A stretch of DNA of 64,000 bases from Thermoproteota archaeon (GTDB taxonomy: Archaea > Korarchaeota > Korarchaeia > Korarchaeales > Korarchaeaceae). This document shows positions 1 through 64,000 of this stretch, in pieces. The translations under genes and the position numbers were made by a program. The DNA is taken from contig JALSOH010000004.1 in NCBI GenBank assembly GCA_026986575.1, positions 480,001 to 544,000 of the forward strand. Direction: 5' to 3'. The first letter of the stretch is position 1. Every line of letters starts with the position of its first letter. The notes beneath the pieces were generated by a model, which worked only from the letters and a program-made list of their open reading frames with translations, searched no databases and had not been told where the DNA came from.

Positions 1-1226
1 GCGAAGAAACCCGATACGAGCGCCACGAAAGGCGCGGCTAACGGGGGTAGCCTCACTATGCTGGTGGCGAAGTAGAGGGATATCAGGGTCATGAGGCTTA
101 TCATAAGCTCGTCGTCGTTCCTCCACCTCTCCATCAGCAGGAAGAAGAGGCCCAGCACTCCGGGTATTAAGAGAGTGGTTAAAGTTTCCACAGTCGCTCC
201 GGCACCGTGTTCAGCTACAGTCTCGACGACATTTCCCTGTGGAAGCTTCACTGACGGGAATAGGACCCTCATCAGCCTGCCCGTGAGGGGCTGGTATATG
301 CCCAATGCGAAAAATGCAACGAGCAGGGCCAGTCCGACTCCAACGGATACTATCCTCCTCCGCTCGCTCAGGGCTCTCACGTTGATCTTGGGGAGGGAGA
401 TGTAAACTAAGGCAGCTAGTAGAGAGGCCCAGACGAGCGTGCTCTCCACGCTTATGTAAAGCCTCCTGTAAGCTTGGTTGGAGAGGAACCCGAAGCTAGC
501 CAGCAATACATAGAGAGGGGGCAACCCCAATGCCAGACCCTCACGCCAGTCCAACCTGTTCAGTAAGAGGAGGATCATGAGGAGCAACGCGTAACCGTCG
601 TAGAGCGCCTTGAATCCCGCCCATACCCCTGCTGAGTACACCAAGAAGAGACCGCTAAGTCCAGAGTAAGCCAGTACCTTCCATTCTTCCTCACTCCTCA
701 TGGCCTTTATCGTGAAGTACATTGAGGTCATGAGCAGGGGAATGGCGAACTGCTCGTGCCTGTACCATCCTGCTAGGGACCTGTTTATGTACGCCCAAGA
801 TAGGGAGATGGCGAATGCGGATGTTATGGCCGCCGACCTATCCCACAGCTCCTTAGCCAGTAGATAGACTGGTATGACCACCAGCGGAGCGAATACGACC
901 GGTATATACACTACAACCGTGTAAAGGTCGTTGAAACCGAAGAGAGACGCGATCTTATAGATCGCGGCACCGGTGTAGTAGTGAAGTATGGGCAGCACCT
1001 CGCTGGGATTGTAGCTCCAAGGATGCCAAGCTAGGGGATCGAACGTTGGAAGGTGCCCCGTCTTCACTAGGTACTCCGTTATCCTGTAGTGCAGCAACGG
1101 GTCGTCTGCAGTGAGGTGGGCTCCGTACTTGAAGGTCGGGAGGACCCTAATAATGGCACCCATTATGTAAGTGACTGCTATGACGAGAACATCGATTAAC
1201 CTGCCCTTCACGCCATCGTCGGGCAA
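1..1226 (-). CDS. aglB: Oligosaccharyltransferase AglB/STT3, N-terminal membrane part (runs off the window edge)
   Basis: Not in the ORF track. Hand translation from TTG at 1226 (AAGGTGA RBS upstream) gives ADDPLLHYR, RSLAGWYRHE, TVAEH (TIXE-type motif) and YFATSIVRL, all STT3-family hallmarks, plus many TM segments. Confidence 0.88.
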   Translation of the reverse strand, partial: MPDDGVKGRLIDVLVIAVTYIMGAIIRVLPTFKYGAHLTADDPLLHYRITEYLVKTGHLPTFDPLAWHPWSYNPSEVLPILHYYTGAAIYKIASLFGFNDLYTVVVYIPVVFAPLVVIPVYLLAKELWDRSAAITSAFAISLSWAYINRSLAGWYRHEQFAIPLLMTSMYFTIKAMRSEEEWKVLAYSGLSGLFLVYSAGVWAGFKALYDGYALLLMILLLLNRLDWREGLALGLPPLYVLLASFGFLSNQAYRRLYISVESTLVWASLLAALVYISLPKINVRALSERRRIVSVGVGLALLVAFFALGIYQPLTGRLMRVLFPSVKLPQGNVVETVAEHGAGATVETLTTLLIPGVLGLFFLLMERWRNDDELMISLMTLISLYFATSIVRLPPLAAPFVALVSGFF

Positions 1227-1323
1227 ATTAGCTTCACCTTCGGGGATGTCTGACCCCCTCTTATAAAAATTGATCGAACGCCCGCGGCATCAATGTTATA
1301 AGAATGAGCCGAGATGAGGCCCG

Positions 1324-2214
1324 ATGGTGAGATCGGAACCGCCTCTAAACCCGAAACTAGCGCTGGCCGTAGGTATAGCTGCAGTATCCACTGCGAGCAT
1401 ACTGATAAGATTCAGCGAGAGCAACCCCCTAATCATAGCGGGTTATAGGATGGCATTCGCCTCCCTCCTCATGTCAATTCTCTCTGTAGGCTCCCTAAAT
1501 CAGATAAGGGGCCTCTCTGATGCGGAAAGGGCGGTCCTCATCTTGTCTGGGCTGAGTTTGGCGGTACACTTTGGCACATGGACGGCCAGCTTGGAGTACA
1601 CTTCTGTAGCTGCGAGCACGGTCATAGTTGACTCCTCACCGATATTCGTCGTCCTCCTCTCCTATCTGGTGTTGGGTGAGGGAGTCAACACCAGAGAGGC
1701 GGCAGGCATAGCGATATCCTTTCTGGGAGCCTCGATAATCGCGATGGGCCACTTAGATATGAGCTCCAATCTATTCGGAGACTTTCTCGCGCTAGTAGGA
1801 TCGATATCCTTGGCTGTTTACCTAGTGGCCGGGAGGAGGTTGAGGGGGAAGCTCGACCTCGCACCGTACACAGCGTCAGTGTACGGGATATCCGGGATAA
1901 TCCTTCTCCTTGCAGCTAGCGCGGCAGGCATCCCCCTCGCAGGGTACCCATTAAGGGAGTGGACGATATTCCTGGCGCTGGCTCTCATTCCGAGCGGGCT
2001 AGGCCACAACTCCTACAACTACGCACTCAAGTACCTGAAGGCCTCCGTCGTTAGCGTATCCATACTGGGAGAGCCTATCGGTGCATCTATACTGGCTGCG
2101 ATTCTGCTGAGGGAGCTACCCCGCGTTACTACGGTCATCGGGGGCGCTCTAGTTTTAGGTGGGATTTACGCAGCTGTTACCTCGCAGAAAGGTGTTCCCA
2201 ATGGGAATCGTTGA
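1324..2214 (+). CDS. EamA/DMT family transporter
   Basis: About 10 hydrophobic helices in two EamA-like repeats; LEYTSVA and GEPIGASILA motifs. Confidence 0.88.
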   Translation: MVRSEPPLNPKLALAVGIAAVSTASILIRFSESNPLIIAGYRMAFASLLMSILSVGSLNQIRGLSDAERAVLILSGLSLAVHFGTWTASLEYTSVAASTVIVDSSPIFVVLLSYLVLGEGVNTREAAGIAISFLGASIIAMGHLDMSSNLFGDFLALVGSISLAVYLVAGRRLRGKLDLAPYTASVYGISGIILLLAASAAGIPLAGYPLREWTIFLALALIPSGLGHNSYNYALKYLKASVVSVSILGEPIGASILAAILLRELPRVTTVIGGALVLGGIYAAVTSQKGVPNGNR

Positions 2215-3007
2215 GGAGGCAGTCATTCTAGCCGGAGGAAAGAGCACTAGGTTCGGGAGAGATAAGCTGACCTACAAGGTTAACGGTAGAGAAATGCTAG
2301 TTAGGGTGGCTGAAGCAGCTCTGGCAGTAGCAGAGAAGGTCATTCTCTCGGTTAGAAGTGAGGAAGATGGTGAGAGACTATCTAAACTAACTGGACTGGA
2401 CTACAGGATCGATGAACAATTACCCTGCACGGGGCCCATCAGGGGCGCGCTCTCCTCGGTCAAAGAGGAGTATACTCTGCTTCTCCCTGCTGACCTGCCT
2501 TGGGTGAATGGTGATGTGTTGAAGTCCTTTCTGGGGATGTGCGGGGACTCCTCAGTCCAGATATGTGGTCTCCTGTGGTCCACCCAAGGGAGGTACTTGG
2601 ATCCAATGATCGCTCACATTCATTCCTTGGAACCGCTGATCCACGTGAAAAAGGCTTGCCCTTTGAAGAACATGAGAGTGACCGATATCCATAGAGCCGC
2701 TTCCTCTCTCCTGATGATCTCAGCCGGTCTTCTGGATGAACCTTGGAGGCTCTTAGATGTAGACAGACCAGAAGATCTCGTGAGAAGGGAGGGAAAATGG
2801 GAGAAGGGGCTCCTGTACATCGCTCCTAGAACCTTAGGGAATCCCTACAGGAGGGCCATTGAGGAGCTAGAGACGGGATCCCTCAATGGAGCCCGTGAGA
2901 TGTTTAATTTGGAGTTATCTATATTCTGGGATGTGGAAAACATCCGCGATCATGTGAACAAGGACCTGAGGTCGCTGGGTGGGAAGGATGGAGGTAGTGA
3001 TAAATAA
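2201..3007 (+). CDS. mobA: MobA-like molybdenum cofactor guanylyltransferase (NTP transferase) with C-terminal extension
   Basis: ILAGGKSTRFGRDK, GPIRG, PADLPW and DVDRPEDL motifs; likely start ATG 2201. Confidence 0.75.
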   Translation: MGIVEEAVILAGGKSTRFGRDKLTYKVNGREMLVRVAEAALAVAEKVILSVRSEEDGERLSKLTGLDYRIDEQLPCTGPIRGALSSVKEEYTLLLPADLPWVNGDVLKSFLGMCGDSSVQICGLLWSTQGRYLDPMIAHIHSLEPLIHVKKACPLKNMRVTDIHRAASSLLMISAGLLDEPWRLLDVDRPEDLVRREGKWEKGLLYIAPRTLGNPYRRAIEELETGSLNGAREMFNLELSIFWDVENIRDHVNKDLRSLGGKDGGSDK

Positions 3008-4007
3008 GAACGAGACCTTCGAGCCAGCTGGGAGGTACGACAGGGTCGAGTGCCGGGGGTCAGCGAGGATAAAGGGGGCCCTAGAAGCCACTGAGGTCGT
3101 GTGTAAGGGAAAGCTCGAGGCTGAGGAGTTATTCGTGGTAAGGGTGGAGGCAAGGGGTCTGAAATGCAGGAGAATCAGGGCAAGGGAACTGATCACGGAC
3201 TTCTTGGAGGCAGGAACGGTGGAGGTAGAAAGGGCGTACATCCGCGGTCCAGCTAGGGTTAGCAGCTCCATCAAGGCGGTTGAGGTGAGGGTGGAGGGTT
3301 CCCTGTCCTGCGCCGCACTCGAGGCGAAGGAGGCGATGATCTCAGGCAGTTTCAGGGCCCTGAAAGTGGATGTCAAGCATCTGGAGGTAAAAGGATCCCT
3401 TGAGGTAGACGAGGGGCGTATAGATCGAGCCTCAGTCGGAGGATCAGCTAAGCTTGGAAACTGCGAGATACTCGGAATCAGAGTGGGAGGGACATTAAGA
3501 GTAACTGGGAGCACCAACATCGGAGAAGCAGAAACGGGAATGGCAGAGGTGACTGGGCGCTTAACAGGAGGACTGCTGAAGGTAGATGAGGTTTTGAAGG
3601 TAGGGGGCGATGTTAGAGTAAGGACCTTGAAGGTAGGGGGAGCCCTCAAAGTATCAGGATCCCTTTCCGCGGAGGAAGCTCATGTATCCGTGAAGGGGAA
3701 GGGCAGATTGGCGGGCGGAAGGATCATAGTGGTTGGGGAGGCCACCGAGGTTGAGGGGGAGGAGATCCAACTGATAAACGCTAGAGTATCGAAGGTGATC
3801 GGAGGGAGGGTGAGGGTAAGGGATTCCTCCGTTAGAGTCATTAATGCGGTGGAGGTCGAAGTGATGGGAAGATCTAGGGTATCACAAATAGCGGCAGAGA
3901 AGGTTTACGTGGCTGGCGGGATGGTAGAAAAGGTGTACTACACGGAGAGGTTATTTGTATCACCGGAAGCCCAGGTGAAGTGGGAAAAGAAGGTGGCCAG
4001 CTTATGA
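2988..4007 (+). CDS. Beta-helix repeat protein, bactofilin/polymer-forming-like
   Basis: Whole length consists of V/I-x-G-x-L/A-x-V-x-G repeats (VEGSL, VKGSLEV, VGGTLRVTG, VGGALKVSG). Confidence 0.55.
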   Translation: MEVVINKNETFEPAGRYDRVECRGSARIKGALEATEVVCKGKLEAEELFVVRVEARGLKCRRIRARELITDFLEAGTVEVERAYIRGPARVSSSIKAVEVRVEGSLSCAALEAKEAMISGSFRALKVDVKHLEVKGSLEVDEGRIDRASVGGSAKLGNCEILGIRVGGTLRVTGSTNIGEAETGMAEVTGRLTGGLLKVDEVLKVGGDVRVRTLKVGGALKVSGSLSAEEAHVSVKGKGRLAGGRIIVVGEATEVEGEEIQLINARVSKVIGGRVRVRDSSVRVINAVEVEVMGRSRVSQIAAEKVYVAGGMVEKVYYTERLFVSPEAQVKWEKKVASL

Positions 4008-4475
4008 TCACCCGAGCTTCTCTACCGCCTCCTTTAGATTCCTGACAGCCTCCTCTAACAGGCTTGATGCCTTCTTCAGTAGTTCCTTGGCTTCATTCAG
4101 TCCCTCAACCTTCTTGAGGCCCAAAATCACACTTAGGGTATCATCTATCTCTCCCTTCTCCAACTTCTTGTAAGCCTCCAACACTATCTTGCCTGCCTCG
4201 GTCTCACCCCTAAGGTGCTTCTTTATGGTGGCCTCGGTCCTCCCAATATCCTCAGCTATTTCAGAGAGGGTCATTCCCGCCTTATCCCTCGCGAGGGCAG
4301 CGGCTGCGGTGGCTATGCTATCTATCCAGGTCAGCCTGTCCTTGGGATCCCTCAACTGCTCCACAAACTTCGGATCCGTGAGTACTTCGATCAGAGACGA
4401 GATGAGCAGGCTGTACTCCAGCTTGTGAATTTCCTCCTTACCCATCGGTTTGAGCGGTATTCCCATCTCGGCCAT
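4008..4475 (-). CDS. Archaeal HTH transcriptional regulator (COG1318-like)
   Basis: RLTWIDS..AAALAR.KAGMTLSEIAEDIGRTEATIKKHL..ET.AG pattern. Confidence 0.75.
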   Translation of the reverse strand: MAEMGIPLKPMGKEEIHKLEYSLLISSLIEVLTDPKFVEQLRDPKDRLTWIDSIATAAAALARDKAGMTLSEIAEDIGRTEATIKKHLRGETEAGKIVLEAYKKLEKGEIDDTLSVILGLKKVEGLNEAKELLKKASSLLEEAVRNLKEAVEKLG

Positions 4476-4662
4476 GATATCACCTCTAGGAAAAATGTAT
4501 TCAGGATAATTTATAAATATTTCACTAAGTAAATTCTATTAAAGCGGTATCTCATAAAAATAATCAGATATGTTTGACGCGAATATTAATCGTCCTTAAT
4601 TTAGGAAAAAGCTAACTTAGAAAAAATCTTTTATTATTATACTGCATTGCACTAGCGGGGCA
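4476..4662. promoter_or_regulatory. AT-rich divergent promoter region
   Basis: Very AT-rich gap between divergent genes with TATA-like TTTATAAA and TTTTATTA elements. Confidence 0.5.
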
Positions 4663-4953
4663 ATGGCCCGCCTAATGAAGGAGGAAATCGCACTGAGGGG
4701 AGGAAAGGCCACAATAATCTGCGTGGACGAGGAGGAGAGCGGGAACTTCAGGCTCTTGTACAGGAAAGACCGCTGGAGGGAGGATGAGTGGGTGAGGGTA
4801 GACTCAGAAGGAGACGGCGCTTATCTCCAAGTGAGGAGGAGGTTGGGTAAGCTGAAATGCGGGGACCTCAAGCGCTTGCTTGAGCTGATACTTGATAAAG
4901 TGGAGGAGCTGGGGGAATTTGGCGGTGGGGAGTTCGGGGAGAATGAAGACTAG
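4663..4953 (+). CDS. Small hypothetical protein, possible toxin-like partner of the downstream HTH gene
   Basis: 96-aa ORF overlapping the next gene; coding-like composition. Confidence 0.5.
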   Translation: MARLMKEEIALRGGKATIICVDEEESGNFRLLYRKDRWREDEWVRVDSEGDGAYLQVRRRLGKLKCGDLKRLLELILDKVEELGEFGGGEFGENED

Positions 4954-5410
4954 AAGGAAGGTGGAGGATCTATCTGAAGTGCCTCTATCCAAGCTATTAG
5001 GCGAGATCAGGAAGTTCGAGGCCAAGTACGGGAAGAGCTTCCAAGAATTCATTTCCTCATTGAAGGAGGATAGAGCGAGCATGGAGGAACTGGCTGACGG
5101 ATTCCTGTGGGAGCAGTACGTGAAAGAGGTCCTCAGGAGATCCTCCATGGGAAGGCTAGAACTTAGCGTTGAGGACGCCGTGGAGTTCACTGAGATCTTC
5201 ACTCCAGCTAGATTGGAGATAATGGGCTACCTAGCCAAGAAGAAGGAGGCCACGGTGTCAGAAATAGCTCGCTCCCTGAGGAGACCTGTGGGTTCCGTGT
5301 CTGAGATGTTGAAGATCCTCGAGTCCAAGGGACTGGTGAAGTCGGAGAGGAGGGGAAAGAGGAAGGTCTATAGCTTGCTGGTGAGGGAGATCCTACTCAG
5401 AATGGGATAG
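4943..5410 (+). CDS. ArsR/MarR-like winged-HTH protein with N-terminal extension
   Basis: FTPARLEIM...TVSEIARSL...VSEMLKILESKGLV..ERRGKRK; likely start ATG 4943. Confidence 0.75.
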   Translation: MKTRRKVEDLSEVPLSKLLGEIRKFEAKYGKSFQEFISSLKEDRASMEELADGFLWEQYVKEVLRRSSMGRLELSVEDAVEFTEIFTPARLEIMGYLAKKKEATVSEIARSLRRPVGSVSEMLKILESKGLVKSERRGKRKVYSLLVREILLRMG

Positions 5411-5418
5411 GTGCTATC

Positions 5419-6429
5419 ATGAGGTTCAGGGCAGTTACCCTACATGTGAGGGACCCAGAGGATTACCTCTCTTACTCGGACCTACTCAAGAAAGTTTCAT
5501 CCAAGCTGGAGTCCTTCACGACTAGGGTAGTATCACCTAAACCGGGAGATGAGCTAGACATCGATCTCAAAGCGGTGTACTCCGGTGAGGGATTAGAGGG
5601 TTTCGATATGGCGTGGGAACTGCTCAAGGAGGGATATTTCACCTCCGTGTCCCTTGGGAGAGATCCCTACACGGCTCATCTAGGGTACGCGGCTTCCTTC
5701 ATAAGGAGAGTGTCCGAAGAACTCGGTCCGGAGTACGGAACGATGCTCGCGGTTACGTCGGATCCGCCGCCGGAGGGGCCGTACTTCCCAGCATCCAAAT
5801 CCTCCTCCCTAGGATTGAGCGCCTCCCTTCTCTACCCCTCCGACCTTTACGGAGCTCTCTACGAGGCGGAGGAACCAGACACGACAGTAAGGCACATGCT
5901 TTCCCTCATATTCAATGAGGCCTATGGGGAATTCGTAGATGCTGTGGGAGAAGAGGCCCCGATACTTGGTATGGACTACTCTCTCAGTCCTTGGATGGAA
6001 GAGAGCTCGGCTCATGTTGTGAGCCTCATGGCTAGGGCTCCTTTCATGGCTCCAGGAACGGCAAGAGCAATATTGGAGCTCAACAGATCCATAGAGGAGG
6101 CCTCCGAGGGGCTGAAGCCCTTAGGCTACAACGAGGTAATGCTCCCAATGGCCGAGGACGACCTCCTCAAGCAGATGGCTCTTGAGGGATCCCTCACCGC
6201 TAGAGACCTGGTCTCCCTTACTCCTTACTGTATAACCGGATTGGACATGGTCATCCTGCCTAGGTCCACGCCCGACAGGGAGATAGCTGCGCTGATAGGT
6301 GACGTCCTAGCTTCGAGCTACGTGAAAAACAGAGTTCTCGGCGTCAGGATCATTTTAGTGGATGGGGAACCGGGGGAGGAGGCGGAGCTGGGCAGGTTCG
6401 GTAAGGTCCCGGTGATGAGGGTGGGCTAG
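5419..6429 (+). CDS. DUF711 (UPF0210) family protein, short form
   Basis: PYFPAS, DYSLSPW, GYNEVMLPMAED and CITGLDMVILP motifs. Confidence 0.75.
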   Translation: MRFRAVTLHVRDPEDYLSYSDLLKKVSSKLESFTTRVVSPKPGDELDIDLKAVYSGEGLEGFDMAWELLKEGYFTSVSLGRDPYTAHLGYAASFIRRVSEELGPEYGTMLAVTSDPPPEGPYFPASKSSSLGLSASLLYPSDLYGALYEAEEPDTTVRHMLSLIFNEAYGEFVDAVGEEAPILGMDYSLSPWMEESSAHVVSLMARAPFMAPGTARAILELNRSIEEASEGLKPLGYNEVMLPMAEDDLLKQMALEGSLTARDLVSLTPYCITGLDMVILPRSTPDREIAALIGDVLASSYVKNRVLGVRIILVDGEPGEEAELGRFGKVPVMRVG

Positions 6430-7448
6430 TCCTCTGGGATGCAGGGGGTGGGGTGCCAAGAGGCTTTGGGCTCCCCGTAAGCGCCACCAAATATCCTGTC
6501 GTGTATGTCAGTGGCCGCTTTGACCCCATCTCCCACAGCCTTGGCTATCTGCATGGGCTCACCCGTAACATCACCCACCGCGTAGACGGCGAAGCAGTTG
6601 GTCCTCTGCCAGTAGTCCACCAAGATGAATCCCTTCTCATCCGTCTTGACTCCAGCCTGCTTGGCGATATGGCTCTGAGGAATGACTCCTACGAAGATGA
6701 AGACTCCCTCGGCCTCAACCAGTTCCTCCTCACCACTCTCCAAGTTCCTTATCCTAACTCCCCTCACTCTCTCATCACCAACTATCTCCGTTACCACGCT
6801 CTTCCACCTGAACTCGACGTTGGGAAGGACCATCACCTGATCCACCAGAGCTTGCTCGGCCCTCAACTTGTCCCTCCTATGTACCAAAATCACCTTACTA
6901 GCTAGCTTGGCTAGGTAGAGCGTGGAAACTGCTGCTGTGTTCCCCCCACCGACGACCACTATCTTCTTCCCCTTGAAGAGAGGTCCGTCGCAAACGGCGC
7001 AGTAGCTCACCCCCTTACCGTAGAACTCCATCTCCCCTGGAACCTCCAACCTCCTATCCTCGGCACCAGTCGCGATGATCAGGGCTCTAGCTGAGAACTC
7101 CTTACCGCTCCTCGTGTGCACTTTCTTCCAATCACCCTTCAAGTCTAGCCTCACCACCTCCTCAGGGAATAGGATCTTAACCCCCGCTTTACTGGCATGC
7201 TCGTGGAATATCTTGGAGAGCTCCTCTCCCGTGATGTAGGTGAAGCCCGGGTAATTCTCCACCACGGGATTTATAGACACCTTGCCGCCCGGCGTGTCCT
7301 TCTCTATGACTAGAGTTCTGAGTCCATACCTAGCTAGGTATATGCCAGCCGTCAATCCACCGGGCCCGCCGCCTACGATTATCACGTCCCAGTCCCGAGG
7401 AAGCTCCTCCTCACTCTTGGCAGGCATGAGAAACGCTCCGAAGCTCAT
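6426..7448 (-). CDS. trxB: Thioredoxin reductase
   Basis: GGGPGG FAD motif, GVSYCAVCDG redox motif, GGGNTA NADPH motif. Confidence 0.92.
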   Translation of the reverse strand: MSFGAFLMPAKSEEELPRDWDVIIVGGGPGGLTAGIYLARYGLRTLVIEKDTPGGKVSINPVVENYPGFTYITGEELSKIFHEHASKAGVKILFPEEVVRLDLKGDWKKVHTRSGKEFSARALIIATGAEDRRLEVPGEMEFYGKGVSYCAVCDGPLFKGKKIVVVGGGNTAAVSTLYLAKLASKVILVHRRDKLRAEQALVDQVMVLPNVEFRWKSVVTEIVGDERVRGVRIRNLESGEEELVEAEGVFIFVGVIPQSHIAKQAGVKTDEKGFILVDYWQRTNCFAVYAVGDVTGEPMQIAKAVGDGVKAATDIHDRIFGGAYGEPKASWHPTPCIPED

Positions 7449-7777
7449 TTTTCTCCCTCCACCTTGGGCCTCATGTCGAACTTTATCAACTTTAGTCTGG
7501 TCCCCTTGCTCAGGACCTCCTTCCCATAGATGGAGCTGAGCTCCCTCAACAACTCTTCTAGGTTGGAGAAACCGTCCTCCCTAGCGTGCTCATCGGTTAG
7601 CTCCTCCACTTTGATTTCTGAGATCTCCCTGATCACGGCCTCACCTATCTCCTCCTCGCCAGCCTCCACCACCACCCTATCGCCGGGCTTCAACTTAGTT
7701 TCCCGTCTCAATGTGGTCCTCTTTTCTCCGCTCAATATTCTACCCTTGTACTTCCCCCTGAACTTGAGCTTCTTCAT
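7445..7777 (-). CDS. ASCH domain protein
   Basis: ILSGEKRTTLR and HAREDGF signature. Confidence 0.85.
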   Translation of the reverse strand: MKKLKFRGKYKGRILSGEKRTTLRRETKLKPGDRVVVEAGEEEIGEAVIREISEIKVEELTDEHAREDGFSNLEELLRELSSIYGKEVLSKGTRLKLIKFDMRPKVEGEK

Positions 7778-7783
7778 GGAGGA

Positions 7784-9163
7784 TCACCCTTTCATCAGCC
7801 TAGACACGGTCGGAGGGACTATCCCTCCCCTCACCACCAGCGCCTCCGAGGAGAACCTGCCGACTGACATTACAGGGGCTTTACCCAGTAGCCCACCGAA
7901 ATCCACTTCATCCCCCTCTCGCGCCCCAGGAACCGGGATCAGCCTCACACCTAGGGACTTATCCAGCACTATGCCTAGGGCCATGACATCCCCTATTATG
8001 GCCGCTATCACATCCTCCTTCACATCTCCCGGCAGCACTATCATGTCCAAGCCAGTACTGCATACCGCTGCCATTGCTTCCAAGGAGCTGAGGGTTAACG
8101 CTCCCCTCCTAACCGCTTCGGCCATCCCCAAGTCCTCACTCACCGGTATGAAGGCTCCGCTTAGCCCCCCGACGGATGAGGTGGCCATCGCGCCGCCCTT
8201 CTTTACCGCGTCAGTTAGTATGGCAAGCGCTAGCACGCTACCGGGAGCCCCGGGCTCCTCCACTCCCATGGCCCTCAGCACATCCGCTACGCTATCTCCA
8301 ACCGCTGGCGAGGGAGCTAGAGAGAGATCCACGGATCCGAACCTCACCCCTAACCTCTTAGCGACCTCCCTACCTACGAGCTCACCCAGCCTCGTGATTT
8401 TGAACGCCGCTCTCTTCATAGCGTCGTGCAGCGTCCTTAGATCCGCATCCTGCAGAGATCTGACCACGTTCTCTATCACGCCTGGCCCGCTGACCGCCAC
8501 GTTGATCACGGGATCCTCCTCCCCCCTTCCATGATAAGCTCCGGGAACGAAGGGGGTGCCCTCGGGCGCGTTGGCGAAGACCCCAAGTCTTGTGCATCCC
8601 CTACCCTCAGTGAGATCCGCAGTTCTCTTCACTACTTCTCCCATCTCGTAGACCGCATCCATGTTTATTCCAGCGAGGGTTGAGGCTGCGTTCACCATGG
8701 CGGTGATCCTCTCCGTTGAGGACAGGGCCTCAGGTATCGATTTCACTACCCCTCTATCGCCGAGCGAGTAGCCCGATTCGACGAACGCGGCGTATCCCCC
8801 CATGTAGTCCACGGCCAGATCCTTGGCAGCTGAGTCCAGCGCTTCGGCAACGGAGATACCCAGCTTGAAGGCTTCCTCCAAGTCCCCTGCCCTAGCATCC
8901 AGCAACATGCTGATAGGAGTGACAGCCACCCTCTTGGTGACAATCTGCACCCCTAACCTGGACGATACCTCCTCCACAGCGTCTCTTAATTCCTCGGCCC
9001 TCTCCTTGACTATTTCATGCACTCCCTCCGCTAGGTTGTCGTATCTGAGAGCACCCATAATATTGATTCCCATGGTCACGGCCCTGATGTCCAGATGCTG
9101 AAATGACAGCATCTCAATTATTTCAGCAAGCTCGGAGGCATCGTATTTGGTCATTCCACTCAC
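7784..9163 (-). CDS. DUF711/UPF0210 PFL-like family protein
   Basis: LDIRAVTMGI, PFVPGAYHG, VSGPGV, AFKITRLG, GGLSGAFIPVSED and CSTGLDM motifs. Confidence 0.9.
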   Translation of the reverse strand: MSGMTKYDASELAEIIEMLSFQHLDIRAVTMGINIMGALRYDNLAEGVHEIVKERAEELRDAVEEVSSRLGVQIVTKRVAVTPISMLLDARAGDLEEAFKLGISVAEALDSAAKDLAVDYMGGYAAFVESGYSLGDRGVVKSIPEALSSTERITAMVNAASTLAGINMDAVYEMGEVVKRTADLTEGRGCTRLGVFANAPEGTPFVPGAYHGRGEEDPVINVAVSGPGVIENVVRSLQDADLRTLHDAMKRAAFKITRLGELVGREVAKRLGVRFGSVDLSLAPSPAVGDSVADVLRAMGVEEPGAPGSVLALAILTDAVKKGGAMATSSVGGLSGAFIPVSEDLGMAEAVRRGALTLSSLEAMAAVCSTGLDMIVLPGDVKEDVIAAIIGDVMALGIVLDKSLGVRLIPVPGAREGDEVDFGGLLGKAPVMSVGRFSSEALVVRGGIVPPTVSRLMKG

Positions 9164-9168
9164 CCCTA

Positions 9169-9450
9169 CTAAACCTTCTGCATGTACCTGAACACATCCT
9201 CGTGGAGGACCATCACCCTGACCCCTACCTCCTTCCCCCTCTCCTCTAATCGTTCCCTGAGCTCAGACAGATCGGAGACGGCTTCCGAGATGTCCACCAC
9301 CATTATCATTGAGAAGAAGCCCCTCAGGACGGTCATGGATATGTCGACGATGTTCGCCTTGGCCTCGGCGAGCACGGATGATATCGCAGCCACGATGCCA
9401 GGCTTATCAGCGCCGACGACCGTGACGACGATCATCTCCCCCATGGACAC
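9169..9450 (-). CDS. ACT domain protein (UPF0237)
   Basis: VTVVGADKPGIVA...NIVDISMT; the usual upstream partner of UPF0210. Confidence 0.88.
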   Translation of the reverse strand: MSMGEMIVVTVVGADKPGIVAAISSVLAEAKANIVDISMTVLRGFFSMIMVVDISEAVSDLSELRERLEERGKEVGVRVMVLHEDVFRYMQKV

Positions 9451-9533
9451 ACCGAGGTGGTCGGAAGCATCCGCTTATAGGTGTGGTCCTCAGCGAGCAC
9501 CCCAGTTATATATGCCCACCGCATAAAGGATGG

Positions 9534-10811
9534 ATGATCCTAGTAAGCCCCTCGCTAATAGGGGGGAAGCTCAACCCTCCACCGTCCAAGAGCTACTCCC
9601 ACAGAGCTATAGCAGTTGCTCATCTCTCAGATAAACGTTCGGTACTTAACGGTGTATCCTTAGCCAAGGACGTGCTTGCCACATTGAGGGCCGCGGAGAT
9701 GATGGGTGCTTCCCTCCAAGTAAGAAACGGTGAAGGGAGAGCAGACATCGTGGTAGAACCCCCAGAGCTTCCCACTAATCCCGAGGACGTGATCTACTGT
9801 GGGGGATCAGGAACTACCATGAGGTTCTACGCTGCTATCTCTACCTTGACTGAGAAGGGATATACGATCCTCACAGGGAATGAGGGACTTAGGAAGAGAC
9901 CGATGGGTCCTTTGATCGAGGCCATCAACTCCCTAGGTGGGTGGGCTGTCAGCGCCGGACTGAATGGCTTACCACCCATCATCGTGAGGGGAGGAGGGCT
10001 TAAGGGTGGAGAGATCGTCTTGCCGGGAAACGTGAGCTCTCAGTTCTTCTCCGCCCTACTAATAGCCGGGACAATGTCGGAAGGAGGTGTGAAGCTCAGG
10101 TATGAGGGAGAGCTGGTCTCGAAGCCTTATCTCGAGATGACCGCCTACGTGCTCGGAAAGGCCGGTTCCCGCGTGAAACTGGGAGATGTCCTCGAGGTCG
10201 AACCCGTCCGCCCCCAAGGGCTGGACATATCGATACCGAGGGATTTCGGTCTCGCGGCCCCGTTCATGGTCATGGCCTCAGTTACAGGAGGTAAGCTAGA
10301 GGTTGTTGGGTTGGACAGGAAGGTCCCGCAGGCAGATAAGTTAATCTTGGAGATCCTTAGGTCCTTCGGAGTCTCAGTTAAGTGGCAGAACGAGTCTTTG
10401 GTCGTCGAGGGGAGGCCCACGAGGCCAGCGACCTTGGATCTGAGGGACGCCCCAGATCTTCTGCCCCTCACCGCGGTATTAGCTGTCTTCGCTAGGGGTA
10501 GGAGCGTGATAAGGGGAGTAGCTCATGCCAGACTGAAGGAAAGCGATAGGATAAGGAACATGAGGGTGGAGCTGGAGAAGGCGGGAGTTGATGTCAAGGA
10601 GCTAGAGGACGGTATGATCGTTGATGGAACGGGAGGAGTTAGGAGGTGCCCTACACTTGAGTCCCACCGCGACCACAGGATCTTCATGGCCCTAACTGCC
10701 TTGGCGGCGGCGTCCGAGGAAGGATGCGAGGTCGAAGGAGAGGAGTGGGTGTCGGACTCCTACCCTAATTTCTTAAAGGATGCTCAGAATCTCGGCTTGG
10801 TGATCTCTTGA
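9534..10811 (+). CDS. aroA: 3-phosphoshikimate 1-carboxyvinyltransferase (EPSP synthase)
   Basis: PPSKSYSHRA, GSGTTMRF, RPMGPL, SSQFFSALL, RLKESDRI, DHRI and SYPNF motifs. Confidence 0.93.
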   Translation: MILVSPSLIGGKLNPPPSKSYSHRAIAVAHLSDKRSVLNGVSLAKDVLATLRAAEMMGASLQVRNGEGRADIVVEPPELPTNPEDVIYCGGSGTTMRFYAAISTLTEKGYTILTGNEGLRKRPMGPLIEAINSLGGWAVSAGLNGLPPIIVRGGGLKGGEIVLPGNVSSQFFSALLIAGTMSEGGVKLRYEGELVSKPYLEMTAYVLGKAGSRVKLGDVLEVEPVRPQGLDISIPRDFGLAAPFMVMASVTGGKLEVVGLDRKVPQADKLILEILRSFGVSVKWQNESLVVEGRPTRPATLDLRDAPDLLPLTAVLAVFARGRSVIRGVAHARLKESDRIRNMRVELEKAGVDVKELEDGMIVDGTGGVRRCPTLESHRDHRIFMALTALAAASEEGCEVEGEEWVSDSYPNFLKDAQNLGLVIS

Positions 10812-11557
10812 AGCTTTATCACTTAGGGATCTCCGAGGGTACCCTTCCCCCTAGAGTACTCTTGGTGGGGTCCCGTAAGAGGGTCTCCCTCATCTCCGAG
10901 ATGGTAGGGGGAAAGTTGATGGAGGAGGGCAGACAGCTCATAGCGGTAGGTACCTACAATGGAAAGGAAGTGGCGGCCGTCGACACGGGAATGGGCCCCT
11001 CCTCAGCGTCGATAATAGTCAGGGAGGTAATAGAGGCAATGAACCGCGAAGGGATCCTCATAAGGGCCGGAACCTGCGGTAGCCTCCAGCCTCATGTTGA
11101 GGTGGGACATCTCGTAATATCGAAGGCTGTGATAGCGGATGAGCGGGTATCCAAGAGGATAGTTGGAGACTTACCGTTGATGTCCCATGAAGATGTTGTA
11201 AAGGCTCTAGAGACCGCAGCCGAGGAGCTGGGATACCGGAGGGGAAAAGACCTCCACACGGGGGTAACCCACACGAAAGACGCTCTGTACGAATTCGAGG
11301 GTCCTGAACTATCCGTAGATCCGGAGTCCGGAAGGAGGAGGATTGAGTTCCTGTCCAAGGTGGGTGTCTTGGCTACCGAGATGGAGATGTCCGTGATTCT
11401 CGCCCTTACCCACTGGTACAATCTACGGGGAGGGATGTTGAGGGCCGGTGGCGTACTCTTAGTAGTATCACCGCTCGTATCGCGCGGCCTGACATTCGCG
11501 CATCCAGATCAAGCAGACTTGGTGAAGGTCGCCCTCGAAGCCGTTACCTCCCTCTGA
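10808..11557 (+). CDS. Nucleoside phosphorylase (uridine phosphorylase-like)
   Basis: TGMGPSSA, IRAGTCGSL and ATEMEMS motifs of the PNP/UDP-1 family. Confidence 0.85.
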   Translation: MKLYHLGISEGTLPPRVLLVGSRKRVSLISEMVGGKLMEEGRQLIAVGTYNGKEVAAVDTGMGPSSASIIVREVIEAMNREGILIRAGTCGSLQPHVEVGHLVISKAVIADERVSKRIVGDLPLMSHEDVVKALETAAEELGYRRGKDLHTGVTHTKDALYEFEGPELSVDPESGRRRIEFLSKVGVLATEMEMSVILALTHWYNLRGGMLRAGGVLLVVSPLVSRGLTFAHPDQADLVKVALEAVTSL

Positions 11558-12190
11558 TTAAGCGTACTCCCTCCAATAATTCAACTTTTCGAGAGTATTT
11601 TTCATAGTTTCTCATCTTTATCCATAAATATGAAGATGATCCAGAGTAATTAATCGGATTTTAATTTAAATTTCTTCTTGCCCCTACCTAATCATCTCCC
11701 ACGCGATAAACAGGCCTTTAGGTAGTGCTACCACCCCACTGCTCCACCTACCAAGGAACAATCCTGTTAGAAACAAACTCAGTGTAGAACAGAGTATTAT
11801 ATTCGGGCATATCTGGCCTGGATAACCTGGATAATCCCATCCTTAAATTTGAAGGCATGGTCTCTCTGCTACTAACCTAAGTTAGTATCAACCAGTCTGA
11901 AGCAGTACTACTATCCCATTATTCTACCTCATAGGGAACGCCACCACTTGCTACTATGCCACCTTCACTGGAATTACCATAGTTGTTTGGAGATGGGATG
12001 TGTCCATCGGTTATGATCACATTCCAGAGTGAGGATTGGGGATAACGTGGTCAAAGAGATGCTCGGTTCATTTGATAAGCCAGTCTCATGGGTCTTTGGG
12101 TATTGAGGTAGCAATAGCATTAGCTCGGGTGCATTTCTCTGGGGTGGGGTTAATGCCACCACTCTGGGAAGGCAAGCATTAATTGTTCCT

Positions 12191-12889
12191 TTGCCCGTTA
12201 GGAGCGTGCATTACCTGTTCGTTGATGAGACGGGGGATCTCGGCTTTGACAAGAAATCCACACGGTACTTCGTTGTGGGATGCGTCTACACAACATCGGC
12301 AGCTAGACTGAGGAAGGAAATGCAGAGAATTAGGGAAAAGCTCAGGATGAAAGGCTATGCCGAAGATGAGATAAAATTCAGGTTGAGGAGGAAGGCCCAA
12401 AGAATCGAAGATGTGGCCAAACACGTCCTCAAGGAGATAGTTGAGAACGATAGGCTTGGGGATGTGAGGTTCGGAGGAATTGCATTGAATAAGGCAACAG
12501 TAAACGAGGATCTCAGGAGGAAGCCGCGGCATGTCCTAAGGAACTACATTCTAGTGCATCATGTGATATGGGGGTTGTATCGAGACGTCAACCTGAGGAT
12601 CAAGGAGGGAGACAAGTTAGTGATCATATATGACAAATCCATGGGCCCGAAATCCATATGGGAGTTCAATGAATACCTGAGGAGCAAGCACAGTTGGACG
12701 AAGGATATGCTTCACAAACCTCCAATCCACTTGGAGGTGAAACATGTGGACTCGAAGGCTGAGCTCGGGGTCCAGCTAGCTGATCTAGTGTCTGGCGCCA
12801 TATGGCAAGGTTACGAGAAGGGGAATTGGGAGTATTACGAGATCATAAGGGATAAAATCATGTTCTTAAGGCCCCTCTTTAAGAAGTAG
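12191..12889 (+). CDS. DUF3800 domain protein (RNase H-like acidic motifs)
   Basis: N-terminal LFVDETGDLG..YFVVG, central IYD and C-terminal DSK...GVQLADLVSGAI; start may be GTG 12206. Confidence 0.85.
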   Translation: MPVRSVHYLFVDETGDLGFDKKSTRYFVVGCVYTTSAARLRKEMQRIREKLRMKGYAEDEIKFRLRRKAQRIEDVAKHVLKEIVENDRLGDVRFGGIALNKATVNEDLRRKPRHVLRNYILVHHVIWGLYRDVNLRIKEGDKLVIIYDKSMGPKSIWEFNEYLRSKHSWTKDMLHKPPIHLEVKHVDSKAELGVQLADLVSGAIWQGYEKGNWEYYEIIRDKIMFLRPLFKK

Positions 12890-12970
12890 CGGACGGCCCG
12901 GGTCCCACCCAGGGCTACCCCCGGCATCATCTCCCAAGCCGCTCCCCCCCATGAGGAGGATACCCGCATG
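12888..12970 (+). ncRNA. Candidate structured RNA downstream of the DUF3800 gene
   Basis: GC-rich non-coding tract with nested pairings: CCGGG 12898-12902 with CCCGG 12920-12924, inner CCC/GGG, CTCC/GGAG, and terminal GCGG/CCGC. Strand assumed. Confidence 0.4.
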
Positions 12971-13004
12971 CAAATCACACATATGTAAAATAAAATACTA
13001 GCGT

Positions 13005-13331
13005 TTAGGTGTACTCCCTCCAAGTGTATCCGCACTTGGTACAGGTGTATATCCTCGTGGGTGGTTCGTCAGCGGCCCTAGTCTGGACTATCTCCAAGTA
13101 GGCCTTGTCATTACCGCACTTGGGACACTTGGCCTCTACTATCGGCGCGGCCAGCTTCTTACCTCCTTCCGCTATTATCACGCCATCGCTGTCGGAGGCG
13201 ACCTTGGTAACTATGGCCGTTGACTTTCCCGGATTGCCCTTCATCTCGTATCCACAGCTGGGGCAGTAGTAGACGAGCTCCTTGCCCACTTTCTTGGGTC
13301 TCATGAGAGTTCCGCACTTGGGACAGAACAT
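13005..13331 (-). CDS. tfs: Transcription factor S (TFS)
   Basis: Two zinc ribbons (FCPKCG, CPKCG...CTKCG) and the QTRAADEPPT acidic hairpin. Confidence 0.93.
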   Translation of the reverse strand: MFCPKCGTLMRPKKVGKELVYYCPSCGYEMKGNPGKSTAIVTKVASDSDGVIIAEGGKKLAAPIVEAKCPKCGNDKAYLEIVQTRAADEPPTRIYTCTKCGYTWREYT

Positions 13332-13395
13332 TTGGCCTCAGGGCATGAGGAAAGTAGTCTATTTAAGTTATGAGGTGGCGGACCATCCGATAGGA

Positions 13396-13884
13396 ATGAA
13401 GGTCCTCAGGAGTGTCAGGAAGAAGAAGGGAAAGCAGCTGGCGATTATCGTGGATGGCCCCAACATCCTGAGAAAGGAGCTGGGGATAGATCTTGAAGAG
13501 ATACGCAGACTGGCCGAGGAGGAGGGAAGGATCCGCGTCGCCACCGTGGTTCTGGATAGGAAGGCGCCCGAGAAGCTGGTGGAGGCGGTGGTCAACGCAG
13601 GCTTCAGAGCCATCATATCCACCGGAAAGGTCGAGGTGGACCTCACCATAGCAGCTATGGATGCCATCTACAACGAGAAGATAGATTCCTTGGTGCTAGT
13701 CGCCAGAAGTGCGGCCTATATGCCCATCGTCCACAGGGCCAAGGAGGAGGGGAAGGAGGTCATCGTGATCGGAGCAGAGCCAGGCTTCAGCACTGCGCTG
13801 AAGAAAGCTGCAGATCTGTACATATCACTTCCATCCTCTCTCCCTGAAGATCTTACCCAGCCTAAGGGTTATGAAGAACACTGA
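13396..13884 (+). CDS. NYN domain protein (TIGR00288-like)
   Basis: IIVDGPNILRKE, AKEEGKEVIVIG and GFSTALKKAAD motifs; start uncertain. Confidence 0.8.
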   Translation: MKVLRSVRKKKGKQLAIIVDGPNILRKELGIDLEEIRRLAEEEGRIRVATVVLDRKAPEKLVEAVVNAGFRAIISTGKVEVDLTIAAMDAIYNEKIDSLVLVARSAAYMPIVHRAKEEGKEVIVIGAEPGFSTALKKAADLYISLPSSLPEDLTQPKGYEEH

Positions 13885-14922
13885 TATCGCGAATACCAGC
13901 GCTCCGAGCTGCATCGCTAGGAATCTGAGAAGACCTATGCTCCCCTCCATGTACTGGCCTATGAAGTAAAAGGACATCCAGAGGGAGAGCACGAGGCCGG
14001 CACCCATCAATTTCTCGAAGGCGTTCACATTTCTGTTGGCGAAACTCTCTATTGCACTACCGACGAACATCACGGTGAGGGAGAGAGCTATAAAGCCGCT
14101 CACCTCCTGAAAGAGCCTCGCCATTATGAGCTCCAGTGGGTAGTTCTGGGCCGCGAGGGAGGTTGCCCTACTGTAGGAGAAGAACAGGGAAATGAAGACA
14201 CCGAACATTCCCATTATGAAGGAGAGCAGACCTACCTGCTTCCCGAAGTAATTGACTCCCCTCTTGAGCTTGTCGGTCAGGTCGAACCCCTTATCCAAGA
14301 ATATCAGTCCAGCCACCACGGTGGCCCCGATGTATAGATACCTCTGTAGGTCCAGCAGGGAGAAGACCCCTGCTAGGAGCAGTAGCGCCCCGGGAAGGCC
14401 GAATAAGAGGGCCCTAGAAGTGGGAGACTTCATCAGCTTTTCGAAGTACCTCTTCATGAGTATGTAGGTGTGCTCGATCTCCCTGCTCTGTTGCACTATC
14501 ACTCTCCTAACGCTCCTTATAGGGGCGTACCTCATTAGGAGGGGAATGACCAGCTCGTCGTCAGCGCCATCAGAAACCAGTATTATGCTGTCTGGCTTGA
14601 ATTCCTCCACAACAATTTCTATCTGTCTCTTGATCTCCTCATCAGCTAGGAGCTCGCTCTTGGGATGACCTGTAATGGTGACCACTTCAACCTCCGCTGG
14701 AGAGTTGGAGAATATCTGCTTGACCTCCTCGTAGACCTTCACAGCCCCAAAGATGGCATTGGCATCCGCCTCCGTTGGGTCAGCGAGGGCCAGCTCGGAG
14801 GCCGCCCTTATATTTGCCTCTTTACCTATGACCGGGCCCTTAATGCCAGCTTTGACGCCCAGATCATCATCTCGGTCCACGCACACTACAAGTATCCTTT
14901 CGGGGGGCGACTTCTTTTCCAT
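13825..14922 (-). CDS. DUF373 family membrane protein
   Basis: VCVDRDDDLG, DPTEADANAIF, VSDGADDE and RVIVQQS motifs plus C-terminal TM helices. Confidence 0.88.
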   Translation of the reverse strand: MEKKSPPERILVVCVDRDDDLGVKAGIKGPVIGKEANIRAASELALADPTEADANAIFGAVKVYEEVKQIFSNSPAEVEVVTITGHPKSELLADEEIKRQIEIVVEEFKPDSIILVSDGADDELVIPLLMRYAPIRSVRRVIVQQSREIEHTYILMKRYFEKLMKSPTSRALLFGLPGALLLLAGVFSLLDLQRYLYIGATVVAGLIFLDKGFDLTDKLKRGVNYFGKQVGLLSFIMGMFGVFISLFFSYSRATSLAAQNYPLELIMARLFQEVSGFIALSLTVMFVGSAIESFANRNVNAFEKLMGAGLVLSLWMSFYFIGQYMEGSIGLLRFLAMQLGALVFAISVFFITLRLGKIFRERGWK

Positions 14923-14956
14923 CTCCGCGAGAGAAGACCTTCACAACATAAAAAGT

Positions 14957-15862
14957 TCAACTGCTGGCAGGCTTCTCAAGCAGCCCGAGCTCCATGAGGA
15001 CTTTCAGCTCCTCAATGGTGAGCTTTTCACCAGCCTTATACTTCTCCAACGCCTCCTCAGCTAGCTTCTCCTTGAGCTTCCTCTCGACCTCCTTATTGCT
15101 GGTAACTATCCTCTCGAACCTCTTCTTTATCTCCTCCTGTATCGTCCTCATCTCCTCTCTTATCTTATCCATCTCCTCCTTCATCCTGTCAACTTCCGAG
15201 CTCTTCTCATTTATTACATTGCTCAACTCGTCTATTTCACTCCTTATTTTATCCAGTTCCTCCTTCTCCTTAGTTATGTAACCGTAGATCTCCTTTAACT
15301 GTCCCTTTATCTCTCCTATCTTCTCCCCGGAGTCCCTTACAAAGAACCTCCATCTCTCGGCCTCGGCCATTATCTCTATGAATTTCCTCTTCAGGGACTT
15401 AGCCCTATTGAGTTCCTGAAGCATCGCCTCGTACTGGCTTATCTGCATGACTATGTCTCTCTCCTGATCCTTGGTTAGAGGAGAGGTCTCTATCCTCCTC
15501 TCCAATCTCGAGATTCTCCTCCTGAGAACCCTTTCGGGGACGCCCACGGAATTGACTATCTCCTCGTACTCCTCTTTTATCTTCAGGGCTTCGTCCCTCG
15601 CCTGCCTGAATCTCTCTAGGGCTTCCTTTCTTTCTTCCCTGAGCTTGACTAGCTCGCCTTGAAGTTTCCTCTTCTCCTCGATCTTCTCCCTTAACTTGGC
15701 TCTCCTCTCTCTTATCTTCTCAATCAGTTCCAACCTCTTAGATCTCAGTTCTTTAAGCTCCTCTATAAGAGATCTTCTCTGCTCACGGAGCTCGGATAAT
15801 TTCCGCCTCAGCTCCCTTTCTTTTTGCTTTAGGGTACCAATAGCCTCCTCTACTGCGGCCAT
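14957..15862 (-). CDS. Archaeal coiled-coil protein (COG1340-like)
   Basis: E/K/R heptad repeats, LERRIETSPLT and C-terminal KYKAGEKLTIEEL; ATG 15862 follows a GGAGGAG RBS. Confidence 0.8.
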   Translation of the reverse strand: MAAVEEAIGTLKQKERELRRKLSELREQRRSLIEELKELRSKRLELIEKIRERRAKLREKIEEKRKLQGELVKLREERKEALERFRQARDEALKIKEEYEEIVNSVGVPERVLRRRISRLERRIETSPLTKDQERDIVMQISQYEAMLQELNRAKSLKRKFIEIMAEAERWRFFVRDSGEKIGEIKGQLKEIYGYITKEKEELDKIRSEIDELSNVINEKSSEVDRMKEEMDKIREEMRTIQEEIKKRFERIVTSNKEVERKLKEKLAEEALEKYKAGEKLTIEELKVLMELGLLEKPASS

Positions 15863-16130
15863 GCGGTCTCCTCCTGCCATTTTTTGATGATTAGGCTGAT
15901 GTCCAACGATGCAACATGATCCCCTACTTAAAAAGTATTCGGTTGCTTTCGATGATCCGGCGACTTTCTGAGAAACTTTATAAGCTCCAAGGGCTGCTCG
16001 CATCCTCTAACCCCCGGGCGAAGACGCACAATCGCATGCTCTTTTTTAGACATCCCTACCAAACAACATTATCTAGAAACGGGATGATTTATTCAAGCGC
16101 AAGCTCCATCATCCCGCTAACTATCACAGG

Positions 16131-17246
16131 GTGAGACCATTGATGTGGAGTAGGGTAAAGAGGACAGCGCCGCAAGCGGTAATCTCTGCGTTCTATGGCC
16201 TGGGAGACATCGTGGCAGGTCTAATACTCTGGCTCTACTTTCCTACAGACATCAGATGGGCCGCCCTGCTATATCCTCCCCTGATAGGAGCTAGAGGAGC
16301 TATCTCCGGTTCCGTCGCGGGGAGATTAACCTCGGCTCTAAACTTGGGTACCGTAGACACTAACTTGAGGAGAGAGAACGAGAAACTCTGGGAAATACTA
16401 TCAACGGGTGTATCCGCCTCCCTCCTCGCATCCGTAATGATTGTGTTCCCTTTCCACCTGATGGAGATCGATGTCGGGTATCTCGATCTGCTGGCCATAT
16501 CGCTCATCACCGTGTGCGGCGTATCTCTCATTCTCCTCCCTCTCAAAATCGCTGTATCCTTCGAGTCCTTCAAGAGAGGGTTGGATCCCGATATAGTGGT
16601 CTATCCTCTCATTTCCACGGCCGCAGATATAGTGGTCACGGTCCTCTACATATACTCAATTAAGACTGCTGGTACCTTCATCAGCTTAGCACTAGCTTCG
16701 GCTGTAGCGGTGATCTCAGTCATACTGGTCCTGAAATGGTTTTCCAAGGAGTACCTGAGGATACTGGCCGAGGTACTGACTGCGACAGTCATAGTTATAG
16801 CGATAGAGAGTATCGCCGGCATATTCCTCAACGAAGCAGTTTCTATATCAGACACCAGCCTCTTATTCGTTTATCCAGCGATGCTTACCGAGTTGGGAGA
16901 TGCCAGCTCGATCTTAGGGTCTATTCTCACGACTAGGCTCTTCTTGGGCACCCTCAGGAGGAAGGTTCCCTTGGTAGATATACTTCCAGAACTCACAGGG
17001 GTGTTCGGGGTCTACTTGGGTTTCTTTTTCCTAATGGGTGGAATGCTCTGGGTCTTGGGAGGAAACCCTTGGGTGAGCGTTCTAACATTCCTGATCGCCT
17101 TCCCAATAATGCTGGTAGTGACCACATCCGTCGTCCTTCTTACTAGCAGGAAGCTGGATCCCGACAACTTCACGATCCCCATCGCCACATCTACCGCTGA
17201 TCTGGTAACCACCGCTACCGTAGCCCTAGTTCTCAGCCTACTATGA
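16131..17246 (+). CDS. MgtE/SLC41-type divalent cation transporter (two membrane domains)
   Basis: GLDPDIVVYPLISTAAD and KLDPDNFTIPIATSTAD motifs. Confidence 0.85.
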   Translation: MRPLMWSRVKRTAPQAVISAFYGLGDIVAGLILWLYFPTDIRWAALLYPPLIGARGAISGSVAGRLTSALNLGTVDTNLRRENEKLWEILSTGVSASLLASVMIVFPFHLMEIDVGYLDLLAISLITVCGVSLILLPLKIAVSFESFKRGLDPDIVVYPLISTAADIVVTVLYIYSIKTAGTFISLALASAVAVISVILVLKWFSKEYLRILAEVLTATVIVIAIESIAGIFLNEAVSISDTSLLFVYPAMLTELGDASSILGSILTTRLFLGTLRRKVPLVDILPELTGVFGVYLGFFFLMGGMLWVLGGNPWVSVLTFLIAFPIMLVVTTSVVLLTSRKLDPDNFTIPIATSTADLVTTATVALVLSLL

Positions 17247-17955
17247 GGCTGGAGATCACGCTGGAAACCTTGTCCGGATCGGGTATACCGTAAAGGGCTA
17301 GGAACGTCCTCGCCCTTGGGACATTCACTCCCCTACCGCCGGCAACTCCAACCTCGAACCTGTTTACCTTCACTGAGGTCCCCGCTAGAGCCAAATCCTC
17401 ACCGATCCCCAGACCCGAGGCCGTAAGTGGGGTGACCGTTCCGAAGTTGAATATCCTCCCGAGCAAGGGGATCTCCACAACCACGTCATTTATCTTACTG
17501 ATCGGAAGCTCTCTCTTCCTAACTGATAGGAACCGCTTCTCCATGACTATCCTCCTACTAGTTATGTAGTACCTGTGCCCCCTCCTGTAGAAGTCCACGC
17601 TGAGAATTCCCACTAGGCCAAAGGCCACCTCTGGCACCCAAGGAGGATAACTGCTGTAGTTCATGTAAGTCGAGATGGCGGCCAGTAAAACTGAGATGAA
17701 GGCCCATCTCCATGATATCTTGATTATCGAGGCGATTACTAAGGGCACCACCAGCAAAAGCCAGAGCAGCAGTAACTCCCCCTCAATTGGGAAGACGTCG
17801 GGGGGCTGAATACTGAGGACCTTCGACCAAAGCAGCAAACCTACGACTAACACGTACCCGTAGATAAGGTATAATCCGGCGAAAGCGAGAGGATGCGGCC
17901 TAGCGTCGACTAGAAGTTCCTCTCCTCTGGCCAGCTTCATTTCCAATCTCGGCAT
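17233..17955 (-). CDS. Membrane protein with bacterial PH (bPH_2) domain
   Basis: TM helices followed by YYITSRRIV...INDVVVEIPLLGRIFNFGTV; likely start ATG 17955. Confidence 0.75.
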   Translation of the reverse strand: MPRLEMKLARGEELLVDARPHPLAFAGLYLIYGYVLVVGLLLWSKVLSIQPPDVFPIEGELLLLWLLLVVPLVIASIIKISWRWAFISVLLAAISTYMNYSSYPPWVPEVAFGLVGILSVDFYRRGHRYYITSRRIVMEKRFLSVRKRELPISKINDVVVEIPLLGRIFNFGTVTPLTASGLGIGEDLALAGTSVKVNRFEVGVAGGRGVNVPRARTFLALYGIPDPDKVSSVISSLIVG

Positions 17956-18027
17956 TTCCCCAACCTGCGGATTTAAACATAGCTCGAGAAGACTCACTGT
18001 TATATTTCCCATCAACCATTCCCTACT

Positions 18028-18543
18028 ATGCTTGTGGACCTTGGTATCAGGGTCGCTTGGTTGGCGAGAACGGGATGGATGCAGTCGGGTATACCGCCTT
18101 CCTTGGCTGAAACTGTATCTCAACACACGTTCCTCGCCTCTCTAATCGCGTTGGATCTGATGAGGGAGCTCAAGAGAAGGGGAAAGACGTTCAGCGAGAA
18201 TAAAGTGCTGAAGATGGTCCTGATCCACGATATAGCTGAGGGTGTGGTGGGAGATCTGCCTAAATGGACCGGAGACCGTGTAAACAAGAGTAAGCTTGAG
18301 GAGGAGGCGCTCTCAATGGAGATCACCCAAGCTGACCTCTTGGACCTCTGGAGGGAGTACAGCGAGGGGAGGAGGATGGAGGCAAAGATAGCGAGGCTGG
18401 CCGATTTGATGGCCACTTGGAGGATGTCCATCTACTACAAGGAACTCGGGTTTCCCGTGGACGACATCATGAGATCTACAGAGAGGGAATCCTTGAAGCT
18501 AGCCGAGGAACTAGGACTTGTCATAGAAGGGGGAAGGGGATGA
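18028..18543 (+). CDS. HD-domain phosphohydrolase (YfbR/HDDC2-like)
   Basis: RTGW, ETVSQHT, IHDIAEGVVGDLP and ADL motifs. Confidence 0.85.
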   Translation: MLVDLGIRVAWLARTGWMQSGIPPSLAETVSQHTFLASLIALDLMRELKRRGKTFSENKVLKMVLIHDIAEGVVGDLPKWTGDRVNKSKLEEEALSMEITQADLLDLWREYSEGRRMEAKIARLADLMATWRMSIYYKELGFPVDDIMRSTERESLKLAEELGLVIEGGRG

Positions 18544-18571
18544 GGTAAACGAAGGGGAAAGGAGACACAGT

Positions 18572-19516
18572 TCACAATTCGACTATATCGTCATACCTCG
18601 GACCGGCCCTAGGAGGCTTGTGGAACGGCTCTCTAAGTCTAACTGCCCTTTTGAAGGCCTCTAAGAGTTCCTCATCTGTCCCTCCGTTCCTCATTATAGA
18701 GAGGAAGTCGACGAGGTTGTCCTCCCTCCTTATGCATGTCTTAAAGAAGCCGTCGGATGTCACCCTTATCCTGTTGCATCGCATGCAGAAGAAGGGATTG
18801 CCTGTCCCCTTGACTATCTCCACAATGGCTCCACCGTCTAAATAGTAGAGAGGTCTACCGTGGAGCTCCCTTATCTCCTTTCTCAGAGACATCTTCTCCA
18901 GTTCCTTCTCAAATCCATCGAGGCTATAGTAGTATCTCCTGAGGCCAGGATCCACATCCAAGAGCTCTATGAATTGAATCCTTATCCCCTTGGATGAGGC
19001 GTACCTCACCAGTTCCCACAGCTCATCATCGTTGTATCCCCTGAGAACAGTCACATTAACCTTCACGGGGGTCAATCCGCACTCTAAGGCGGTATCAACT
19101 GCTTTTAACGCCCTATCCAAACCATCTACTCCGGTTATCCTCTCGTAAATGTCCCTCCTCAGCGAATGGAGGCTTATATTCACCCTATCCAGACCGGCCT
19201 CCTTTAGGGGACAAGCTCTCTCTGGGAGGAACCATCCGTTGGTCACCAAGCTTATCTCCTCAATTCCAGCCTCCCGAATGCCTCTCACTATCTCTTCCAA
19301 GTCACGCCTCATCAGGGGCTCTCCACCCGTGATCTTGACGGTCCTTATCCCGTGCTTTACTAGCAATTTCACCAAGCGGGTTATCTCGACGGGGGTCATC
19401 TCACCCCCTTCTATTCCATGTCCCTCCTTGTGGCAGAAGAAGCAGTTGTAATTACAGGCGTTAGTGACGGAGATCCTCAGATTGGTGATGGGCCTACCCC
19501 ACCTATCCAGTAGCAA
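18572..19516 (-). CDS. moaA: GTP 3',8-cyclase
   Basis: LRISVTNACNYNCFFCH, TGGEPL and FCMRCNRIRVTSDG..KTC motifs; in the moa cluster. Confidence 0.95.
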   Translation of the reverse strand: MLLDRWGRPITNLRISVTNACNYNCFFCHKEGHGIEGGEMTPVEITRLVKLLVKHGIRTVKITGGEPLMRRDLEEIVRGIREAGIEEISLVTNGWFLPERACPLKEAGLDRVNISLHSLRRDIYERITGVDGLDRALKAVDTALECGLTPVKVNVTVLRGYNDDELWELVRYASSKGIRIQFIELLDVDPGLRRYYYSLDGFEKELEKMSLRKEIRELHGRPLYYLDGGAIVEIVKGTGNPFFCMRCNRIRVTSDGFFKTCIRREDNLVDFLSIMRNGGTDEELLEAFKRAVRLREPFHKPPRAGPRYDDIVEL

Positions 19517-19517
19517 T

Positions 19518-19949
19518 TCAACCCTCTCCCTTCAACTTCCTGACCACCACCACATTCTCTATTCTCGTGGTCGGGTAATTCCCACTCTCATCCTTCTCCA
19601 AGTATTTCACCATATCCCAGACGGTCAAGAGCGCCGCCGATGCTCCTGTCAGGGCCTCCATCTCTACTCCCGTCTGGGAGGTGGTTCGAACTGTTACTTC
19701 CACCCATACTCTCTCCTCCTCTAGACTGAAACTGACGTCGACGGCTGTTATGGGGATCGGATGGCAGTACGGGATGATCCTCGGCGTGTCCTTGACTGCC
19801 TGCACGGCAGCTACCCTAGCCACGGTAAAGACATCACCCTTCTTCACTTCACCCGCTCTTATGGTCTCTATAGTCTCTTTCCGGAGCCTTATGCTTCCCC
19901 TAGCTACAGCCTCCCTGTAAACGTGAGGTTTGCTCGTTATATCGATCAT
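19518..19949 (-). CDS. moaC: Cyclic pyranopterin monophosphate synthase
   Basis: MIDITSK, KKGDV, IPYCHPI, TGVEMEAL and WDMVK motifs. Confidence 0.95.
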   Translation of the reverse strand: MIDITSKPHVYREAVARGSIRLRKETIETIRAGEVKKGDVFTVARVAAVQAVKDTPRIIPYCHPIPITAVDVSFSLEEERVWVEVTVRTTSQTGVEMEALTGASAALLTVWDMVKYLEKDESGNYPTTRIENVVVVRKLKGEG

Positions 19950-20394
19950 CTGAACCGCCTCCCCACCTCAATTGCACTTCCTCCACCCAGCGCTCCCCTC
20001 CACCGATGAAAACCTCCTTCTTCCAGATGGCGGCGCTCCTCTTCACCTCGTCTACCATCCACCTCGCGGCCTCAAAGGCAGCTTCCCTGTGCTCCGAGGC
20101 AGCGATGACGAGGAGGGCAGTTTCACCGACCGGGACCTCCCCCACTCTGTGGAGGATGGTGGCATCCACCAAGCCGAACTTCTCTATAGCCTTCCTCCTT
20201 ATCTCCTCCAACGCCCTGCCTGCCATTTCGGGGTAGAAATCGTAATAGAGAAATTTCACCCTTCCATGAAGAGACTTCTCCCGTATCACACCCCTAAACG
20301 TCACGATAGCCCCTACTTCAGTCCTACCCTCAGCTACCGATCTAATTTCGGCCTCCTCGTCTATAGGTCCCTCAACGATCCCAGATCTTCCCAT
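19900..20394 (-). CDS. moaE: Molybdopterin synthase catalytic subunit
   Basis: GAIVTFRG, HRVG, SEHREAAF and IWKKE motifs. Confidence 0.92.
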   Translation of the reverse strand: MGRSGIVEGPIDEEAEIRSVAEGRTEVGAIVTFRGVIREKSLHGRVKFLYYDFYPEMAGRALEEIRRKAIEKFGLVDATILHRVGEVPVGETALLVIAASEHREAAFEAARWMVDEVKRSAAIWKKEVFIGGGERWVEEVQLRWGGGSDDRYNEQTSRLQGGCS

Positions 20395-20634
20395 CTAACC
20401 ACCCGAAAATGTGGGTAGTATCGCTATAATATCCCCTCCTGATACCCTCTTGCTTAGATCCCTCTCTAAGGAGTGGTTGACTGCCACCATAACCCTGCCC
20501 TTCAAAATCAACTCCACGAGTTCGGGGTTCAGACCGTTGAGTAGATCCTCTATCGTACCCTCGAACTCTAGAGACTTTTCCCTCCATCCGAACCTCTCGG
20601 CTATCCATCCGTAGAGCCTCATCCTGACCATCAC
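20395..20634 (-). CDS. moaD: MoaD/ThiS/SAMP sulfur carrier
   Basis: 79 aa with VAVN and C-terminal LPTFSGG. Confidence 0.88.
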   Translation of the reverse strand: MMVRMRLYGWIAERFGWREKSLEFEGTIEDLLNGLNPELVELILKGRVMVAVNHSLERDLSKRVSGGDIIAILPTFSGG

Positions 20635-21828
20635 TCACACCAGCTCTATAGCTATGCTCTGTCCCCCACCACCGCCGTGGCATATCGTAGCTAGGCCCTT
20701 CCGTCCACCCTTTATCTGCAGGGCGTTTATCAGTGTGATGACTATCCTAGCCCCGCTATCGCCTAGGGGATGGCCTATAGCCACGGCTCCACCAAACACA
20801 TTTAACCTGTCCATTGGTATGCTCAGACCCCTCGCCACGACGAGGCTGGCCAAGGCGAATGCCTCATTGTGCTCGTAGAGGTCAAAATCCTCTATCCTCA
20901 TGTTAAGTTTCTTGAGAAGCTTCTGGGTAGCCGGAATAGGGGCCTCAACGAAGTCCTTCGGCTCCACTCCCGCAGAGGCGAATCCGAGGATCCTAGCTAT
21001 GGGTTTAAGGCCCTTCTCCTCGACTACATCTCTGTGAGCCAGCACTAGGGCTGCAGCACCATCGCTGAGCTGGGAGGCGTTGGCGGCGGTTATGGTCCCG
21101 TCGGGCCTGAATACGGGCTTCAGCCTAGCTACCTTCTCTAGGCTTGTGTCCGGCCTTATGCCCTCATCTTTATCCAAGATCACCTCGTCGCCCTTCGTCA
21201 CGGGCTCTATCTCCTTAGCGAAGTATCCTTTCTCCGTCGCCTCTGCCGCCTTCATGTGGCTGCTAACTGCGAACTCGTCGGCTTCCTCCCTAGTTATGCC
21301 CCACTTCTTCCCTGTCTCCTCAGCCTCTTCCCCCATGAGGAGCCCGGTGTGGGGATCCGTCAGACCGTCGTGGACCATTATATCCATAAGCTTCTCCCCG
21401 GCGAAGGCGAACTTCACCCCCCATCTCCACTTCGAGGGCAGGGTGTAGGGCGCCATGCTCATGCTCTCCATTCCACCGGCCACCACAACCCTATTCTCCC
21501 CGAAGACTATGCTCTGGGCTGCAAGAGATACGGCCTTCATGCCCGAGGCGCACACCTTGTTGACCGTGAATCCGGGAACGGTGCTCGGTATGCCAGCAAG
21601 TATCGCCGCCTGCCTGGCCGGATTCTGGCCAACCATCGCTTGGAGGACGTTCCCCATTATCACTTCATCTACATCACTGGGATCGAGGCCTGATCGTCTG
21701 ACAGCGGCCTCTATTGCTACGGCCCCGAGCTTTGGGGCCGGCCAAGTCTTCAGACTCCCACCAAACTTGCCTATAGGTGTTCGAGCGATACTAACGATGA
21801 AGACATCCTCCAAACCCATGGGCATCAC
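20635..21828 (-). CDS. Acetyl-CoA C-acetyltransferase (thiolase)
   Basis: NKVCASG, NEAFA and GHPLGDSG motifs; C-terminal CHGGG. Confidence 0.95.
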   Translation of the reverse strand: MMPMGLEDVFIVSIARTPIGKFGGSLKTWPAPKLGAVAIEAAVRRSGLDPSDVDEVIMGNVLQAMVGQNPARQAAILAGIPSTVPGFTVNKVCASGMKAVSLAAQSIVFGENRVVVAGGMESMSMAPYTLPSKWRWGVKFAFAGEKLMDIMVHDGLTDPHTGLLMGEEAEETGKKWGITREEADEFAVSSHMKAAEATEKGYFAKEIEPVTKGDEVILDKDEGIRPDTSLEKVARLKPVFRPDGTITAANASQLSDGAAALVLAHRDVVEEKGLKPIARILGFASAGVEPKDFVEAPIPATQKLLKKLNMRIEDFDLYEHNEAFALASLVVARGLSIPMDRLNVFGGAVAIGHPLGDSGARIVITLINALQIKGGRKGLATICHGGGGGQSIAIELV

Positions 21829-21842
21829 CTATAACTCAAAAC

Positions 21843-23141
21843 TCACATACTTCTCAGGGCCTTCCATCCTAGCAGGAGGGCCGACAGGAGGGAGATCCCC
21901 TCCTCGGACAGCTCCTTCCTGAGGAAGGAGTAGAGGTTCTCCTTAGGCCTACCATCAACCAAGAAGAGGTGCTCCAGTGTTTCCACCGCTATCCTCGGTA
22001 TGGAGGAGTAGAGCCTTTCGTCCTCCATCAGATCAACCGCCTTCTTGGCGGCCTCTAACTCTCTAAGCATTCCCTTTGACAGGATCTCCTGATACCTGCT
22101 CAGAGATCTTGCCGAGGTATCCCCACTCTCTAGGGCGTGATGCACCGCCTCCGCTGCGGCTCTGGCGCTCTCGATGGCGAAGTCCATACCCCTGACTGTC
22201 ACGCCGTAGTTAACGCAGAAGCCAGCAGCATCGCCGACGACGACCATTCCATCGGTATAGAGCTTGACGCCCCGCATGAACTGGGTCTCGGGTATTATAT
22301 GGGCAGAGTATTCCACGAGCTTCCCTCCTTCCAAGTATCTCCTGATCATTGGGTGTGACTTAAACTTCTCTGTGATCTCCCACATGGCCGTTGATACCTC
22401 GGAGACTTTGGAGGCTAGGGAACCTATCCTCATCACCACGCCCAAGGAGATGCTCTCCTTATTGGTGTAGATGAACCCCCCGCCGACCACTCCCTCGGTC
22501 AGGTCTCCCACGTAGAGCTGAGCTGCTCCTTCATCCCCGGAAAGACAGAATCTGTCCTCTATAACCTCCTTAGGTAGTTCTATGACCTCCTTAGCACCGA
22601 CGGCGAAGTCCTCCTTGGATAGCCTCGGCCTGAGACCAGCCTTCTCCGCCATGAAGCTCAGAGCACCATCAGCTGCTATCACGACCTCAGCTTCCATCTC
22701 CTCTTCGCCCTCTGCCACTATCCCGACCACGCGGCCGTCCCTGATGAGGGGTCCCTCGACCTTGAATCTGGATATCACCTCAGCCCCGGCGTCCTCAGCC
22801 TTCTCAGCCAGCCACTGGTCGAACTTTGCCCTGAGCAGGGTGAAGCTCCTCCCCTCGGGCTTGGTGCTCAGTCTTATCTCCACACCCCTATCGCCATGAA
22901 GGAACCCTATGACCTCCTTCGTTACCTCTCTCTCTACAGGAGCCTCCTTCCAGAATTCCGGGAAGACCCTCTCTAACGACCAGGAGTAGAGCCGTCCTCC
23001 GAACATATTCTTGGCTCCAGGCCTCTTCCCTCTCTCCACGGTCAATACGGTGTACCCTCTCTTTGCTAAGAGGTAGGAGGCGACGGAACCAGCTGGTCCC
23101 GCTCCCACCACTATGACATCGAAGTCCGCCAACTCAGCCAC
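21843..23141 (-). CDS. fixC: FixC-like FAD-dependent ETF:quinone oxidoreductase
   Basis: GAGPAG, KNMFGG, EYSAHIIPE, VGDAAG and RGMDFA motifs; adjacent to etf genes. Confidence 0.88.
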   Translation of the reverse strand: MAELADFDVIVVGAGPAGSVASYLLAKRGYTVLTVERGKRPGAKNMFGGRLYSWSLERVFPEFWKEAPVEREVTKEVIGFLHGDRGVEIRLSTKPEGRSFTLLRAKFDQWLAEKAEDAGAEVISRFKVEGPLIRDGRVVGIVAEGEEEMEAEVVIAADGALSFMAEKAGLRPRLSKEDFAVGAKEVIELPKEVIEDRFCLSGDEGAAQLYVGDLTEGVVGGGFIYTNKESISLGVVMRIGSLASKVSEVSTAMWEITEKFKSHPMIRRYLEGGKLVEYSAHIIPETQFMRGVKLYTDGMVVVGDAAGFCVNYGVTVRGMDFAIESARAAAEAVHHALESGDTSARSLSRYQEILSKGMLRELEAAKKAVDLMEDERLYSSIPRIAVETLEHLFLVDGRPKENLYSFLRKELSEEGISLLSALLLGWKALRSM

Positions 23142-24048
23142 CCTTAATCTCCTTCAGCTTCTTAGTGAGGACGGGAAGGAACTCGTACAGGTCCATGACA
23201 ACCCCATAATCAGCCTGCTCGAATATGGGCGCCTTGGAATCCGTGTTAACCGCGACTACGACCTTGGAATCCATTATACCGGCGGCAAACTGCTGTTGCC
23301 CCGATGCCCCGACCACTATCAGGAGCTTAGGAGCTATCCGGACGCCGCTTATCCCTATCCAGACTTCCTCCTCCATCCACTTCAGGTCCGCAGCTAAGGG
23401 TCTGGTGGCGCCCACCACCCCTCCCAGCACGTCAGCCAGCTCGTAAGCTAATTTGAGGTCTTCCTTCTTCCTGAATCCCCTACCTACAGCTACGACGATC
23501 TCCGCCTTGTCGAGGGGGACACCGACTTTAGGCTTCTCTTTCCCCCCGATGACCTCAATCCTCCTCTCTACTGAGGGAGCGCCGACCTCCCTTACTGAGG
23601 GCTTACCCTCCTCTGGAGGCCTGAACTTACCTTTCTGAACTGATATCACAGCAGGAAGGCCCATCTCCTCCACGGCTATGGCCTTCCCTCCGAAGGTCAT
23701 CCTCTCGACTACGAGCTTCCCTTTCTCCACGGACAGGGAGGAGACATCTACTGCCGAGGAGGCTCCCAGCCTGTGGGCCACCTGACCCACTAACTCCCTG
23801 CCCCTTCTATCGCTGGCTAGGAGCACGACCTCGTAATCGCCCGCAAGCCCACTTATCAGCTCGACCAATCCCTCCTGATCCCCACTATCCATCTCCTTGC
23901 AGAGCAAGATCTCCTTGGCGCCCTTAACTTCGTTGATCCAGCCCTCCTGATCAGAGGTTACGAGAAGGGATACGTCTCCCAGTTCTCTACCGGCTGATAC
24001 AAGTTCGAGGGCTAGATCCATGGAATGAGAGAACGCTAGGACCTTCAT
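23134..24048 (-). CDS. etfA: Electron transfer flavoprotein alpha subunit
   Basis: VAVGRG, GATRPL, GISG, GASGQQQF and APIFEQADYG motifs. Confidence 0.92.
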   Translation of the reverse strand: MKVLAFSHSMDLALELVSAGRELGDVSLLVTSDQEGWINEVKGAKEILLCKEMDSGDQEGLVELISGLAGDYEVVLLASDRRGRELVGQVAHRLGASSAVDVSSLSVEKGKLVVERMTFGGKAIAVEEMGLPAVISVQKGKFRPPEEGKPSVREVGAPSVERRIEVIGGKEKPKVGVPLDKAEIVVAVGRGFRKKEDLKLAYELADVLGGVVGATRPLAADLKWMEEEVWIGISGVRIAPKLLIVVGASGQQQFAAGIMDSKVVVAVNTDSKAPIFEQADYGVVMDLYEFLPVLTKKLKEIKGG

Positions 24049-24060
24049 CCCATCACCCCC

Positions 24061-24843
24061 TCACAGGACACCTTCTTCCTTCAGGGCCTGAATCAGCTTT
24101 TCTGCCGCCTCCTCAACATCTCCTTCTATCACTATTCGCTTTCTCTCGACTTTGGGGACCTTTAACTCCCTAATCGTGAGTTTGGGCTCAACAGGAGGAG
24201 AGAAGTCCTTTTGGTCCATGGGCTTCTTCTTAGCCTTGACTATCTCGACTAGTTTAGGTACCCTAGGCTTGTTTATCTCCTGAGTAACGCTTATCACGGC
24301 TGGTAGTTTGACCTTCACCACTTCCTCGAAGTCCTCCAAGCTCCGGGTCACTTTCACGTAATCCCCCTCAACCTCGATGGCGGTTGCATAGGCCACGTAA
24401 GGCCAGCCGAGCTCGGCAGCCAGCCTGGCCGGAAGAAGGCCTGAGAAATTGTCCTCACTACCCTCAGCTGCCAAGACCAGTCCGAACTTGTCCCTTATCT
24501 CCTGAGCTAGGGCCTTGGCTATCATGTATGTGTCGCCTCTCTCTGCGCCCTCTCCCGTGATCAGCATCGCTCCATCTAGCCCCATGGCCAATACCCTAGT
24601 GAGAGCCTCCCTAGCCTCCTTTTGCCTCTTCCCCGAGGCGCCCCAGGTAGATAGCATGAGGGCTATGGCCTTTCCACCGAACTTCTCCTTCAGTCTGACA
24701 GCCTCCTCCGTAGCATTGAGCTCTATATCCCCCGCCTTCGTGGGAGCATCCTCTATGTAGATCTTTCCGGTATCTTGATCTACTCTGAGCTCCTGAACGT
24801 CAAGGGACTGCTTAACGAGGACGGCTATATCCATAATCGCCAC
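24061..24843 (-). CDS. etfB: Electron transfer flavoprotein beta subunit
   Basis: VLVKQ, EEAVRLKE, LAMGLD, LPAVISV and NKPRVP motifs. Confidence 0.9.
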   Translation of the reverse strand: MAIMDIAVLVKQSLDVQELRVDQDTGKIYIEDAPTKAGDIELNATEEAVRLKEKFGGKAIALMLSTWGASGKRQKEAREALTRVLAMGLDGAMLITGEGAERGDTYMIAKALAQEIRDKFGLVLAAEGSEDNFSGLLPARLAAELGWPYVAYATAIEVEGDYVKVTRSLEDFEEVVKVKLPAVISVTQEINKPRVPKLVEIVKAKKKPMDQKDFSPPVEPKLTIRELKVPKVERKRIVIEGDVEEAAEKLIQALKEEGVL

Positions 24844-24915
24844 CGCGCTGGCCCTAGACCGGAAATATCAAAAAGTTGATTAGTTAAACGGGAAGGCATG
24901 TTATGGTGCGGGACA

Positions 24916-25212
24916 ATGTCTAAGCTCTTCGGCCTCTCCATAGAGGACAAATTGGCCATGACTCACTTTGAGGTGGACGACAAGCCCCACATATGGATAA
25001 AGGACCAAGAAATCTGCAGAAAATGTTCTGAAAAGCCCTGTCAGGTAGCATGTCCGGCTAAACTGTATCAGTGGAATGAGGAGACTAAGGAGATGCTGTA
25101 TAACTATGAGGGCTGCCTAGAGTGCGGTACATGCCTCCTGATATGCCCTCATGATAACGTTCACTGGAGCTACCCTTCGGGAGGGATGGGGGTAGTCTAT
25201 AGATTCGGCTAG
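24916..25212 (+). CDS. fixX: FixX-like ferredoxin
   Basis: CRKC...C.VACPA, GCLECGTC...CP and WSYPSGGMGV motifs. Confidence 0.88.
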   Translation: MSKLFGLSIEDKLAMTHFEVDDKPHIWIKDQEICRKCSEKPCQVACPAKLYQWNEETKEMLYNYEGCLECGTCLLICPHDNVHWSYPSGGMGVVYRFG

Positions 25213-25295
25213 GATATAACATACTGATATTTTACAAACAGGAGCTGTCATAATTTTTAAGCTTCCCAACACACCCTACGCTAGGGTGCAACCCT

Positions 25296-26498
25296 TTGGT
25301 CGATTTAGGTTTCACTGAGGAGGAGGAAGTATTTAGGGAGACTCTTAGAGAGCTTCTCTCTGAGGTATTAGCCCCTAGGGCTAGGGAAATAGACACGAAG
25401 TGCAGGATTCCCGACGAGGTGATAAAGACCCTCGCGGAGAACGGCATCCTCCTTCTAACGGTCAAGCCAGAATACGGTGGTCAGGGAGCTAGCTGGGTTA
25501 TGGGGACCATAGCCACTGAGGAACTGGCTCGAGCCGATCCCAGCGTGGCCACAGCAGTGTTCCATCTGGTCGAGGCCTCTTGGGGGAAGATCGTCGAGAG
25601 ATACGCGAAGCCCGAGCTGGCGAAGGAGGTCCTGAGCAGAGCTGCTAAGGGAGAGGGATTCGTGGGTATAAACTCCACTGAGCCCCAGAGCGGCAGTGAC
25701 GTAGCTGGGTTCAAGACACTAGCCAAGAAGGAAGACGGTTACTGGGTGCTCAACGGCGAGAAAACCTTCATAAGCGGGATAGTTGAGGCCAAGGAACTCG
25801 ATGGAGGCTACGTTACTTTAGTGAAGACCAAGCCGGAGGCCGGATCGAGGGGAATGAGCATAGTCTGGTTACCAATAAATCTGCCCGGCGTAGAGACAGG
25901 CCTCTTTGAAGACATGGGCAGGTGCGGTATAAGCACGGGATGGATGAGGCTGAACAATGTCAAGATACCTGGAGATTACATAATAGGGGAGGTCAATGAG
26001 GGCTTCGGCATAGCTATGGAGGGATTCAACAGAGCGAGAGTCTTTGTGGCCGCAGGATGCACTGGCTCAGCCATGGGCATGTTCGACTACACCAAGGAGT
26101 ATGTGAAGAATAGAGTTGTGTTCAATAGATCCTTAGCTTCCTTCGAGGGAATACAGTTCCCGCTAGTTGACTACTACTCCAAGCTAGAGGCCACCAGACT
26201 GGTTATATACAAGGCCGCGTGGATGATAGACCAGTTCGATCAGGGCAATGTGACCCTGAAGGAAGCTGGACTATGGGCGGCCATGGCCAAGCTGCTAGCT
26301 CCAGAGCTTTCCGTAGATGCCATTAAGGAGTTCATGAAGGCTACCGGCGCTTACGGCTACACGAAGGACACACCGCTCGAGATGGCCTTGAGGGGAGTAA
26401 TGAGCTACTACGTGGGAGCGGAAGGCGGTCAGAACATAATGAGGCTGATAGTTGGAAGGTTCCTATTCGGAAAGGAGCATCTTCCGTACAAGAAGTGA
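25296..26498 (+). CDS. Acyl-CoA dehydrogenase
   Basis: TEPQSGSD, LNGEKTFIS, GEVNEGF and GAYGY motifs. Confidence 0.92.
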   Translation: MVDLGFTEEEEVFRETLRELLSEVLAPRAREIDTKCRIPDEVIKTLAENGILLLTVKPEYGGQGASWVMGTIATEELARADPSVATAVFHLVEASWGKIVERYAKPELAKEVLSRAAKGEGFVGINSTEPQSGSDVAGFKTLAKKEDGYWVLNGEKTFISGIVEAKELDGGYVTLVKTKPEAGSRGMSIVWLPINLPGVETGLFEDMGRCGISTGWMRLNNVKIPGDYIIGEVNEGFGIAMEGFNRARVFVAAGCTGSAMGMFDYTKEYVKNRVVFNRSLASFEGIQFPLVDYYSKLEATRLVIYKAAWMIDQFDQGNVTLKEAGLWAAMAKLLAPELSVDAIKEFMKATGAYGYTKDTPLEMALRGVMSYYVGAEGGQNIMRLIVGRFLFGKEHLPYKK

Positions 26499-26525
26499 GC
26501 TTGAGCTGAGTCACAAGCCTACATC

Positions 26526-26540
26526 CCTCTTTCTTTTTAA
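26526..26540 (+). terminator. Oligo-pyrimidine/oligo-T terminator
   Basis: CCCTCTTTCTTTTT tract shortly after the acyl-CoA dehydrogenase stop. Confidence 0.4.
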
Positions 26541-26589
26541 GTTAATCAGCTCCAGCAGGTCTCCTCAAAGGTGATTCAAGCTGCTGAGG

Positions 26590-26880
26590 GTGGAGGAAAT
26601 CTCCTTAGATGGGGTTAAGCTGATCGGAATAGAGGTGGACCTGCCTAACTCTCCACCACTCATCCTGATAAAGGGGAATAGGAGCTTCGCTATGTGCGGC
26701 TTCCTGAATGTGGAGGCCGCGGATAGGGCGGGAGTAGCGGCGATCATGTCCAGCGGCGTCAACAGCGTGGAAGATCTCCTGAATGCCCCAGTTAAAGGGT
26801 GCACCTCCAAGGCGTTGGAGATGGGTGCTAAGATAGGTGAGAAGGTCTCCGAGTCCCTGAGGAGGATGGAGATGGAGTAG
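26590..26880 (+). CDS. YunC/DUF1805 family protein
   Basis: LPNSPPLILI, AMCGFLNV and GVNSVEDLL motifs. Confidence 0.85.
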   Translation: MEEISLDGVKLIGIEVDLPNSPPLILIKGNRSFAMCGFLNVEAADRAGVAAIMSSGVNSVEDLLNAPVKGCTSKALEMGAKIGEKVSESLRRMEME

Positions 26881-26884
26881 GTGA

Positions 26885-28003
26885 GTGATGAAGTACAGAT
26901 GCATCAGGTGCGGTTACACGACTTCAAGCTTCTCCGCTGAGTGCCCGAGATGCGGATCCCCAATGGAGATAGTCTTGAATCGGAGGGAATGGTCGCTGGA
27001 CGAGGAGGAACCGTCCATATGGAGGTATGGATCTCTACTTCCCGATCCCAAGAGGAGGGTTAGCTTGGGTGAGGGACTCACGCCCCTCAGGAGGATCGAG
27101 GGCATACTCGTGAAGGATGAGACTAGGAACCCCACAGGCTCGTATGTCGACAGGGGATCCTCAGTCCTAGTCAGCTGCTCAGATCTACCCGAGGAGCTGG
27201 AGCTCGACTTCTCTCAGGATATAACGGTCTCCCTCTCCACCTACCTTCTCGAGTCCGGCATTAAGGTCAGGATTAGGGTGGATCCCAGCAGAGTGGAGCT
27301 AACAGAGCTGCTTTACCTCTCGAACTTGGATGTGGATATATCCTTCGATGGGAGCGGAGGAAGGGCGTATGAGAGCCCCTTCATGATAGAGGGCTTCAAA
27401 ACTATAGCTTTCGAGATATACGAGGCAAAGGGAGGAGCTGATGGTCTAGTCATTCCAGCGGAGTCAGGGGTCTTGGCATACGGGGTATGGAAGGGATTCT
27501 CCGAGCTGGAGGAACTGGGTCTGTCGAGGATCCCACCCATATACCTAGCTTATCATGGGACCGTCAAGACGGGACTTCTCGAGACCTTGGAGAGCAGAGG
27601 TGTGAGATTGGTTGAAGTGGACGCGGCAAGTGCACTAGAATCGTTGGTCCAGCTGGCGAGAAAGGGAGTGTACATCAAGCCAGTAGCTGCCAAAGCGTAC
27701 TCCCTAGCTAAGGAACTCGGGAGCGATGTGATAGCCGTACTCACAGGAACAGGCCTCAGGAAGTGGGAACACGGGGTGGTTGCGAGACCCCTCACTGAAC
27801 TCCAAGCGAGAGTGCTGGAGGTCCTCAGGGAGGGTGGGGAGATGACCGCCTATCAGATTTGGAGGAGATTGGATGACGTCTCACTCCAAGGCGTTTACAA
27901 GGCGCTCTCGAAGCTGGTCGAATCGGGGATGGTTGATAGTAGGAGCGTGATGATGAAGCGGAGGAAGATAAGGCTATATAGAGTCATGGAATCCAGTCGA
28001 TGA
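26885..28003 (+). CDS. Threonine synthase-like protein lacking the PLP lysine, with N-terminal Zn ribbon and C-terminal winged HTH
   Basis: CIRC..CPRC, IWRY, SLGEGLTPL, NPTGSYVDRG, EGFKTIAFEI and LTGTGL motifs, then LTELQARVL...TAYQIW...VYKALSKL..SGMV. Confidence 0.75.
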   Translation: MMKYRCIRCGYTTSSFSAECPRCGSPMEIVLNRREWSLDEEEPSIWRYGSLLPDPKRRVSLGEGLTPLRRIEGILVKDETRNPTGSYVDRGSSVLVSCSDLPEELELDFSQDITVSLSTYLLESGIKVRIRVDPSRVELTELLYLSNLDVDISFDGSGGRAYESPFMIEGFKTIAFEIYEAKGGADGLVIPAESGVLAYGVWKGFSELEELGLSRIPPIYLAYHGTVKTGLLETLESRGVRLVEVDAASALESLVQLARKGVYIKPVAAKAYSLAKELGSDVIAVLTGTGLRKWEHGVVARPLTELQARVLEVLREGGEMTAYQIWRRLDDVSLQGVYKALSKLVESGMVDSRSVMMKRRKIRLYRVMESSR

Positions 28004-28004
28004 G

Positions 28005-28649
28005 ATGGATCCCAAGGAGAAGCTCAAGGAATCCTTGGTGGACTTGGATGAAGATTCCTTCTTCGAAGCGCTCAAAGACCTATTAGCCCGGGGAGAGGAT
28101 CCTTGGGACATAATACTCGGTCCCATGAGCGAGGCCATGGATGAGATAGGAAAGCTCTACGAGGAGGGCGAGTATTTCATAGCGGAGATGCTCGTGGCGG
28201 CTGATATATTCAAGAAAGCCCTCAAGGAAATGGGTATCGAGGAATCAGATAGCGAGTCTTCCTTGGGAGTCGTGGTCATAGGTACAGTGAAGGGGGATGT
28301 CCACGACATAGGGAAGAGCCTAGTTGCCACGATGCTGAGGGCTTCAGGTTTCAAGGTAATAGATTTGGGGGTGGATGTGGACGCGGCAAGGTTCATCCAT
28401 GCTGTCAGGGAGCACGACGCAGATATAGTGGCAATGAGCTCCCTGCTAACGACTACTAGGAACTACATGAAGACCGTGATAGACAGATTGAAGGAGGAGG
28501 GTCTCAGAGACAGAGTGAAGGTGCTTATAGGAGGCCTGTCCACATCTAGGGAGTTTGCTGAGAAGATAGGAGCCGATGGATGGGGTAAAAACGCCATAGA
28601 AGGAGTAGAAGTAGCTAAGAGGCTTCTCGGCGTGCCAGCTAATGGATGA
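28005..28649 (+). CDS. Cobalamin-binding corrinoid protein (MttC/MtaC-like)
   Basis: Cap domain (GEYFIAEML), GTVKGDVHDIGK, SSLLTTT and IGADG motifs. Confidence 0.9.
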   Translation: MDPKEKLKESLVDLDEDSFFEALKDLLARGEDPWDIILGPMSEAMDEIGKLYEEGEYFIAEMLVAADIFKKALKEMGIEESDSESSLGVVVIGTVKGDVHDIGKSLVATMLRASGFKVIDLGVDVDAARFIHAVREHDADIVAMSSLLTTTRNYMKTVIDRLKEEGLRDRVKVLIGGLSTSREFAEKIGADGWGKNAIEGVEVAKRLLGVPANG

Positions 28650-28816
28650 AATGAACGAGAAGCGGCTTAACGTAACTCCCATTTTTCCGAATTACCTGAC
28701 TGATTCCTCCCACATCTCTCTATCCCGCATGGTATCGTGCGATGGAACGAGGGTCCATGGGGTCCGGTCATGGAACCGTAAACGACTTTTATAGTCAGGC
28801 GTAAGTTCCGGTTGAC

Positions 28817-29659
28817 ATGCGAGCCAGGGGCAGCGCGGCCGGCACAATAGCTATACTCACCGTGGCGGCCCTGTGGGGAGGGACCTTCACTGCCATGAAG
28901 TCAGCATTCTACTCGGCGGACCCCCTGCCCTTCCTCCTCACTAGGTTCGCCTTGGCCCTCCTGATACTATCCCTACTCTACTTCATCAGAGGAATAAGGC
29001 CGAAGCTCTCTCAGATAGGCCTGCTAGCTGGTCTTATGGTGTTTCTAGGATTCGCCTTTCAAATGGAGGGCCTTACAGGGATCTCTGCCACTAAATCGGC
29101 TTTCATCACAGGATTGAACGCACCCCTCGTCCCTTTATTCGAGTTAATCCTTTTCCGGAGGAAACCTAAAGCTAGAGCTGTCCTTGCAATATTCTTGGGT
29201 GTCTTGGGACTGGCCCTCCTAACGGAGGTCGCTTACGGAATGCCGCTCGCTACGGGTGACCTACTAACACTCGGTTGCGCTGTGGCGTGGGCTCTCCAGA
29301 TAGTAGTAGTTGATAGAGCTTCAAAGGTACTCTCACCGGATGATGTAGCCTTCAACGAGTTCCTTGTTACTCTTACACTTGCCTTAGCATCCATTCCGGT
29401 GCTGGGAGAGTATAGCATGCCATTAGATCCTGTGGTAATCGCAGCAGTCCTATATTCTGGAATCTTGGCCACGGTGGTTGCGTTTTACCTCCAAGCATGG
29501 GCCCAAGAGAGGATCTCGCCCGAGTCAGCTGCCCTAGGCCTCATGGCGGAACCCGTATTCGCGTACGCATTTGCCTGGCTCCTGCTGGGTGAGTTTCTAT
29601 CTCCACTCCAGCTTATAGGAGCTTTGCTGATCCTCATGTCGATACCTCTAGCCAGTTAG
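28817..29659 (+). CDS. EamA/DMT family transporter
   Basis: LWGGTF, FQMEGL, SAFITG and EPVFA motifs; about 10 TM helices. Confidence 0.88.
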   Translation: MRARGSAAGTIAILTVAALWGGTFTAMKSAFYSADPLPFLLTRFALALLILSLLYFIRGIRPKLSQIGLLAGLMVFLGFAFQMEGLTGISATKSAFITGLNAPLVPLFELILFRRKPKARAVLAIFLGVLGLALLTEVAYGMPLATGDLLTLGCAVAWALQIVVVDRASKVLSPDDVAFNEFLVTLTLALASIPVLGEYSMPLDPVVIAAVLYSGILATVVAFYLQAWAQERISPESAALGLMAEPVFAYAFAWLLLGEFLSPLQLIGALLILMSIPLAS

Positions 29660-29708
29660 CTCCCAACAGCATTTATAACGATCCTCACCAACCTGACATG
29701 GTGCAGTC

Positions 29709-31589
29709 ATGGGTCAGGCCGCGGGGCTATCCAAACTGCTCAGGAAGATAAGATGGGAAATGGACGCCTTCTCTTGGTCACAGCTGATCATAGTGCTGGC
29801 CTCATTCACCGCGTTCCTCATAGTTCCCCTAGGACTGGTAGTCGTGAGGTCTTTCTACTCTTCATCCGGCGGTTTCTCCTTCTACTGGCTCCAGACGATA
29901 CTAACGGACCCCTTTTACTTCCCTCTGAGACTGAAGCTGCTGAATCGATTTCCGTTCATCTCCTTGGAGGGGATAAGGGGAAGCCTCTACGAGGTGGTGA
30001 AGTACCAAACTGCCGGAGGAGAGGAGACGATCGTCCTGCTTACTGGCTGGGACATGGGGGTCATACCGAACTCCCTAGTGGTAGCCACCTTCACAACGCT
30101 CTTCTCCACAGTTTTGGGCTTCACACTGGCCTTCATATTCGCCAAGTACAGGTTCCCCGGATCGGAGGTTCTCAGGATAGTATCCTTGATCCCGCTGCTC
30201 TCCACACCCTTCGTGGGAGCTATAGGCCTTAAGAAGATGATAGTGGCCGATGGGGTCCTCAACGTCCTCTTCTACGACATGTTACACCTGCTCCCCTTCA
30301 AGATAGAGATCACCGGACTCCCTGCGGTTATACTGGTTCAGACTCTCCTGTTCTACCCTATAGTAATGCTGAACTCCTACACCGCCCTGATAAGCGTCGA
30401 TCCGACGCTGGAAGAACAGGCTATCAACATGGGGGCAAGCGGCTTTAGGCTCTTCAGGACCGTGACTCTACCGCTCGCCACTCCAGGGGTGGAGGCCGGT
30501 GCTCTCCTCGTTTTCATCCTCTCTCTTGAGGATTTGGGCACGCCCATAGTGTTCAAAGGGACGACGGCCGAAAAGGTCCTGACCTTTCAGATATTCAACA
30601 GGATCTTCACTCCAGCTGGTCTCATCTCCCAAGAGGCCACCACCTTGGCGATGATTCTCCTCGTTATCTCTGGCTTGGTCTTCGTGGGCGTGAGGAGATA
30701 TGTCAGCCTAAAAAAGTACGCGATGCTGAGCAAGGGAGGCACCTGGAGGCCCAAGAGGAGGAAGCTGTCCCCAGTAGTTACTCTACTGGTGTATATCTTC
30801 ATATTGGGGGTCCTCTTCTTCGCTACACTCCCTCACATAGGCGTGACTCTCCTCGCCTTCGCCAAGCAGTGGGGACCGACCCTCTTACCGTCCAGCTTTA
30901 CCCTAGACAACTTCATAGCGGTGCTGAGCGATGAAGAGGCCAGTAGGTGCATAATGAACAGCTTGGTCTACTCCTCGATAGCGACTCTCTTCATGGTTGT
31001 GCTGGGAGTCAGTGCAGCATACCTAGTCTCTAGGAAGAAGTCCCTCCCGGGAATAGGGGCCCTAGACCTCCTTGTGACTATACCCATAGCTGTCCCCGGA
31101 ATAGCAGTGGCTACTGGACTCTTCCTGACCTACTTGGGTACTCCCCTTAGCCCCACCATAAGCGGAGCTCCCCTGCTGATTGCCTCCTACACGGTCAGGA
31201 AGATTCCGTTCACAGTGAGGGCAGTATTCTCTGGATTGGAACAAACTGATAAGACGCTGGATGAGGTGGCCTGGACCGTAGGGGCCAGTAGAACTAGAAC
31301 ATTCTTCTCCATAGTCATGCCCATGATCCTCCTGAACGTCTTGGCCGGAGGGATGCTCTCATTCATCTACTCTATGTCGGAGGTCAGCACGGGCATAGTC
31401 GTCGGGGATGCGAACCACAGGGACGCTCCAATGACCTGGAAGATGTACGACATGCTCTTCCATGGACTGGCGGGTGGCACATTCCAGCCCGCTGCTCTGG
31501 GCTTCCTGCTCATGACCCTTCAGTTCATCTTCATAGTGGGAGCGAATCTGCTCCTGAGGAAGAGGGCTACAGCCCTGATAGGTGTGTGA
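29709..31589 (+). CDS. ABC transporter permease (Fe3+/thiamine/polyamine type, two fused TM domains)
   Basis: Two EAA loops: DPTLEEQAINMGA and DKTLDEVAWTVGA. Confidence 0.9.
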   Translation: MGQAAGLSKLLRKIRWEMDAFSWSQLIIVLASFTAFLIVPLGLVVVRSFYSSSGGFSFYWLQTILTDPFYFPLRLKLLNRFPFISLEGIRGSLYEVVKYQTAGGEETIVLLTGWDMGVIPNSLVVATFTTLFSTVLGFTLAFIFAKYRFPGSEVLRIVSLIPLLSTPFVGAIGLKKMIVADGVLNVLFYDMLHLLPFKIEITGLPAVILVQTLLFYPIVMLNSYTALISVDPTLEEQAINMGASGFRLFRTVTLPLATPGVEAGALLVFILSLEDLGTPIVFKGTTAEKVLTFQIFNRIFTPAGLISQEATTLAMILLVISGLVFVGVRRYVSLKKYAMLSKGGTWRPKRRKLSPVVTLLVYIFILGVLFFATLPHIGVTLLAFAKQWGPTLLPSSFTLDNFIAVLSDEEASRCIMNSLVYSSIATLFMVVLGVSAAYLVSRKKSLPGIGALDLLVTIPIAVPGIAVATGLFLTYLGTPLSPTISGAPLLIASYTVRKIPFTVRAVFSGLEQTDKTLDEVAWTVGASRTRTFFSIVMPMILLNVLAGGMLSFIYSMSEVSTGIVVGDANHRDAPMTWKMYDMLFHGLAGGTFQPAALGFLLMTLQFIFIVGANLLLRKRATALIGV

Positions 31590-31598
31590 GGTGGTCTT

Positions 31599-32660
31599 AT
31601 GGTATCGATAAGGACCGTGAACCTGACGAAGGTCTTCGGAGATGTTGTGGCCGTCGATCATGTCAGCTTGGAGATAAGGCACGGGGAGTTCTTCACCCTG
31701 CTCGGACCATCGGGCTGCGGCAAGACTACGTTCCTCAGAACTATAGCCGGGCTCGAAATGGCCGACGAGGGCAGGATCTACTTCGACGACCAGGACATAA
31801 CGGACATGCCCGCCCACCTGAGGGGGACGGGGATGGTGTTCCAGAATTACGCCCTGTGGCCCCACATGAACGTCTTCGACAACATCGCTTACGGACTGAA
31901 GATAAGGAAGGTCCCCAAGGAGGAGATCAGGAGGAGGGTCAAGGAAGTCCTCAAGCTGGTCAAGCTGGAGGGCATGGAGAACAGGACGCCGCATCAACTC
32001 TCCGGAGGCCAGCAGCAGAGGGTAGCCCTAGCTAGGGCGCTGGTGATAAATCCGAGGGTCCTCCTCTTTGACGAGCCGCTCAGCAACCTAGATGCTAAGC
32101 TGAGGGTAGAGATGAGGGCCGAACTCAGAAGATTGCAGAGGGAACTCGGGATCACGGCCATCTACGTCACCCACGACCAAGAGGAGGCAATGAGCATATC
32201 CGATCGAATAGCCGTGATGAATAGAGGCAGGATAATGCAGGTCGGCACGCCCAAGGAGATATACAAGAACCCGAAGAACGAGTTCGTCGCCAAGTTCATA
32301 GGTCAGGGGACCTTCATCCTAGGGGAGGTCGTCACATATGGTGAGGAGCTGGAGGTAAGACTAGAGAGCGGTAAGGTGGTTAAAGCAGTTCCTTCCCACC
32401 CTGACGTGAGATTGGAGGTTGGAGATAAGGCCCTAATCATGATAAGACCAGAGTCCTTCACTCTGGAGCCGGGTAAGGGGTATAACGAGTTCGAGGTGGA
32501 GGTCTACCACATATCCTTCTTGGGCGACTCTCAGATGCTTCAGGCCAGCAATGAGGTTGAGAACTTCATAATAGAGGTAGATCCCGATCTGGAGATAAAT
32601 GTGGGACAGAAGCTGAAGGTCTATGCCCCGCCGAAGCACACTCTCGCCGTCAAGCTTTGA
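31599..32660 (+). CDS. ABC transporter ATP-binding protein (FbpC/PotA-like) with TOBE domain
   Basis: GPSGCGKT, LSGGQQQRV, DEPLSNLD and YVTHDQEEA motifs. Confidence 0.95.
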   Translation: MVSIRTVNLTKVFGDVVAVDHVSLEIRHGEFFTLLGPSGCGKTTFLRTIAGLEMADEGRIYFDDQDITDMPAHLRGTGMVFQNYALWPHMNVFDNIAYGLKIRKVPKEEIRRRVKEVLKLVKLEGMENRTPHQLSGGQQQRVALARALVINPRVLLFDEPLSNLDAKLRVEMRAELRRLQRELGITAIYVTHDQEEAMSISDRIAVMNRGRIMQVGTPKEIYKNPKNEFVAKFIGQGTFILGEVVTYGEELEVRLESGKVVKAVPSHPDVRLEVGDKALIMIRPESFTLEPGKGYNEFEVEVYHISFLGDSQMLQASNEVENFIIEVDPDLEINVGQKLKVYAPPKHTLAVKL

Positions 32661-33798
32661 CCTTGAGGTCACTACCCTCCCCTTTTCTACCGTGCAGTCG
32701 TATCATCACCCCTGCAGCTAGGCTGAGGATCGAGCCAGCTATCATGGTCTCCGTCAATCCGAGGAGACCCATGAGGGTGCCCCCCATGTAGTTCCCTACC
32801 GCCTCCGATATGGAGCCAAGGGACGAGGGGACTGACACGGCCGAAGCCTTCTCTTCTGGGGCTAGCTCCATTGCCAACGCGTTTCTAGAGGAGTAGTGGA
32901 AGGGAAATATGAGGATCACCATGAGCAGGGCAAGTAGCGTGAGATCCTCAATAAAAGAGGCGATCGAGAAGTAGGCGGAGTATACGAGACATGAGATGAG
33001 GAAACTCCGCATTCCCCCGAGCCTGTCCGTTAACTTGCCGTAAACCGGTCCGGTCAACGTGCCGAAGAGACCGGCTGCTGCTATCAAGAGGCCCATGAGC
33101 GAGTTAGATCTTCCCGAGGCTTCAAAGACCTTTATCGAGAAGGCCATGTAGAATACTGATATGGAGAGGCTCGCGGTGAGGAATATGGGAACGTATTTCT
33201 TGGTCCCGCCGGGGAATTTCAATTGGATGGTCCTCTTCAGGGCATTCTTGATGTCCAGAGGCCTGTAAGGTCCATCCTCAGCCAGCATGAAGAGGGGCAA
33301 GGACGGTAAAGCTACGAGCGCGGCGATGATAAGGACATTCCTTATCCCCAAAGCGTCGGCGAGCATGCCGCCTCTAGCCGTCCCTAGGGTAAATCCAAGC
33401 TCCGAGGCGGCGTAATACTCCCCAGAGGCAGTCCCAGCTTCCATCTCCGCGCTGAGGTATGCTATCATCACTGGTTCGTAGGCAGAGAGGAAGTACCACA
33501 GGGATATCACGGGGATCCAGAGGTCTATGGGAAGAAAGGCCATCGCCAAGAGCGACGTAACGGTGGAAATACCGCCCAGAAGGAAGAAGGGCCTCCTCAT
33601 TCCGGAGGAATCACTGAGAAATCCCAGAAATCTACTCCCCAAGAAGTAGGCTAGGGAGGGCAGGCTCCTAATGAGGGCATACGCGTAGAATCCTGCTTGA
33701 GCATAGGTTTCGAATGCCATGAACATGTAGCTCATGCTCCAAGCCAGCTCCAAGAGCAGTGTTCCCGCTAAGACGGGCAGTTCTCTCTTGTTGGACAT
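32650..33798 (-). CDS. MFS transporter
   Basis: About 12 TM helices; GFLSDSSGMRR and GKLTDRLGG motif-A variants. Confidence 0.85.
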   Translation of the reverse strand: MSNKRELPVLAGTLLLELAWSMSYMFMAFETYAQAGFYAYALIRSLPSLAYFLGSRFLGFLSDSSGMRRPFFLLGGISTVTSLLAMAFLPIDLWIPVISLWYFLSAYEPVMIAYLSAEMEAGTASGEYYAASELGFTLGTARGGMLADALGIRNVLIIAALVALPSLPLFMLAEDGPYRPLDIKNALKRTIQLKFPGGTKKYVPIFLTASLSISVFYMAFSIKVFEASGRSNSLMGLLIAAAGLFGTLTGPVYGKLTDRLGGMRSFLISCLVYSAYFSIASFIEDLTLLALLMVILIFPFHYSSRNALAMELAPEEKASAVSVPSSLGSISEAVGNYMGGTLMGLLGLTETMIAGSILSLAAGVMIRLHGRKGEGSDLKVKA

Positions 33799-34039
33799 TC
33801 CCCTCTCCTCCCAGAGCTGAAGCCCTAAGCTGGTTACGGCCTTGGGAGGTTAATGCTTCCCCAATTTAACGCCATCGCCTAGAGAGGTGTTCGAGCGATC
33901 TCATAGGGTAATGCGCTCATCCTAAAACCCGGGCGTCACTTAATTAATCGAGGTAGCCTGCCCCAAGCCTTCAATATTGAATGTAAAATCTTCAACAAGA
34001 TATTCTCTAAGAAGGGAACCAAGTATCGGAGCGTGATTG

Positions 34040-34063
34040 GGAATAAAAGAAAAGAAGGGAAGT
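34040..34063 (-). terminator. Oligo-pyrimidine terminator after peroxiredoxin
   Basis: Minus-strand CTTCCCCTTCTTTTCTTTTATTCC immediately after the stop codon. Confidence 0.45.
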
Positions 34064-34726
34064 TTAGAGCTTCTTGTAGCAGAACCACCAGTCGTAGCAC
34101 TCGAACTCTCCGGCCTTGGCCTTCTCGAGCCTCTCCTTGGCGGTCTTCTCATCGCTGGCGGGGGGTATGATCACCTTGTCTCCTATGAGCTCGTTCTCGG
34201 GCCAGTTGGCCGGAGTGGCCACGCCGTTCTTGTCAGATGTCTGCAGAGCCTTCACGGCCCTGAGGATCTCGTCCATGTTCCTGCCTATCTCCTGCGGGTA
34301 GTAGAGTATCAGCCTGATCACGCCATTCGGGTCCACGACGAACACGGCCCTGACAGTGTTAGTGCCCTTACCCGGGTGTATGAGCCCGAGCTTGGCGGCG
34401 ACCTTCCCGAGATCGTCAGCTATTATCGGGAACTCTATCTTCACGCCCAGCTTCTCATCTATCCACTCGACCCACTTTATGTGGCTGAAGGTCTGGTCTA
34501 TGCTGAGGCCTATGAGTTCGACTCCGAGCTCCCTGAACTGATCGTACCTCTTCTGGAAGGCCACGAACTCGGTGGTGCAGACCGGGGTGAAGTCAGCAGG
34601 GTGGCTGAACAGGATGAACCACTTGCCCTTGTAGTGATCGGGGAGCTTTATCACGCCGTGAGTGGTCTTGACCTCCATCTCGGGGAACTTGTCGCCAAGC
34701 AGGGGCATCTTCGTTACCTCATCCAT
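34064..34726 (-). CDS. Peroxiredoxin (archaeal Prx6-type)
   Basis: [13 protein letters not shown] active site, GRNMDEILR and C-terminal CYDWWFC; ATG 34726 follows GAGGTGAT. Confidence 0.95.
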
Positions 34727-34984
34727 ATATATCACCTCATCGACCTAACTTAGGCCAGTCTAACATTCTATTAGATATTTAAAAGTTTTCTGTTCGTAGT
34801 TCTAACTCTAAATCTAGCGTTACTAAATCTTTAGTCTGCCTCCTATTGATACTTCCTTATCAGCACATACAAAGGAGGGAAAGCGGGGCATCAAGAGAGA
34901 CGAGATGAGGTTGAAGCGCTTAAACCATGGTGGTCCAATGCTTATAGTGAGGGACTTAACGATCTTCCACAACTTAATCCTCCT

Positions 34985-35221
34985 GATCCCAACAGGGCGA
35001 AGTTTCTCGTGGAGGAAATCGTTGTCCAAGGGTATTACAACGCTAAGGTGATCTCGAAGGCTGTTGAGATATGGAGGGACCTCAGGAAGGGTGGGGCTCC
35101 CATAGACGGCAAGGATCTGCTAATCGGGGCCACGGCGATAGCCAAGGAACTACCCTTGTGGACGTGTAATATCTGATATTTCGAGAGATTGGTCAAGTAT
35201 GAGTTAAGGTTGTGGAGATAG
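34985..35221 (+). pseudogene. Truncated vapC (PIN toxin) remnant
   Basis: Translates DPNRAKFLVEEI...VISKAVEIWRDL...DLLIGATAIAKELPLWTCNI*YFERLVKYELRLWR*, matching the intact gene at 39744-39980; premature TGA at 35174 and no N-terminal half. Confidence 0.85.
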
Positions 35222-35304
35222 TACCCCGTTCAATACGGAGCCTCCCAAGTGGAGGACTGACCTCCTAATGAGTACCTCCAACTCAAGACTAGTTCCCTGC
35301 AATA
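34985..35304 (+). repeat. Diverged direct repeat, copy 1 (copy 2 at 39744-40059)
   Basis: Shared blocks AAGTTTCTCGTGGAGGAAAT, GGATCTGCTAATCGGGGCCACGGC and CCTCCCAAGTG; similarity extends about 80 nt beyond the vapC stop. Confidence 0.85.
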
Positions 35305-35383
35305 ACCGGCATTAACACACGCTAGTCCATCGTTGACATTTAATTATCAAAAAGTATATAAATACTCGATATTAGAATATCAA

Positions 35384-36526
35384 GTGAAGCTCGAACCCTT
35401 CAATCCATGGTGGTACGACGACTCATGGGCTAGGCACGATCCTCATCTAGCTAAACTTTCCAGATCCAAATACAAGTGGAGACCCGATTGGTTAGACGGC
35501 ATCTCCTTGGAGCCCTTCTCCCTTAACTTCGTGCTGGGCCCGAGGCAGGTGGGGAAGACCACCGGACTGAAACTGCTAATAAAGGAGCTCATAGAACTAG
35601 GTAGGGAGCCGACCAAACTTGTCTACGTGAACTGCGATCTGATCGTTGATCTTAAGGAGTTGAGATCTGTCCTCTCCATCCTTCCGTCTAGGGAGAGTCT
35701 GGTAATACTAGATGAGGTCACGGGATTGGAGTACTGGTGGCGTGTGGTAAAGGGGCTCATTGATCAAGGCCTCTTCTCCAAGGGTGTCCTGATAGTGAGC
35801 GGATCCTCCTCCGTCAGGGTTCGTAGATACGCGGAGTCCTTCACGGGCAGGAGGGGGAAGGGCAGGAATGTCCAAGTCCTACCATTAAGCTTCAGGGAGT
35901 TCGTTGGCGTCAGGGGATACGGACTGAAGGAGTTAGAGAGGGCATTTGAAGACTACATCAGGCTGGGAGGTTTCCCCAGGTCCATAAATGAGGACTCAAC
36001 TTTCCTGCTGGAGCTCCCAGAGCAAGTAGATAAGGAATTGGCTAAGGTAGGGAGGAGCGCGAGGATAGCAGGGCAAATTATCCATCAGGTAATAGAGAAA
36101 GGACCCTCGGCCATGAGCTATAATTCGATAGCCAAGGAGATAGGTGTGTCCCATGTAACAGTAAGGGAGTACCTAGAGCTCCTCGAGGACCTCTTTATGG
36201 TGGGTGTGGCCTACTGGAGGCGGGGGAACAGGGTAGATTTCAAGAAAGAGAAGAAAATCTTCTTCAGAGATCCATCCATACCCAGAGCCTTCTATCAGAT
36301 CAGGGGTGAGGTGAAGAGAGAAGCTCTCTACGAGTGGGTGGTTCAGGAACACCTTTACAGGAAGTACGGAGAGATCTGCTACTACAGAGATGGTTATGAG
36401 ATAGATGCAATCTCAGGAGGGTTGAAGGTGGAAGTGAAAGCTGGGAAGAGCCATAGGAGGTATCCTAGGGGAATAATCGTGTTGGAGGCCGAGGACATAC
36501 CCTATTTCCTCTTCAAGATGGCATGA
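35384..36526 (+). CDS. AAA+ ATPase, COG1373/DUF4143-type
   Basis: FNPWW, GPRQVGKTT, ILDEV, SGSSS, PLSFREF, GGFP, FRDP and EIDA..EVK motifs; likely start GTG 35384. Confidence 0.88.
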   Translation: MKLEPFNPWWYDDSWARHDPHLAKLSRSKYKWRPDWLDGISLEPFSLNFVLGPRQVGKTTGLKLLIKELIELGREPTKLVYVNCDLIVDLKELRSVLSILPSRESLVILDEVTGLEYWWRVVKGLIDQGLFSKGVLIVSGSSSVRVRRYAESFTGRRGKGRNVQVLPLSFREFVGVRGYGLKELERAFEDYIRLGGFPRSINEDSTFLLELPEQVDKELAKVGRSARIAGQIIHQVIEKGPSAMSYNSIAKEIGVSHVTVREYLELLEDLFMVGVAYWRRGNRVDFKKEKKIFFRDPSIPRAFYQIRGEVKREALYEWVVQEHLYRKYGEICYYRDGYEIDAISGGLKVEVKAGKSHRRYPRGIIVLEAEDIPYFLFKMA

Positions 36527-36708
36527 GCGAATGTCAGTCCTAAGAACAAGCGATCTCCCCCCCGTCCCCCCGAGGCCTAATTAAATTGAAAACTAGCGAG
36601 TCAGATACGCTTCAAACGCAAATACTCCTATCATTTTCGCGTGATCAATGAAATGGAGCAGTACTGGGATCCATATAATATCATGTAATATAGCAAACTT
36701 TGGAGGGG

Positions 36709-38010
36709 TCATCCTCTCCCTAACACTTTATCCACTTTTATGACGGATCCCTGCTTCAATGCCTCACTAAGTATGCTGTTAAGGTCCTCCCTTAAATCAG
36801 GATCTATCTTGGCGACAAAGGCCCCATTTACCTGAGGTCCCTGCACGAGACCGCAAACATACAGAGTTTCATTCCACATATAGATATCTCCAACAGCATT
36901 GTTCTCTTGCATATTCAAGAAAGTCTCCTCAACTAGCGAGTCCTCTCTTAGCAAATCTAGGAAACCAACCATAGAGTACCAACCAAAGTGATATAATCTA
37001 CCACTAAAGCTCCTCAGCCCACCCAGACATCCAAAACTGGTGGGTAACCCCGCGTATACTGGATTCTTGATTCTAGCGATGACCTTACCGTCCTTATCCG
37101 CGAATACGAGGGAACAATTGAAACTCCACACAGATAACACAATTTTGTCGTCCAGCGTAATAGCGCTAATTCCCCTTCCAACACTTCGGTTGATCAACCC
37201 CTTAGTATACTCTAAGCTACCATTGGAGTAGAACTTGGCCATTTCGATGACTCCGCTCTCGTTGGCGTTTCTTGATGCATCTACATTCCCTAGAGCCCCT
37301 CCTTTCCTTAGATCATACCAAAAGGCGTAAAGGTAATGTCCATCAGTCAATAGAATAGGAGGGCTTCCTTTATACAGATACTTCAGTTTTTCCATGGCAT
37401 CTCGACTCATTTCCGCTACAAAGTTCCTCTCATGGATCTTCCCCTTAATATCTACTCTGGCTAAATAGAGTCTGCTATCAACGAATTCAAGGGCATATAT
37501 CCACCCATCTATCTCAACAGCATCAGTAAAATTACCCGCTAGATTCCATACAGAATTTCCATTCCTATCAATTAGAACTAATTGGCTCGGACCAACCAGA
37601 AGGAACCCTCTATGGACAGGCTTGATACGCTTAGGCGATTCCCAGGGGACTAGCGTTAAATTCTCTACATGCAAGGAGTGATCCAGCGTAGATAAAATTA
37701 GGGTCTTGTTCACTTTGGTAGGGGTCACTAACTCTAAGAAGATTATAAACTTACCATCGCTGACTAAAAGAGTTTTACAATCCAATATCTTCTTTTTCCA
37801 TGTAAAAAAAGTAGCATTAATCTCCTTTCTAGACATATTTTGCATGCTTCGGGTGGTTGAGCCAGTCTGAGCAGAATTAGTCCGAGTTAGAGGTATACTG
37901 CTTGATGTTATTACCCTCTCACCCGGAAACTGAGATAGGAGAACTATGAGTATCAGAAACAATGCCAATGCCATTAGACCCAACGAAAGAGCTAACGGCT
38001 TAACTCTCAT
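36709..38010 (-). CDS. Membrane-anchored extracellular protein, beta-propeller-like
   Basis: N-terminal TM, S/T-rich linker, repeated beta-blade-like units (LIDRNGNSVW, FYSNGSLEY, DKDGKVI), multiple N-x-S/T sequons; AT-rich DNA. Confidence 0.6.
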   Translation of the reverse strand: MRVKPLALSLGLMALALFLILIVLLSQFPGERVITSSSIPLTRTNSAQTGSTTRSMQNMSRKEINATFFTWKKKILDCKTLLVSDGKFIIFLELVTPTKVNKTLILSTLDHSLHVENLTLVPWESPKRIKPVHRGFLLVGPSQLVLIDRNGNSVWNLAGNFTDAVEIDGWIYALEFVDSRLYLARVDIKGKIHERNFVAEMSRDAMEKLKYLYKGSPPILLTDGHYLYAFWYDLRKGGALGNVDASRNANESGVIEMAKFYSNGSLEYTKGLINRSVGRGISAITLDDKIVLSVWSFNCSLVFADKDGKVIARIKNPVYAGLPTSFGCLGGLRSFSGRLYHFGWYSMVGFLDLLREDSLVEETFLNMQENNAVGDIYMWNETLYVCGLVQGPQVNGAFVAKIDPDLREDLNSILSEALKQGSVIKVDKVLGRG

Positions 38011-38145
38011 ATCTATAACCCCATAACTCTCTGAACTTCCCAGAAATGTTATTGAAATACATAATTAATAAATGCAATTTACGCTAATCCTAAAAAAAAG
38101 GACGACTTATATCGTAAAATCTTTATAACAAGCATTCCAGCAAGT

Positions 38146-39105
38146 ATGAATCAAATATTCAACTATAGAGGCGATAATATGATCCATATGAGGCGAGTAA
38201 GTGGAATCTATAAGTACATTGTCGCCACAATCTTGGTTCTCCTAGTGCTCCCTCCAATACTTAGCATAACTGCGCAACCCAGTAACAAAGCTGATCAGGC
38301 GAGCAAGGGTCCTACACCAGAGGAAATGAAGAAAATGGACGAAATACTGAAGAAATTAGAGGAGGAAGACAGGGAGCGACCTCCGATATTCATCCCAGAG
38401 CCCAACGTATATGTGGGTACAGTTCATGAGGATCCTGAAGGGAATATACACTTAGGAAAAGGGAGGAAAATTACCGATGAAAATGGTAACTTCTTAACCT
38501 TGAGTAGCCATTCCACAGGCAAGGAATGTAATGTAGAATCCGATCATTATTGGGACTTTGACGGTAACGATATGTATGTGATAAATGGAAACCATATAGT
38601 ATTCAGAAAGGTAATGTCTGCTAACTTTGCCGGGACGTACTTTTCAGTCTTCGATGGGAAACGCTGCCTCAACTGCGACTCGGGGATACAAACCGTAAGT
38701 GATTACTGGTCCCCTGATACAGTTAAAGAATATGTTGAATCTCACTATCCAGAATATACTTGATTTCATATAAAGTACTTCATAAACTCTAGACTTGATG
38801 ACTACGTGTATAAGAACATAAAATATGTAAATATATACAAGCTCCATGGAGAGCTGTGGAGTGAGGCGAATTACTACAGAAGTGACAACAGATGGTACAA
38901 ATACGGTTATCCAGATATGTGGGGTGGAGGGGCATCGTACATTGTCGGCAAAAGGTTATTCGTCTCTGTAGGTTGCTACTACTACAACGACTTCTGGCCC
39001 TACTACTGGGACTACTATTACAGGAAATTTGGCCACCCATACATAATATATCTCTTCTCAAATTTTGGACACCAGTTCCTTATAAGGTACGTCACTAGAT
39101 GGTAA
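38146..39105 (+). pseudogene. Secreted Tyr/Trp-rich protein interrupted by one in-frame TGA
   Basis: ORFs 38146-38763 and 38806-39105 share a frame and are joined by open sequence (YPEYT*FHIKYFINSRLDDYVYK); signal-peptide-like N-terminus. Confidence 0.6.
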
Positions 39106-39206
39106 TTTTATGAAAGATATCTCTGCCTATCTCTCTTATTTTTTCTGAATATCTCCGGCTCTACTATCATTTAATCTCTCTTAACTCACTAATTGAAGGG
39201 GCGAAG

Positions 39207-39380
39207 ATGGGCTTAGATTCAATCAGGGTAATGGCCCTAATTGATAACACCACGCACTATGAGGTACCTATATTGGCGGAGAATGGAATCTCCCTCCTGC
39301 TGTAGATCCCGGAGTTGGATGTTACCGTGCTCGTTGATACCGATATCACAGGAGAAGCCTTGTTGAACAATGCTGCGCGC
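39207..39380 (+). pseudogene. N-terminal fragment of an MBL-fold hydrolase (COG1237-like)
   Basis: Hand translation MGLDSIRVMALIDN...LAENGISLLL*IPELDVTVLVDTDITGEALLNNA matches the ITVLVDN / AEHGLS / DTG..LL.NA pattern; internal TAG at 39303. Confidence 0.75.
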
Positions 39381-39429
39381 GAATGCAATTCCTCCCAAGA
39401 ATTATAAATTAGTAATTGGTAATTGTACC

Positions 39430-39636
39430 GTGCCAACCACCATTACCATCAGTAGGAGAACGAAGGATCTGCTGGCTAGATTGAAGAGGGATAAGACATG
39501 GGATGAATTCCTTACGGAGCTCGCTCATAACTACAGGAAGACGAAGGCCCGTAAGGCCCTAGAACAGCTGAGGAAGATAGAATTTGACTCTACTTACGAG
39601 GAGGTGAGGCTCAAATTACGATTGATGGAGTCCTGA
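39430..39636 (+). CDS. VapB-like antitoxin
   Basis: TTITISRRTKDLLARLKRDKTWDEFL (RHH-like); overlaps the PIN gene; likely start GTG 39430. Confidence 0.78.
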   Translation: MPTTITISRRTKDLLARLKRDKTWDEFLTELAHNYRKTKARKALEQLRKIEFDSTYEEVRLKLRLMES

Positions 39637-39980
39637 TCGACACGGACATGCTCATCGAGGTCGACAGGGAGAGGGAGGACCTGCCTGATGCTCCATGTTT
39701 CATCTCTGTTGTGAGCTTATACGAGTTCGTGAGAGGCAAGGTGGATCCTTATAGGGCAAAGTTTCTCGTGGAGGAAATTTGCGGCGTGGTGCCCTTGGAT
39801 AACGAGGTGATCTCGAAAGCAGTTGAGATATGGAGAAGTCTCAGAAGTAGTGGGGTCCTTATAGATGACAGGGATCTGCTAATCGGGGCCACGGCAATAG
39901 CCAAGGGGCTGCCCCTGTGGACAGGAAATGCCAGACATTTCGAGAGGCTGGTCAGGTACGGGTTGAGGCTGTGGAGGTAG
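39615..39980 (+). CDS. vapC: VapC PIN-domain toxin
   Basis: VLIDTD (upstream of the ORF-track ATG 39648), SLYE, DLLIGATA and TGNARHF motifs; start placed at ATT 39615 after GGAGGTGA. Confidence 0.85.
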   Translation: MTIDGVLIDTDMLIEVDREREDLPDAPCFISVVSLYEFVRGKVDPYRAKFLVEEICGVVPLDNEVISKAVEIWRSLRSSGVLIDDRDLLIGATAIAKGLPLWTGNARHFERLVRYGLRLWR

Positions 39981-40059
39981 GACCCCGCGCAATGCAGAAC
40001 CTCCCAAGTGAGGGGCTGAACCTCTCATAGGTACCGCCTAAGACCACCTCCTTACAATA
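39744..40059 (+). repeat. Diverged direct repeat, copy 2
   Basis: Homologous to 34985-35304. Confidence 0.85.
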
Positions 40060-40261
40060 GCAGCTTTTTTCAGCCACTCGGGGCCTGAGAGTAGCTGTTC
40101 AAGCTCCTCTTGAGTAGTGGTACTAAGGAGTTGTAAAATGCCATGAAGCCGTGAGGCCTTCCCAGCCGTGTTGAGCAGGTAGTGTCTGCTGTGAATAGAC
40201 GTCGGACCCCTTAAGCCTGTCCTTTAATTTCTCCTGTCCTCGCTAAACTCATCAACTCAAA

Positions 40262-40852
40262 TCCCCTTATAATCGCCCATCCAGAGTTTTCTCGCCAAAA
40301 TACGCGATACTACAGTCCCTTGATCTTAATGAACTCACTTACACGGGTCCACAATACTCATTGAGTGATCTGGAGAGACATACTAGGGCCATCCTATCGA
40401 GGGATCCCATCCCCTTGGCGAAGGACATCATGACCGCAGGTGAGGTCCCTAGGGAGAACGACTTCGAGTTGGTGACGGGATTCTATAAGGTAGAGGATGG
40501 GAAGTTCGTGACAGACGACCTCCAAGATGATCAAGCCCTAGTGGTTAAGATGAGGGACGGGCTGGTGATCCTGCTGGGTTGTGGCCATAGTGGAGTGGTG
40601 AACACGATAGCGAGGGCCATCTCCCTCACGGGGGAGGATAGGATAAAGGCTATCATAGGAGGATTCCACCTGATCGACGCCAGTGACGAGAGGATAGAGA
40701 GGACAGTCGAGGCTTTGAGAGAGTACAATCCGGAGATACTCGTTCCAATGCACTGCACCAGTTTCAGGGCCAAATCCAAACTTGCGTCTCAGCTGAGGGA
40801 CAGTTTCAGGGAGTTGTACGCTGGGGAGAGCTTAGAGATATCCTCCCACTGA
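40262..40852 (+). pseudogene. C-terminal fragment of the MBL-fold hydrolase (COG1237-like)
   Basis: PLIIAHP (frameshifted), then GEVPR, DDQALV, GCGHSGVVN, IGGFHL and PMHCT; the HxHxDH segment is absent. Confidence 0.8.
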
Positions 40853-40909
40853 CTCGAACCCACCGACAGCTAGTTTAATATCTGTCCTGATACGGCGCTC
40901 GGGGGTAGC

Positions 40910-42436
40910 TTGACCCGGATATCGGACGGGGAACCTCTCGTGAGGATGGAAGGGATAGTGAAGAGGTTCCCCGGCGTCTTAGCGAACGATCATGTCGATT
41001 TTGAGCTACTTCCCGGGGAAATGCATGCTCTCTTGGGTGAGAATGGAGCCGGGAAGACGACTCTCATGAACATACTCTACGGCATATACCAGCCGGATGA
41101 GGGACAAATTTTCGTTAAGGGGAAGGGAGTTAGGATACGAAGCCCCAAGGATGCGATAAGGCTGGGAATAGGGATGGTGCACCAGCACTTCCTCTTGGTG
41201 GACAAGCACACCGTGGCCGAGAACCTAGCCATGGGCTATGCTAGGAGCTTCCTCAATCCCCTGAAAGAGGTAAAGGCTAGGATAAGGGATTTCGCAGAGA
41301 AATACGGAATACAGGTGGATCCCGATGCCTACATTTGGCAACTCTCGGTGGGGGAGCAACAAAGAGTGGAGATAGTGAAGGCCCTCTATGCAGGGGCGGA
41401 CATCCTCATCTTGGATGAGCCCACCTCGGTTCTCACGCCCCAAGAGGCTAGAGACCTATTCAATGTGCTCAGGAGGATGAAGGAAGACGGAAAGGGCATA
41501 GTCTTCATCACACACAAGCTCTCAGAGGTCTTCGAGGTAGCGGACAGGGTTACGGTCATGAGGAAAGGGAGAGTAGTCGGCACGCTCAGGGTGGAGGAGG
41601 CGACCAAGGAATCGCTGGCTAGGATGATGGTAGGGAGGGATGTGGTCTTCGAGCTGGAGAAAGTCCCTGGCAAGCTAGGGAGACCTGTCCTCGAGGTTAA
41701 GGACCTCGTCGTCCTAGGTGATAGGGGAAGAGAGGCCGTCAAGGGTGTCAGCTTCGATGTGAGAGAGGGCGAGATATTCGGCATCGCTGGAGTGGCAGGT
41801 AACGGGCAGAGAGAGCTGGTACAGGCCATAGTGGGATTGAGGAGGGTGAAATCCGGATCTGTGAGGGTGATGGAGGTGGATGCTACCAATAAGTCGCCTC
41901 GAGAGATCGCCGAGCTGGGCATCGGACACATTCCAGAGGAGAGGCTCAAGTTCGGCATAGTCCCTGACATGAGCGTCGCGGAGAACTCCGTGCTGAAGAG
42001 CTACTACAAGCCACCATACAGGAGAGGTCCGTTACTTGACTACGGCGAGATAAGGAAGACTGCCGAGTCTCTCATAAACGAGTACAAGATAGCCGTCCCT
42101 TCACCGGACACGCAGGCCAGGCTCCTCTCAGGAGGTAACATGCAGAAGCTCATAGTGGGGAGAGAGATAAGGAGGGACCCCAAACTCATCGTGGCCTCCA
42201 ACCCGACCTTCGGCTTAGATGTAGGAGCCACAGAATACATAAGAAAACTCCTTATCAGGAAGAGGGATGAGGGAAGAGCTATTCTCCTAATATCGGGCGA
42301 CTTGGACGAGATATTTCAGCTCAGCGATCGAATAGCCGTGATGTTCGAGGGAAGGTTCGTGGGAGTAGTCAGGCCGGAAGAGGTGACGAGGGAGGAGGTC
42401 GGTCTCATGATGTCCGGATCGGAGGTGCTCTCATGA
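40910..42436 (+). CDS. Nucleoside/sugar ABC transporter ATP-binding protein (tandem NBD)
   Basis: GENGAGKT, LSVGEQQRVEI, GVAGNGQ and LSGGNMQK motifs. Confidence 0.93.
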   Translation: MTRISDGEPLVRMEGIVKRFPGVLANDHVDFELLPGEMHALLGENGAGKTTLMNILYGIYQPDEGQIFVKGKGVRIRSPKDAIRLGIGMVHQHFLLVDKHTVAENLAMGYARSFLNPLKEVKARIRDFAEKYGIQVDPDAYIWQLSVGEQQRVEIVKALYAGADILILDEPTSVLTPQEARDLFNVLRRMKEDGKGIVFITHKLSEVFEVADRVTVMRKGRVVGTLRVEEATKESLARMMVGRDVVFELEKVPGKLGRPVLEVKDLVVLGDRGREAVKGVSFDVREGEIFGIAGVAGNGQRELVQAIVGLRRVKSGSVRVMEVDATNKSPREIAELGIGHIPEERLKFGIVPDMSVAENSVLKSYYKPPYRRGPLLDYGEIRKTAESLINEYKIAVPSPDTQARLLSGGNMQKLIVGREIRRDPKLIVASNPTFGLDVGATEYIRKLLIRKRDEGRAILLISGDLDEIFQLSDRIAVMFEGRFVGVVRPEEVTREEVGLMMSGSEVLS

Positions 42437-43506
42437 GGTTGAGAGTGATCAAGAGGATCGAAACGAGCAGAAAGACCGTGATACTTGTGAGGATACTATC
42501 TGTTTTCGCTGCCCTGACGACGGCCTCGATCGTCTTCCTAGTTTACGGCCTAGATCCAGTGGACGTATACTCCTCCATATTCTATAACGCGTTCGCGACC
42601 CGCATAGGCGTGACTGAATCGGTTGTTAGAATGATCCCCCTACTCTTGGTGAGCTCTGGCCTCGCCCTAGTGTTCAGGACCGGGTTCTGGAATATAGGAG
42701 CTGAGGGCCAGCTGCTGGCGGGGGCGATGGCCGCTTACGTGATAGCAGTGAATTACGGATCCCTCCCGTCAGCGTTGCTCATCCCCATACTCTTCTCCGT
42801 CGGGTTTGCCGCTGGAGCTGCTTGGGGTATACCACCAGCGATCCTGAAGGCCAAGCTCAACGTGAACGAGGTCATCTCCACCCTCATGCTGTACTATGTC
42901 CTGTATTGGGTGTTCCAGCACCTCATCCATGGACCTTGGAAGGCCAAGGAGAAGGTCGGACAGCTAACTTACGGCGGCTTCGCTCACACAGAAGTGATAC
43001 CGGAAGCATCCCATCTCCCCCTGATAGATGGCACGAGGATCCACTGGCCCACCCTCATGATAGCCGTGATCACCTCCATCTTGGCCTACCTGCTCCTGAC
43101 GAAGACCCCTTGGGGGTTCGAGATGAGGGCCATGGGAAGTAATCCCGATGCCGCCGCGGCGGCTGGCATGAGCTACATGAGGACCGTGGTTCTGGCCATG
43201 GTGGTGAGCGGTGGCTTGGCAGGGATCGCGGGAGTGGGAGAGCTTTGCGGCGTACAGAAGAGGTTCACCCCAGAGTTCCTCTCCGGATACGGGTTTTCCG
43301 GAATAATAACCGCCTGGCTGGGGGGTAACAATCCTCTAAGCCTGATCGTGACGAATTTCCTCTATGGAGGCCTTTTAGTCGGTGGAGAATACATAATGAT
43401 AACGTACAGGCTTCCCATAGGGGTAGTGGACCTCTTCAATGGGATAATACTGTTCTTCGTCCTCGCTGGCGAGTTTCTGGTGAGGTACAGGGTGGTGAGG
43501 GGATGA
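42433..43506 (+). CDS. Nucleoside ABC transporter permease
   Basis: WNIGAEGQ, NEVISTLM and GFEMRAMGSN motifs. Confidence 0.9.
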   Translation: MRLRVIKRIETSRKTVILVRILSVFAALTTASIVFLVYGLDPVDVYSSIFYNAFATRIGVTESVVRMIPLLLVSSGLALVFRTGFWNIGAEGQLLAGAMAAYVIAVNYGSLPSALLIPILFSVGFAAGAAWGIPPAILKAKLNVNEVISTLMLYYVLYWVFQHLIHGPWKAKEKVGQLTYGGFAHTEVIPEASHLPLIDGTRIHWPTLMIAVITSILAYLLLTKTPWGFEMRAMGSNPDAAAAAGMSYMRTVVLAMVVSGGLAGIAGVGELCGVQKRFTPEFLSGYGFSGIITAWLGGNNPLSLIVTNFLYGGLLVGGEYIMITYRLPIGVVDLFNGIILFFVLAGEFLVRYRVVRG

Positions 43507-44438
43507 TCGAGGTCAAGCTAACCGAGAATATCCTCTGGATAGGCCTGAGATCAGCGACGCCCCTCCTCCTCGCAGCATTAGGTGAGATATACGCGGAGAG
43601 ATCCGGAATTCTGAACTTGGGTGTCGAGGGAATGATGGCAGTGGGCGCTCTGAGCTCCTTCGCGACCGCCCTAGTCACTGGGAACCCGTGGTTAGGAGTT
43701 CTGGTAGGAATGCTCTCCGGAGGCTTGCTAGCGATGATACATGGAGCCATAAGCATTGGACTCAAGGGAAATCAGGTGGTTTCGGGGCTTGCCCTGACCA
43801 TGTTTGGCCTAGGACTCAGCAGCGTCCTCGGAAGGGTTTATGTGGGGAACCAGCTACCGGTGGAGGCGAGGTTCCTTCCGAAACCCGTGGAACCACTATC
43901 GTCCATTCCGGTACTGGGGAAGGTGCTCTTCGACCAAGATCCCCTCTTCTATATCTCCCTGCTTCTGGCCCTGATCATGTGGTTCCTCCTCTACAGGACG
44001 AAGTACGGGATAGTCATAAGGTCCACCGGGGAGAACCCGGCTGCAGTTGACGCGATGGGCATAAATGTGAACAGAGTCAGGTACTTAAGCACCCTAATTG
44101 GGGGGATACTCGCAGGTCTCGCCGGCGCCTACCTATCGGTCGCGTATAATCCAGCTTGGATAGAGAACATGACTGCAGGGAGGGGGTGGATAGCTCTGGC
44201 ACTCGTGATATTCTCACTTTGGGATCCTCTTAGAGCCCTCTTGGGCTCTTATCTGTTTGGCGTCGTGGAGGCGAGTGGTTACACGCTGCAGGCCTATGGT
44301 TACAGCCAATGGCTTCTAAACGGACTTCCCTACCTTCTGACTGTAATAATACTGACTCTGGGAGCTACTGAATCCGTGAGGAGGAGAATGGGGGCTCCTG
44401 CAGCATTGGGCAAACCGTACGAAAGAGAAGAGAGGTAA
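43503..44438 (+). CDS. Nucleoside ABC transporter permease
   Basis: ERSGILNLGVEG, GENPAA, GRGWIALA and PAALGKPY motifs. Confidence 0.9.
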   Translation: MIEVKLTENILWIGLRSATPLLLAALGEIYAERSGILNLGVEGMMAVGALSSFATALVTGNPWLGVLVGMLSGGLLAMIHGAISIGLKGNQVVSGLALTMFGLGLSSVLGRVYVGNQLPVEARFLPKPVEPLSSIPVLGKVLFDQDPLFYISLLLALIMWFLLYRTKYGIVIRSTGENPAAVDAMGINVNRVRYLSTLIGGILAGLAGAYLSVAYNPAWIENMTAGRGWIALALVIFSLWDPLRALLGSYLFGVVEASGYTLQAYGYSQWLLNGLPYLLTVIILTLGATESVRRRMGAPAALGKPYEREER

Positions 44439-44439
44439 A

Positions 44440-44498
44440 TAGGAGAGGCTCGCGACCCCCCCATGAGGTTCAAGCCCTCTACCCGCGGGCCTCTCCTA
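44440..44498 (+). other. 15-bp stem-loop between the permease and binding-protein genes
   Basis: TAGGAGAGGCTCGCG pairs with CGCGGGCCTCTCCTA (one G-U pair) around a loop of about 29 nt. Confidence 0.6.
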
Positions 44499-44632
44499 GG
44501 CCACCGCCCACGGCAGCCTCCTACTCCATTCACCTCTTATTTGAAAACTTTTCGGTGCAGGTGAAACGGCTGGGTCATCTTTATGTAATGCCAGCTGGCC
44601 TCAGCCACAACACCCCCCATGAGGTAGTTAGT

Positions 44633-45958
44633 ATGACCTCTACCCAGTGGGCCGCGATAGCGGTAATACTCCTTATTCTGGGCCTGATCGCGGGTTATTT
44701 TGCTGCTCCGAGTCGGGTCACCACGGTCACCAAGACCGTGACTGTGGGGGCCACGGGAGCGCCCGCCAAGACGGTCACGGTAACCCAGACCAAGACCGTC
44801 TCGCCAGAGGGCAGGAAGATAAGGGCCGCTTGGATATACGTGGGGCCGATAGGTGACATAGGCTGGACCTACGCCCACCATCAGGCGAAGGAGATGGTGG
44901 ACAAGAAGTACGACTGGCTTGAAACGACTCATGTGGAGTCAGTAGCTCCTGCCGATGCCGCTGGCGTGATAGAACAGCTCATCTCTCAGGGTTACGATGT
45001 CATCTTCACTACGAGCTTCGACTTCATGGATCCGACACTGGAAGAGGCCCAGAAGCATCCGGATAAGATATTCTGGCACTGCTCTGGGTACAAGAGAGCC
45101 CCCAACATGGGTACTTACTTCGCGGACTTCTACCAAGTCTACTACCTGAACGGTCTCATGGCCGGAGCCCTGACCAAGACCAAGAAGATAGGTTATGTTG
45201 CGGCGCACCTGATACCCGAGGTCGTCAGGCACATAAACGCCTTCTCCTTAGGAGTTAAAGAGGTCTGCGGGGACTGCAAGGTATACGTCAGGGAGATAGG
45301 AGCTTGGTACGATCCCACAAAGGCCAGACAGGCAGCGGAGTCCCTGATATCTGAAGGCGTGGACGTGCTCGCGTTCACGGAAGACTCACCGACTGTCGTT
45401 CAGGTGGCTGAGGAACACTTCCAGAGGGGAGAGCGCGTTCTCGCCTTCGGTCACTACAGCCCCATGGAGAAGTTCGGGAAGGATGTTTGCGTCAGCGGTC
45501 AGCTCGTCCATTGGGAGGTGATATACGATGACATCCTGAGCAAGATTTACGCTGGCTCCTACACACCCAAGAACCTCCAAGATATCGATTACTGGTGGAA
45601 GCTGAAGGAAGGAGCTGTAGAGCTCGGCTGTGCCTACAACCAACCGGTCAATCCCAAGTTCATTGACGAGTTGAGGTCCATTAAGGTGAATGAGAAGATC
45701 CAGCTTCCGAACGGTACAGTGATAGAGAATCCAGACGTTTACACGCTCGTCATGGCGAGGCTCGTGCAGATGGGTGCCGTTTGGACCGGTAAGAAGTGGG
45801 TGTTCGTTAACGACGAGACATTCGACCCGTTTACCGGACCGATATACGATAACGAGGGCAAGTTGAGGGTGCTCCCCGGGCAGAGGATAGGCCACGATGA
45901 GCTCTGGTCCATGCAGTGGTGGGTGGATAATATAGTAGGTCCATCGTTGGGAGGCTAA
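44633..45958 (+). CDS. BMP-family (purine nucleoside) ABC substrate-binding protein
   Basis: N-terminal TM and Thr-rich linker; YVGPIGDIGWTYAH, TTSFDF, YLNGLMAG, PEVVRHINAF and WYDP motifs; likely start ATG 44633. Confidence 0.9.
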   Translation: MTSTQWAAIAVILLILGLIAGYFAAPSRVTTVTKTVTVGATGAPAKTVTVTQTKTVSPEGRKIRAAWIYVGPIGDIGWTYAHHQAKEMVDKKYDWLETTHVESVAPADAAGVIEQLISQGYDVIFTTSFDFMDPTLEEAQKHPDKIFWHCSGYKRAPNMGTYFADFYQVYYLNGLMAGALTKTKKIGYVAAHLIPEVVRHINAFSLGVKEVCGDCKVYVREIGAWYDPTKARQAAESLISEGVDVLAFTEDSPTVVQVAEEHFQRGERVLAFGHYSPMEKFGKDVCVSGQLVHWEVIYDDILSKIYAGSYTPKNLQDIDYWWKLKEGAVELGCAYNQPVNPKFIDELRSIKVNEKIQLPNGTVIENPDVYTLVMARLVQMGAVWTGKKWVFVNDETFDPFTGPIYDNEGKLRVLPGQRIGHDELWSMQWWVDNIVGPSLGG

Positions 45959-45961
45959 GCA

Positions 45962-46001
45962 CTTTCTCCCCTCTTTCCTCTCCCCTTTTCTTCCTCTTTT
46001 T
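45962..46001 (+). terminator. Long oligo-pyrimidine terminator
   Basis: 40-nt C/T-only tract ending in TTTTT right after the stop codon. Confidence 0.55.
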
Positions 46002-46008
46002 GAAGGGA

Positions 46009-46881
46009 TTAGATCTCCTTCCTCATCCACTTGTACCTGCTTACCGGCTCGAAGCCAGCGGCCTCGAATGCCGCCCTGTACCTGCACCAAGTCTGCGTAA
46101 CTACCTTGGGCACACCCATTTCATTGGCGAGGGTAACCGCCATCTCAGCAGAGTCAAATATCTGACCGAGACTGGCCCTCTTCGGTCCCCATATCAAGGC
46201 ATAAAGGTGATCATCATCCCTAGTAGGCTGGAACATCGCGAGGATGAGTTGCCACAGTCCCACCCTGACCTTCACGACTCTCGGCGAGGGGAGACCCACA
46301 CTCTCCCTGTCCCACAGTAGCTCCCAAAGGAGGGATGATGGCCTCGTCTGTCCAGCGATCATCTGGGCGGCAGCGGGGAACTCCTCCCTTGTAGCGTTCT
46401 CTAACTTGGGCTGCTCGGGTGCAGGTCTCGCTGGCGCTTCCATGAGCACCTGAGAATCGATCTCCCTGAATCCTAGATTTTCGAAGAAGGGAAGGGCCTC
46501 GGCGGTCGGTATCGTGTCCAAGTGACGCATTCCCATTTCCCTAGCTAGATCCACACACCTCTCAACGAGCTTCCTTCCTACGCCAGTCCTCCTCGCCTCC
46601 TCCTTGACCCAGACCATCTGCAGATATGCGTGCTCTCCTACTGGTGTGAGGAACCTCTCCGGTACGACCTCAGCTTCACCGAGTACCTTTTCATCGGATA
46701 AGGCGACCACTGCCTTGCCACCGGACGAGTAGAGGGCCTCCAAGTACCACCCAAATACTTGGGGATCACCCCAGTACCCGCACTCCTTGATCCGGAGATC
46801 GAAGGTCATATCCTCCCAGTTAGGGCAGTGAATCGAGACGACTTCATCCAACAAATCGTGACTGAGCTCAACTATCTCCAA
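46009..46881 (-). CDS. GNAT family N-acetyltransferase (probably tandem domains)
   Basis: VWVKEEARRTGVGRKLV acetyl-CoA motif and ALPFFENLGF; a second degenerate domain ends in FEAAGF. Confidence 0.82.
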   Translation of the reverse strand: MEIVELSHDLLDEVVSIHCPNWEDMTFDLRIKECGYWGDPQVFGWYLEALYSSGGKAVVALSDEKVLGEAEVVPERFLTPVGEHAYLQMVWVKEEARRTGVGRKLVERCVDLAREMGMRHLDTIPTAEALPFFENLGFREIDSQVLMEAPARPAPEQPKLENATREEFPAAAQMIAGQTRPSSLLWELLWDRESVGLPSPRVVKVRVGLWQLILAMFQPTRDDDHLYALIWGPKRASLGQIFDSAEMAVTLANEMGVPKVVTQTWCRYRAAFEAAGFEPVSRYKWMRKEI

Positions 46882-47642
46882 GAGGGATCCTCCTCCACCA
46901 GCCAGGCGAGCTCCCTGAAGATCTCTCCCGCCGGCCCTCTCAACCTGATGTTCGCTAAGCTACTTAAATTAGTTTCCTCAGGATTCACTTCCACCAGTAT
47001 CTTCCCTTGCCTCGCCGCGTTGATGGGTAACAGGGCTGCGGGCATGACCATACCACTAGTTCCTACGATGAGGATGACTTCTGCCTCAAGGAAGAGCCTC
47101 TCTGCTCTCTCGAACTGGTCCATCGGGACGGGCTCCTCGAACCACACCACATCAGGCCTAAGAAGTCCCCCACACTCTCTACACCTCGGTAGATCCTCTT
47201 CCGGTGTGTTTCCAAATCCTAGATCGTACCGTCTGCCGCATACAGTACACCTAGTCCTCCATATCGAACCGTGAAGCTCAATGACCAGCTTGGAGCCGGC
47301 TCTCTTGTGGAGCCCGTCCACGTTCTGGGTAACCACGCCGATGAGTATACCCTTCCTCTCCCAGTCAGCCATTACCTTGTGGGCCCAAGTTGGCTCGGCC
47401 CTCGCGATTATGGACATCCTCCACTTGTACCACTCCCAGACCCTCTTGGGGTTGGACTCGAACGCCTGGGGTGTAGCCAACTCCTCGGGCCTGTACCTGT
47501 TCCAGAGCCCGTCCTTACCCCTGAAGGTCGGGATGGCTGCCTCAGCTGAGGTCCCTGCACCGGTGAACGCTAGCACCTTTCCGGAGTGCTCCTTGATAAG
47601 GCGGGCCGCTGAAGACAGGTCCTCAGGAGCTACCTCACTCAC
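46872..47642 (-). CDS. cobB: NAD-dependent protein deacylase (Sir2/CobB)
   Basis: TGAGTS, IPTFRG, TQNVDGLH, HGS, CxxC..CxxC, RPDVVWF and GTSG motifs. Confidence 0.93.
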   Translation of the reverse strand: MSEVAPEDLSSAARLIKEHSGKVLAFTGAGTSAEAAIPTFRGKDGLWNRYRPEELATPQAFESNPKRVWEWYKWRMSIIARAEPTWAHKVMADWERKGILIGVVTQNVDGLHKRAGSKLVIELHGSIWRTRCTVCGRRYDLGFGNTPEEDLPRCRECGGLLRPDVVWFEEPVPMDQFERAERLFLEAEVILIVGTSGMVMPAALLPINAARQGKILVEVNPEETNLSSLANIRLRGPAGEIFRELAWLVEEDPSWR

Positions 47643-48945
47643 CTAACCTCACCTCCGGCGGGGAGCTGGGGTACGGTCTCACCTCTGCCTCAAGGGGACA
47701 CCCTCCCCTGCAGACTTGGAGCAGAGGGCAGGAGAGACACACATCCCCCACGAAGCGGAGCTCCCTGATCTTCAGGCACTCATCGTGATACCAGATCCTA
47801 TCCCAAGGATCCCTCAGGATGTGTCCCAGAACCTTGTAATGGCTCTGGCAAGGTATCACGGATCCATCGGGCTCCACCGCTAGGGTTATGCTGCATGCCG
47901 AGCAGAACTTCGGTCCCAGACCCTCGCTCATTGGATCCAGCTCACAGTACCGGGTCACCCCGTACCACCTGAAGTCCAAGTCCAGCTCCGTGGTGAGCTC
48001 CTTAGCCTCCGCCAACACCCCCCTCATCTCATCAAAGGAGGGCTCCAGATCTCTCAGGTCCCTACCCCTCCCACTGTATATCAGCCTGTTCAGCGAGAAT
48101 CCATCAACACCCAGATCCGCGACGAACCGGATCAGCGATTCCACCGTTTTCATGTTCCTCCTCAGGAGGGTCGCATTAACGCTCACGTAGATATTGAACT
48201 TCAGCAGGTTCTTGAGCCCCTCGACCGTCTCCTTCCAGCTCCCCTTCACTTGGGTTATAGAATCGTGAATCTCTGGATCGCTGGACTCCAAGGTCACCTG
48301 AGCGAAATCCAGTCCGGCCTCGACCAATCTCTCAACCAGCTCTCGGGTCAAGAGCCTCCCATTCGTCACTATTCCCGAGACCATCCCGAGCCTCTGAGCT
48401 TCAGCCACCAGCTCCGGGAGGTCTCTCCTGAGGGTGGGCTCTCCACCGGTGAAAGTGACTTGGGGAACCCCCAGCTCGTGGAACTTCCTTATCACGGCCT
48501 TCCACTCATCCGTGTTCAATTCCTCCCGCTCGTCGGGACTGGAGGAGTAGCAATGGATGCAGGCGTTATTGCACCTGTATGTGAGGGCCAAGTCGACCCT
48601 GAAAGGGGCACCAAGGGTTGATGGATCTGGGAAGGCCGGTTTGAACCCCAGATCGGTTACGGGATCCTCGTACCCCTCAATGAATCTCCTGAGCTTGCTA
48701 ATCACCTCCTCATAGTGCCTCCTCACCTCGTCCCTCCTCATGCCCCTGTAAATCCTCTTCAACTCCCGGTAAGCCTCATCCCATCCCTTACCTGAGAGGA
48801 AGGCCTTCGCGAAGACCGCTGCCGTGTAGTTAAGGTAAGCGACCCTCTGAGCATCTACCACGAGGGCGCCCATGGCTAGGGGATCTATGCGGAGCTGGAT
48901 CCTCCTACCATTCAATTTGAATGTCAGGGATTCCCTCTCAATCAA
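47635..48945 (-). CDS. Radical SAM/SPASM protein with N-terminal PqqD/RRE-like domain (PqqE/MftC-like maturase)
   Basis: CNNACIHC, TGGEP and TNG motifs; SPASM C..EPDGSVIPC..CLSC....CRGGC; N-terminal YLNYTA plus helical bundle. TTG start at 48945 overlaps the upstream TGA and follows GGAGGTGG. Confidence 0.9.
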   Translation of the reverse strand: MIERESLTFKLNGRRIQLRIDPLAMGALVVDAQRVAYLNYTAAVFAKAFLSGKGWDEAYRELKRIYRGMRRDEVRRHYEEVISKLRRFIEGYEDPVTDLGFKPAFPDPSTLGAPFRVDLALTYRCNNACIHCYSSSPDEREELNTDEWKAVIRKFHELGVPQVTFTGGEPTLRRDLPELVAEAQRLGMVSGIVTNGRLLTRELVERLVEAGLDFAQVTLESSDPEIHDSITQVKGSWKETVEGLKNLLKFNIYVSVNATLLRRNMKTVESLIRFVADLGVDGFSLNRLIYSGRGRDLRDLEPSFDEMRGVLAEAKELTTELDLDFRWYGVTRYCELDPMSEGLGPKFCSACSITLAVEPDGSVIPCQSHYKVLGHILRDPWDRIWYHDECLKIRELRFVGDVCLSCPLLQVCRGGCPLEAEVRPYPSSPPEVRLGE

Positions 48946-50606
48946 CCAACCCCACCTCCGGCACAGGCACAAGCGCAACTCACACATGCGCAGGCACAAG
49001 CGCAGCTGACGCAGGCGCAGCTGACTGACGCCGTCCTCCTAGCTCGAGGTTTGGGGGGGACGATGACCCTAGCCACCCTGTCGGCGAAATCCTCGATATT
49101 CCTGACGACATTGGAGGAGACCTCCTCGACCGATCTGGCGATGGTATCGGCGGCTTTCTCTATGTCGGGGATGACCGGGACATCCACCTTGCCACCAGGC
49201 GTCCCGGACGTATCGGGAGCTCTGGGCACCCTTGGAGCGGGCGGGATTGAGGTCCATCTACCCCTAGGCCACCATATCCACACATCGTCCAGCGGGTAGG
49301 GATAGGAGGTAACGACTACCTCCCCCTTAGGCCTCCTCAATGCCCTTCTCAGGTTTCTCTCGAAATCAGGATCGGTCAACAGCCATGCCAGATTACTCCT
49401 GACGAGATCGAGCTTCTCATCGAGGGGAGCATCCTCGATCATCTCCCATATCGATCTTACCTTGCTATCGTAGAAGGCGAGGGTCTCCCTCCTTGAGTAC
49501 CCGGATAACTCCCTCTCCACCCTCCTGTGTAAGAGCTTGATTACCTTAACCAAGCAATCTTGGTCTAGAGATCCGCCCTCAGTCAAACAGTCCAAGAACC
49601 TCTTCTCATAGATCCTCAGGTTCCTTCTCGAACCTTCCAGCTTCCTCAATTTGAGCGGATCCAAGCTCTCCACTGCCAAGAACCCTTTCTCCACTAGGCT
49701 GGCTATGAGAACCGCTAAAATTCGCCCGTAACTGAGCTTGGCCCCCTCTAACTTGCGGAGGTAGGCCACTTCCGTTGGAGCCATGTTCTTGTTCGGTCCC
49801 AAACTCTCGGCGAAGATCTCGGGGGCCTGGTAGGGTAGCTTCTCTATCCATGACTTGAATAACTTGACTATGGCCACGATGGAGATTATTACCGCTCCCA
49901 GAAACACGATTCCTATAATGAAGCTGAGATAGTTCGGGATCCCGCCACCCGCAGGTACCACCCTCTCGACGTAGTCCCTCGGAAAGGACACCCCTATCTC
50001 GAACTTGTAGTTAGGGGGAAGGTCCCTCCTCTCCCAGTAGAGGTATATCCTGCCGTCATCCAGCACTTGCAAGTTGTCGTAATCGGGCTGGTTCTTCACC
50101 TCTCCCTTGGAGACCCCAGGAGGTAGTATCACAAAGACTTGGAGCAGCTTGATGGGAGCATTGAACCACGAGGGTGTGAACATGAGGCCTGCATTGCCCG
50201 GGTTGGTCTCATCCTCGTAGATGAAGTCCCTGAGCTCGACCTCCACTACGTAGGTCCTGCTTTCCCCCGGGTCTATAGGCTCGCTGGGTCTCATCTTTAC
50301 CGCGTAATACGAGCCCTCTCTGATCTCCTCAGCATCGATCTCAACGATTCTACCGTCCGGGAAGACCTCCTTAGCCTCTAGCACGCTGAAAGATGGGGAG
50401 GGCATCCCTATCGATACGTACCGGGCTATAGTTCCAGACTTCACCTTTAGAGTGAGGTTGTACCTCAAGTACACCGTTCCCGAACGCTGTATATCGAGGA
50501 TGACCTTTTCCCTCTCTATCTCATACAATATCTGGCTGCTCGTGTTTATTAGAGGAATTAGGAGCGCGGAAATGACAAGAAATAGTAGAATTAGCCTGAA
50601 CCTCAT
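48942..50606 (-). CDS. DUF2207-like membrane protein with Cys-rich C-terminal tail
   Basis: Signal peptide (MRFRLILLFLVISALL), beta-rich ectodomain ending FEIGVSFP, one TM, cytoplasmic region (PTEVAYL, LVEKGFL, YEKRFL), ends SCACVSCACACACVSCACACAGGGVG. Confidence 0.75.
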   Translation of the reverse strand: MRFRLILLFLVISALLIPLINTSSQILYEIEREKVILDIQRSGTVYLRYNLTLKVKSGTIARYVSIGMPSPSFSVLEAKEVFPDGRIVEIDAEEIREGSYYAVKMRPSEPIDPGESRTYVVEVELRDFIYEDETNPGNAGLMFTPSWFNAPIKLLQVFVILPPGVSKGEVKNQPDYDNLQVLDDGRIYLYWERRDLPPNYKFEIGVSFPRDYVERVVPAGGGIPNYLSFIIGIVFLGAVIISIVAIVKLFKSWIEKLPYQAPEIFAESLGPNKNMAPTEVAYLRKLEGAKLSYGRILAVLIASLVEKGFLAVESLDPLKLRKLEGSRRNLRIYEKRFLDCLTEGGSLDQDCLVKVIKLLHRRVERELSGYSRRETLAFYDSKVRSIWEMIEDAPLDEKLDLVRSNLAWLLTDPDFERNLRRALRRPKGEVVVTSYPYPLDDVWIWWPRGRWTSIPPAPRVPRAPDTSGTPGGKVDVPVIPDIEKAADTIARSVEEVSSNVVRNIEDFADRVARVIVPPKPRARRTASVSCACVSCACACACVSCACACAGGGVG

Positions 50607-50667
50607 CTTGACTCCGGGAGGGTCCGGAATATTAACTTGGCTTAGGTCCATATTCTTGGGAGCGCGT

Positions 50668-51393
50668 ATGATGATAGCCCCCGGCGTCGAGTACAGAGAA
50701 GAAAAGAGAGAGCTCTTGGTCCAAGGTGAGAGGGTCATCCCCAGCGTGAGGAGGTTCTTCGATCTCCTCACAGTCTTAGAGGATCCAGATGCTCTCAAGG
50801 AGGACGGCAACGCGTACTTCATGTATAGGGATCTCCCCCCGCTGAGAGGGAGCTGGGCCCGTTTCGACGTAACGATAATCCCGCCTTGGATGGTTGGAAG
50901 GGAGTATGCTAAGACAAAGGGCCACTATCATAGACCTCCCTCGGCGGGCAAGCCCTCCTACCCTGAGGTCTATCAGGTACACTCCGGAAATGCAATTTAC
51001 CTCCTCCAAAGAGCAGGTTCCTCACCCACGGAGATAGTGGATTTCATAGTGGTGAGGGCATCACCGGGAGATGTAGTGGTCATACCACCTAACTATGGAC
51101 ATGTAACAGTTAACCCGGGCGAAGAGACGCTCATCATGAGCAATCTGATCTACAGGGAGGTTAAATCGGATTATGGGCCGTATGAGAGGCTCAGAGGAGC
51201 TGCCTACTACTACACGGTCGAAGGATTTGTCAGGAACGGACGTTACTCCTCAATACCGGAGATAAGAGAGGGTAAACCACTCTGGAGGTCCCAATCCATC
51301 GCGATCGATTTCTTGGAGGACGAGAATTCCTACTCATGGTTGAAGGACGTTGACAGGGCGTGCGAGGAGGGATTCCTCGGTGTTAGGTGTTAA
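50668..51393 (+). CDS. Cupin-type glucose-6-phosphate isomerase family protein
   Basis: FDVTIIPP, KTKGHYH, PEVY, IPPNYGHVTVN and DYGP..RLRGAAYY motifs; likely start ATG 50668. Confidence 0.82.
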   Translation: MMIAPGVEYREEKRELLVQGERVIPSVRRFFDLLTVLEDPDALKEDGNAYFMYRDLPPLRGSWARFDVTIIPPWMVGREYAKTKGHYHRPPSAGKPSYPEVYQVHSGNAIYLLQRAGSSPTEIVDFIVVRASPGDVVVIPPNYGHVTVNPGEETLIMSNLIYREVKSDYGPYERLRGAAYYYTVEGFVRNGRYSSIPEIREGKPLWRSQSIAIDFLEDENSYSWLKDVDRACEEGFLGVRC

Positions 51394-52015
51394 TCTCCGT
51401 GGAGAGGATCTAGTAACCTTCATTTGGAACTTTCTAAACAGGGAAGAGGTGATCACGGGAAAAAACGATGTCTTGGAGAGGGTGGCTGCTAAGGGACTCT
51501 TGACATCTCAGAGAGTGACTACTTTCTCCTGCGATGGACCCACCTATGCCGTCTTGAAGTGCCCTTCCTGCGGTGCCAGCGACTTGGAAGTGATGGAGGC
51601 CTGGATCCACGTCCCCTGTGGATCAGTGACTTATGAAAGAAGTGCATGCCCTAAATGCGGCTCCGTCACGAGCGAGGAGCTGGTCCCAATAGGTCCTGTG
51701 TACAGGTGCAGATCCTGCGGAGCGATAGTCACTTATCCCACCGTGGAGACCCCCTGCGGGCACCTCACCATAGGCAGTTTCGTCATGTACAGATTGACCG
51801 AGGAAGGAAAGGACCTCATAAGGAAAGTCAGAGGAGAGTTGGAGAGACTACCCGATCCTAAGATAATCTTGGCCGATCTGAAGGTGACGAGAGTAGAGGC
51901 CCTTCTACTAGACGGATCCATTGGCGTAATCTTGGGAACTAATGACGAATATCAGAGGAGTAGGGAGGGGAAACTCTCCGAGCTTGGACTGAAGATCAAA
52001 ATCTTGGAAATTTAA
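51350..52015 (+). CDS. Multi-zinc-ribbon protein (TackOD1-like)
   Basis: CPSCG, HVPCG, CPKCG, YRCRSCG and PCGH, then YRLTEEG; start uncertain. Confidence 0.6.
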   Translation: MTGRARRDSSVLGVNLRGEDLVTFIWNFLNREEVITGKNDVLERVAAKGLLTSQRVTTFSCDGPTYAVLKCPSCGASDLEVMEAWIHVPCGSVTYERSACPKCGSVTSEELVPIGPVYRCRSCGAIVTYPTVETPCGHLTIGSFVMYRLTEEGKDLIRKVRGELERLPDPKIILADLKVTRVEALLLDGSIGVILGTNDEYQRSREGKLSELGLKIKILEI

Positions 52016-53283
52016 GAGGGTGGTCTGTACTCCTTCCCACCTCTAATATGCCCGTACCCTATGAGTCTCCACCTGTTGCCTATCCTAGACGAGATGGCAA
52101 CCCTCTGGTTGAGCTCAGCTGTGGCGGGTATCCTCAGTAGGAGGGTCATCTCATCCTCGGGAGTCATGTCCCTAAGCACGGCCGGCACGGTGGCCGTGCC
52201 GACGTTCAACTGTATGAACTCACCCTTGCTGGGTTTCTTGACCTCCATCTCCTCCTTAGTACCTACTATCTTCTCGAAGAACTTGGCCTCTACATCCAGC
52301 TCAACCCAAGTGGGCGGCAGCTCCCCAGGCATTCCAACTACGTTGCCCACCATGTTGTCGGCTTTGGTGAGTGCTGGGTCTAGGAGGGTCCCCACACCTA
52401 TGAGCCCTCCTGGATAGGCCTCGTCTAGAGGAGTGTTCTCGCTCCTCAGGCTCACTATCTTTGTCGTGAGCGGGATGAACTTACCGGCCCTATAGGCTCC
52501 GGGCCTTATCTCTATCTCATCGTTCACTCTGAACCTTCCTTGGATGATAGTGCCTCCGAGCACGCCACCCACGAGCTTGTCTGGCCTCGTTCCCGGCTTG
52601 TTTACATCGAAGGACCTGGCCACGTACATTCTAGGGGACCTGGTGGGATCCCTAGGCGGAGGAGCGAATCTCCTCACCATCTCCCTGATTAGATAGCCGA
52701 TATTCACCCCATGTAGGGCGGAAACGGGGATTATAGGCGGGATCTCATCCAGATAGCTCCTCAGAAACTCCACAATCTGCTCGTAATTCTTCAGAGCTTC
52801 CTCATCACTGACAAGCTCTATCTTGGTCTGAACCACTATGATCTGCTTGACATCCATTATCTTCAGGGCGACTAAGTGCTCCCTAGTTTGGGGCTGAGGG
52901 GCTGGCTCGTTGGCTGCGATGACCAGTAAAGCTGCATCCATTAACGTGGATCCTGCTAGCATAGTGGCCATTAAGGTGTCATGACCGGGACAGTCCACGA
53001 AGGAGACCTTCCTGAGGAGGACAGTCTCCCCTCCGTCTATGGGACATCTCTCCATGGTGGTGTAGCACTTGGCATCGTCTCCTCCGCATGACTTGCACTT
53101 TCTCAAATCGGCGTTTGCGTATCCTAGCTTTATGGTGATACCCCTCCTTAGCTCCTCGCTGTGCCTCTCGGGCCATATACCCGTCAAAGCTTGGACTAGG
53201 GTGGACTTGCCGTGGTCTACGTGGCCAGCTGTCCCTATGTTCATCTCGGGCTGTAAGACTATCCTGTCAACTTCATTTCCCAT
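52012..53283 (-). CDS. eif2g: Translation initiation factor aIF2 gamma subunit
   Basis: QPEMNIGTAGHVDHGKST, RGITIKLGYA, DCPGH, PQPQTREH and RWRLIGYG motifs. Confidence 0.96.
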   Translation of the reverse strand: MGNEVDRIVLQPEMNIGTAGHVDHGKSTLVQALTGIWPERHSEELRRGITIKLGYANADLRKCKSCGGDDAKCYTTMERCPIDGGETVLLRKVSFVDCPGHDTLMATMLAGSTLMDAALLVIAANEPAPQPQTREHLVALKIMDVKQIIVVQTKIELVSDEEALKNYEQIVEFLRSYLDEIPPIIPVSALHGVNIGYLIREMVRRFAPPPRDPTRSPRMYVARSFDVNKPGTRPDKLVGGVLGGTIIQGRFRVNDEIEIRPGAYRAGKFIPLTTKIVSLRSENTPLDEAYPGGLIGVGTLLDPALTKADNMVGNVVGMPGELPPTWVELDVEAKFFEKIVGTKEEMEVKKPSKGEFIQLNVGTATVPAVLRDMTPEDEMTLLLRIPATAELNQRVAISSRIGNRWRLIGYGHIRGGKEYRPPS

Positions 53284-53293
53284 TGGATCACCT

Positions 53294-53728
53294 TCAGGAG
53301 GCCTCGGCTTCCGCCTCCTCCTTTTTCAGCAATTCCTCTAAAGTTTTCTCCCCGACCTTAACGACTCTTAGGTTTATCTGCTTTATAGCATCGGATATTA
53401 TGGCACCCCTTACGGTCTTAGCCCTCCTCTCTCCCTTCTTCCTCGGGTGAAACCCTGGTGGTGATGACAAGAGGACCTTCTTCTTCCCCGGTATCTGGAG
53501 AGAGGGGTGCATTGGGAAGCCATCCTTGTCGGTCCCACCAGTTATCTTGAATGTATATCCCGCTAGGCCGAAGGCATCTCCACTGATCTCCTCTCCTATC
53601 CTCCTCCCCACGAAGAACTTGATGTTATCTTTGGGCAGCTTAACGTGGAAGGTCTTACCAGTATTGGGATCGCCGATGTCGAGCACGAGGAACTCTTCCT
53701 CTACTCTTCTCCTCCTTCTCATCGCCAT
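53294..53728 (-). CDS. rps6e: 30S ribosomal protein S6e
   Basis: ITGGTDKDGFPM and GERRAKTVRG motifs. Confidence 0.95.
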   Translation of the reverse strand: MAMRRRRRVEEEFLVLDIGDPNTGKTFHVKLPKDNIKFFVGRRIGEEISGDAFGLAGYTFKITGGTDKDGFPMHPSLQIPGKKKVLLSSPPGFHPRKKGERRAKTVRGAIISDAIKQINLRVVKVGEKTLEELLKKEEAEAEAS

Positions 53729-53778
53729 GGGATGGAATCACCTTCCCGAAACTGACCACTTCAGTTATATAAGTTGAA

Positions 53779-55599
53779 CTACTCAGGAGAGCTGGCTCCC
53801 CGGGAGTACCTGATCCAGAGGATCTGTCTGTACAGCTCCTTTTCGTCATCGCTCATCTTGCTGAAGTATATGGAGCGGGCCTTATCTTCCTCGAACTCGG
53901 ACACCTCAGTGTAAAGCTTCCTGCCCTCCCTAACGTTCCTCCCTACTACGCCGCCCTTTATTGAGATCGCTACCCTCTGCCCAGCCTTAGCCTCGGGTAT
54001 CCTGTTCCCCTCGTACTGGATGTCTAGTATAGTTCCGACCCTCCTCCCGCTCTCGTTCATCAGAGGATAGCCAGGCCTTATTCTACCCCTGAGGACCTCG
54101 ACTCCCACGATGGCGGGGTCGCTCCTCCTGAAAATGAAGTCCGGTAAAACCAAGATTTCAGCCGGGAATACGGCCTGTGAAAGTACTCTCTCCTCCTCTC
54201 TCCTCTTCAGCTCCTCCAAGTACTCTTTGAATCTCTCAATCAGCCTGTAAATGATAACATCGGTGAATATGGGGATCTTCCTGTCCTTTGCCTCTCTCTT
54301 TGCGTCCTCTTTCACCTTCACGTTGAACGCCAGTATCACTGCGAACTTCTCCTCTTTCTGCTTTATCACAGCCGCCTCAAACACATCCACTTTGGAGACA
54401 TCGCCTATATCGGCCCTCCTTATCGGTATGCCTTCCTTCTGGAGCTGAGCTATCAGGGCCTCCAGCGTGCCTAACGTGTCTGCCTTGACTATCACGCCAA
54501 CCTTATCCGTCTTTATGATGATACGCTCTACCTCCTCCTGAACCTCCTTCCTGACCTCCTCTATTCTCTCCCTATCTCTAACTACATATAGGGGAGATCC
54601 GGCGAGCACCTCATCCAAATTAGGTGCGGAGATCATCACTCCAGCAGCTGCTGAGACTTCATCAACTCTCCTGAACTTCTTCGTCGCCCTCATCTCCTGC
54701 AGGGGTTCTGGAACTAGTAGCGCCCTCACCTTCGTCACGACCGGTCCGTTGACGCCAGCCACCACTATGGTGTCGTCTTTCCTTAGGACCCCGTCGTAGA
54801 TTATGGCTGTCAGCACCGTACCCAGTCCCTGCTGCTGCTTGACCTCGAGCACTGTACCCCTTCCTTCTTCGGTGGTTATCTCCAACCTGTCGAGCATGAA
54901 CCTCTGCACGAGTCCTATGAGCATCGTTAAAAGGTCCGGAATGCCCTCCCCCGTCACCGCGCTGGTCGGTACGATGGCGAAGGTCTTGGTGAAGTCTTGG
55001 ACCCTATCGTACCTGTCGGCGTAGATTCCTAGGGTGGCCAGCTGATCCACCACCCTGTAGAGCCTCTTCTCCAACTCAGCCAGAACGGAAGGTGGCTGCT
55101 CTTTCTCAGCCAAGATGAAAGGTCTGCCCTCCTCAGACTTCCAGCCGTAGAGGGTGTCTATCTTGTTGAGCGCTATGACGAAGGGAACTCTCCTCTCCTT
55201 GAGTATGTTTATGGACTCGATGGTCTGGGGCTGCACTCCCCCATTTATGTCTATCACTAAGATAGCTATGTCCGCTACAGAACCACCCCTCCTCCTCAGG
55301 TTGGAGAATACCTCGTGTCCGGGCAGATCTATAAAGAGCAAACCTCCAGTCTTTATCTCGAACTTGAGGTTGAGGACTCTCATCACAGGCTCGCATATCT
55401 CGTAGATCACATCAGTAGGTATCTCGGAAGCCCCCACGTGTTGGGTTATCGAGCCTGGCTCCTTAGCTGCTACCCTAGTCCTCCTGATGTAGTCCAGAAG
55501 GGTAGTCTTACCTGAGTCCACGTGGCCCAAAACAGATACTAGGGGCTGTCTGTACCTCTTATCCTTATCTCCCTTGTCCTTACCGTCCTTCTTGGGCAA
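53779..55599 (-). CDS. infB: Translation initiation factor aIF5B (IF-2)
   Basis: RQPLVSVLGHVDSGKT, ITQHVGA, DLPGHE, NKID and KADTLGTLEAL motifs. Confidence 0.96.
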   Translation of the reverse strand: MPKKDGKDKGDKDKRYRQPLVSVLGHVDSGKTTLLDYIRRTRVAAKEPGSITQHVGASEIPTDVIYEICEPVMRVLNLKFEIKTGGLLFIDLPGHEVFSNLRRRGGSVADIAILVIDINGGVQPQTIESINILKERRVPFVIALNKIDTLYGWKSEEGRPFILAEKEQPPSVLAELEKRLYRVVDQLATLGIYADRYDRVQDFTKTFAIVPTSAVTGEGIPDLLTMLIGLVQRFMLDRLEITTEEGRGTVLEVKQQQGLGTVLTAIIYDGVLRKDDTIVVAGVNGPVVTKVRALLVPEPLQEMRATKKFRRVDEVSAAAGVMISAPNLDEVLAGSPLYVVRDRERIEEVRKEVQEEVERIIIKTDKVGVIVKADTLGTLEALIAQLQKEGIPIRRADIGDVSKVDVFEAAVIKQKEEKFAVILAFNVKVKEDAKREAKDRKIPIFTDVIIYRLIERFKEYLEELKRREEERVLSQAVFPAEILVLPDFIFRRSDPAIVGVEVLRGRIRPGYPLMNESGRRVGTILDIQYEGNRIPEAKAGQRVAISIKGGVVGRNVREGRKLYTEVSEFEEDKARSIYFSKMSDDEKELYRQILWIRYSRGASSPE

Positions 55600-55629
55600 T
55601 TAGAGTCACCGTGAGATAAAAGGAGGGTT

Positions 55630-55824
55630 CTACTTTCCCTCCTTCTTGGGCTTCTTCCTGACCCACTTAACCTTCTTGGGGTTCCTACCCAGTTTGAGGT
55701 AGTTCTTGGCGCACTTGGAGGAACAGAAATACAAGATGGTACCATCGGCCTTCACGTACATCCAGCCGTGTCCGGGCTCGACATCGCTACCGCAGAACGC
55801 ACACTTCTTTAGCAATATGGACAT
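55630..55824 (-). CDS. rpl24e: 50S ribosomal protein L24e
   Basis: [23 protein letters not shown]. Confidence 0.95.
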
Positions 55825-55828
55825 TCAA

Positions 55829-56047
55829 TCACCTCGGCTTCAGCTTCCTAGCCTCCATCTCGGTCTCTCTAAGGATTAGTATGTCCCCTATCCTCACTGG
55901 CCCCTTGACGTTCCTAGTCAGTACCCTTCCCCTGTCCTTCCCGACGAGGATCTTGGCTCTGACCTGTATGACATCTCCAGCTACGCCCGTGCGGCCTATT
56001 ATCTCGACTACCTCGGCCGGGTATCCCTTGTCCGCCTCTTGGGACAT
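55829..56047 (-). CDS. rps28e: 30S ribosomal protein S28e
   Basis: [26 protein letters not shown]. Confidence 0.96.
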
Positions 56048-56091
56048 TCAATCACCTTCAGAAAGGATAGGGGATGAGCATGTTTTTTAAA

Positions 56092-56490
56092 CTACTCGGT
56101 CCCTTCAGTTCCCCTGACCTCCTTTATCTTCTCTATAAGGGCCTCCAAGAGGCTCTTGGCCTGCCCGGCATCCACCACAGCGACTGAGGATGCGGGAACT
56201 TCTATACCAGCGGCCTTCCCCAAGTCCTCCTTGCTCGGGACGTAAGCATAGGGGACACCCTTGTCGTCGCATAGCAGCGGCAAGTGAGCCACTATCTCTG
56301 GGGGATTCACATCCTCCGCTATGATTACGAAGAGGGCCTCACCCCTCTCCACAGCCTTCGTGGTCTCGTTGACGCCCTTCCTGACCTTGCCACCGGTCTC
56401 CCGGGCGGTCTGGACTAACTCAAGTATCTTGGGAACGAGGTCATCAGGGACCTCAAACTTCACATAGAAGGGTTTGTCCTGAGCCGTCAT
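56092..56490 (-). CDS. rpl7ae: 50S ribosomal protein L7Ae
   Basis: [13 protein letters not shown] and [15 protein letters not shown] motifs. Confidence 0.96.
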
Positions 56491-56520
56491 CCTTCATTCC
56501 CCGGAGGGGGCCGGGGAGTG

Positions 56521-57603
56521 TCATATAAAAATATGCCTCTCATTCGCGAGGGTCTTCAATGGACCCGTCAGCAGGTATTTCTTGGTCAATCGGAGCTGGT
56601 TTACTGTGAGAGATCCAGTGAGGAACGCGGCGAGTTTCATCTCGAAAATAAATTTATTTAACTCGTCCCTGACGCCGTCGCTCCCCTCCTCCACCGCGCG
56701 TATGAAGAAGGGACGGGCGGCACCAGCCATGTGGGCGCCCAAAGCCAAGCATTTAGCAGCATCCAGGCCGGATCTGACCCCTCCAGAGCCTATGACTTTG
56801 ATGCCAAGGGTGGAGACCTCCATTACCGCAAGAGGTGTGGGTAACCCCCAGTCGGCGAACCTCCTCGAGGCAACCCATCTAACGGATCCCTCAGGGGATC
56901 TCTCTCCCTCTATTAGGGACCAACTCGTCCCCCCCTGCCCGGCCACATCTATTATCCTAACACCGGCCCTCTTCAGGACTAGCGCGGCCTCTTTGGATAC
57001 CCCCGCACCCACCTCTTTCACTATCACCGGGACATCTAGCTCCCTTACCACATCCCTTATCGCCACCAAGGATCCCGTGAAATCAACCGATCCCTCGGGT
57101 TGTATTACCTCCTGTAGGGGATTGAGGTGAATCGCTAGGGCATCGGCATCTATCATATCAACCGCTCTCTTCGCGTTGTCTGGTCCCTCATCTCCTATGA
57201 CGTGAGATATGCCCAAGTTGGCTATGACTGGAACCTCCGTGGCCATCTCTCTTACTATAGAGTAGGTCCTTACGAGATTCTCATTCCTCAAAGCTGCTCT
57301 CTGGCTGCCAACCCCTATAGCAACTCCCTCTGCTTGGGCTGCCTCAGCTAGAGCCCTATTTATGGATAAAGTCGCCTCATGGCCGCCAGTCATTCCCTCT
57401 ATCAGGAGAGGAGCCTTAAGCTCGTATCCCAAGAACTTCCATGAGAGATCTACATCGTCAAAGGAGGCATCCGGCAGGGGATTGTGGAGCAGTCTCACAT
57501 GCTCGAACCAAGAGAGGGTGGTGCTGAGGTCTACATCGTCCCTCTTAGCTATCATTATGTGCTCGATTTTACGCTGAGAGGTTTCCTCGGGATCCTCAAT
57601 CAT
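56521..57603 (-). CDS. fni: Type 2 isopentenyl-diphosphate isomerase
   Basis: RKIEHI, GMTGG, GVGSQR, HLNPLQE..QPEG, KEVG and GGTSW motifs. Confidence 0.94.
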   Translation of the reverse strand: MIEDPEETSQRKIEHIMIAKRDDVDLSTTLSWFEHVRLLHNPLPDASFDDVDLSWKFLGYELKAPLLIEGMTGGHEATLSINRALAEAAQAEGVAIGVGSQRAALRNENLVRTYSIVREMATEVPVIANLGISHVIGDEGPDNAKRAVDMIDADALAIHLNPLQEVIQPEGSVDFTGSLVAIRDVVRELDVPVIVKEVGAGVSKEAALVLKRAGVRIIDVAGQGGTSWSLIEGERSPEGSVRWVASRRFADWGLPTPLAVMEVSTLGIKVIGSGGVRSGLDAAKCLALGAHMAGAARPFFIRAVEEGSDGVRDELNKFIFEMKLAAFLTGSLTVNQLRLTKKYLLTGPLKTLANERHIFI

Positions 57604-58457
57604 CTCGCGAACACCACCGAAGCGTAGCCCACCACGAAGGACCTGTCGCCACTCGCCTCAGCGCTGGTGGAGTACCTCACGAGCTCGCCCCTGTCAACAC
57701 CCTTCAACTTCGCGAAAGTTATGGCCACTGAGGCAGGTCCAGGACCACACATGGAAACATCCAGCTCGAACAGGGTCCTGAATAATCTCTCCACATCCAT
57801 GTCTAAGATCGCTTCCAATGCAGCCGTGTCCCTCCTCCTCGCCTCCTCTTCCGGCAGATAATGAGACATATCTGATGAGGCTATCACCACGACATCCTTC
57901 TTCAGAAATTCGGAGGCGAGGCTTATGGCCTTCCCTAGAGATGTAGCTGAGGAAGGATCCTGAACGCCCATGGCAATGGGGACTATCTTGGGCGAACCGT
58001 ATATTGCCTGTAAGAACGGTATCTGGACCTCTATGGAGTGCTCCGACATGTGAGCTAGGTCATCGAACTCCAAATCCTCGAAGTACTCTTTAATGGATAG
58101 GGCGAACTCCCTATCAACTTCAACCATGCCCAAAGGCGTTTCCCAGTAATCCGCATTAGAAACGGAGAACGCGGCACCAAGTCCCGTGTGATTCGGGCCT
58201 AAAATGACGAATGTTTCAGGGATCCCGTCTCTAGCCAAGACCGAGTAACCAGCAGCTGCCGTCCTCCCCGAGTATACATATCCGGCGTGGGGCGATATCA
58301 GAGAGGCTATCTTCCTCTCCCCAGATGGATTCGGTGAGGGGATCCCGCTCTCTCCAATGCTTAGGAACAACTCCCTCATCATGGAAAGGAGGTCGTCCGG
58401 ATCGGAGGGGTAAAAAGAGCCAGCGACGGCTGGCCTTCTGACCTCCAATAGTTTCAC
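57600..58457 (-). CDS. MEMO1 family protein (AmmeMemoRadiSam protein B)
   Basis: [41 protein letters not shown] and MCG motifs. Confidence 0.93.
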
Positions 58458-59107
58458 CTGAGACCCATTATCCTAGTGGCGAAGTCCTCGTAGCTCTCCT
58501 CGAGATCGCCGTCGGGAGGTATGTCTCCCCTGTTTCTGAGGACCTCCCTTGTCAGAAGCCAGTAGACTAGGGCTAATGCCCTCCTTCCCTTATTGTTGGC
58601 GGGTATCGCCAAGTCTATGTTCTCCAGCGTGTTGTCAGCATCCACTAAGGCCACCACGGGTATGCCCAGCTTGACGGATTCGACATGAATCTGTCTGTCC
58701 ACCCTGGGATCGGACAGGAGCACGACATCGGGCTCCAAGTGGAGGGGCGCTTGGGGGTTGGTTAGGGTACCTGGAAGTATCCTCCCGGTTATGTAAGTGG
58801 CACCGGTGTATTCAGCGAACTTTCTCACGGGCTTGAATCCATAGATCCTAGCTGAAACGGCAAGTATTTTTTCTGGCTCGAACCTAGCCAAGAACTTCCC
58901 TGCAACCCTGATCCTCTCGTCCAGCTTTTTTATATCTATCATGCACAGACCGTCTGGTCTCACCTTGTAGATGAACTTCTCCATGTCCTTCGTCCGTATC
59001 CTAGTGCCCACGTGGACACCTGCTGACAGGTACTTCTGCTTCGGTATCAGCAGATCCTTATCCTCCACTGGAGGTACATTAGAGAGACTCATATCGTCAT
59101 ATCCCAT
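58454..59107 (-). CDS. rps2: 30S ribosomal protein S2
   Basis: [16 protein letters not shown] and IPANNKG motifs. Confidence 0.96.
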
Positions 59108-59111
59108 TTAA

Positions 59112-59315
59112 TCACCTCTCCATAACTGGAGTGAAGGACAGCTCCAGCTCGGCAAGATCTATGTGGCTTATGAACATCCTCCGGCAGCAGTATCGGGTCA
59201 CACCTAGGGAGTCCAGCACCTTACTTGGATCCTCCCCGGACATGACCCTCCGAGAGAACTCTTCCCACTTATCCCCTATCACGCTGCCGCAGGTGAAGCA
59301 CCTCACCGGGAACAT
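59112..59315 (-). CDS. rpoN: DNA-directed RNA polymerase subunit N (Rpo10)
   Basis: PVRCFTCG and RYCCRRM motifs. Confidence 0.96.
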
Positions 59316-59410
59316 ATCCTGACCTCGGCTGGGTATGACCTACCGAGGTTATTAAATTATGCCGTTGGGAGAGCTCCTGAAGGGAATGTTTCTAGGGAGG
59401 TTGATGGGAA

Positions 59411-60397
59411 ATGGCGTTCGAGCTCTGGATAGAGAAGTACAGGCCGAGGACCTTGGATGACATAGTGGACCAGGAGGATGTCATCCGGGCCCTTAAAGGT
59501 TTTGTGGAGAAGAGGTCCATGCCACACCTTCTCTTCGCAGGTCCTGCCGGGACTGGAAAAACCACTACTGCCTTAGCCCTAGCTCACGACATCTACGGTT
59601 CAGAAGAGCTCCTGAGGGCCAACTACATGGAGCTCAACGCCAGCGATGAGAGGGGCATCGACACCATAAGGACGAAGATAAAGGATTTCGCCAAGACGGC
59701 GCCCTTTGGTGACGTCCCATTCAAAATAATACACCTCGATGAGGCAGACAGCCTCACGGCTGACGCTCAGCACGCCCTCAGGAGGATAATGGAGATGTAC
59801 TCCGCCACCACGAGATTCATTCTGGCCTGCAACTACTCCTCCAAGATAATAGAGCCGATTCAGTCGAGGTGCGCGGTCTTCAGATTCGGTCCTATACCAG
59901 AGGAGGCCGTCAGGGAGAGGCTCGTAATGATAGCTGAGAAGGAGGGTGTGAAGTACACGGAGGAGGGCATATCAGCCATAGTATACGTGGCTGAGGGGGA
60001 TCTTAGGAGGGCCATCAACCTGCTGCAGACCGCCTCTGCCATGGCGGACGAAGTTGATGCCAAGGTCGTGTACAGGGTAGCGGGACTCGCCCACCCCGAG
60101 GAGGTGAGAGGGATGATAAACGCCGCACTGAAGGGGAGATTCGTCGCCGCTAGGGACATGCTCAGAAACCTCATGATAAACTACGGGATGTCCGCTCAGG
60201 ACGTTATCAAGCAGCTAAACAGGGAGATCATAGCCAGCAAGTCCATTCCAGATAAGATGAAGGCTCAGCTTATGGTATTCCTCAGTGAAGTCGACTTTAG
60301 GGTGACCGAAGGCGCCCACGGGGATGTCCAGCTTGCGGCCATGTTAGCCAAACTTGTTGAGCTAGGTGAGTCCAATGGCGGACCTTCCTTGGACTGA
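59411..60397 (+). CDS. rfcS: Replication factor C small subunit
   Basis: WIEKYRP, GPAGTGKT, ELNASDERG, DEAD and IQSRC motifs; no intein. Confidence 0.96.
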   Translation: MAFELWIEKYRPRTLDDIVDQEDVIRALKGFVEKRSMPHLLFAGPAGTGKTTTALALAHDIYGSEELLRANYMELNASDERGIDTIRTKIKDFAKTAPFGDVPFKIIHLDEADSLTADAQHALRRIMEMYSATTRFILACNYSSKIIEPIQSRCAVFRFGPIPEEAVRERLVMIAEKEGVKYTEEGISAIVYVAEGDLRRAINLLQTASAMADEVDAKVVYRVAGLAHPEEVRGMINAALKGRFVAARDMLRNLMINYGMSAQDVIKQLNREIIASKSIPDKMKAQLMVFLSEVDFRVTEGAHGDVQLAAMLAKLVELGESNGGPSLD

Positions 60398-61619
60398 GAA
60401 GTACCGTCCTAAAAGCTTGGATGAGATAAAAGGGCAGAATAAGGCCGTTAGTGAGATAAGAGAGTGGATGAGGAGCGTCAGGGCTGGCAAGGTGAGCAAG
60501 GCCCTGCTATTGGTAGGTCCACCCGGATCAGGTAAGACCTCGGCAGCTTACGCGATAGCGTACGAGCTGGGATACGATCCAGTGGAGGTCAATGCTAGCG
60601 ATCTCAGGGACAGGACCCATCTCAAGTACGTGGTAGAGAGCGCCAAGGCCGTCAGTCTGCTTACCCTTAGCAGGAGACTGATAATCTTGGATGAGGTAGA
60701 CGCTCTTCCCAGCGAGGGAGGAGCTTTGGTGTCCTTGGTGAAGGAATTGATAACGAAAGAAGGGGTTCCCGTTGTGATGACGGCAAACGATCCCTATGAG
60801 AGACACCTGTACGAGATAAGATCGCTGTCAAAGGTAGTTAGATTTTACAGGCTCAGGTGGACCACTGTCCTCTCCGTACTTAAGGAGATATGCAGGAAAG
60901 AGGGCGTTAAGGTACCCGATAACATCCTGAGACAGATAGCTGTCAATTCACATGGAGATCTCAGAGCAGCCATTAACGACCTCGAAAGCCTCGTTAAGGG
61001 TAGTCACAAATTATCTGAGGTTATAGGAAAGAAGTTCGGCAAGAGAGATGTCGAGGCTGATGTATTCAAGGTACTCACAGCCGTGTTTTATGGAGAGAAC
61101 TGTTATTCCGCCTATCTTACGTCTCTCAATACAGACGTGGATCCTGATATGCTCTTCAGATGGGTAGAGGAAAACTTACCCTACGTTTACAAGGGAAGAG
61201 CCCTCTCTAGGGCCTATGACTATCTATCCTACGCCGATATCGTGAGGAGCCGCATAATAAGGACGAATAACTGGAAGCTTTTAGTTTACTACACTCAATT
61301 AACTACCTATGCGGTATGCACGGCCAAGGAGGCCAAGCCTCAAGGAGTGAAGATGAAGTTCCCTGAGATAATCAGAAAGCTCGCTACGACAAAGGAACTC
61401 AGGGTTAAGACGAGAGAATTCTTGTCTAGGCTTGCCAAGGAACTTCACATACCGACGAAGACTGTGAGGATGGAGATAGTCCCCATACTCATCGCTGATA
61501 GCAAGAGGGAGGGCAAGATCATAAAGAGACTGGAGAGGGATCTGGGGCTGAGGGAAGAAGACATAAGGGAAATACTGGAGGACCTAGAGGAGCACTACAA
61601 GTTAGAGATTAGAGGCTAG
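60375..61619 (+). CDS. rfcL: Replication factor C large subunit
   Basis: PWTEKYRP, GPPGSGKT, EVNASD and GDLRAAINDL motifs; follows rfcS. Confidence 0.92.
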   Translation: MADLPWTEKYRPKSLDEIKGQNKAVSEIREWMRSVRAGKVSKALLLVGPPGSGKTSAAYAIAYELGYDPVEVNASDLRDRTHLKYVVESAKAVSLLTLSRRLIILDEVDALPSEGGALVSLVKELITKEGVPVVMTANDPYERHLYEIRSLSKVVRFYRLRWTTVLSVLKEICRKEGVKVPDNILRQIAVNSHGDLRAAINDLESLVKGSHKLSEVIGKKFGKRDVEADVFKVLTAVFYGENCYSAYLTSLNTDVDPDMLFRWVEENLPYVYKGRALSRAYDYLSYADIVRSRIIRTNNWKLLVYYTQLTTYAVCTAKEAKPQGVKMKFPEIIRKLATTKELRVKTREFLSRLAKELHIPTKTVRMEIVPILIADSKREGKIIKRLERDLGLREEDIREILEDLEEHYKLEIRG

Positions 61620-62750
61620 AGGGCTCAATTCCTCTCTCAATATCTCCTTTAGCTTCTCTTGTAGCTTGTCCGCTGGTATTGAGCCGAGAGATATCAGGGT
61701 GGTCTGTCCCTTCATACCCTCGCCCGACTTCTTTGCCTCCAAGAACCCCATGTTCTTGAGGTTCCTTACCCTCTTCCAGATGGCCGTGTACTTGTAGGGG
61801 AGAACTCCTACCTCTTCACAAAGGAGCCTATACTCCTCCAATAGATCACCCATCTTTATCCAAGACCTCCCAGATGAAGCTAGCCTCTTAGACACCGCTA
61901 GGAGCAGTATCTTGTCATGAAGATCCAAGGGAGTCAGCGAGTCCTCCGTTATCCCAATGACCCCGATCCTCGAGGCCGCCTCACTGACCATGTCCGGAGT
62001 TATCTTAGACAGATCAGCCTCTTCTGAGAGCCTAGCCGCTAAATACAGTATCTTCAGGGCCACTCTAGCATTACCCATGTGTTCCGATAGTTCTACAACC
62101 TTTCCCACGATCTCATCGTCAAAACTTCCCTCTTCCAAGGCTTCCTCAGCCCTGTACCTCACTATAGCCTCCAGCTGCTCCGAGGTGTACTTCTCTAAGG
62201 GGAGCCTAGTCACCATGAAGGACCTTATCGAGTCATCCATCATATACGGCGGATCCCACCTAGCGATCACCACGAGGGTCGGTGATTTGGGCGCATCTCC
62301 CTCATGAAGCCTCAGGAGGGTGTAAACTAGGGTATCTCCATCCCTGAGGTAGTCTACCTCGTCCAGAACTATTAGTAGATCCCTGTCCTCTCCAGATAGC
62401 ACCTTCTCAAGTATCAACACGACCTCCTCGTACGAGAGCCCCCTATCTGGTACTCCGGGGAGGAGGGAAGAGACCACCCTTTGGACGACGGAAGTCGGCG
62501 TCCTGTAGGTCCTGCAGTTGATGTGAACTACATCTAGGGAATTCAGCTTCTCCTTCAATCTTGCAGATGATAACTTGGCTACCGATGTCTTACCCACCCC
62601 CGGCTCTCCTCGGATGAGTATGAGTCCCTCGGTCAGGCCATATCCGCTGGCCAGTGTATTAACTAAGATGTCAACCTCTTTCTCCCTATGTGGCAGCTTG
62701 GGTGGAGTATAAGACTCCGAAAACTTGTGGGGATCCTTTATTATCGGTAT
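61602..62750 (-). CDS. cdc6: Orc1/Cdc6 replication initiation protein
   Basis: Frame is open upstream of the ORF-track start: IIKDPHKF.ESYTP.KLPHREKE, then Walker A GEPGVGKT, INC, LDEVD, GNAR and a C-terminal wHTH; start inferred at ATA 62750. Confidence 0.88.
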   Translation of the reverse strand: MPIIKDPHKFSESYTPPKLPHREKEVDILVNTLASGYGLTEGLILIRGEPGVGKTSVAKLSSARLKEKLNSLDVVHINCRTYRTPTSVVQRVVSSLLPGVPDRGLSYEEVVLILEKVLSGEDRDLLIVLDEVDYLRDGDTLVYTLLRLHEGDAPKSPTLVVIARWDPPYMMDDSIRSFMVTRLPLEKYTSEQLEAIVRYRAEEALEEGSFDDEIVGKVVELSEHMGNARVALKILYLAARLSEEADLSKITPDMVSEAASRIGVIGITEDSLTPLDLHDKILLLAVSKRLASSGRSWIKMGDLLEEYRLLCEEVGVLPYKYTAIWKRVRNLKNMGFLEAKKSGEGMKGQTTLISLGSIPADKLQEKLKEILREELSPLASNL

Positions 62751-62830
62751 TTCACATCACCGAGTGTTACGTCGCGATGGGAAATAATTTCATTGCGGTC
62801 CCCCATAGAGAGGGGGGTTAGGTGAAAGTA

Positions 62831-63850
62831 TTACTTCCTCCTCAGGGACCTCCTATAGAGGAGATAGCCAGCTATCTCGAGCATCACGATCCCTAGGGAC
62901 ACGCCTGCCACAATTACATCGGGACTCACGGGGTAGATAGGTATCTCGTTGGCCAGCTTGAGGGCATAGGTCAGGTTGGAGCCCACCCTCCTAGGGGCTA
63001 ATGTGGAGAACTTGTAATAGAGGTCGAAGAGCTCCTTGGCCTTCTTGGCAGCTTCCTCGTTTAACGAGAGAGTGGGGGATCTTCTGATATCTGCTATCTT
63101 ACGCCTTATTTGCTCCAACGTTCGAACCTCCTCCTGAGTGTGGTTGACTATCCCTAAGAAGAACCACCCGCTGTATCCAGACGATTCTCTAGTGTCCACG
63201 GTAGGACTCTTCAACACCCATGAGACTATGACTCTGAGCTCCTTGGACACATTAGCTAGGTAGATAGCGTTTGGAGAAGGTCTGGAAATACTTACCACAT
63301 AATTCTTCGGCAAGATGACCGTTAAGTTGAGAAGATCTAAATCTTTCACGAACAACTTCGTTATGTTGCTGTAATCCTCTCTAGTCGTGTATATTATACC
63401 TTTTCTCCCCTCTGACTCTTTAGGGGCTCCTCTCTTGGCTTCTAGATCTATCGTGAGCAGTAGATCTATTCTCTTAGACTTATTGTGGTATATGCTTTTA
63501 TGGATCTCCGCTTTCATGTCGGTAGGATAGAATTCTATGTCACCTCCTATGTAGGGGCCCTTCACCGTCTCCTTCACGGACTTCAGGAAGCTCCCTGTGT
63601 AGTTCTGTTCGCCAGTCTTATTAAGCAACCTCTCAAAGTCGTTAGCCCAGAGCCCGTACCAAGTGTAATTGACCACTACCCTAGCTGTAAACTCATCCTT
63701 GAAGAAGAAGGTGGCTTGAGTGCTCACATAATGGGGTTTCTCTGAGAGGATCTCTGCTCTCGATATCTGAGCCATAGAAACGAAAGTCATAAGTGTTAGA
63801 ACTGCAACGAGCGCGCCTTTGCCTATTTTTGTGCCATTCATCGAACACAC
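62831..63850 (-). CDS. Secreted, C-terminally membrane-anchored hypothetical protein
   Basis: Signal peptide, many N-x-S/T sequons, C-terminal TM followed by RRSLRRK. Confidence 0.7.
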   Translation of the reverse strand: MCSMNGTKIGKGALVAVLTLMTFVSMAQISRAEILSEKPHYVSTQATFFFKDEFTARVVVNYTWYGLWANDFERLLNKTGEQNYTGSFLKSVKETVKGPYIGGDIEFYPTDMKAEIHKSIYHNKSKRIDLLLTIDLEAKRGAPKESEGRKGIIYTTREDYSNITKLFVKDLDLLNLTVILPKNYVVSISRPSPNAIYLANVSKELRVIVSWVLKSPTVDTRESSGYSGWFFLGIVNHTQEEVRTLEQIRRKIADIRRSPTLSLNEEAAKKAKELFDLYYKFSTLAPRRVGSNLTYALKLANEIPIYPVSPDVIVAGVSLGIVMLEIAGYLLYRRSLRRK

Positions 63851-64000
63851 CTTAGTCTGGAGATATGCAACACTTTTTCATTGGGCGAGATTATATAAAC
63901 GTAGTTGGGGCTTAGACGTAGCCTAGAAAAGTGAGGGTCCTATGAATGCCGGATGAAAGCGATGTCAGGGTAGTAGAAGCTGGTTACATGCGCTGGATGC

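What the first reader, a model, noticed from the sequence alone, without database searches (positions are those of the whole stretch)
47635..50606. Membrane protein with a 9-Cys tail coupled to an RRE-radical SAM/SPASM maturase: candidate new protein-modification system
Seen: a 554-aa signal-peptide, single-TM protein ends in SVSCACVSCACACACVSCACACAGGGVG, with 9 Cys in 20 residues. Its TGA overlaps the TTG start of a radical SAM gene (TTGA at 48942-48945). That enzyme has CxxxCxxC, a Cys-rich SPASM domain and an N-terminal region of about 100 aa resembling PqqD/RRE. Known: RRE plus SPASM radical SAM enzymes (PqqE, MftC, AlbA, ranthipeptide/SCIFF maturases) modify peptides, often forming Cys thioether crosslinks, and are usually encoded next to their substrate. 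Inference: I found no small precursor ORF nearby, so the substrate may be the cytoplasmic CxC tail of this large membrane protein. That would be RiPP-like chemistry on a membrane-tethered protein in an archaeon. The helical segment before the tail (DIEKAADTIARSVEEVSSNVVRNIEDFADRV) could be the RRE-binding leader.
Basis: partly seen in the sequence, partly recalled or inferred. Interest (0 to 1): 0.92.

Follow-up and report, generated by a model that had tools for sequence, protein, structure and literature searches.

The report
Membrane protein tail with dedicated radical-SAM maturase
A membrane protein ending in a nearly invariant Cys-Ala repeat is always found together with its own radical SAM enzyme in many bacteria and archaea, which points to an undescribed modification made on a full-size membrane protein rather than on a small peptide.

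Summary
A 554-aa signal-peptide, single-TM protein (48942-50606, minus strand) ends in SVSCACVSCACACACVSCACACAGGGVG. Its TGA overlaps the TTG start of a 436-aa radical SAM/SPASM gene (47635-48945).

- **Co-occurrence.** In 151 Anaerolineae-class genomes, the CACACAGGG-coding pattern and the orthologous enzyme occur in exactly the same 22 genomes; 129 have neither. In five of the 22 the two genes lie on different contigs.
- **Adjacency.** Of 110 CAC tails found in GTDB genomes, 92 have the enzyme in the same ≤8-kb locus.
- **Own lineage.** Among the window's relatives, 27 of 28 genomes with the tail protein have the ortholog, and 0 of 12 without it do.
- **RRE.** The enzyme's N-terminal domain has the PqqD/RRE fold, and Pfam PqqD hits 48 of 73 orthologs.

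A sister enzyme clade pairs with related membrane proteins that carry a different (ACHS)n tail.

No Pfam or NCBIfam model covers any component, and no paper was found. The chemistry, probably Cys thioether crosslinks, is inferred and not shown. The co-fold gave no answer. I rate this a new variant of a known kind, and it is not archaea-specific.

The parts
48942..50606 (-). Tail-bearing membrane protein, 554 aa plus stop (P0001). It is a divergent DUF2207-like protein.
   Evidence: Translation. Homologs. Atlas neighbours are labelled 'putative DUF2207'. No Pfam or NCBIfam hit.
50547..50606 (-). N-terminal signal peptide or hydrophobic helix (residues 1-20)
   Evidence: Sequence. Helix 2-20 in the AF2 model. 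Homologs carry A-x-A-Q-like ends. Cleavage is inferred.
49980..50528 (-). Extracytoplasmic beta-sandwich domain (residues 27-209)
   Evidence: AF2 pLDDT is mostly above 90. Best fold matches are ribophorin I/Ost1 (6s7o_E, Z 16.0, 176 aligned, rmsd 2.7) and the M1 aminopeptidase N-terminal domain (Z 12-14).
49842..49931 (-). Single transmembrane helix (residues 226-255)
   Evidence: AF2 helix 226-255. It has a hydrophobic core followed by KLFKSWIEK.
49341..49778 (-). Cytoplasmic winged-helix plus helical domain (residues 277-422)
   Evidence: AF2 secondary structure. Conserved motifs G.KRGLTA.EAA and KMKGFSRKET..YY appear in alignment A2. There is only a weak fold match to GOLPH3/Vps74 (Z 7.9).
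49029..49166 (-). Pre-tail segment (residues 481-526). It comprises a helical hairpin (481-515) and a Pro-containing linker, and is the candidate recognition ('leader-like') region.
   Evidence: AF2 helices 481-500 and 504-515 have pLDDT 83-93. The region is moderately conserved, with P517 nearly invariant. The recognition role is inferred and untested.
48945..49028 (-). Cys-Ala repeat tail (residues 527-554), SVSCACVSCACACACVSCACACAGGGVG. This is the proposed substrate core.
   Evidence: Eleven of the 14 invariant columns of the 55-sequence alignment lie in this tail. 130 of 149 best profile hits have CACACAGGG in their last 40 residues, and 12 more have one-residue variants.
47635..48945 (-). 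RRE-radical SAM-SPASM enzyme, 436 aa plus stop (P0002). Its TTG start overlaps the upstream TGA.
48646..48945 (-). N-terminal PqqD/RRE-like domain (residues 1-100)
   Evidence: AF2 shows strands 5-11, 14-20, 26-30 and 34-38, then helices 40-50, 55-63 and 71-89. SuiB aligns over model residues 8-430 and SkfB over 15-422. PF05402 hits 48 of 73 orthologs.
47956..48609 (-). Radical SAM core (residues 113-330), with CxxxCxxC at C125/C129/C132 (48550-48573)
   Evidence: Pfam PF04055, E 6e-32. The three Cys are invariant in 73 sequences.
47686..47946 (-). SPASM auxiliary-cluster domain (residues 334-420) with seven conserved Cys
   Evidence: Pfam PF13186. C348, C366, C403, C406, C412 and C416 are invariant and C334 is present in at least 90%.

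Best explanation
The two overlapping genes form the core of a dedicated enzyme-substrate pair. The membrane protein inserts with its beta-sandwich domain outside the cell. Its C-terminal half, including the (Cys-Ala)n-Gly-Gly-Gly tail, stays in the cytoplasm.

Proposed mechanism (inferred):
1. The enzyme's N-terminal RRE domain docks on the conserved pre-tail segment.
2. The disordered tail threads between the radical SAM cluster and the two SPASM auxiliary clusters.
3. The 5'-deoxyadenosyl radical abstracts hydrogen from carbons of the invariant Ala or Gly residues.
4. Cys sulfurs are joined to those carbons, which gives several thioether (sactionine- or ranthionine-type) crosslinks.
5. The product stays attached to the membrane protein.

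What is shown: gene coupling, the enzyme's domain architecture, conservation of the tail, and matching of tail type to enzyme clade.

What is inferred: that the tail is the substrate (about 0.75), that the chemistry is thioether formation (about 0.45), and that the product is not released. The confidence field (0.7) is for the claim that the tail is modified by this enzyme.

The physiological role of the mature protein is unknown.
For: **Phyletic coupling**
- Anaerolineae-class sample of 151 genomes. Enzyme orthologs (≥519 bits) occur in 22 genomes and the tail-coding pattern occurs in 22 genomes. The two lists are identical, and 129 genomes have neither. Within the 22, the genes are under 250 bp apart in 16, 3.5 kb apart in one, and on different contigs in five.
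- Relatives of the window. 27 of 28 genomes with a CAC-tail protein have a full-length ortholog (≥380 bits). The exception, G028, has the tail gene at a contig end. None of the 12 genomes without a tail protein has an ortholog; their best hits are ≤125 bits and start near residue 107, so they lack the RRE.

**Linkage that survives rearrangement**
- Downstream with overlap or adjacency in 19 of 19 Korarchaeum loci that have enough flank.
- Upstream in L025, divergent at 2.8 kb in L026, and 29.5 kb away in G029.
- 92 of 110 tails across phyla have the enzyme in the same locus.

**Tail type tracks enzyme clade.** C-terminal CAC tails, Firmicutes internal CAC tails and (ACHS)n tails each pair with their own enzyme clade. 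Placing the five labels on a 94-row FastTree needs 4 changes, which is the minimum possible; shuffled labels need 30.3 on average.

**Peptide-binding architecture.** The RRE fold and PqqD hits are. The closest solved structures are the RiPP maturases SkfB (Z 29.1, 349 aligned) and SuiB (Z 27.5, 375 aligned).

**Substrate-like conservation.** The tail, including its Ala and Gly positions, is the most conserved part of a protein that is otherwise 20-34% identical between phyla.

**No competing substrate.** The genes overlap by 4 bp in the window. The median gap elsewhere is 64.5 bp and holds no conserved small ORF. The genome has only one such tail.

**Precedent.** StsB converts a CxCxCx4GxGxG core into three Cys-to-Gly sactionines (PMC10288494; I read passages only).
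Against: - There is no biochemical or mass-spectrometric evidence of any modification.
- The enzyme falls far below every curated NCBIfam cutoff. The best hit is PqqE at 146 bits against a cutoff of 381. Homology therefore does not indicate the chemistry.
- The window's own enzyme does not hit Pfam PqqD at E ≤ 1.
- No Cys follows the CX2CX5CX3C motif, so one auxiliary cluster may have a non-Cys or open ligand. What this means is unclear.
- CxC runs are also typical metal-binding motifs (recalled), so the tail could bind metal or Fe-S without being modified.
- The invariance of the last nine tail positions in the genome contigs set was imposed by the search pattern. The independent support for it comes only.
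- Related genomes are not independent samples.
Confidence: 0.7

Rival explanations
1. The tail is a metal- or iron-sulfur-binding (or redox) site that is not covalently modified. The radical SAM enzyme is an obligate partner for another reason. For example, it could be recruited to the membrane by the tail protein to act on a lipid or small molecule, or the tail could supply or hold clusters for it.
For: - CxC runs are classic thiolate-cluster ligands (recalled).
- With a two-residue turn at the AG or VS spacer, Cys would face Cys across a hairpin. This is my own reading of the sequence.
- Lipid-modifying radical SAM enzymes (GDGT-MAS) appear among the fold matches at Z 21.
- Co-occurrence alone does not distinguish a substrate from a partner.
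Against: - The enzyme carries a peptide-recognition (RRE) domain.
- A Cys-less paralog in Chloroflexi keeps that domain.
- Ala and Gly positions are as invariant as the Cys positions. That is unusual for a pure metal site, where spacer residues normally vary (recalled).
- Tail sequence type co-varies with enzyme clade.
Confidence: 0.17
2. The membrane protein is a giant carrier or leader. After modification the tail is cut off and released as a small RiPP natural product.
For: - Modification of a C-terminal core followed by proteolysis is the usual RiPP logic (established knowledge).
- The conserved GGG(R) end and the preceding Gly/Ser-rich linker could flank a cleavage site.
Against: - No protease or exporter is conserved next to the pair. 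Only four gene clusters recur in more than 10 of the 128 loci clustered (L021-L148): the tail protein, the enzyme, a small zinc-ribbon membrane protein and a methyltransferase. ABC-type ATPases appear in only 9 loci.
- The tail is predicted to be cytoplasmic.
- The ~520 residues upstream are conserved as folded domains in 1640 cluster representatives, which is far more than a leader needs.
- In Firmicutes the motif is internal, followed by 6-40 more residues (2 in L051, whose gene runs off the locus edge).
Confidence: 0.08
3. An unannotated small precursor peptide elsewhere is the real substrate, and adjacency to the tail protein is incidental synteny.
For: Small precursor genes are often missed by gene callers (established knowledge). 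ORFs under 90 aa were not clustered across whole loci.
Against: - Coupling holds across Bacteria and Archaea despite changes in gene order, and it holds when the genes are unlinked.
- The gaps between the genes are too short and hold no conserved small ORF.
- In the window the operon junctions overlap by 4 and 8 bp.
Confidence: 0.03

Closest known systems
StsB/StsA sactipeptide system of Streptomyces sparsogenes (PMC10288494; passages read)
   Same: A radical SAM/SPASM enzyme that depends on an RRE acts on a core of alternating Cys followed by Gly (CxCxCx4GxGxG). It makes three Cys-to-Gly alpha-carbon thioethers arranged as a hairpin.
   Different: - StsA is a short precursor peptide and its RRE (StsC) is a separate protein. 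Here the RRE is fused to the enzyme and the Cys core is the tail of a ~550-aa membrane protein.
- P0002 scores 89.5 bits against the StsB model, whose cutoff is 625.
- The motif here is (CA)n with GGG directly after it and no loop.
SkfB and SuiB (solved RRE-radical SAM-SPASM RiPP maturases)
   Same: These are the best structural matches over the whole length, including the N-terminal domain. SkfB gives Z 29.1 (349 aligned, 24% identity) and SuiB gives Z 27.5 (375 aligned).
   Different: - Their substrates are small secreted peptides.
- SuiB makes a Lys-Trp carbon-carbon bond and SkfB a Cys-Met thioether (recalled).
- The SkfB NCBIfam score is 114.9 against a cutoff of 300.
QhpD acting on QhpC, and anaerobic sulfatase-maturating enzymes (both recalled, not tested here beyond fold hits)
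   Same: These are radical SAM/SPASM enzymes that modify Cys residues of a protein that keeps the modification, rather than a released peptide. anSME appears among the fold matches at Z 24.8.
   Different: - anSME has no RRE, and it aligns only from model residue ~112.
- Its substrates are soluble or exported enzymes that carry one target residue.
- Neither target is a membrane-protein tail with a repeat.
DUF2207 / TIGR04222-type membrane proteins
   Same: - The architecture is the same: signal peptide, outer beta domain, TM, cytoplasmic helical domain and a low-complexity C-terminus.
- Atlas neighbours are named DUF2207.
- There are sub-threshold hits to PF09972, PF20990 and TIGR04222 in relatives.
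   Different: - No member tested reaches a curated cutoff.
- I know of no report that canonical DUF2207 proteins are paired with a radical SAM enzyme (9 DUF2207 papers listed; titles and abstract starts only).

Membership tests
RRE-dependent radical SAM/SPASM peptide maturases (RiPP-type) | CxxxCxxC radical SAM cluster motif in a Radical_SAM domain | tested here: met
   PF04055 E 6e-32. C125/C129/C132 are invariant in 73 orthologs.
RRE-dependent radical SAM/SPASM peptide maturases (RiPP-type) | C-terminal SPASM domain with conserved auxiliary-cluster cysteines | tested here: met
   PF13186 hits 73 of 73 orthologs. Seven Cys are conserved. The usual last Cys after CX2CX5CX3C is missing.
RRE-dependent radical SAM/SPASM peptide maturases (RiPP-type) | PqqD-like RiPP recognition element | tested here: met
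   The fold is strands followed by three helices. It superposes with SuiB and SkfB from residue 8-15 onward. PF05402 hits 48 of 73 orthologs, best E 3.9e-9, but not the window's own protein. RRE-Finder itself was not available.
RRE-dependent radical SAM/SPASM peptide maturases (RiPP-type) | Cognate substrate encoded with the enzyme | tested here: met
   The candidate substrate is the tail of the adjacent protein. The two co-occur in 22 of 22 genomes and are jointly absent from 129 of 129. 92 of 110 tails are in the same locus as the enzyme.
RRE-dependent radical SAM/SPASM peptide maturases (RiPP-type) | Demonstrated modification of the substrate | not testable with these tools
   This needs co-expression and mass spectrometry.
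Named maturase equivalogs (PqqE, MftC, SkfB, AlbA, StsB, ScmE/F, GeoRSP; ACGX tested only on the sister enzyme) | Score above the curated NCBIfam cutoff | tested here: not met
   Scores against cutoffs for P0002: PqqE 146/381, MftC 117.5/265, SkfB 114.9/300, AlbA 83/850, StsB 89.5/625. The sister (group B) enzyme scores 91.7/400 against ACGX. For P0002 itself ACGX is not among the 25 families shown.
DUF2207 (PF09972 / PF20990) | Pfam match at gathering score | tested here: not met
   P0001 has no hit at E ≤ 0.1. Two of 10 relatives have sub-threshold hits (17.5 and 13.3 bits). Atlas feature neighbours are DUF2207-labelled. A distant relationship is therefore likely, but membership is not shown.
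Anaerobic sulfatase-maturating enzymes | No RRE; target motif C/S-x-P/A-x-R in a sulfatase (recalled) | tested here: not met
   An RRE is present. The partner is not a sulfatase and has no Pfam hit.

The most novel reading that the evidence does not exclude
The multiply crosslinked Cys-Ala tail is a protein-derived cofactor: a sulfur-rich ladder that binds metal or relays electrons or signals. It stays on the cytoplasmic end of a DUF2207-like transmembrane protein. Together with the sister (ACHS)n system it would define an ancient, previously unrecognised class of radical-SAM modifications of membrane proteins. The class is shared by Bacteria and Archaea, including Asgard and Korarchaeota, and it has its own accessory proteins: a zinc-ribbon membrane protein, a Cys-less pseudo-enzyme and a methyltransferase.
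Probability: 0.3. Interest if true: 0.9.

Novelty: new variant of a known kind. Interest (0 to 1): 0.8.

Why it matters
Radical SAM/SPASM maturases with an RRE are studied almost entirely as makers of small secreted peptides. This pair would move that chemistry onto the cytoplasmic tail of a conserved 550-aa membrane protein.

- **Scale.** The membrane-protein family is large: 1640 representatives of 50%-identity clusters, 505 of them at E ≤ 1e-30.
- **Range.** It spans gut Clostridia, Chloroflexota, Planctomycetota, methanogen relatives, Bathyarchaeia, Heimdallarchaeota and Korarchaeota.
- **Testability.** The prediction is sharp and cheap to test: co-express the two genes and weigh the tail.
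- **Related families.** It gives a functional handle on DUF2207-like proteins, whose role is unknown.
- **Annotation.** It would explain a set of RRE-fused radical SAM enzymes that peptide-centred genome mining would report as lacking a precursor.
- **Comparison.** The sister (ACHS)n system offers a natural contrast for how enzyme clade and substrate repeat co-evolve.

Tried and rejected
**Co-fold.** The enzyme (alignment A1), residues 470-554 of the membrane protein (A2), three 4Fe-4S clusters and SAM were folded together. The score was 0.02 against a mark of 0.32, and the verdict was 'no answer'. I do not use this in either direction.

**Expression.** No RNA holder was listed for 47635-50606.

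**Family searches on the membrane protein.** Pfam and NCBIfam gave nothing for P0001. Ten relatives gave only sub-threshold hits.

**Accessory genes in the window's own genome.**
- The zinc-ribbon protein gave a best E of 0.07.
- The methyltransferase gave only generic hits at 1.9e-6 and 4.8e-4.
- A regex for the zinc-ribbon C-terminus found nothing.
- So Korarchaeum appears to carry only the two-gene core, as far as these queries can tell.

**Small ORFs** between the tail gene and the enzyme: none conserved.

**Fold of the cytoplasmic domain.** The only match is weak, to GOLPH3/Vps74 (Z 7.9 and 6.8). That is below the level trustworthy for helical folds.

**Low-complexity DNA artefact.** Rejected, because the tail shows synonymous codon variation, the repeat count is fixed across phyla, and the reversed control pattern gave no hits.

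**Literature.**
- Searches were badly posed: 'min_terms 1' in one, and the medical sense of 'spasm' in the other. They returned nothing relevant.
- One search listed 9 DUF2207 papers. None concerns radical SAM, judging by titles and abstract starts only.
- (CACACA + radical SAM + SPASM) returned 0 papers. One search returned 0 papers.
- One search listed 8 papers, of which only the StsB paper was relevant.
- One search found 13 papers (12 listed), none relevant by title.
- Supplements are closed. The RRE-fused radical SAM dataset of PMC10288494 may contain members of this enzyme family, and I could not check.

**Limits of the counts.**
- Eleven of the 121 pattern matches (in 120 loci; L062 holds two) were classed as not genuine tails because they had fewer than four C-x-C steps. 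Three of those 11 (L029, L048, L055) still have the enzyme nearby and may be real.
- Start codons of the extracted genes were chosen by a heuristic.
- The tree is FastTree, unrooted, with 94 rows. It uses 5 of the 20 Korarchaeum-genus loci, after dropping identical sequences.

Full report
**What is in the window.**

On the minus strand, 48942-50606 encodes a 554-aa protein (P0001) that ends SVSCACVSCACACACVSCACACAGGGVG. Its TGA overlaps the TTG that opens the next gene, 47635-48945, which encodes a 436-aa protein (P0002).

- P0002 has Pfam Radical_SAM (E 6e-32) and SPASM (E 2e-6) domains.
- P0001 has no Pfam or NCBIfam match.
- Names attached to close homologs place the organism in Korarchaeota. 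The genome is G000, 1.9 Mb, 99.7% complete.
- Downstream on the same strand, with 8-bp and 10-bp overlaps, lie a Sir2-family gene and a GNAT gene.
- Upstream, a cupin-type glucose-6-phosphate isomerase gene points the other way.

**The tail defines a large family.**

- All 53 whole-protein homologs end in a Cys-Ala repeat. Korarchaeal members share the window's form. Members at about 25% identity end in CACACACAGCACACAGGGR.
- In a 55-sequence alignment, 11 of the 14 invariant columns lie in the tail, while overall identity to P0001 between phyla is 20-34%.
- A profile search of 1.84 billion cluster representatives found 1640 proteins at E ≤ 0.001 and 505 at E ≤ 1e-30.
- Of the 149 best hits stored, 130 have CACACAGGG within the last 40 residues and 12 have one-residue variants. 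Of the remaining 7, four are C-terminally cut fragments. The profile did include the tail columns.
- Those loci come from Chloroflexota, Bacillota, Planctomycetota, Acidobacteriota, myxobacteria, Bathyarchaeia, Methanomassiliicoccales, Thermoplasmatota, Heimdallarchaeota and others.
- 110 of the matches are genuine tails. 74 sit at the C-terminus. 36, mostly from Clostridia and other Bacillota, are followed by further residues, usually RAGCS.KDFY and 6-40 in all; L051, whose gene runs off the locus edge, shows only two.

**Coupling to the enzyme.**

*In the window's own lineage:*
- In the genus, 19 of 19 loci with enough flank have the enzyme immediately downstream.
- In other korarchaeal lineages the enzyme is downstream (L021-L023), upstream (L025), or divergent at 2.8 kb (L026). 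In G029 it is 29.5 kb away.
- 27 of 28 genomes with a CAC-tail protein have a full-length ortholog (≥380 bits). The exception, G028, has its tail gene at a contig end.
- The 12 genomes without the tail protein have only hits of ≤125 bits that begin near residue 107.

*Across phyla:*
- 92 of 110 tails have a P0002 homolog in the same ≤8-kb locus, and 87 of these lie within 400 bp on the same strand.
- Of the 18 tails without one, only two have at least 2 kb of sequence on both sides.
- I followed up six of those 18. All six genomes carry exactly one ortholog.
- In L070 the enzyme lies just past the locus edge. In G042 it sits beside a second tail-protein copy.

*The cleanest test:*
- I took an even sample of 151 genomes of the class that contains locus L035, with completeness ≥90 requested.
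- The enzyme profile finds high-scoring orthologs (519-680 bits) in 22 genomes.
- The tail pattern finds 22 genomes, while its reversed control finds none.
- The two lists are identical. In five of these genomes the two genes lie on different contigs.
- Related genomes are not independent, so this is not a formal probability. Even so, there is not one discordant genome among the 151.

**The enzyme.**

- AlphaFold2 with 73 orthologs gives mean pLDDT 88.9.
- Residues 1-90 form four strands and three helices.
- VIA-align places SkfB (Z 29.1, model residues 15-422) and SuiB (Z 27.5, model residues 8-430) at the top, aligned through their N-terminal domains.
- PqqE, anSME and CteB align only from about residue 110.
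- Pfam PqqD matches 48 of 73 orthologs (best E 3.9e-9) but not the window's own protein.
- Three cluster Cys and seven SPASM Cys are conserved.
- No curated NCBIfam equivalog is reached. The best is PqqE at 146 bits against a cutoff of 381.

**The membrane protein.**

- AlphaFold2 with 55 homologs gives mean pLDDT 84.4.
- The model shows an N-terminal hydrophobic helix, a beta-sandwich (27-209) and one TM helix (226-255).
- A winged-helix plus helical domain (277-422) and a confident helical hairpin (481-515) follow. The tail (525-554) is unmodelled.
- The beta-sandwich resembles the ribophorin I/Ost1 luminal domain (Z 16.0) and the N-terminal domain of M1 aminopeptidases.
- Atlas neighbours are labelled DUF2207.
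- Basic residues after the TM place the tail in the cytoplasm (inference), where an oxygen-sensitive Fe-S enzyme can reach it.

**Further members of the system.**

Clustering the ORFs of 128 loci shows two more recurrent neighbours:
- A 115-135-aa protein in 31 loci, encoded upstream (directly so in the loci I inspected, e.g. L032 and L067). It has two TM helices and a zinc ribbon, and its C-terminus in the seven copies printed ends EEPKW or close variants such as EAPKW and EEPTW.
- A class I SAM methyltransferase in 27 loci, found downstream of the enzyme in the loci I inspected.

In addition:
- Chloroflexi carry a second paralog of the enzyme that keeps the RRE-like N-terminus. It has lost CxxxCxxC and the SPASM cysteines in 20 of 27 lower-identity paralogs.
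- Neither the zinc-ribbon protein nor a dedicated methyltransferase was found in the Korarchaeum genome with the queries used; the Cys-less paralog was not searched for there as such, though one search shows no second hit that includes the N-terminal domain. The two overlapping genes are therefore the core.

**A sister system.**

- The 26 Anaerolineae-class genomes with intermediate enzyme scores (323-380 bits) lack the CAC pattern.
- I fetched five such loci. In four, the enzyme sits beside a 578-681-aa membrane protein of the same architecture whose tail is built of ACHS and ACVHD units.
- The korarchaeal genome G022 has the same tail type with an enzyme at 36% identity.
- On a FastTree of 94 enzymes, the tail-type labels need the minimum possible number of changes (4, against a shuffled mean of 30.3).
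- This match between repeat type and enzyme clade is what an enzyme-substrate relationship predicts.

**Mechanism.**

*Shown:*
- the gene coupling;
- the RRE-rSAM-SPASM architecture;
- extreme conservation of the Cys, Ala and Gly positions;
- the lack of room for another precursor (median gap 64.5 bp in 42 loci, no conserved small ORF);
- a single such tail in this genome.

*Inferred:*
- The RRE binds the pre-tail region. It could equally be the short conserved Pro-containing stretch just before the Cys core (P517 nearly invariant), since RREs usually bind an extended strand (recalled).
- The enzyme then links Cys sulfurs to carbons of neighbouring or cross-strand Ala or Gly residues.

*Precedent and limits:*
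- The best precedent is StsB, which turns CxCxCx4GxGxG into three Cys-Gly sactionines (PMC10288494, passages read).
- The chemistry could differ, and nothing here tests it. The co-fold gave no answer.

**Novelty.**

- No Pfam or NCBIfam model reaches its cutoff for any component tested. That covers both enzyme clades, the Cys-less paralog, both tail proteins, the zinc-ribbon protein and the methyltransferase.
- Seven literature searches found no description.
- The kind of system is known: a radical SAM/SPASM maturase with a fused RRE and a Cys-rich substrate.
- The new part is the substrate format, a retained tail on a conserved membrane protein, together with its breadth across both prokaryotic domains.

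Noticed in passing
L158:7341-9383(-), L159:7308-9053(-), L160:7338-9110(-), L161:3997-5829(+), L028:4290-6068(+): A sister system. DUF2207-like membrane proteins have tails built of ACHS/ACVHD repeats (...ACHSACVHDACHSACHSACVSRF). Each sits next to a distinct enzyme clade (323-380 bits to profile A1), a ~390-aa coiled-coil-like protein and a small zinc-ribbon membrane protein. The tail type is shared between Anaerolineae and a korarchaeote.
   Followed up: partly
e.g. L032:428-829(+), L067:2376-2747(+), L078:146-493(+): A small protein with two TM helices and a C..C/C..C zinc ribbon, ending EEPKW or close variants (EAPKW, EEPTW) in the seven copies inspected. It is encoded upstream of the tail protein in 31 loci from Bacteria and Archaea. 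Some Firmicutes tail proteins carry a zinc ribbon inside the protein instead, which may be a fusion. It was not found in the window's genome.
   Followed up: partly
e.g. L035:3413-4519(+), L104:4289-5398(+): Chloroflexi carry a second paralog of the enzyme that keeps the RRE-like N-terminus but has 1-4 Cys in total and no CxxxCxxC or SPASM motif. It looks like a pseudo-enzyme.
   Followed up: partly
e.g. L032:5292-6044(+), L135:2027-2794(+): A class I SAM-dependent methyltransferase is clustered with the pair in 27 loci, downstream of the enzyme(s) in those inspected. Its best NCBIfam hit is the DVU_1556 family, at 59.6 bits against a cutoff of 155.
   Followed up: partly
window 46872-47642(-) and 46009-46881(-): A Sir2-family gene (PF02146, E 2.5e-53) and a GNAT acetyltransferase gene follow the enzyme, with 8-bp and 10-bp overlaps. 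The Sir2 start is seen after the enzyme in 18 Korarchaeum loci. In G003 the GNAT gene follows directly. These neighbours are lineage-specific, and any link to the system is unknown.
   Followed up: partly
P0056-P0058, P0060, P0062 (766-838 aa): Some of the top profile hits carry an extra ~240 N-terminal residues before the family domain starts.
   Followed up: no
P0001 model residues 274-498: The cytoplasmic helical domain gives a weak structural match to GOLPH3/Vps74 (Z 7.9 with 163 aligned; Z 6.8 with 156 aligned). This is below the level that can be trusted for helical folds.
   Followed up: no
window 36001-40000: G+C drops to 0.43-0.45, against 0.50-0.57 in the rest of the window (apart from 0.49 in the last 2 kb).
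   Followed up: no
G024:C30:27358-28596: The enzyme ortholog in this relative has one in-frame TGA inside the match.
   Followed up: no
e.g. L075:5674-6015(+), L095:4315-4656(-): A conserved ~113-aa protein (EWIKEFPAAVTVCD...) lies between the two enzyme paralogs in 6 Chloroflexi loci.
   Followed up: no
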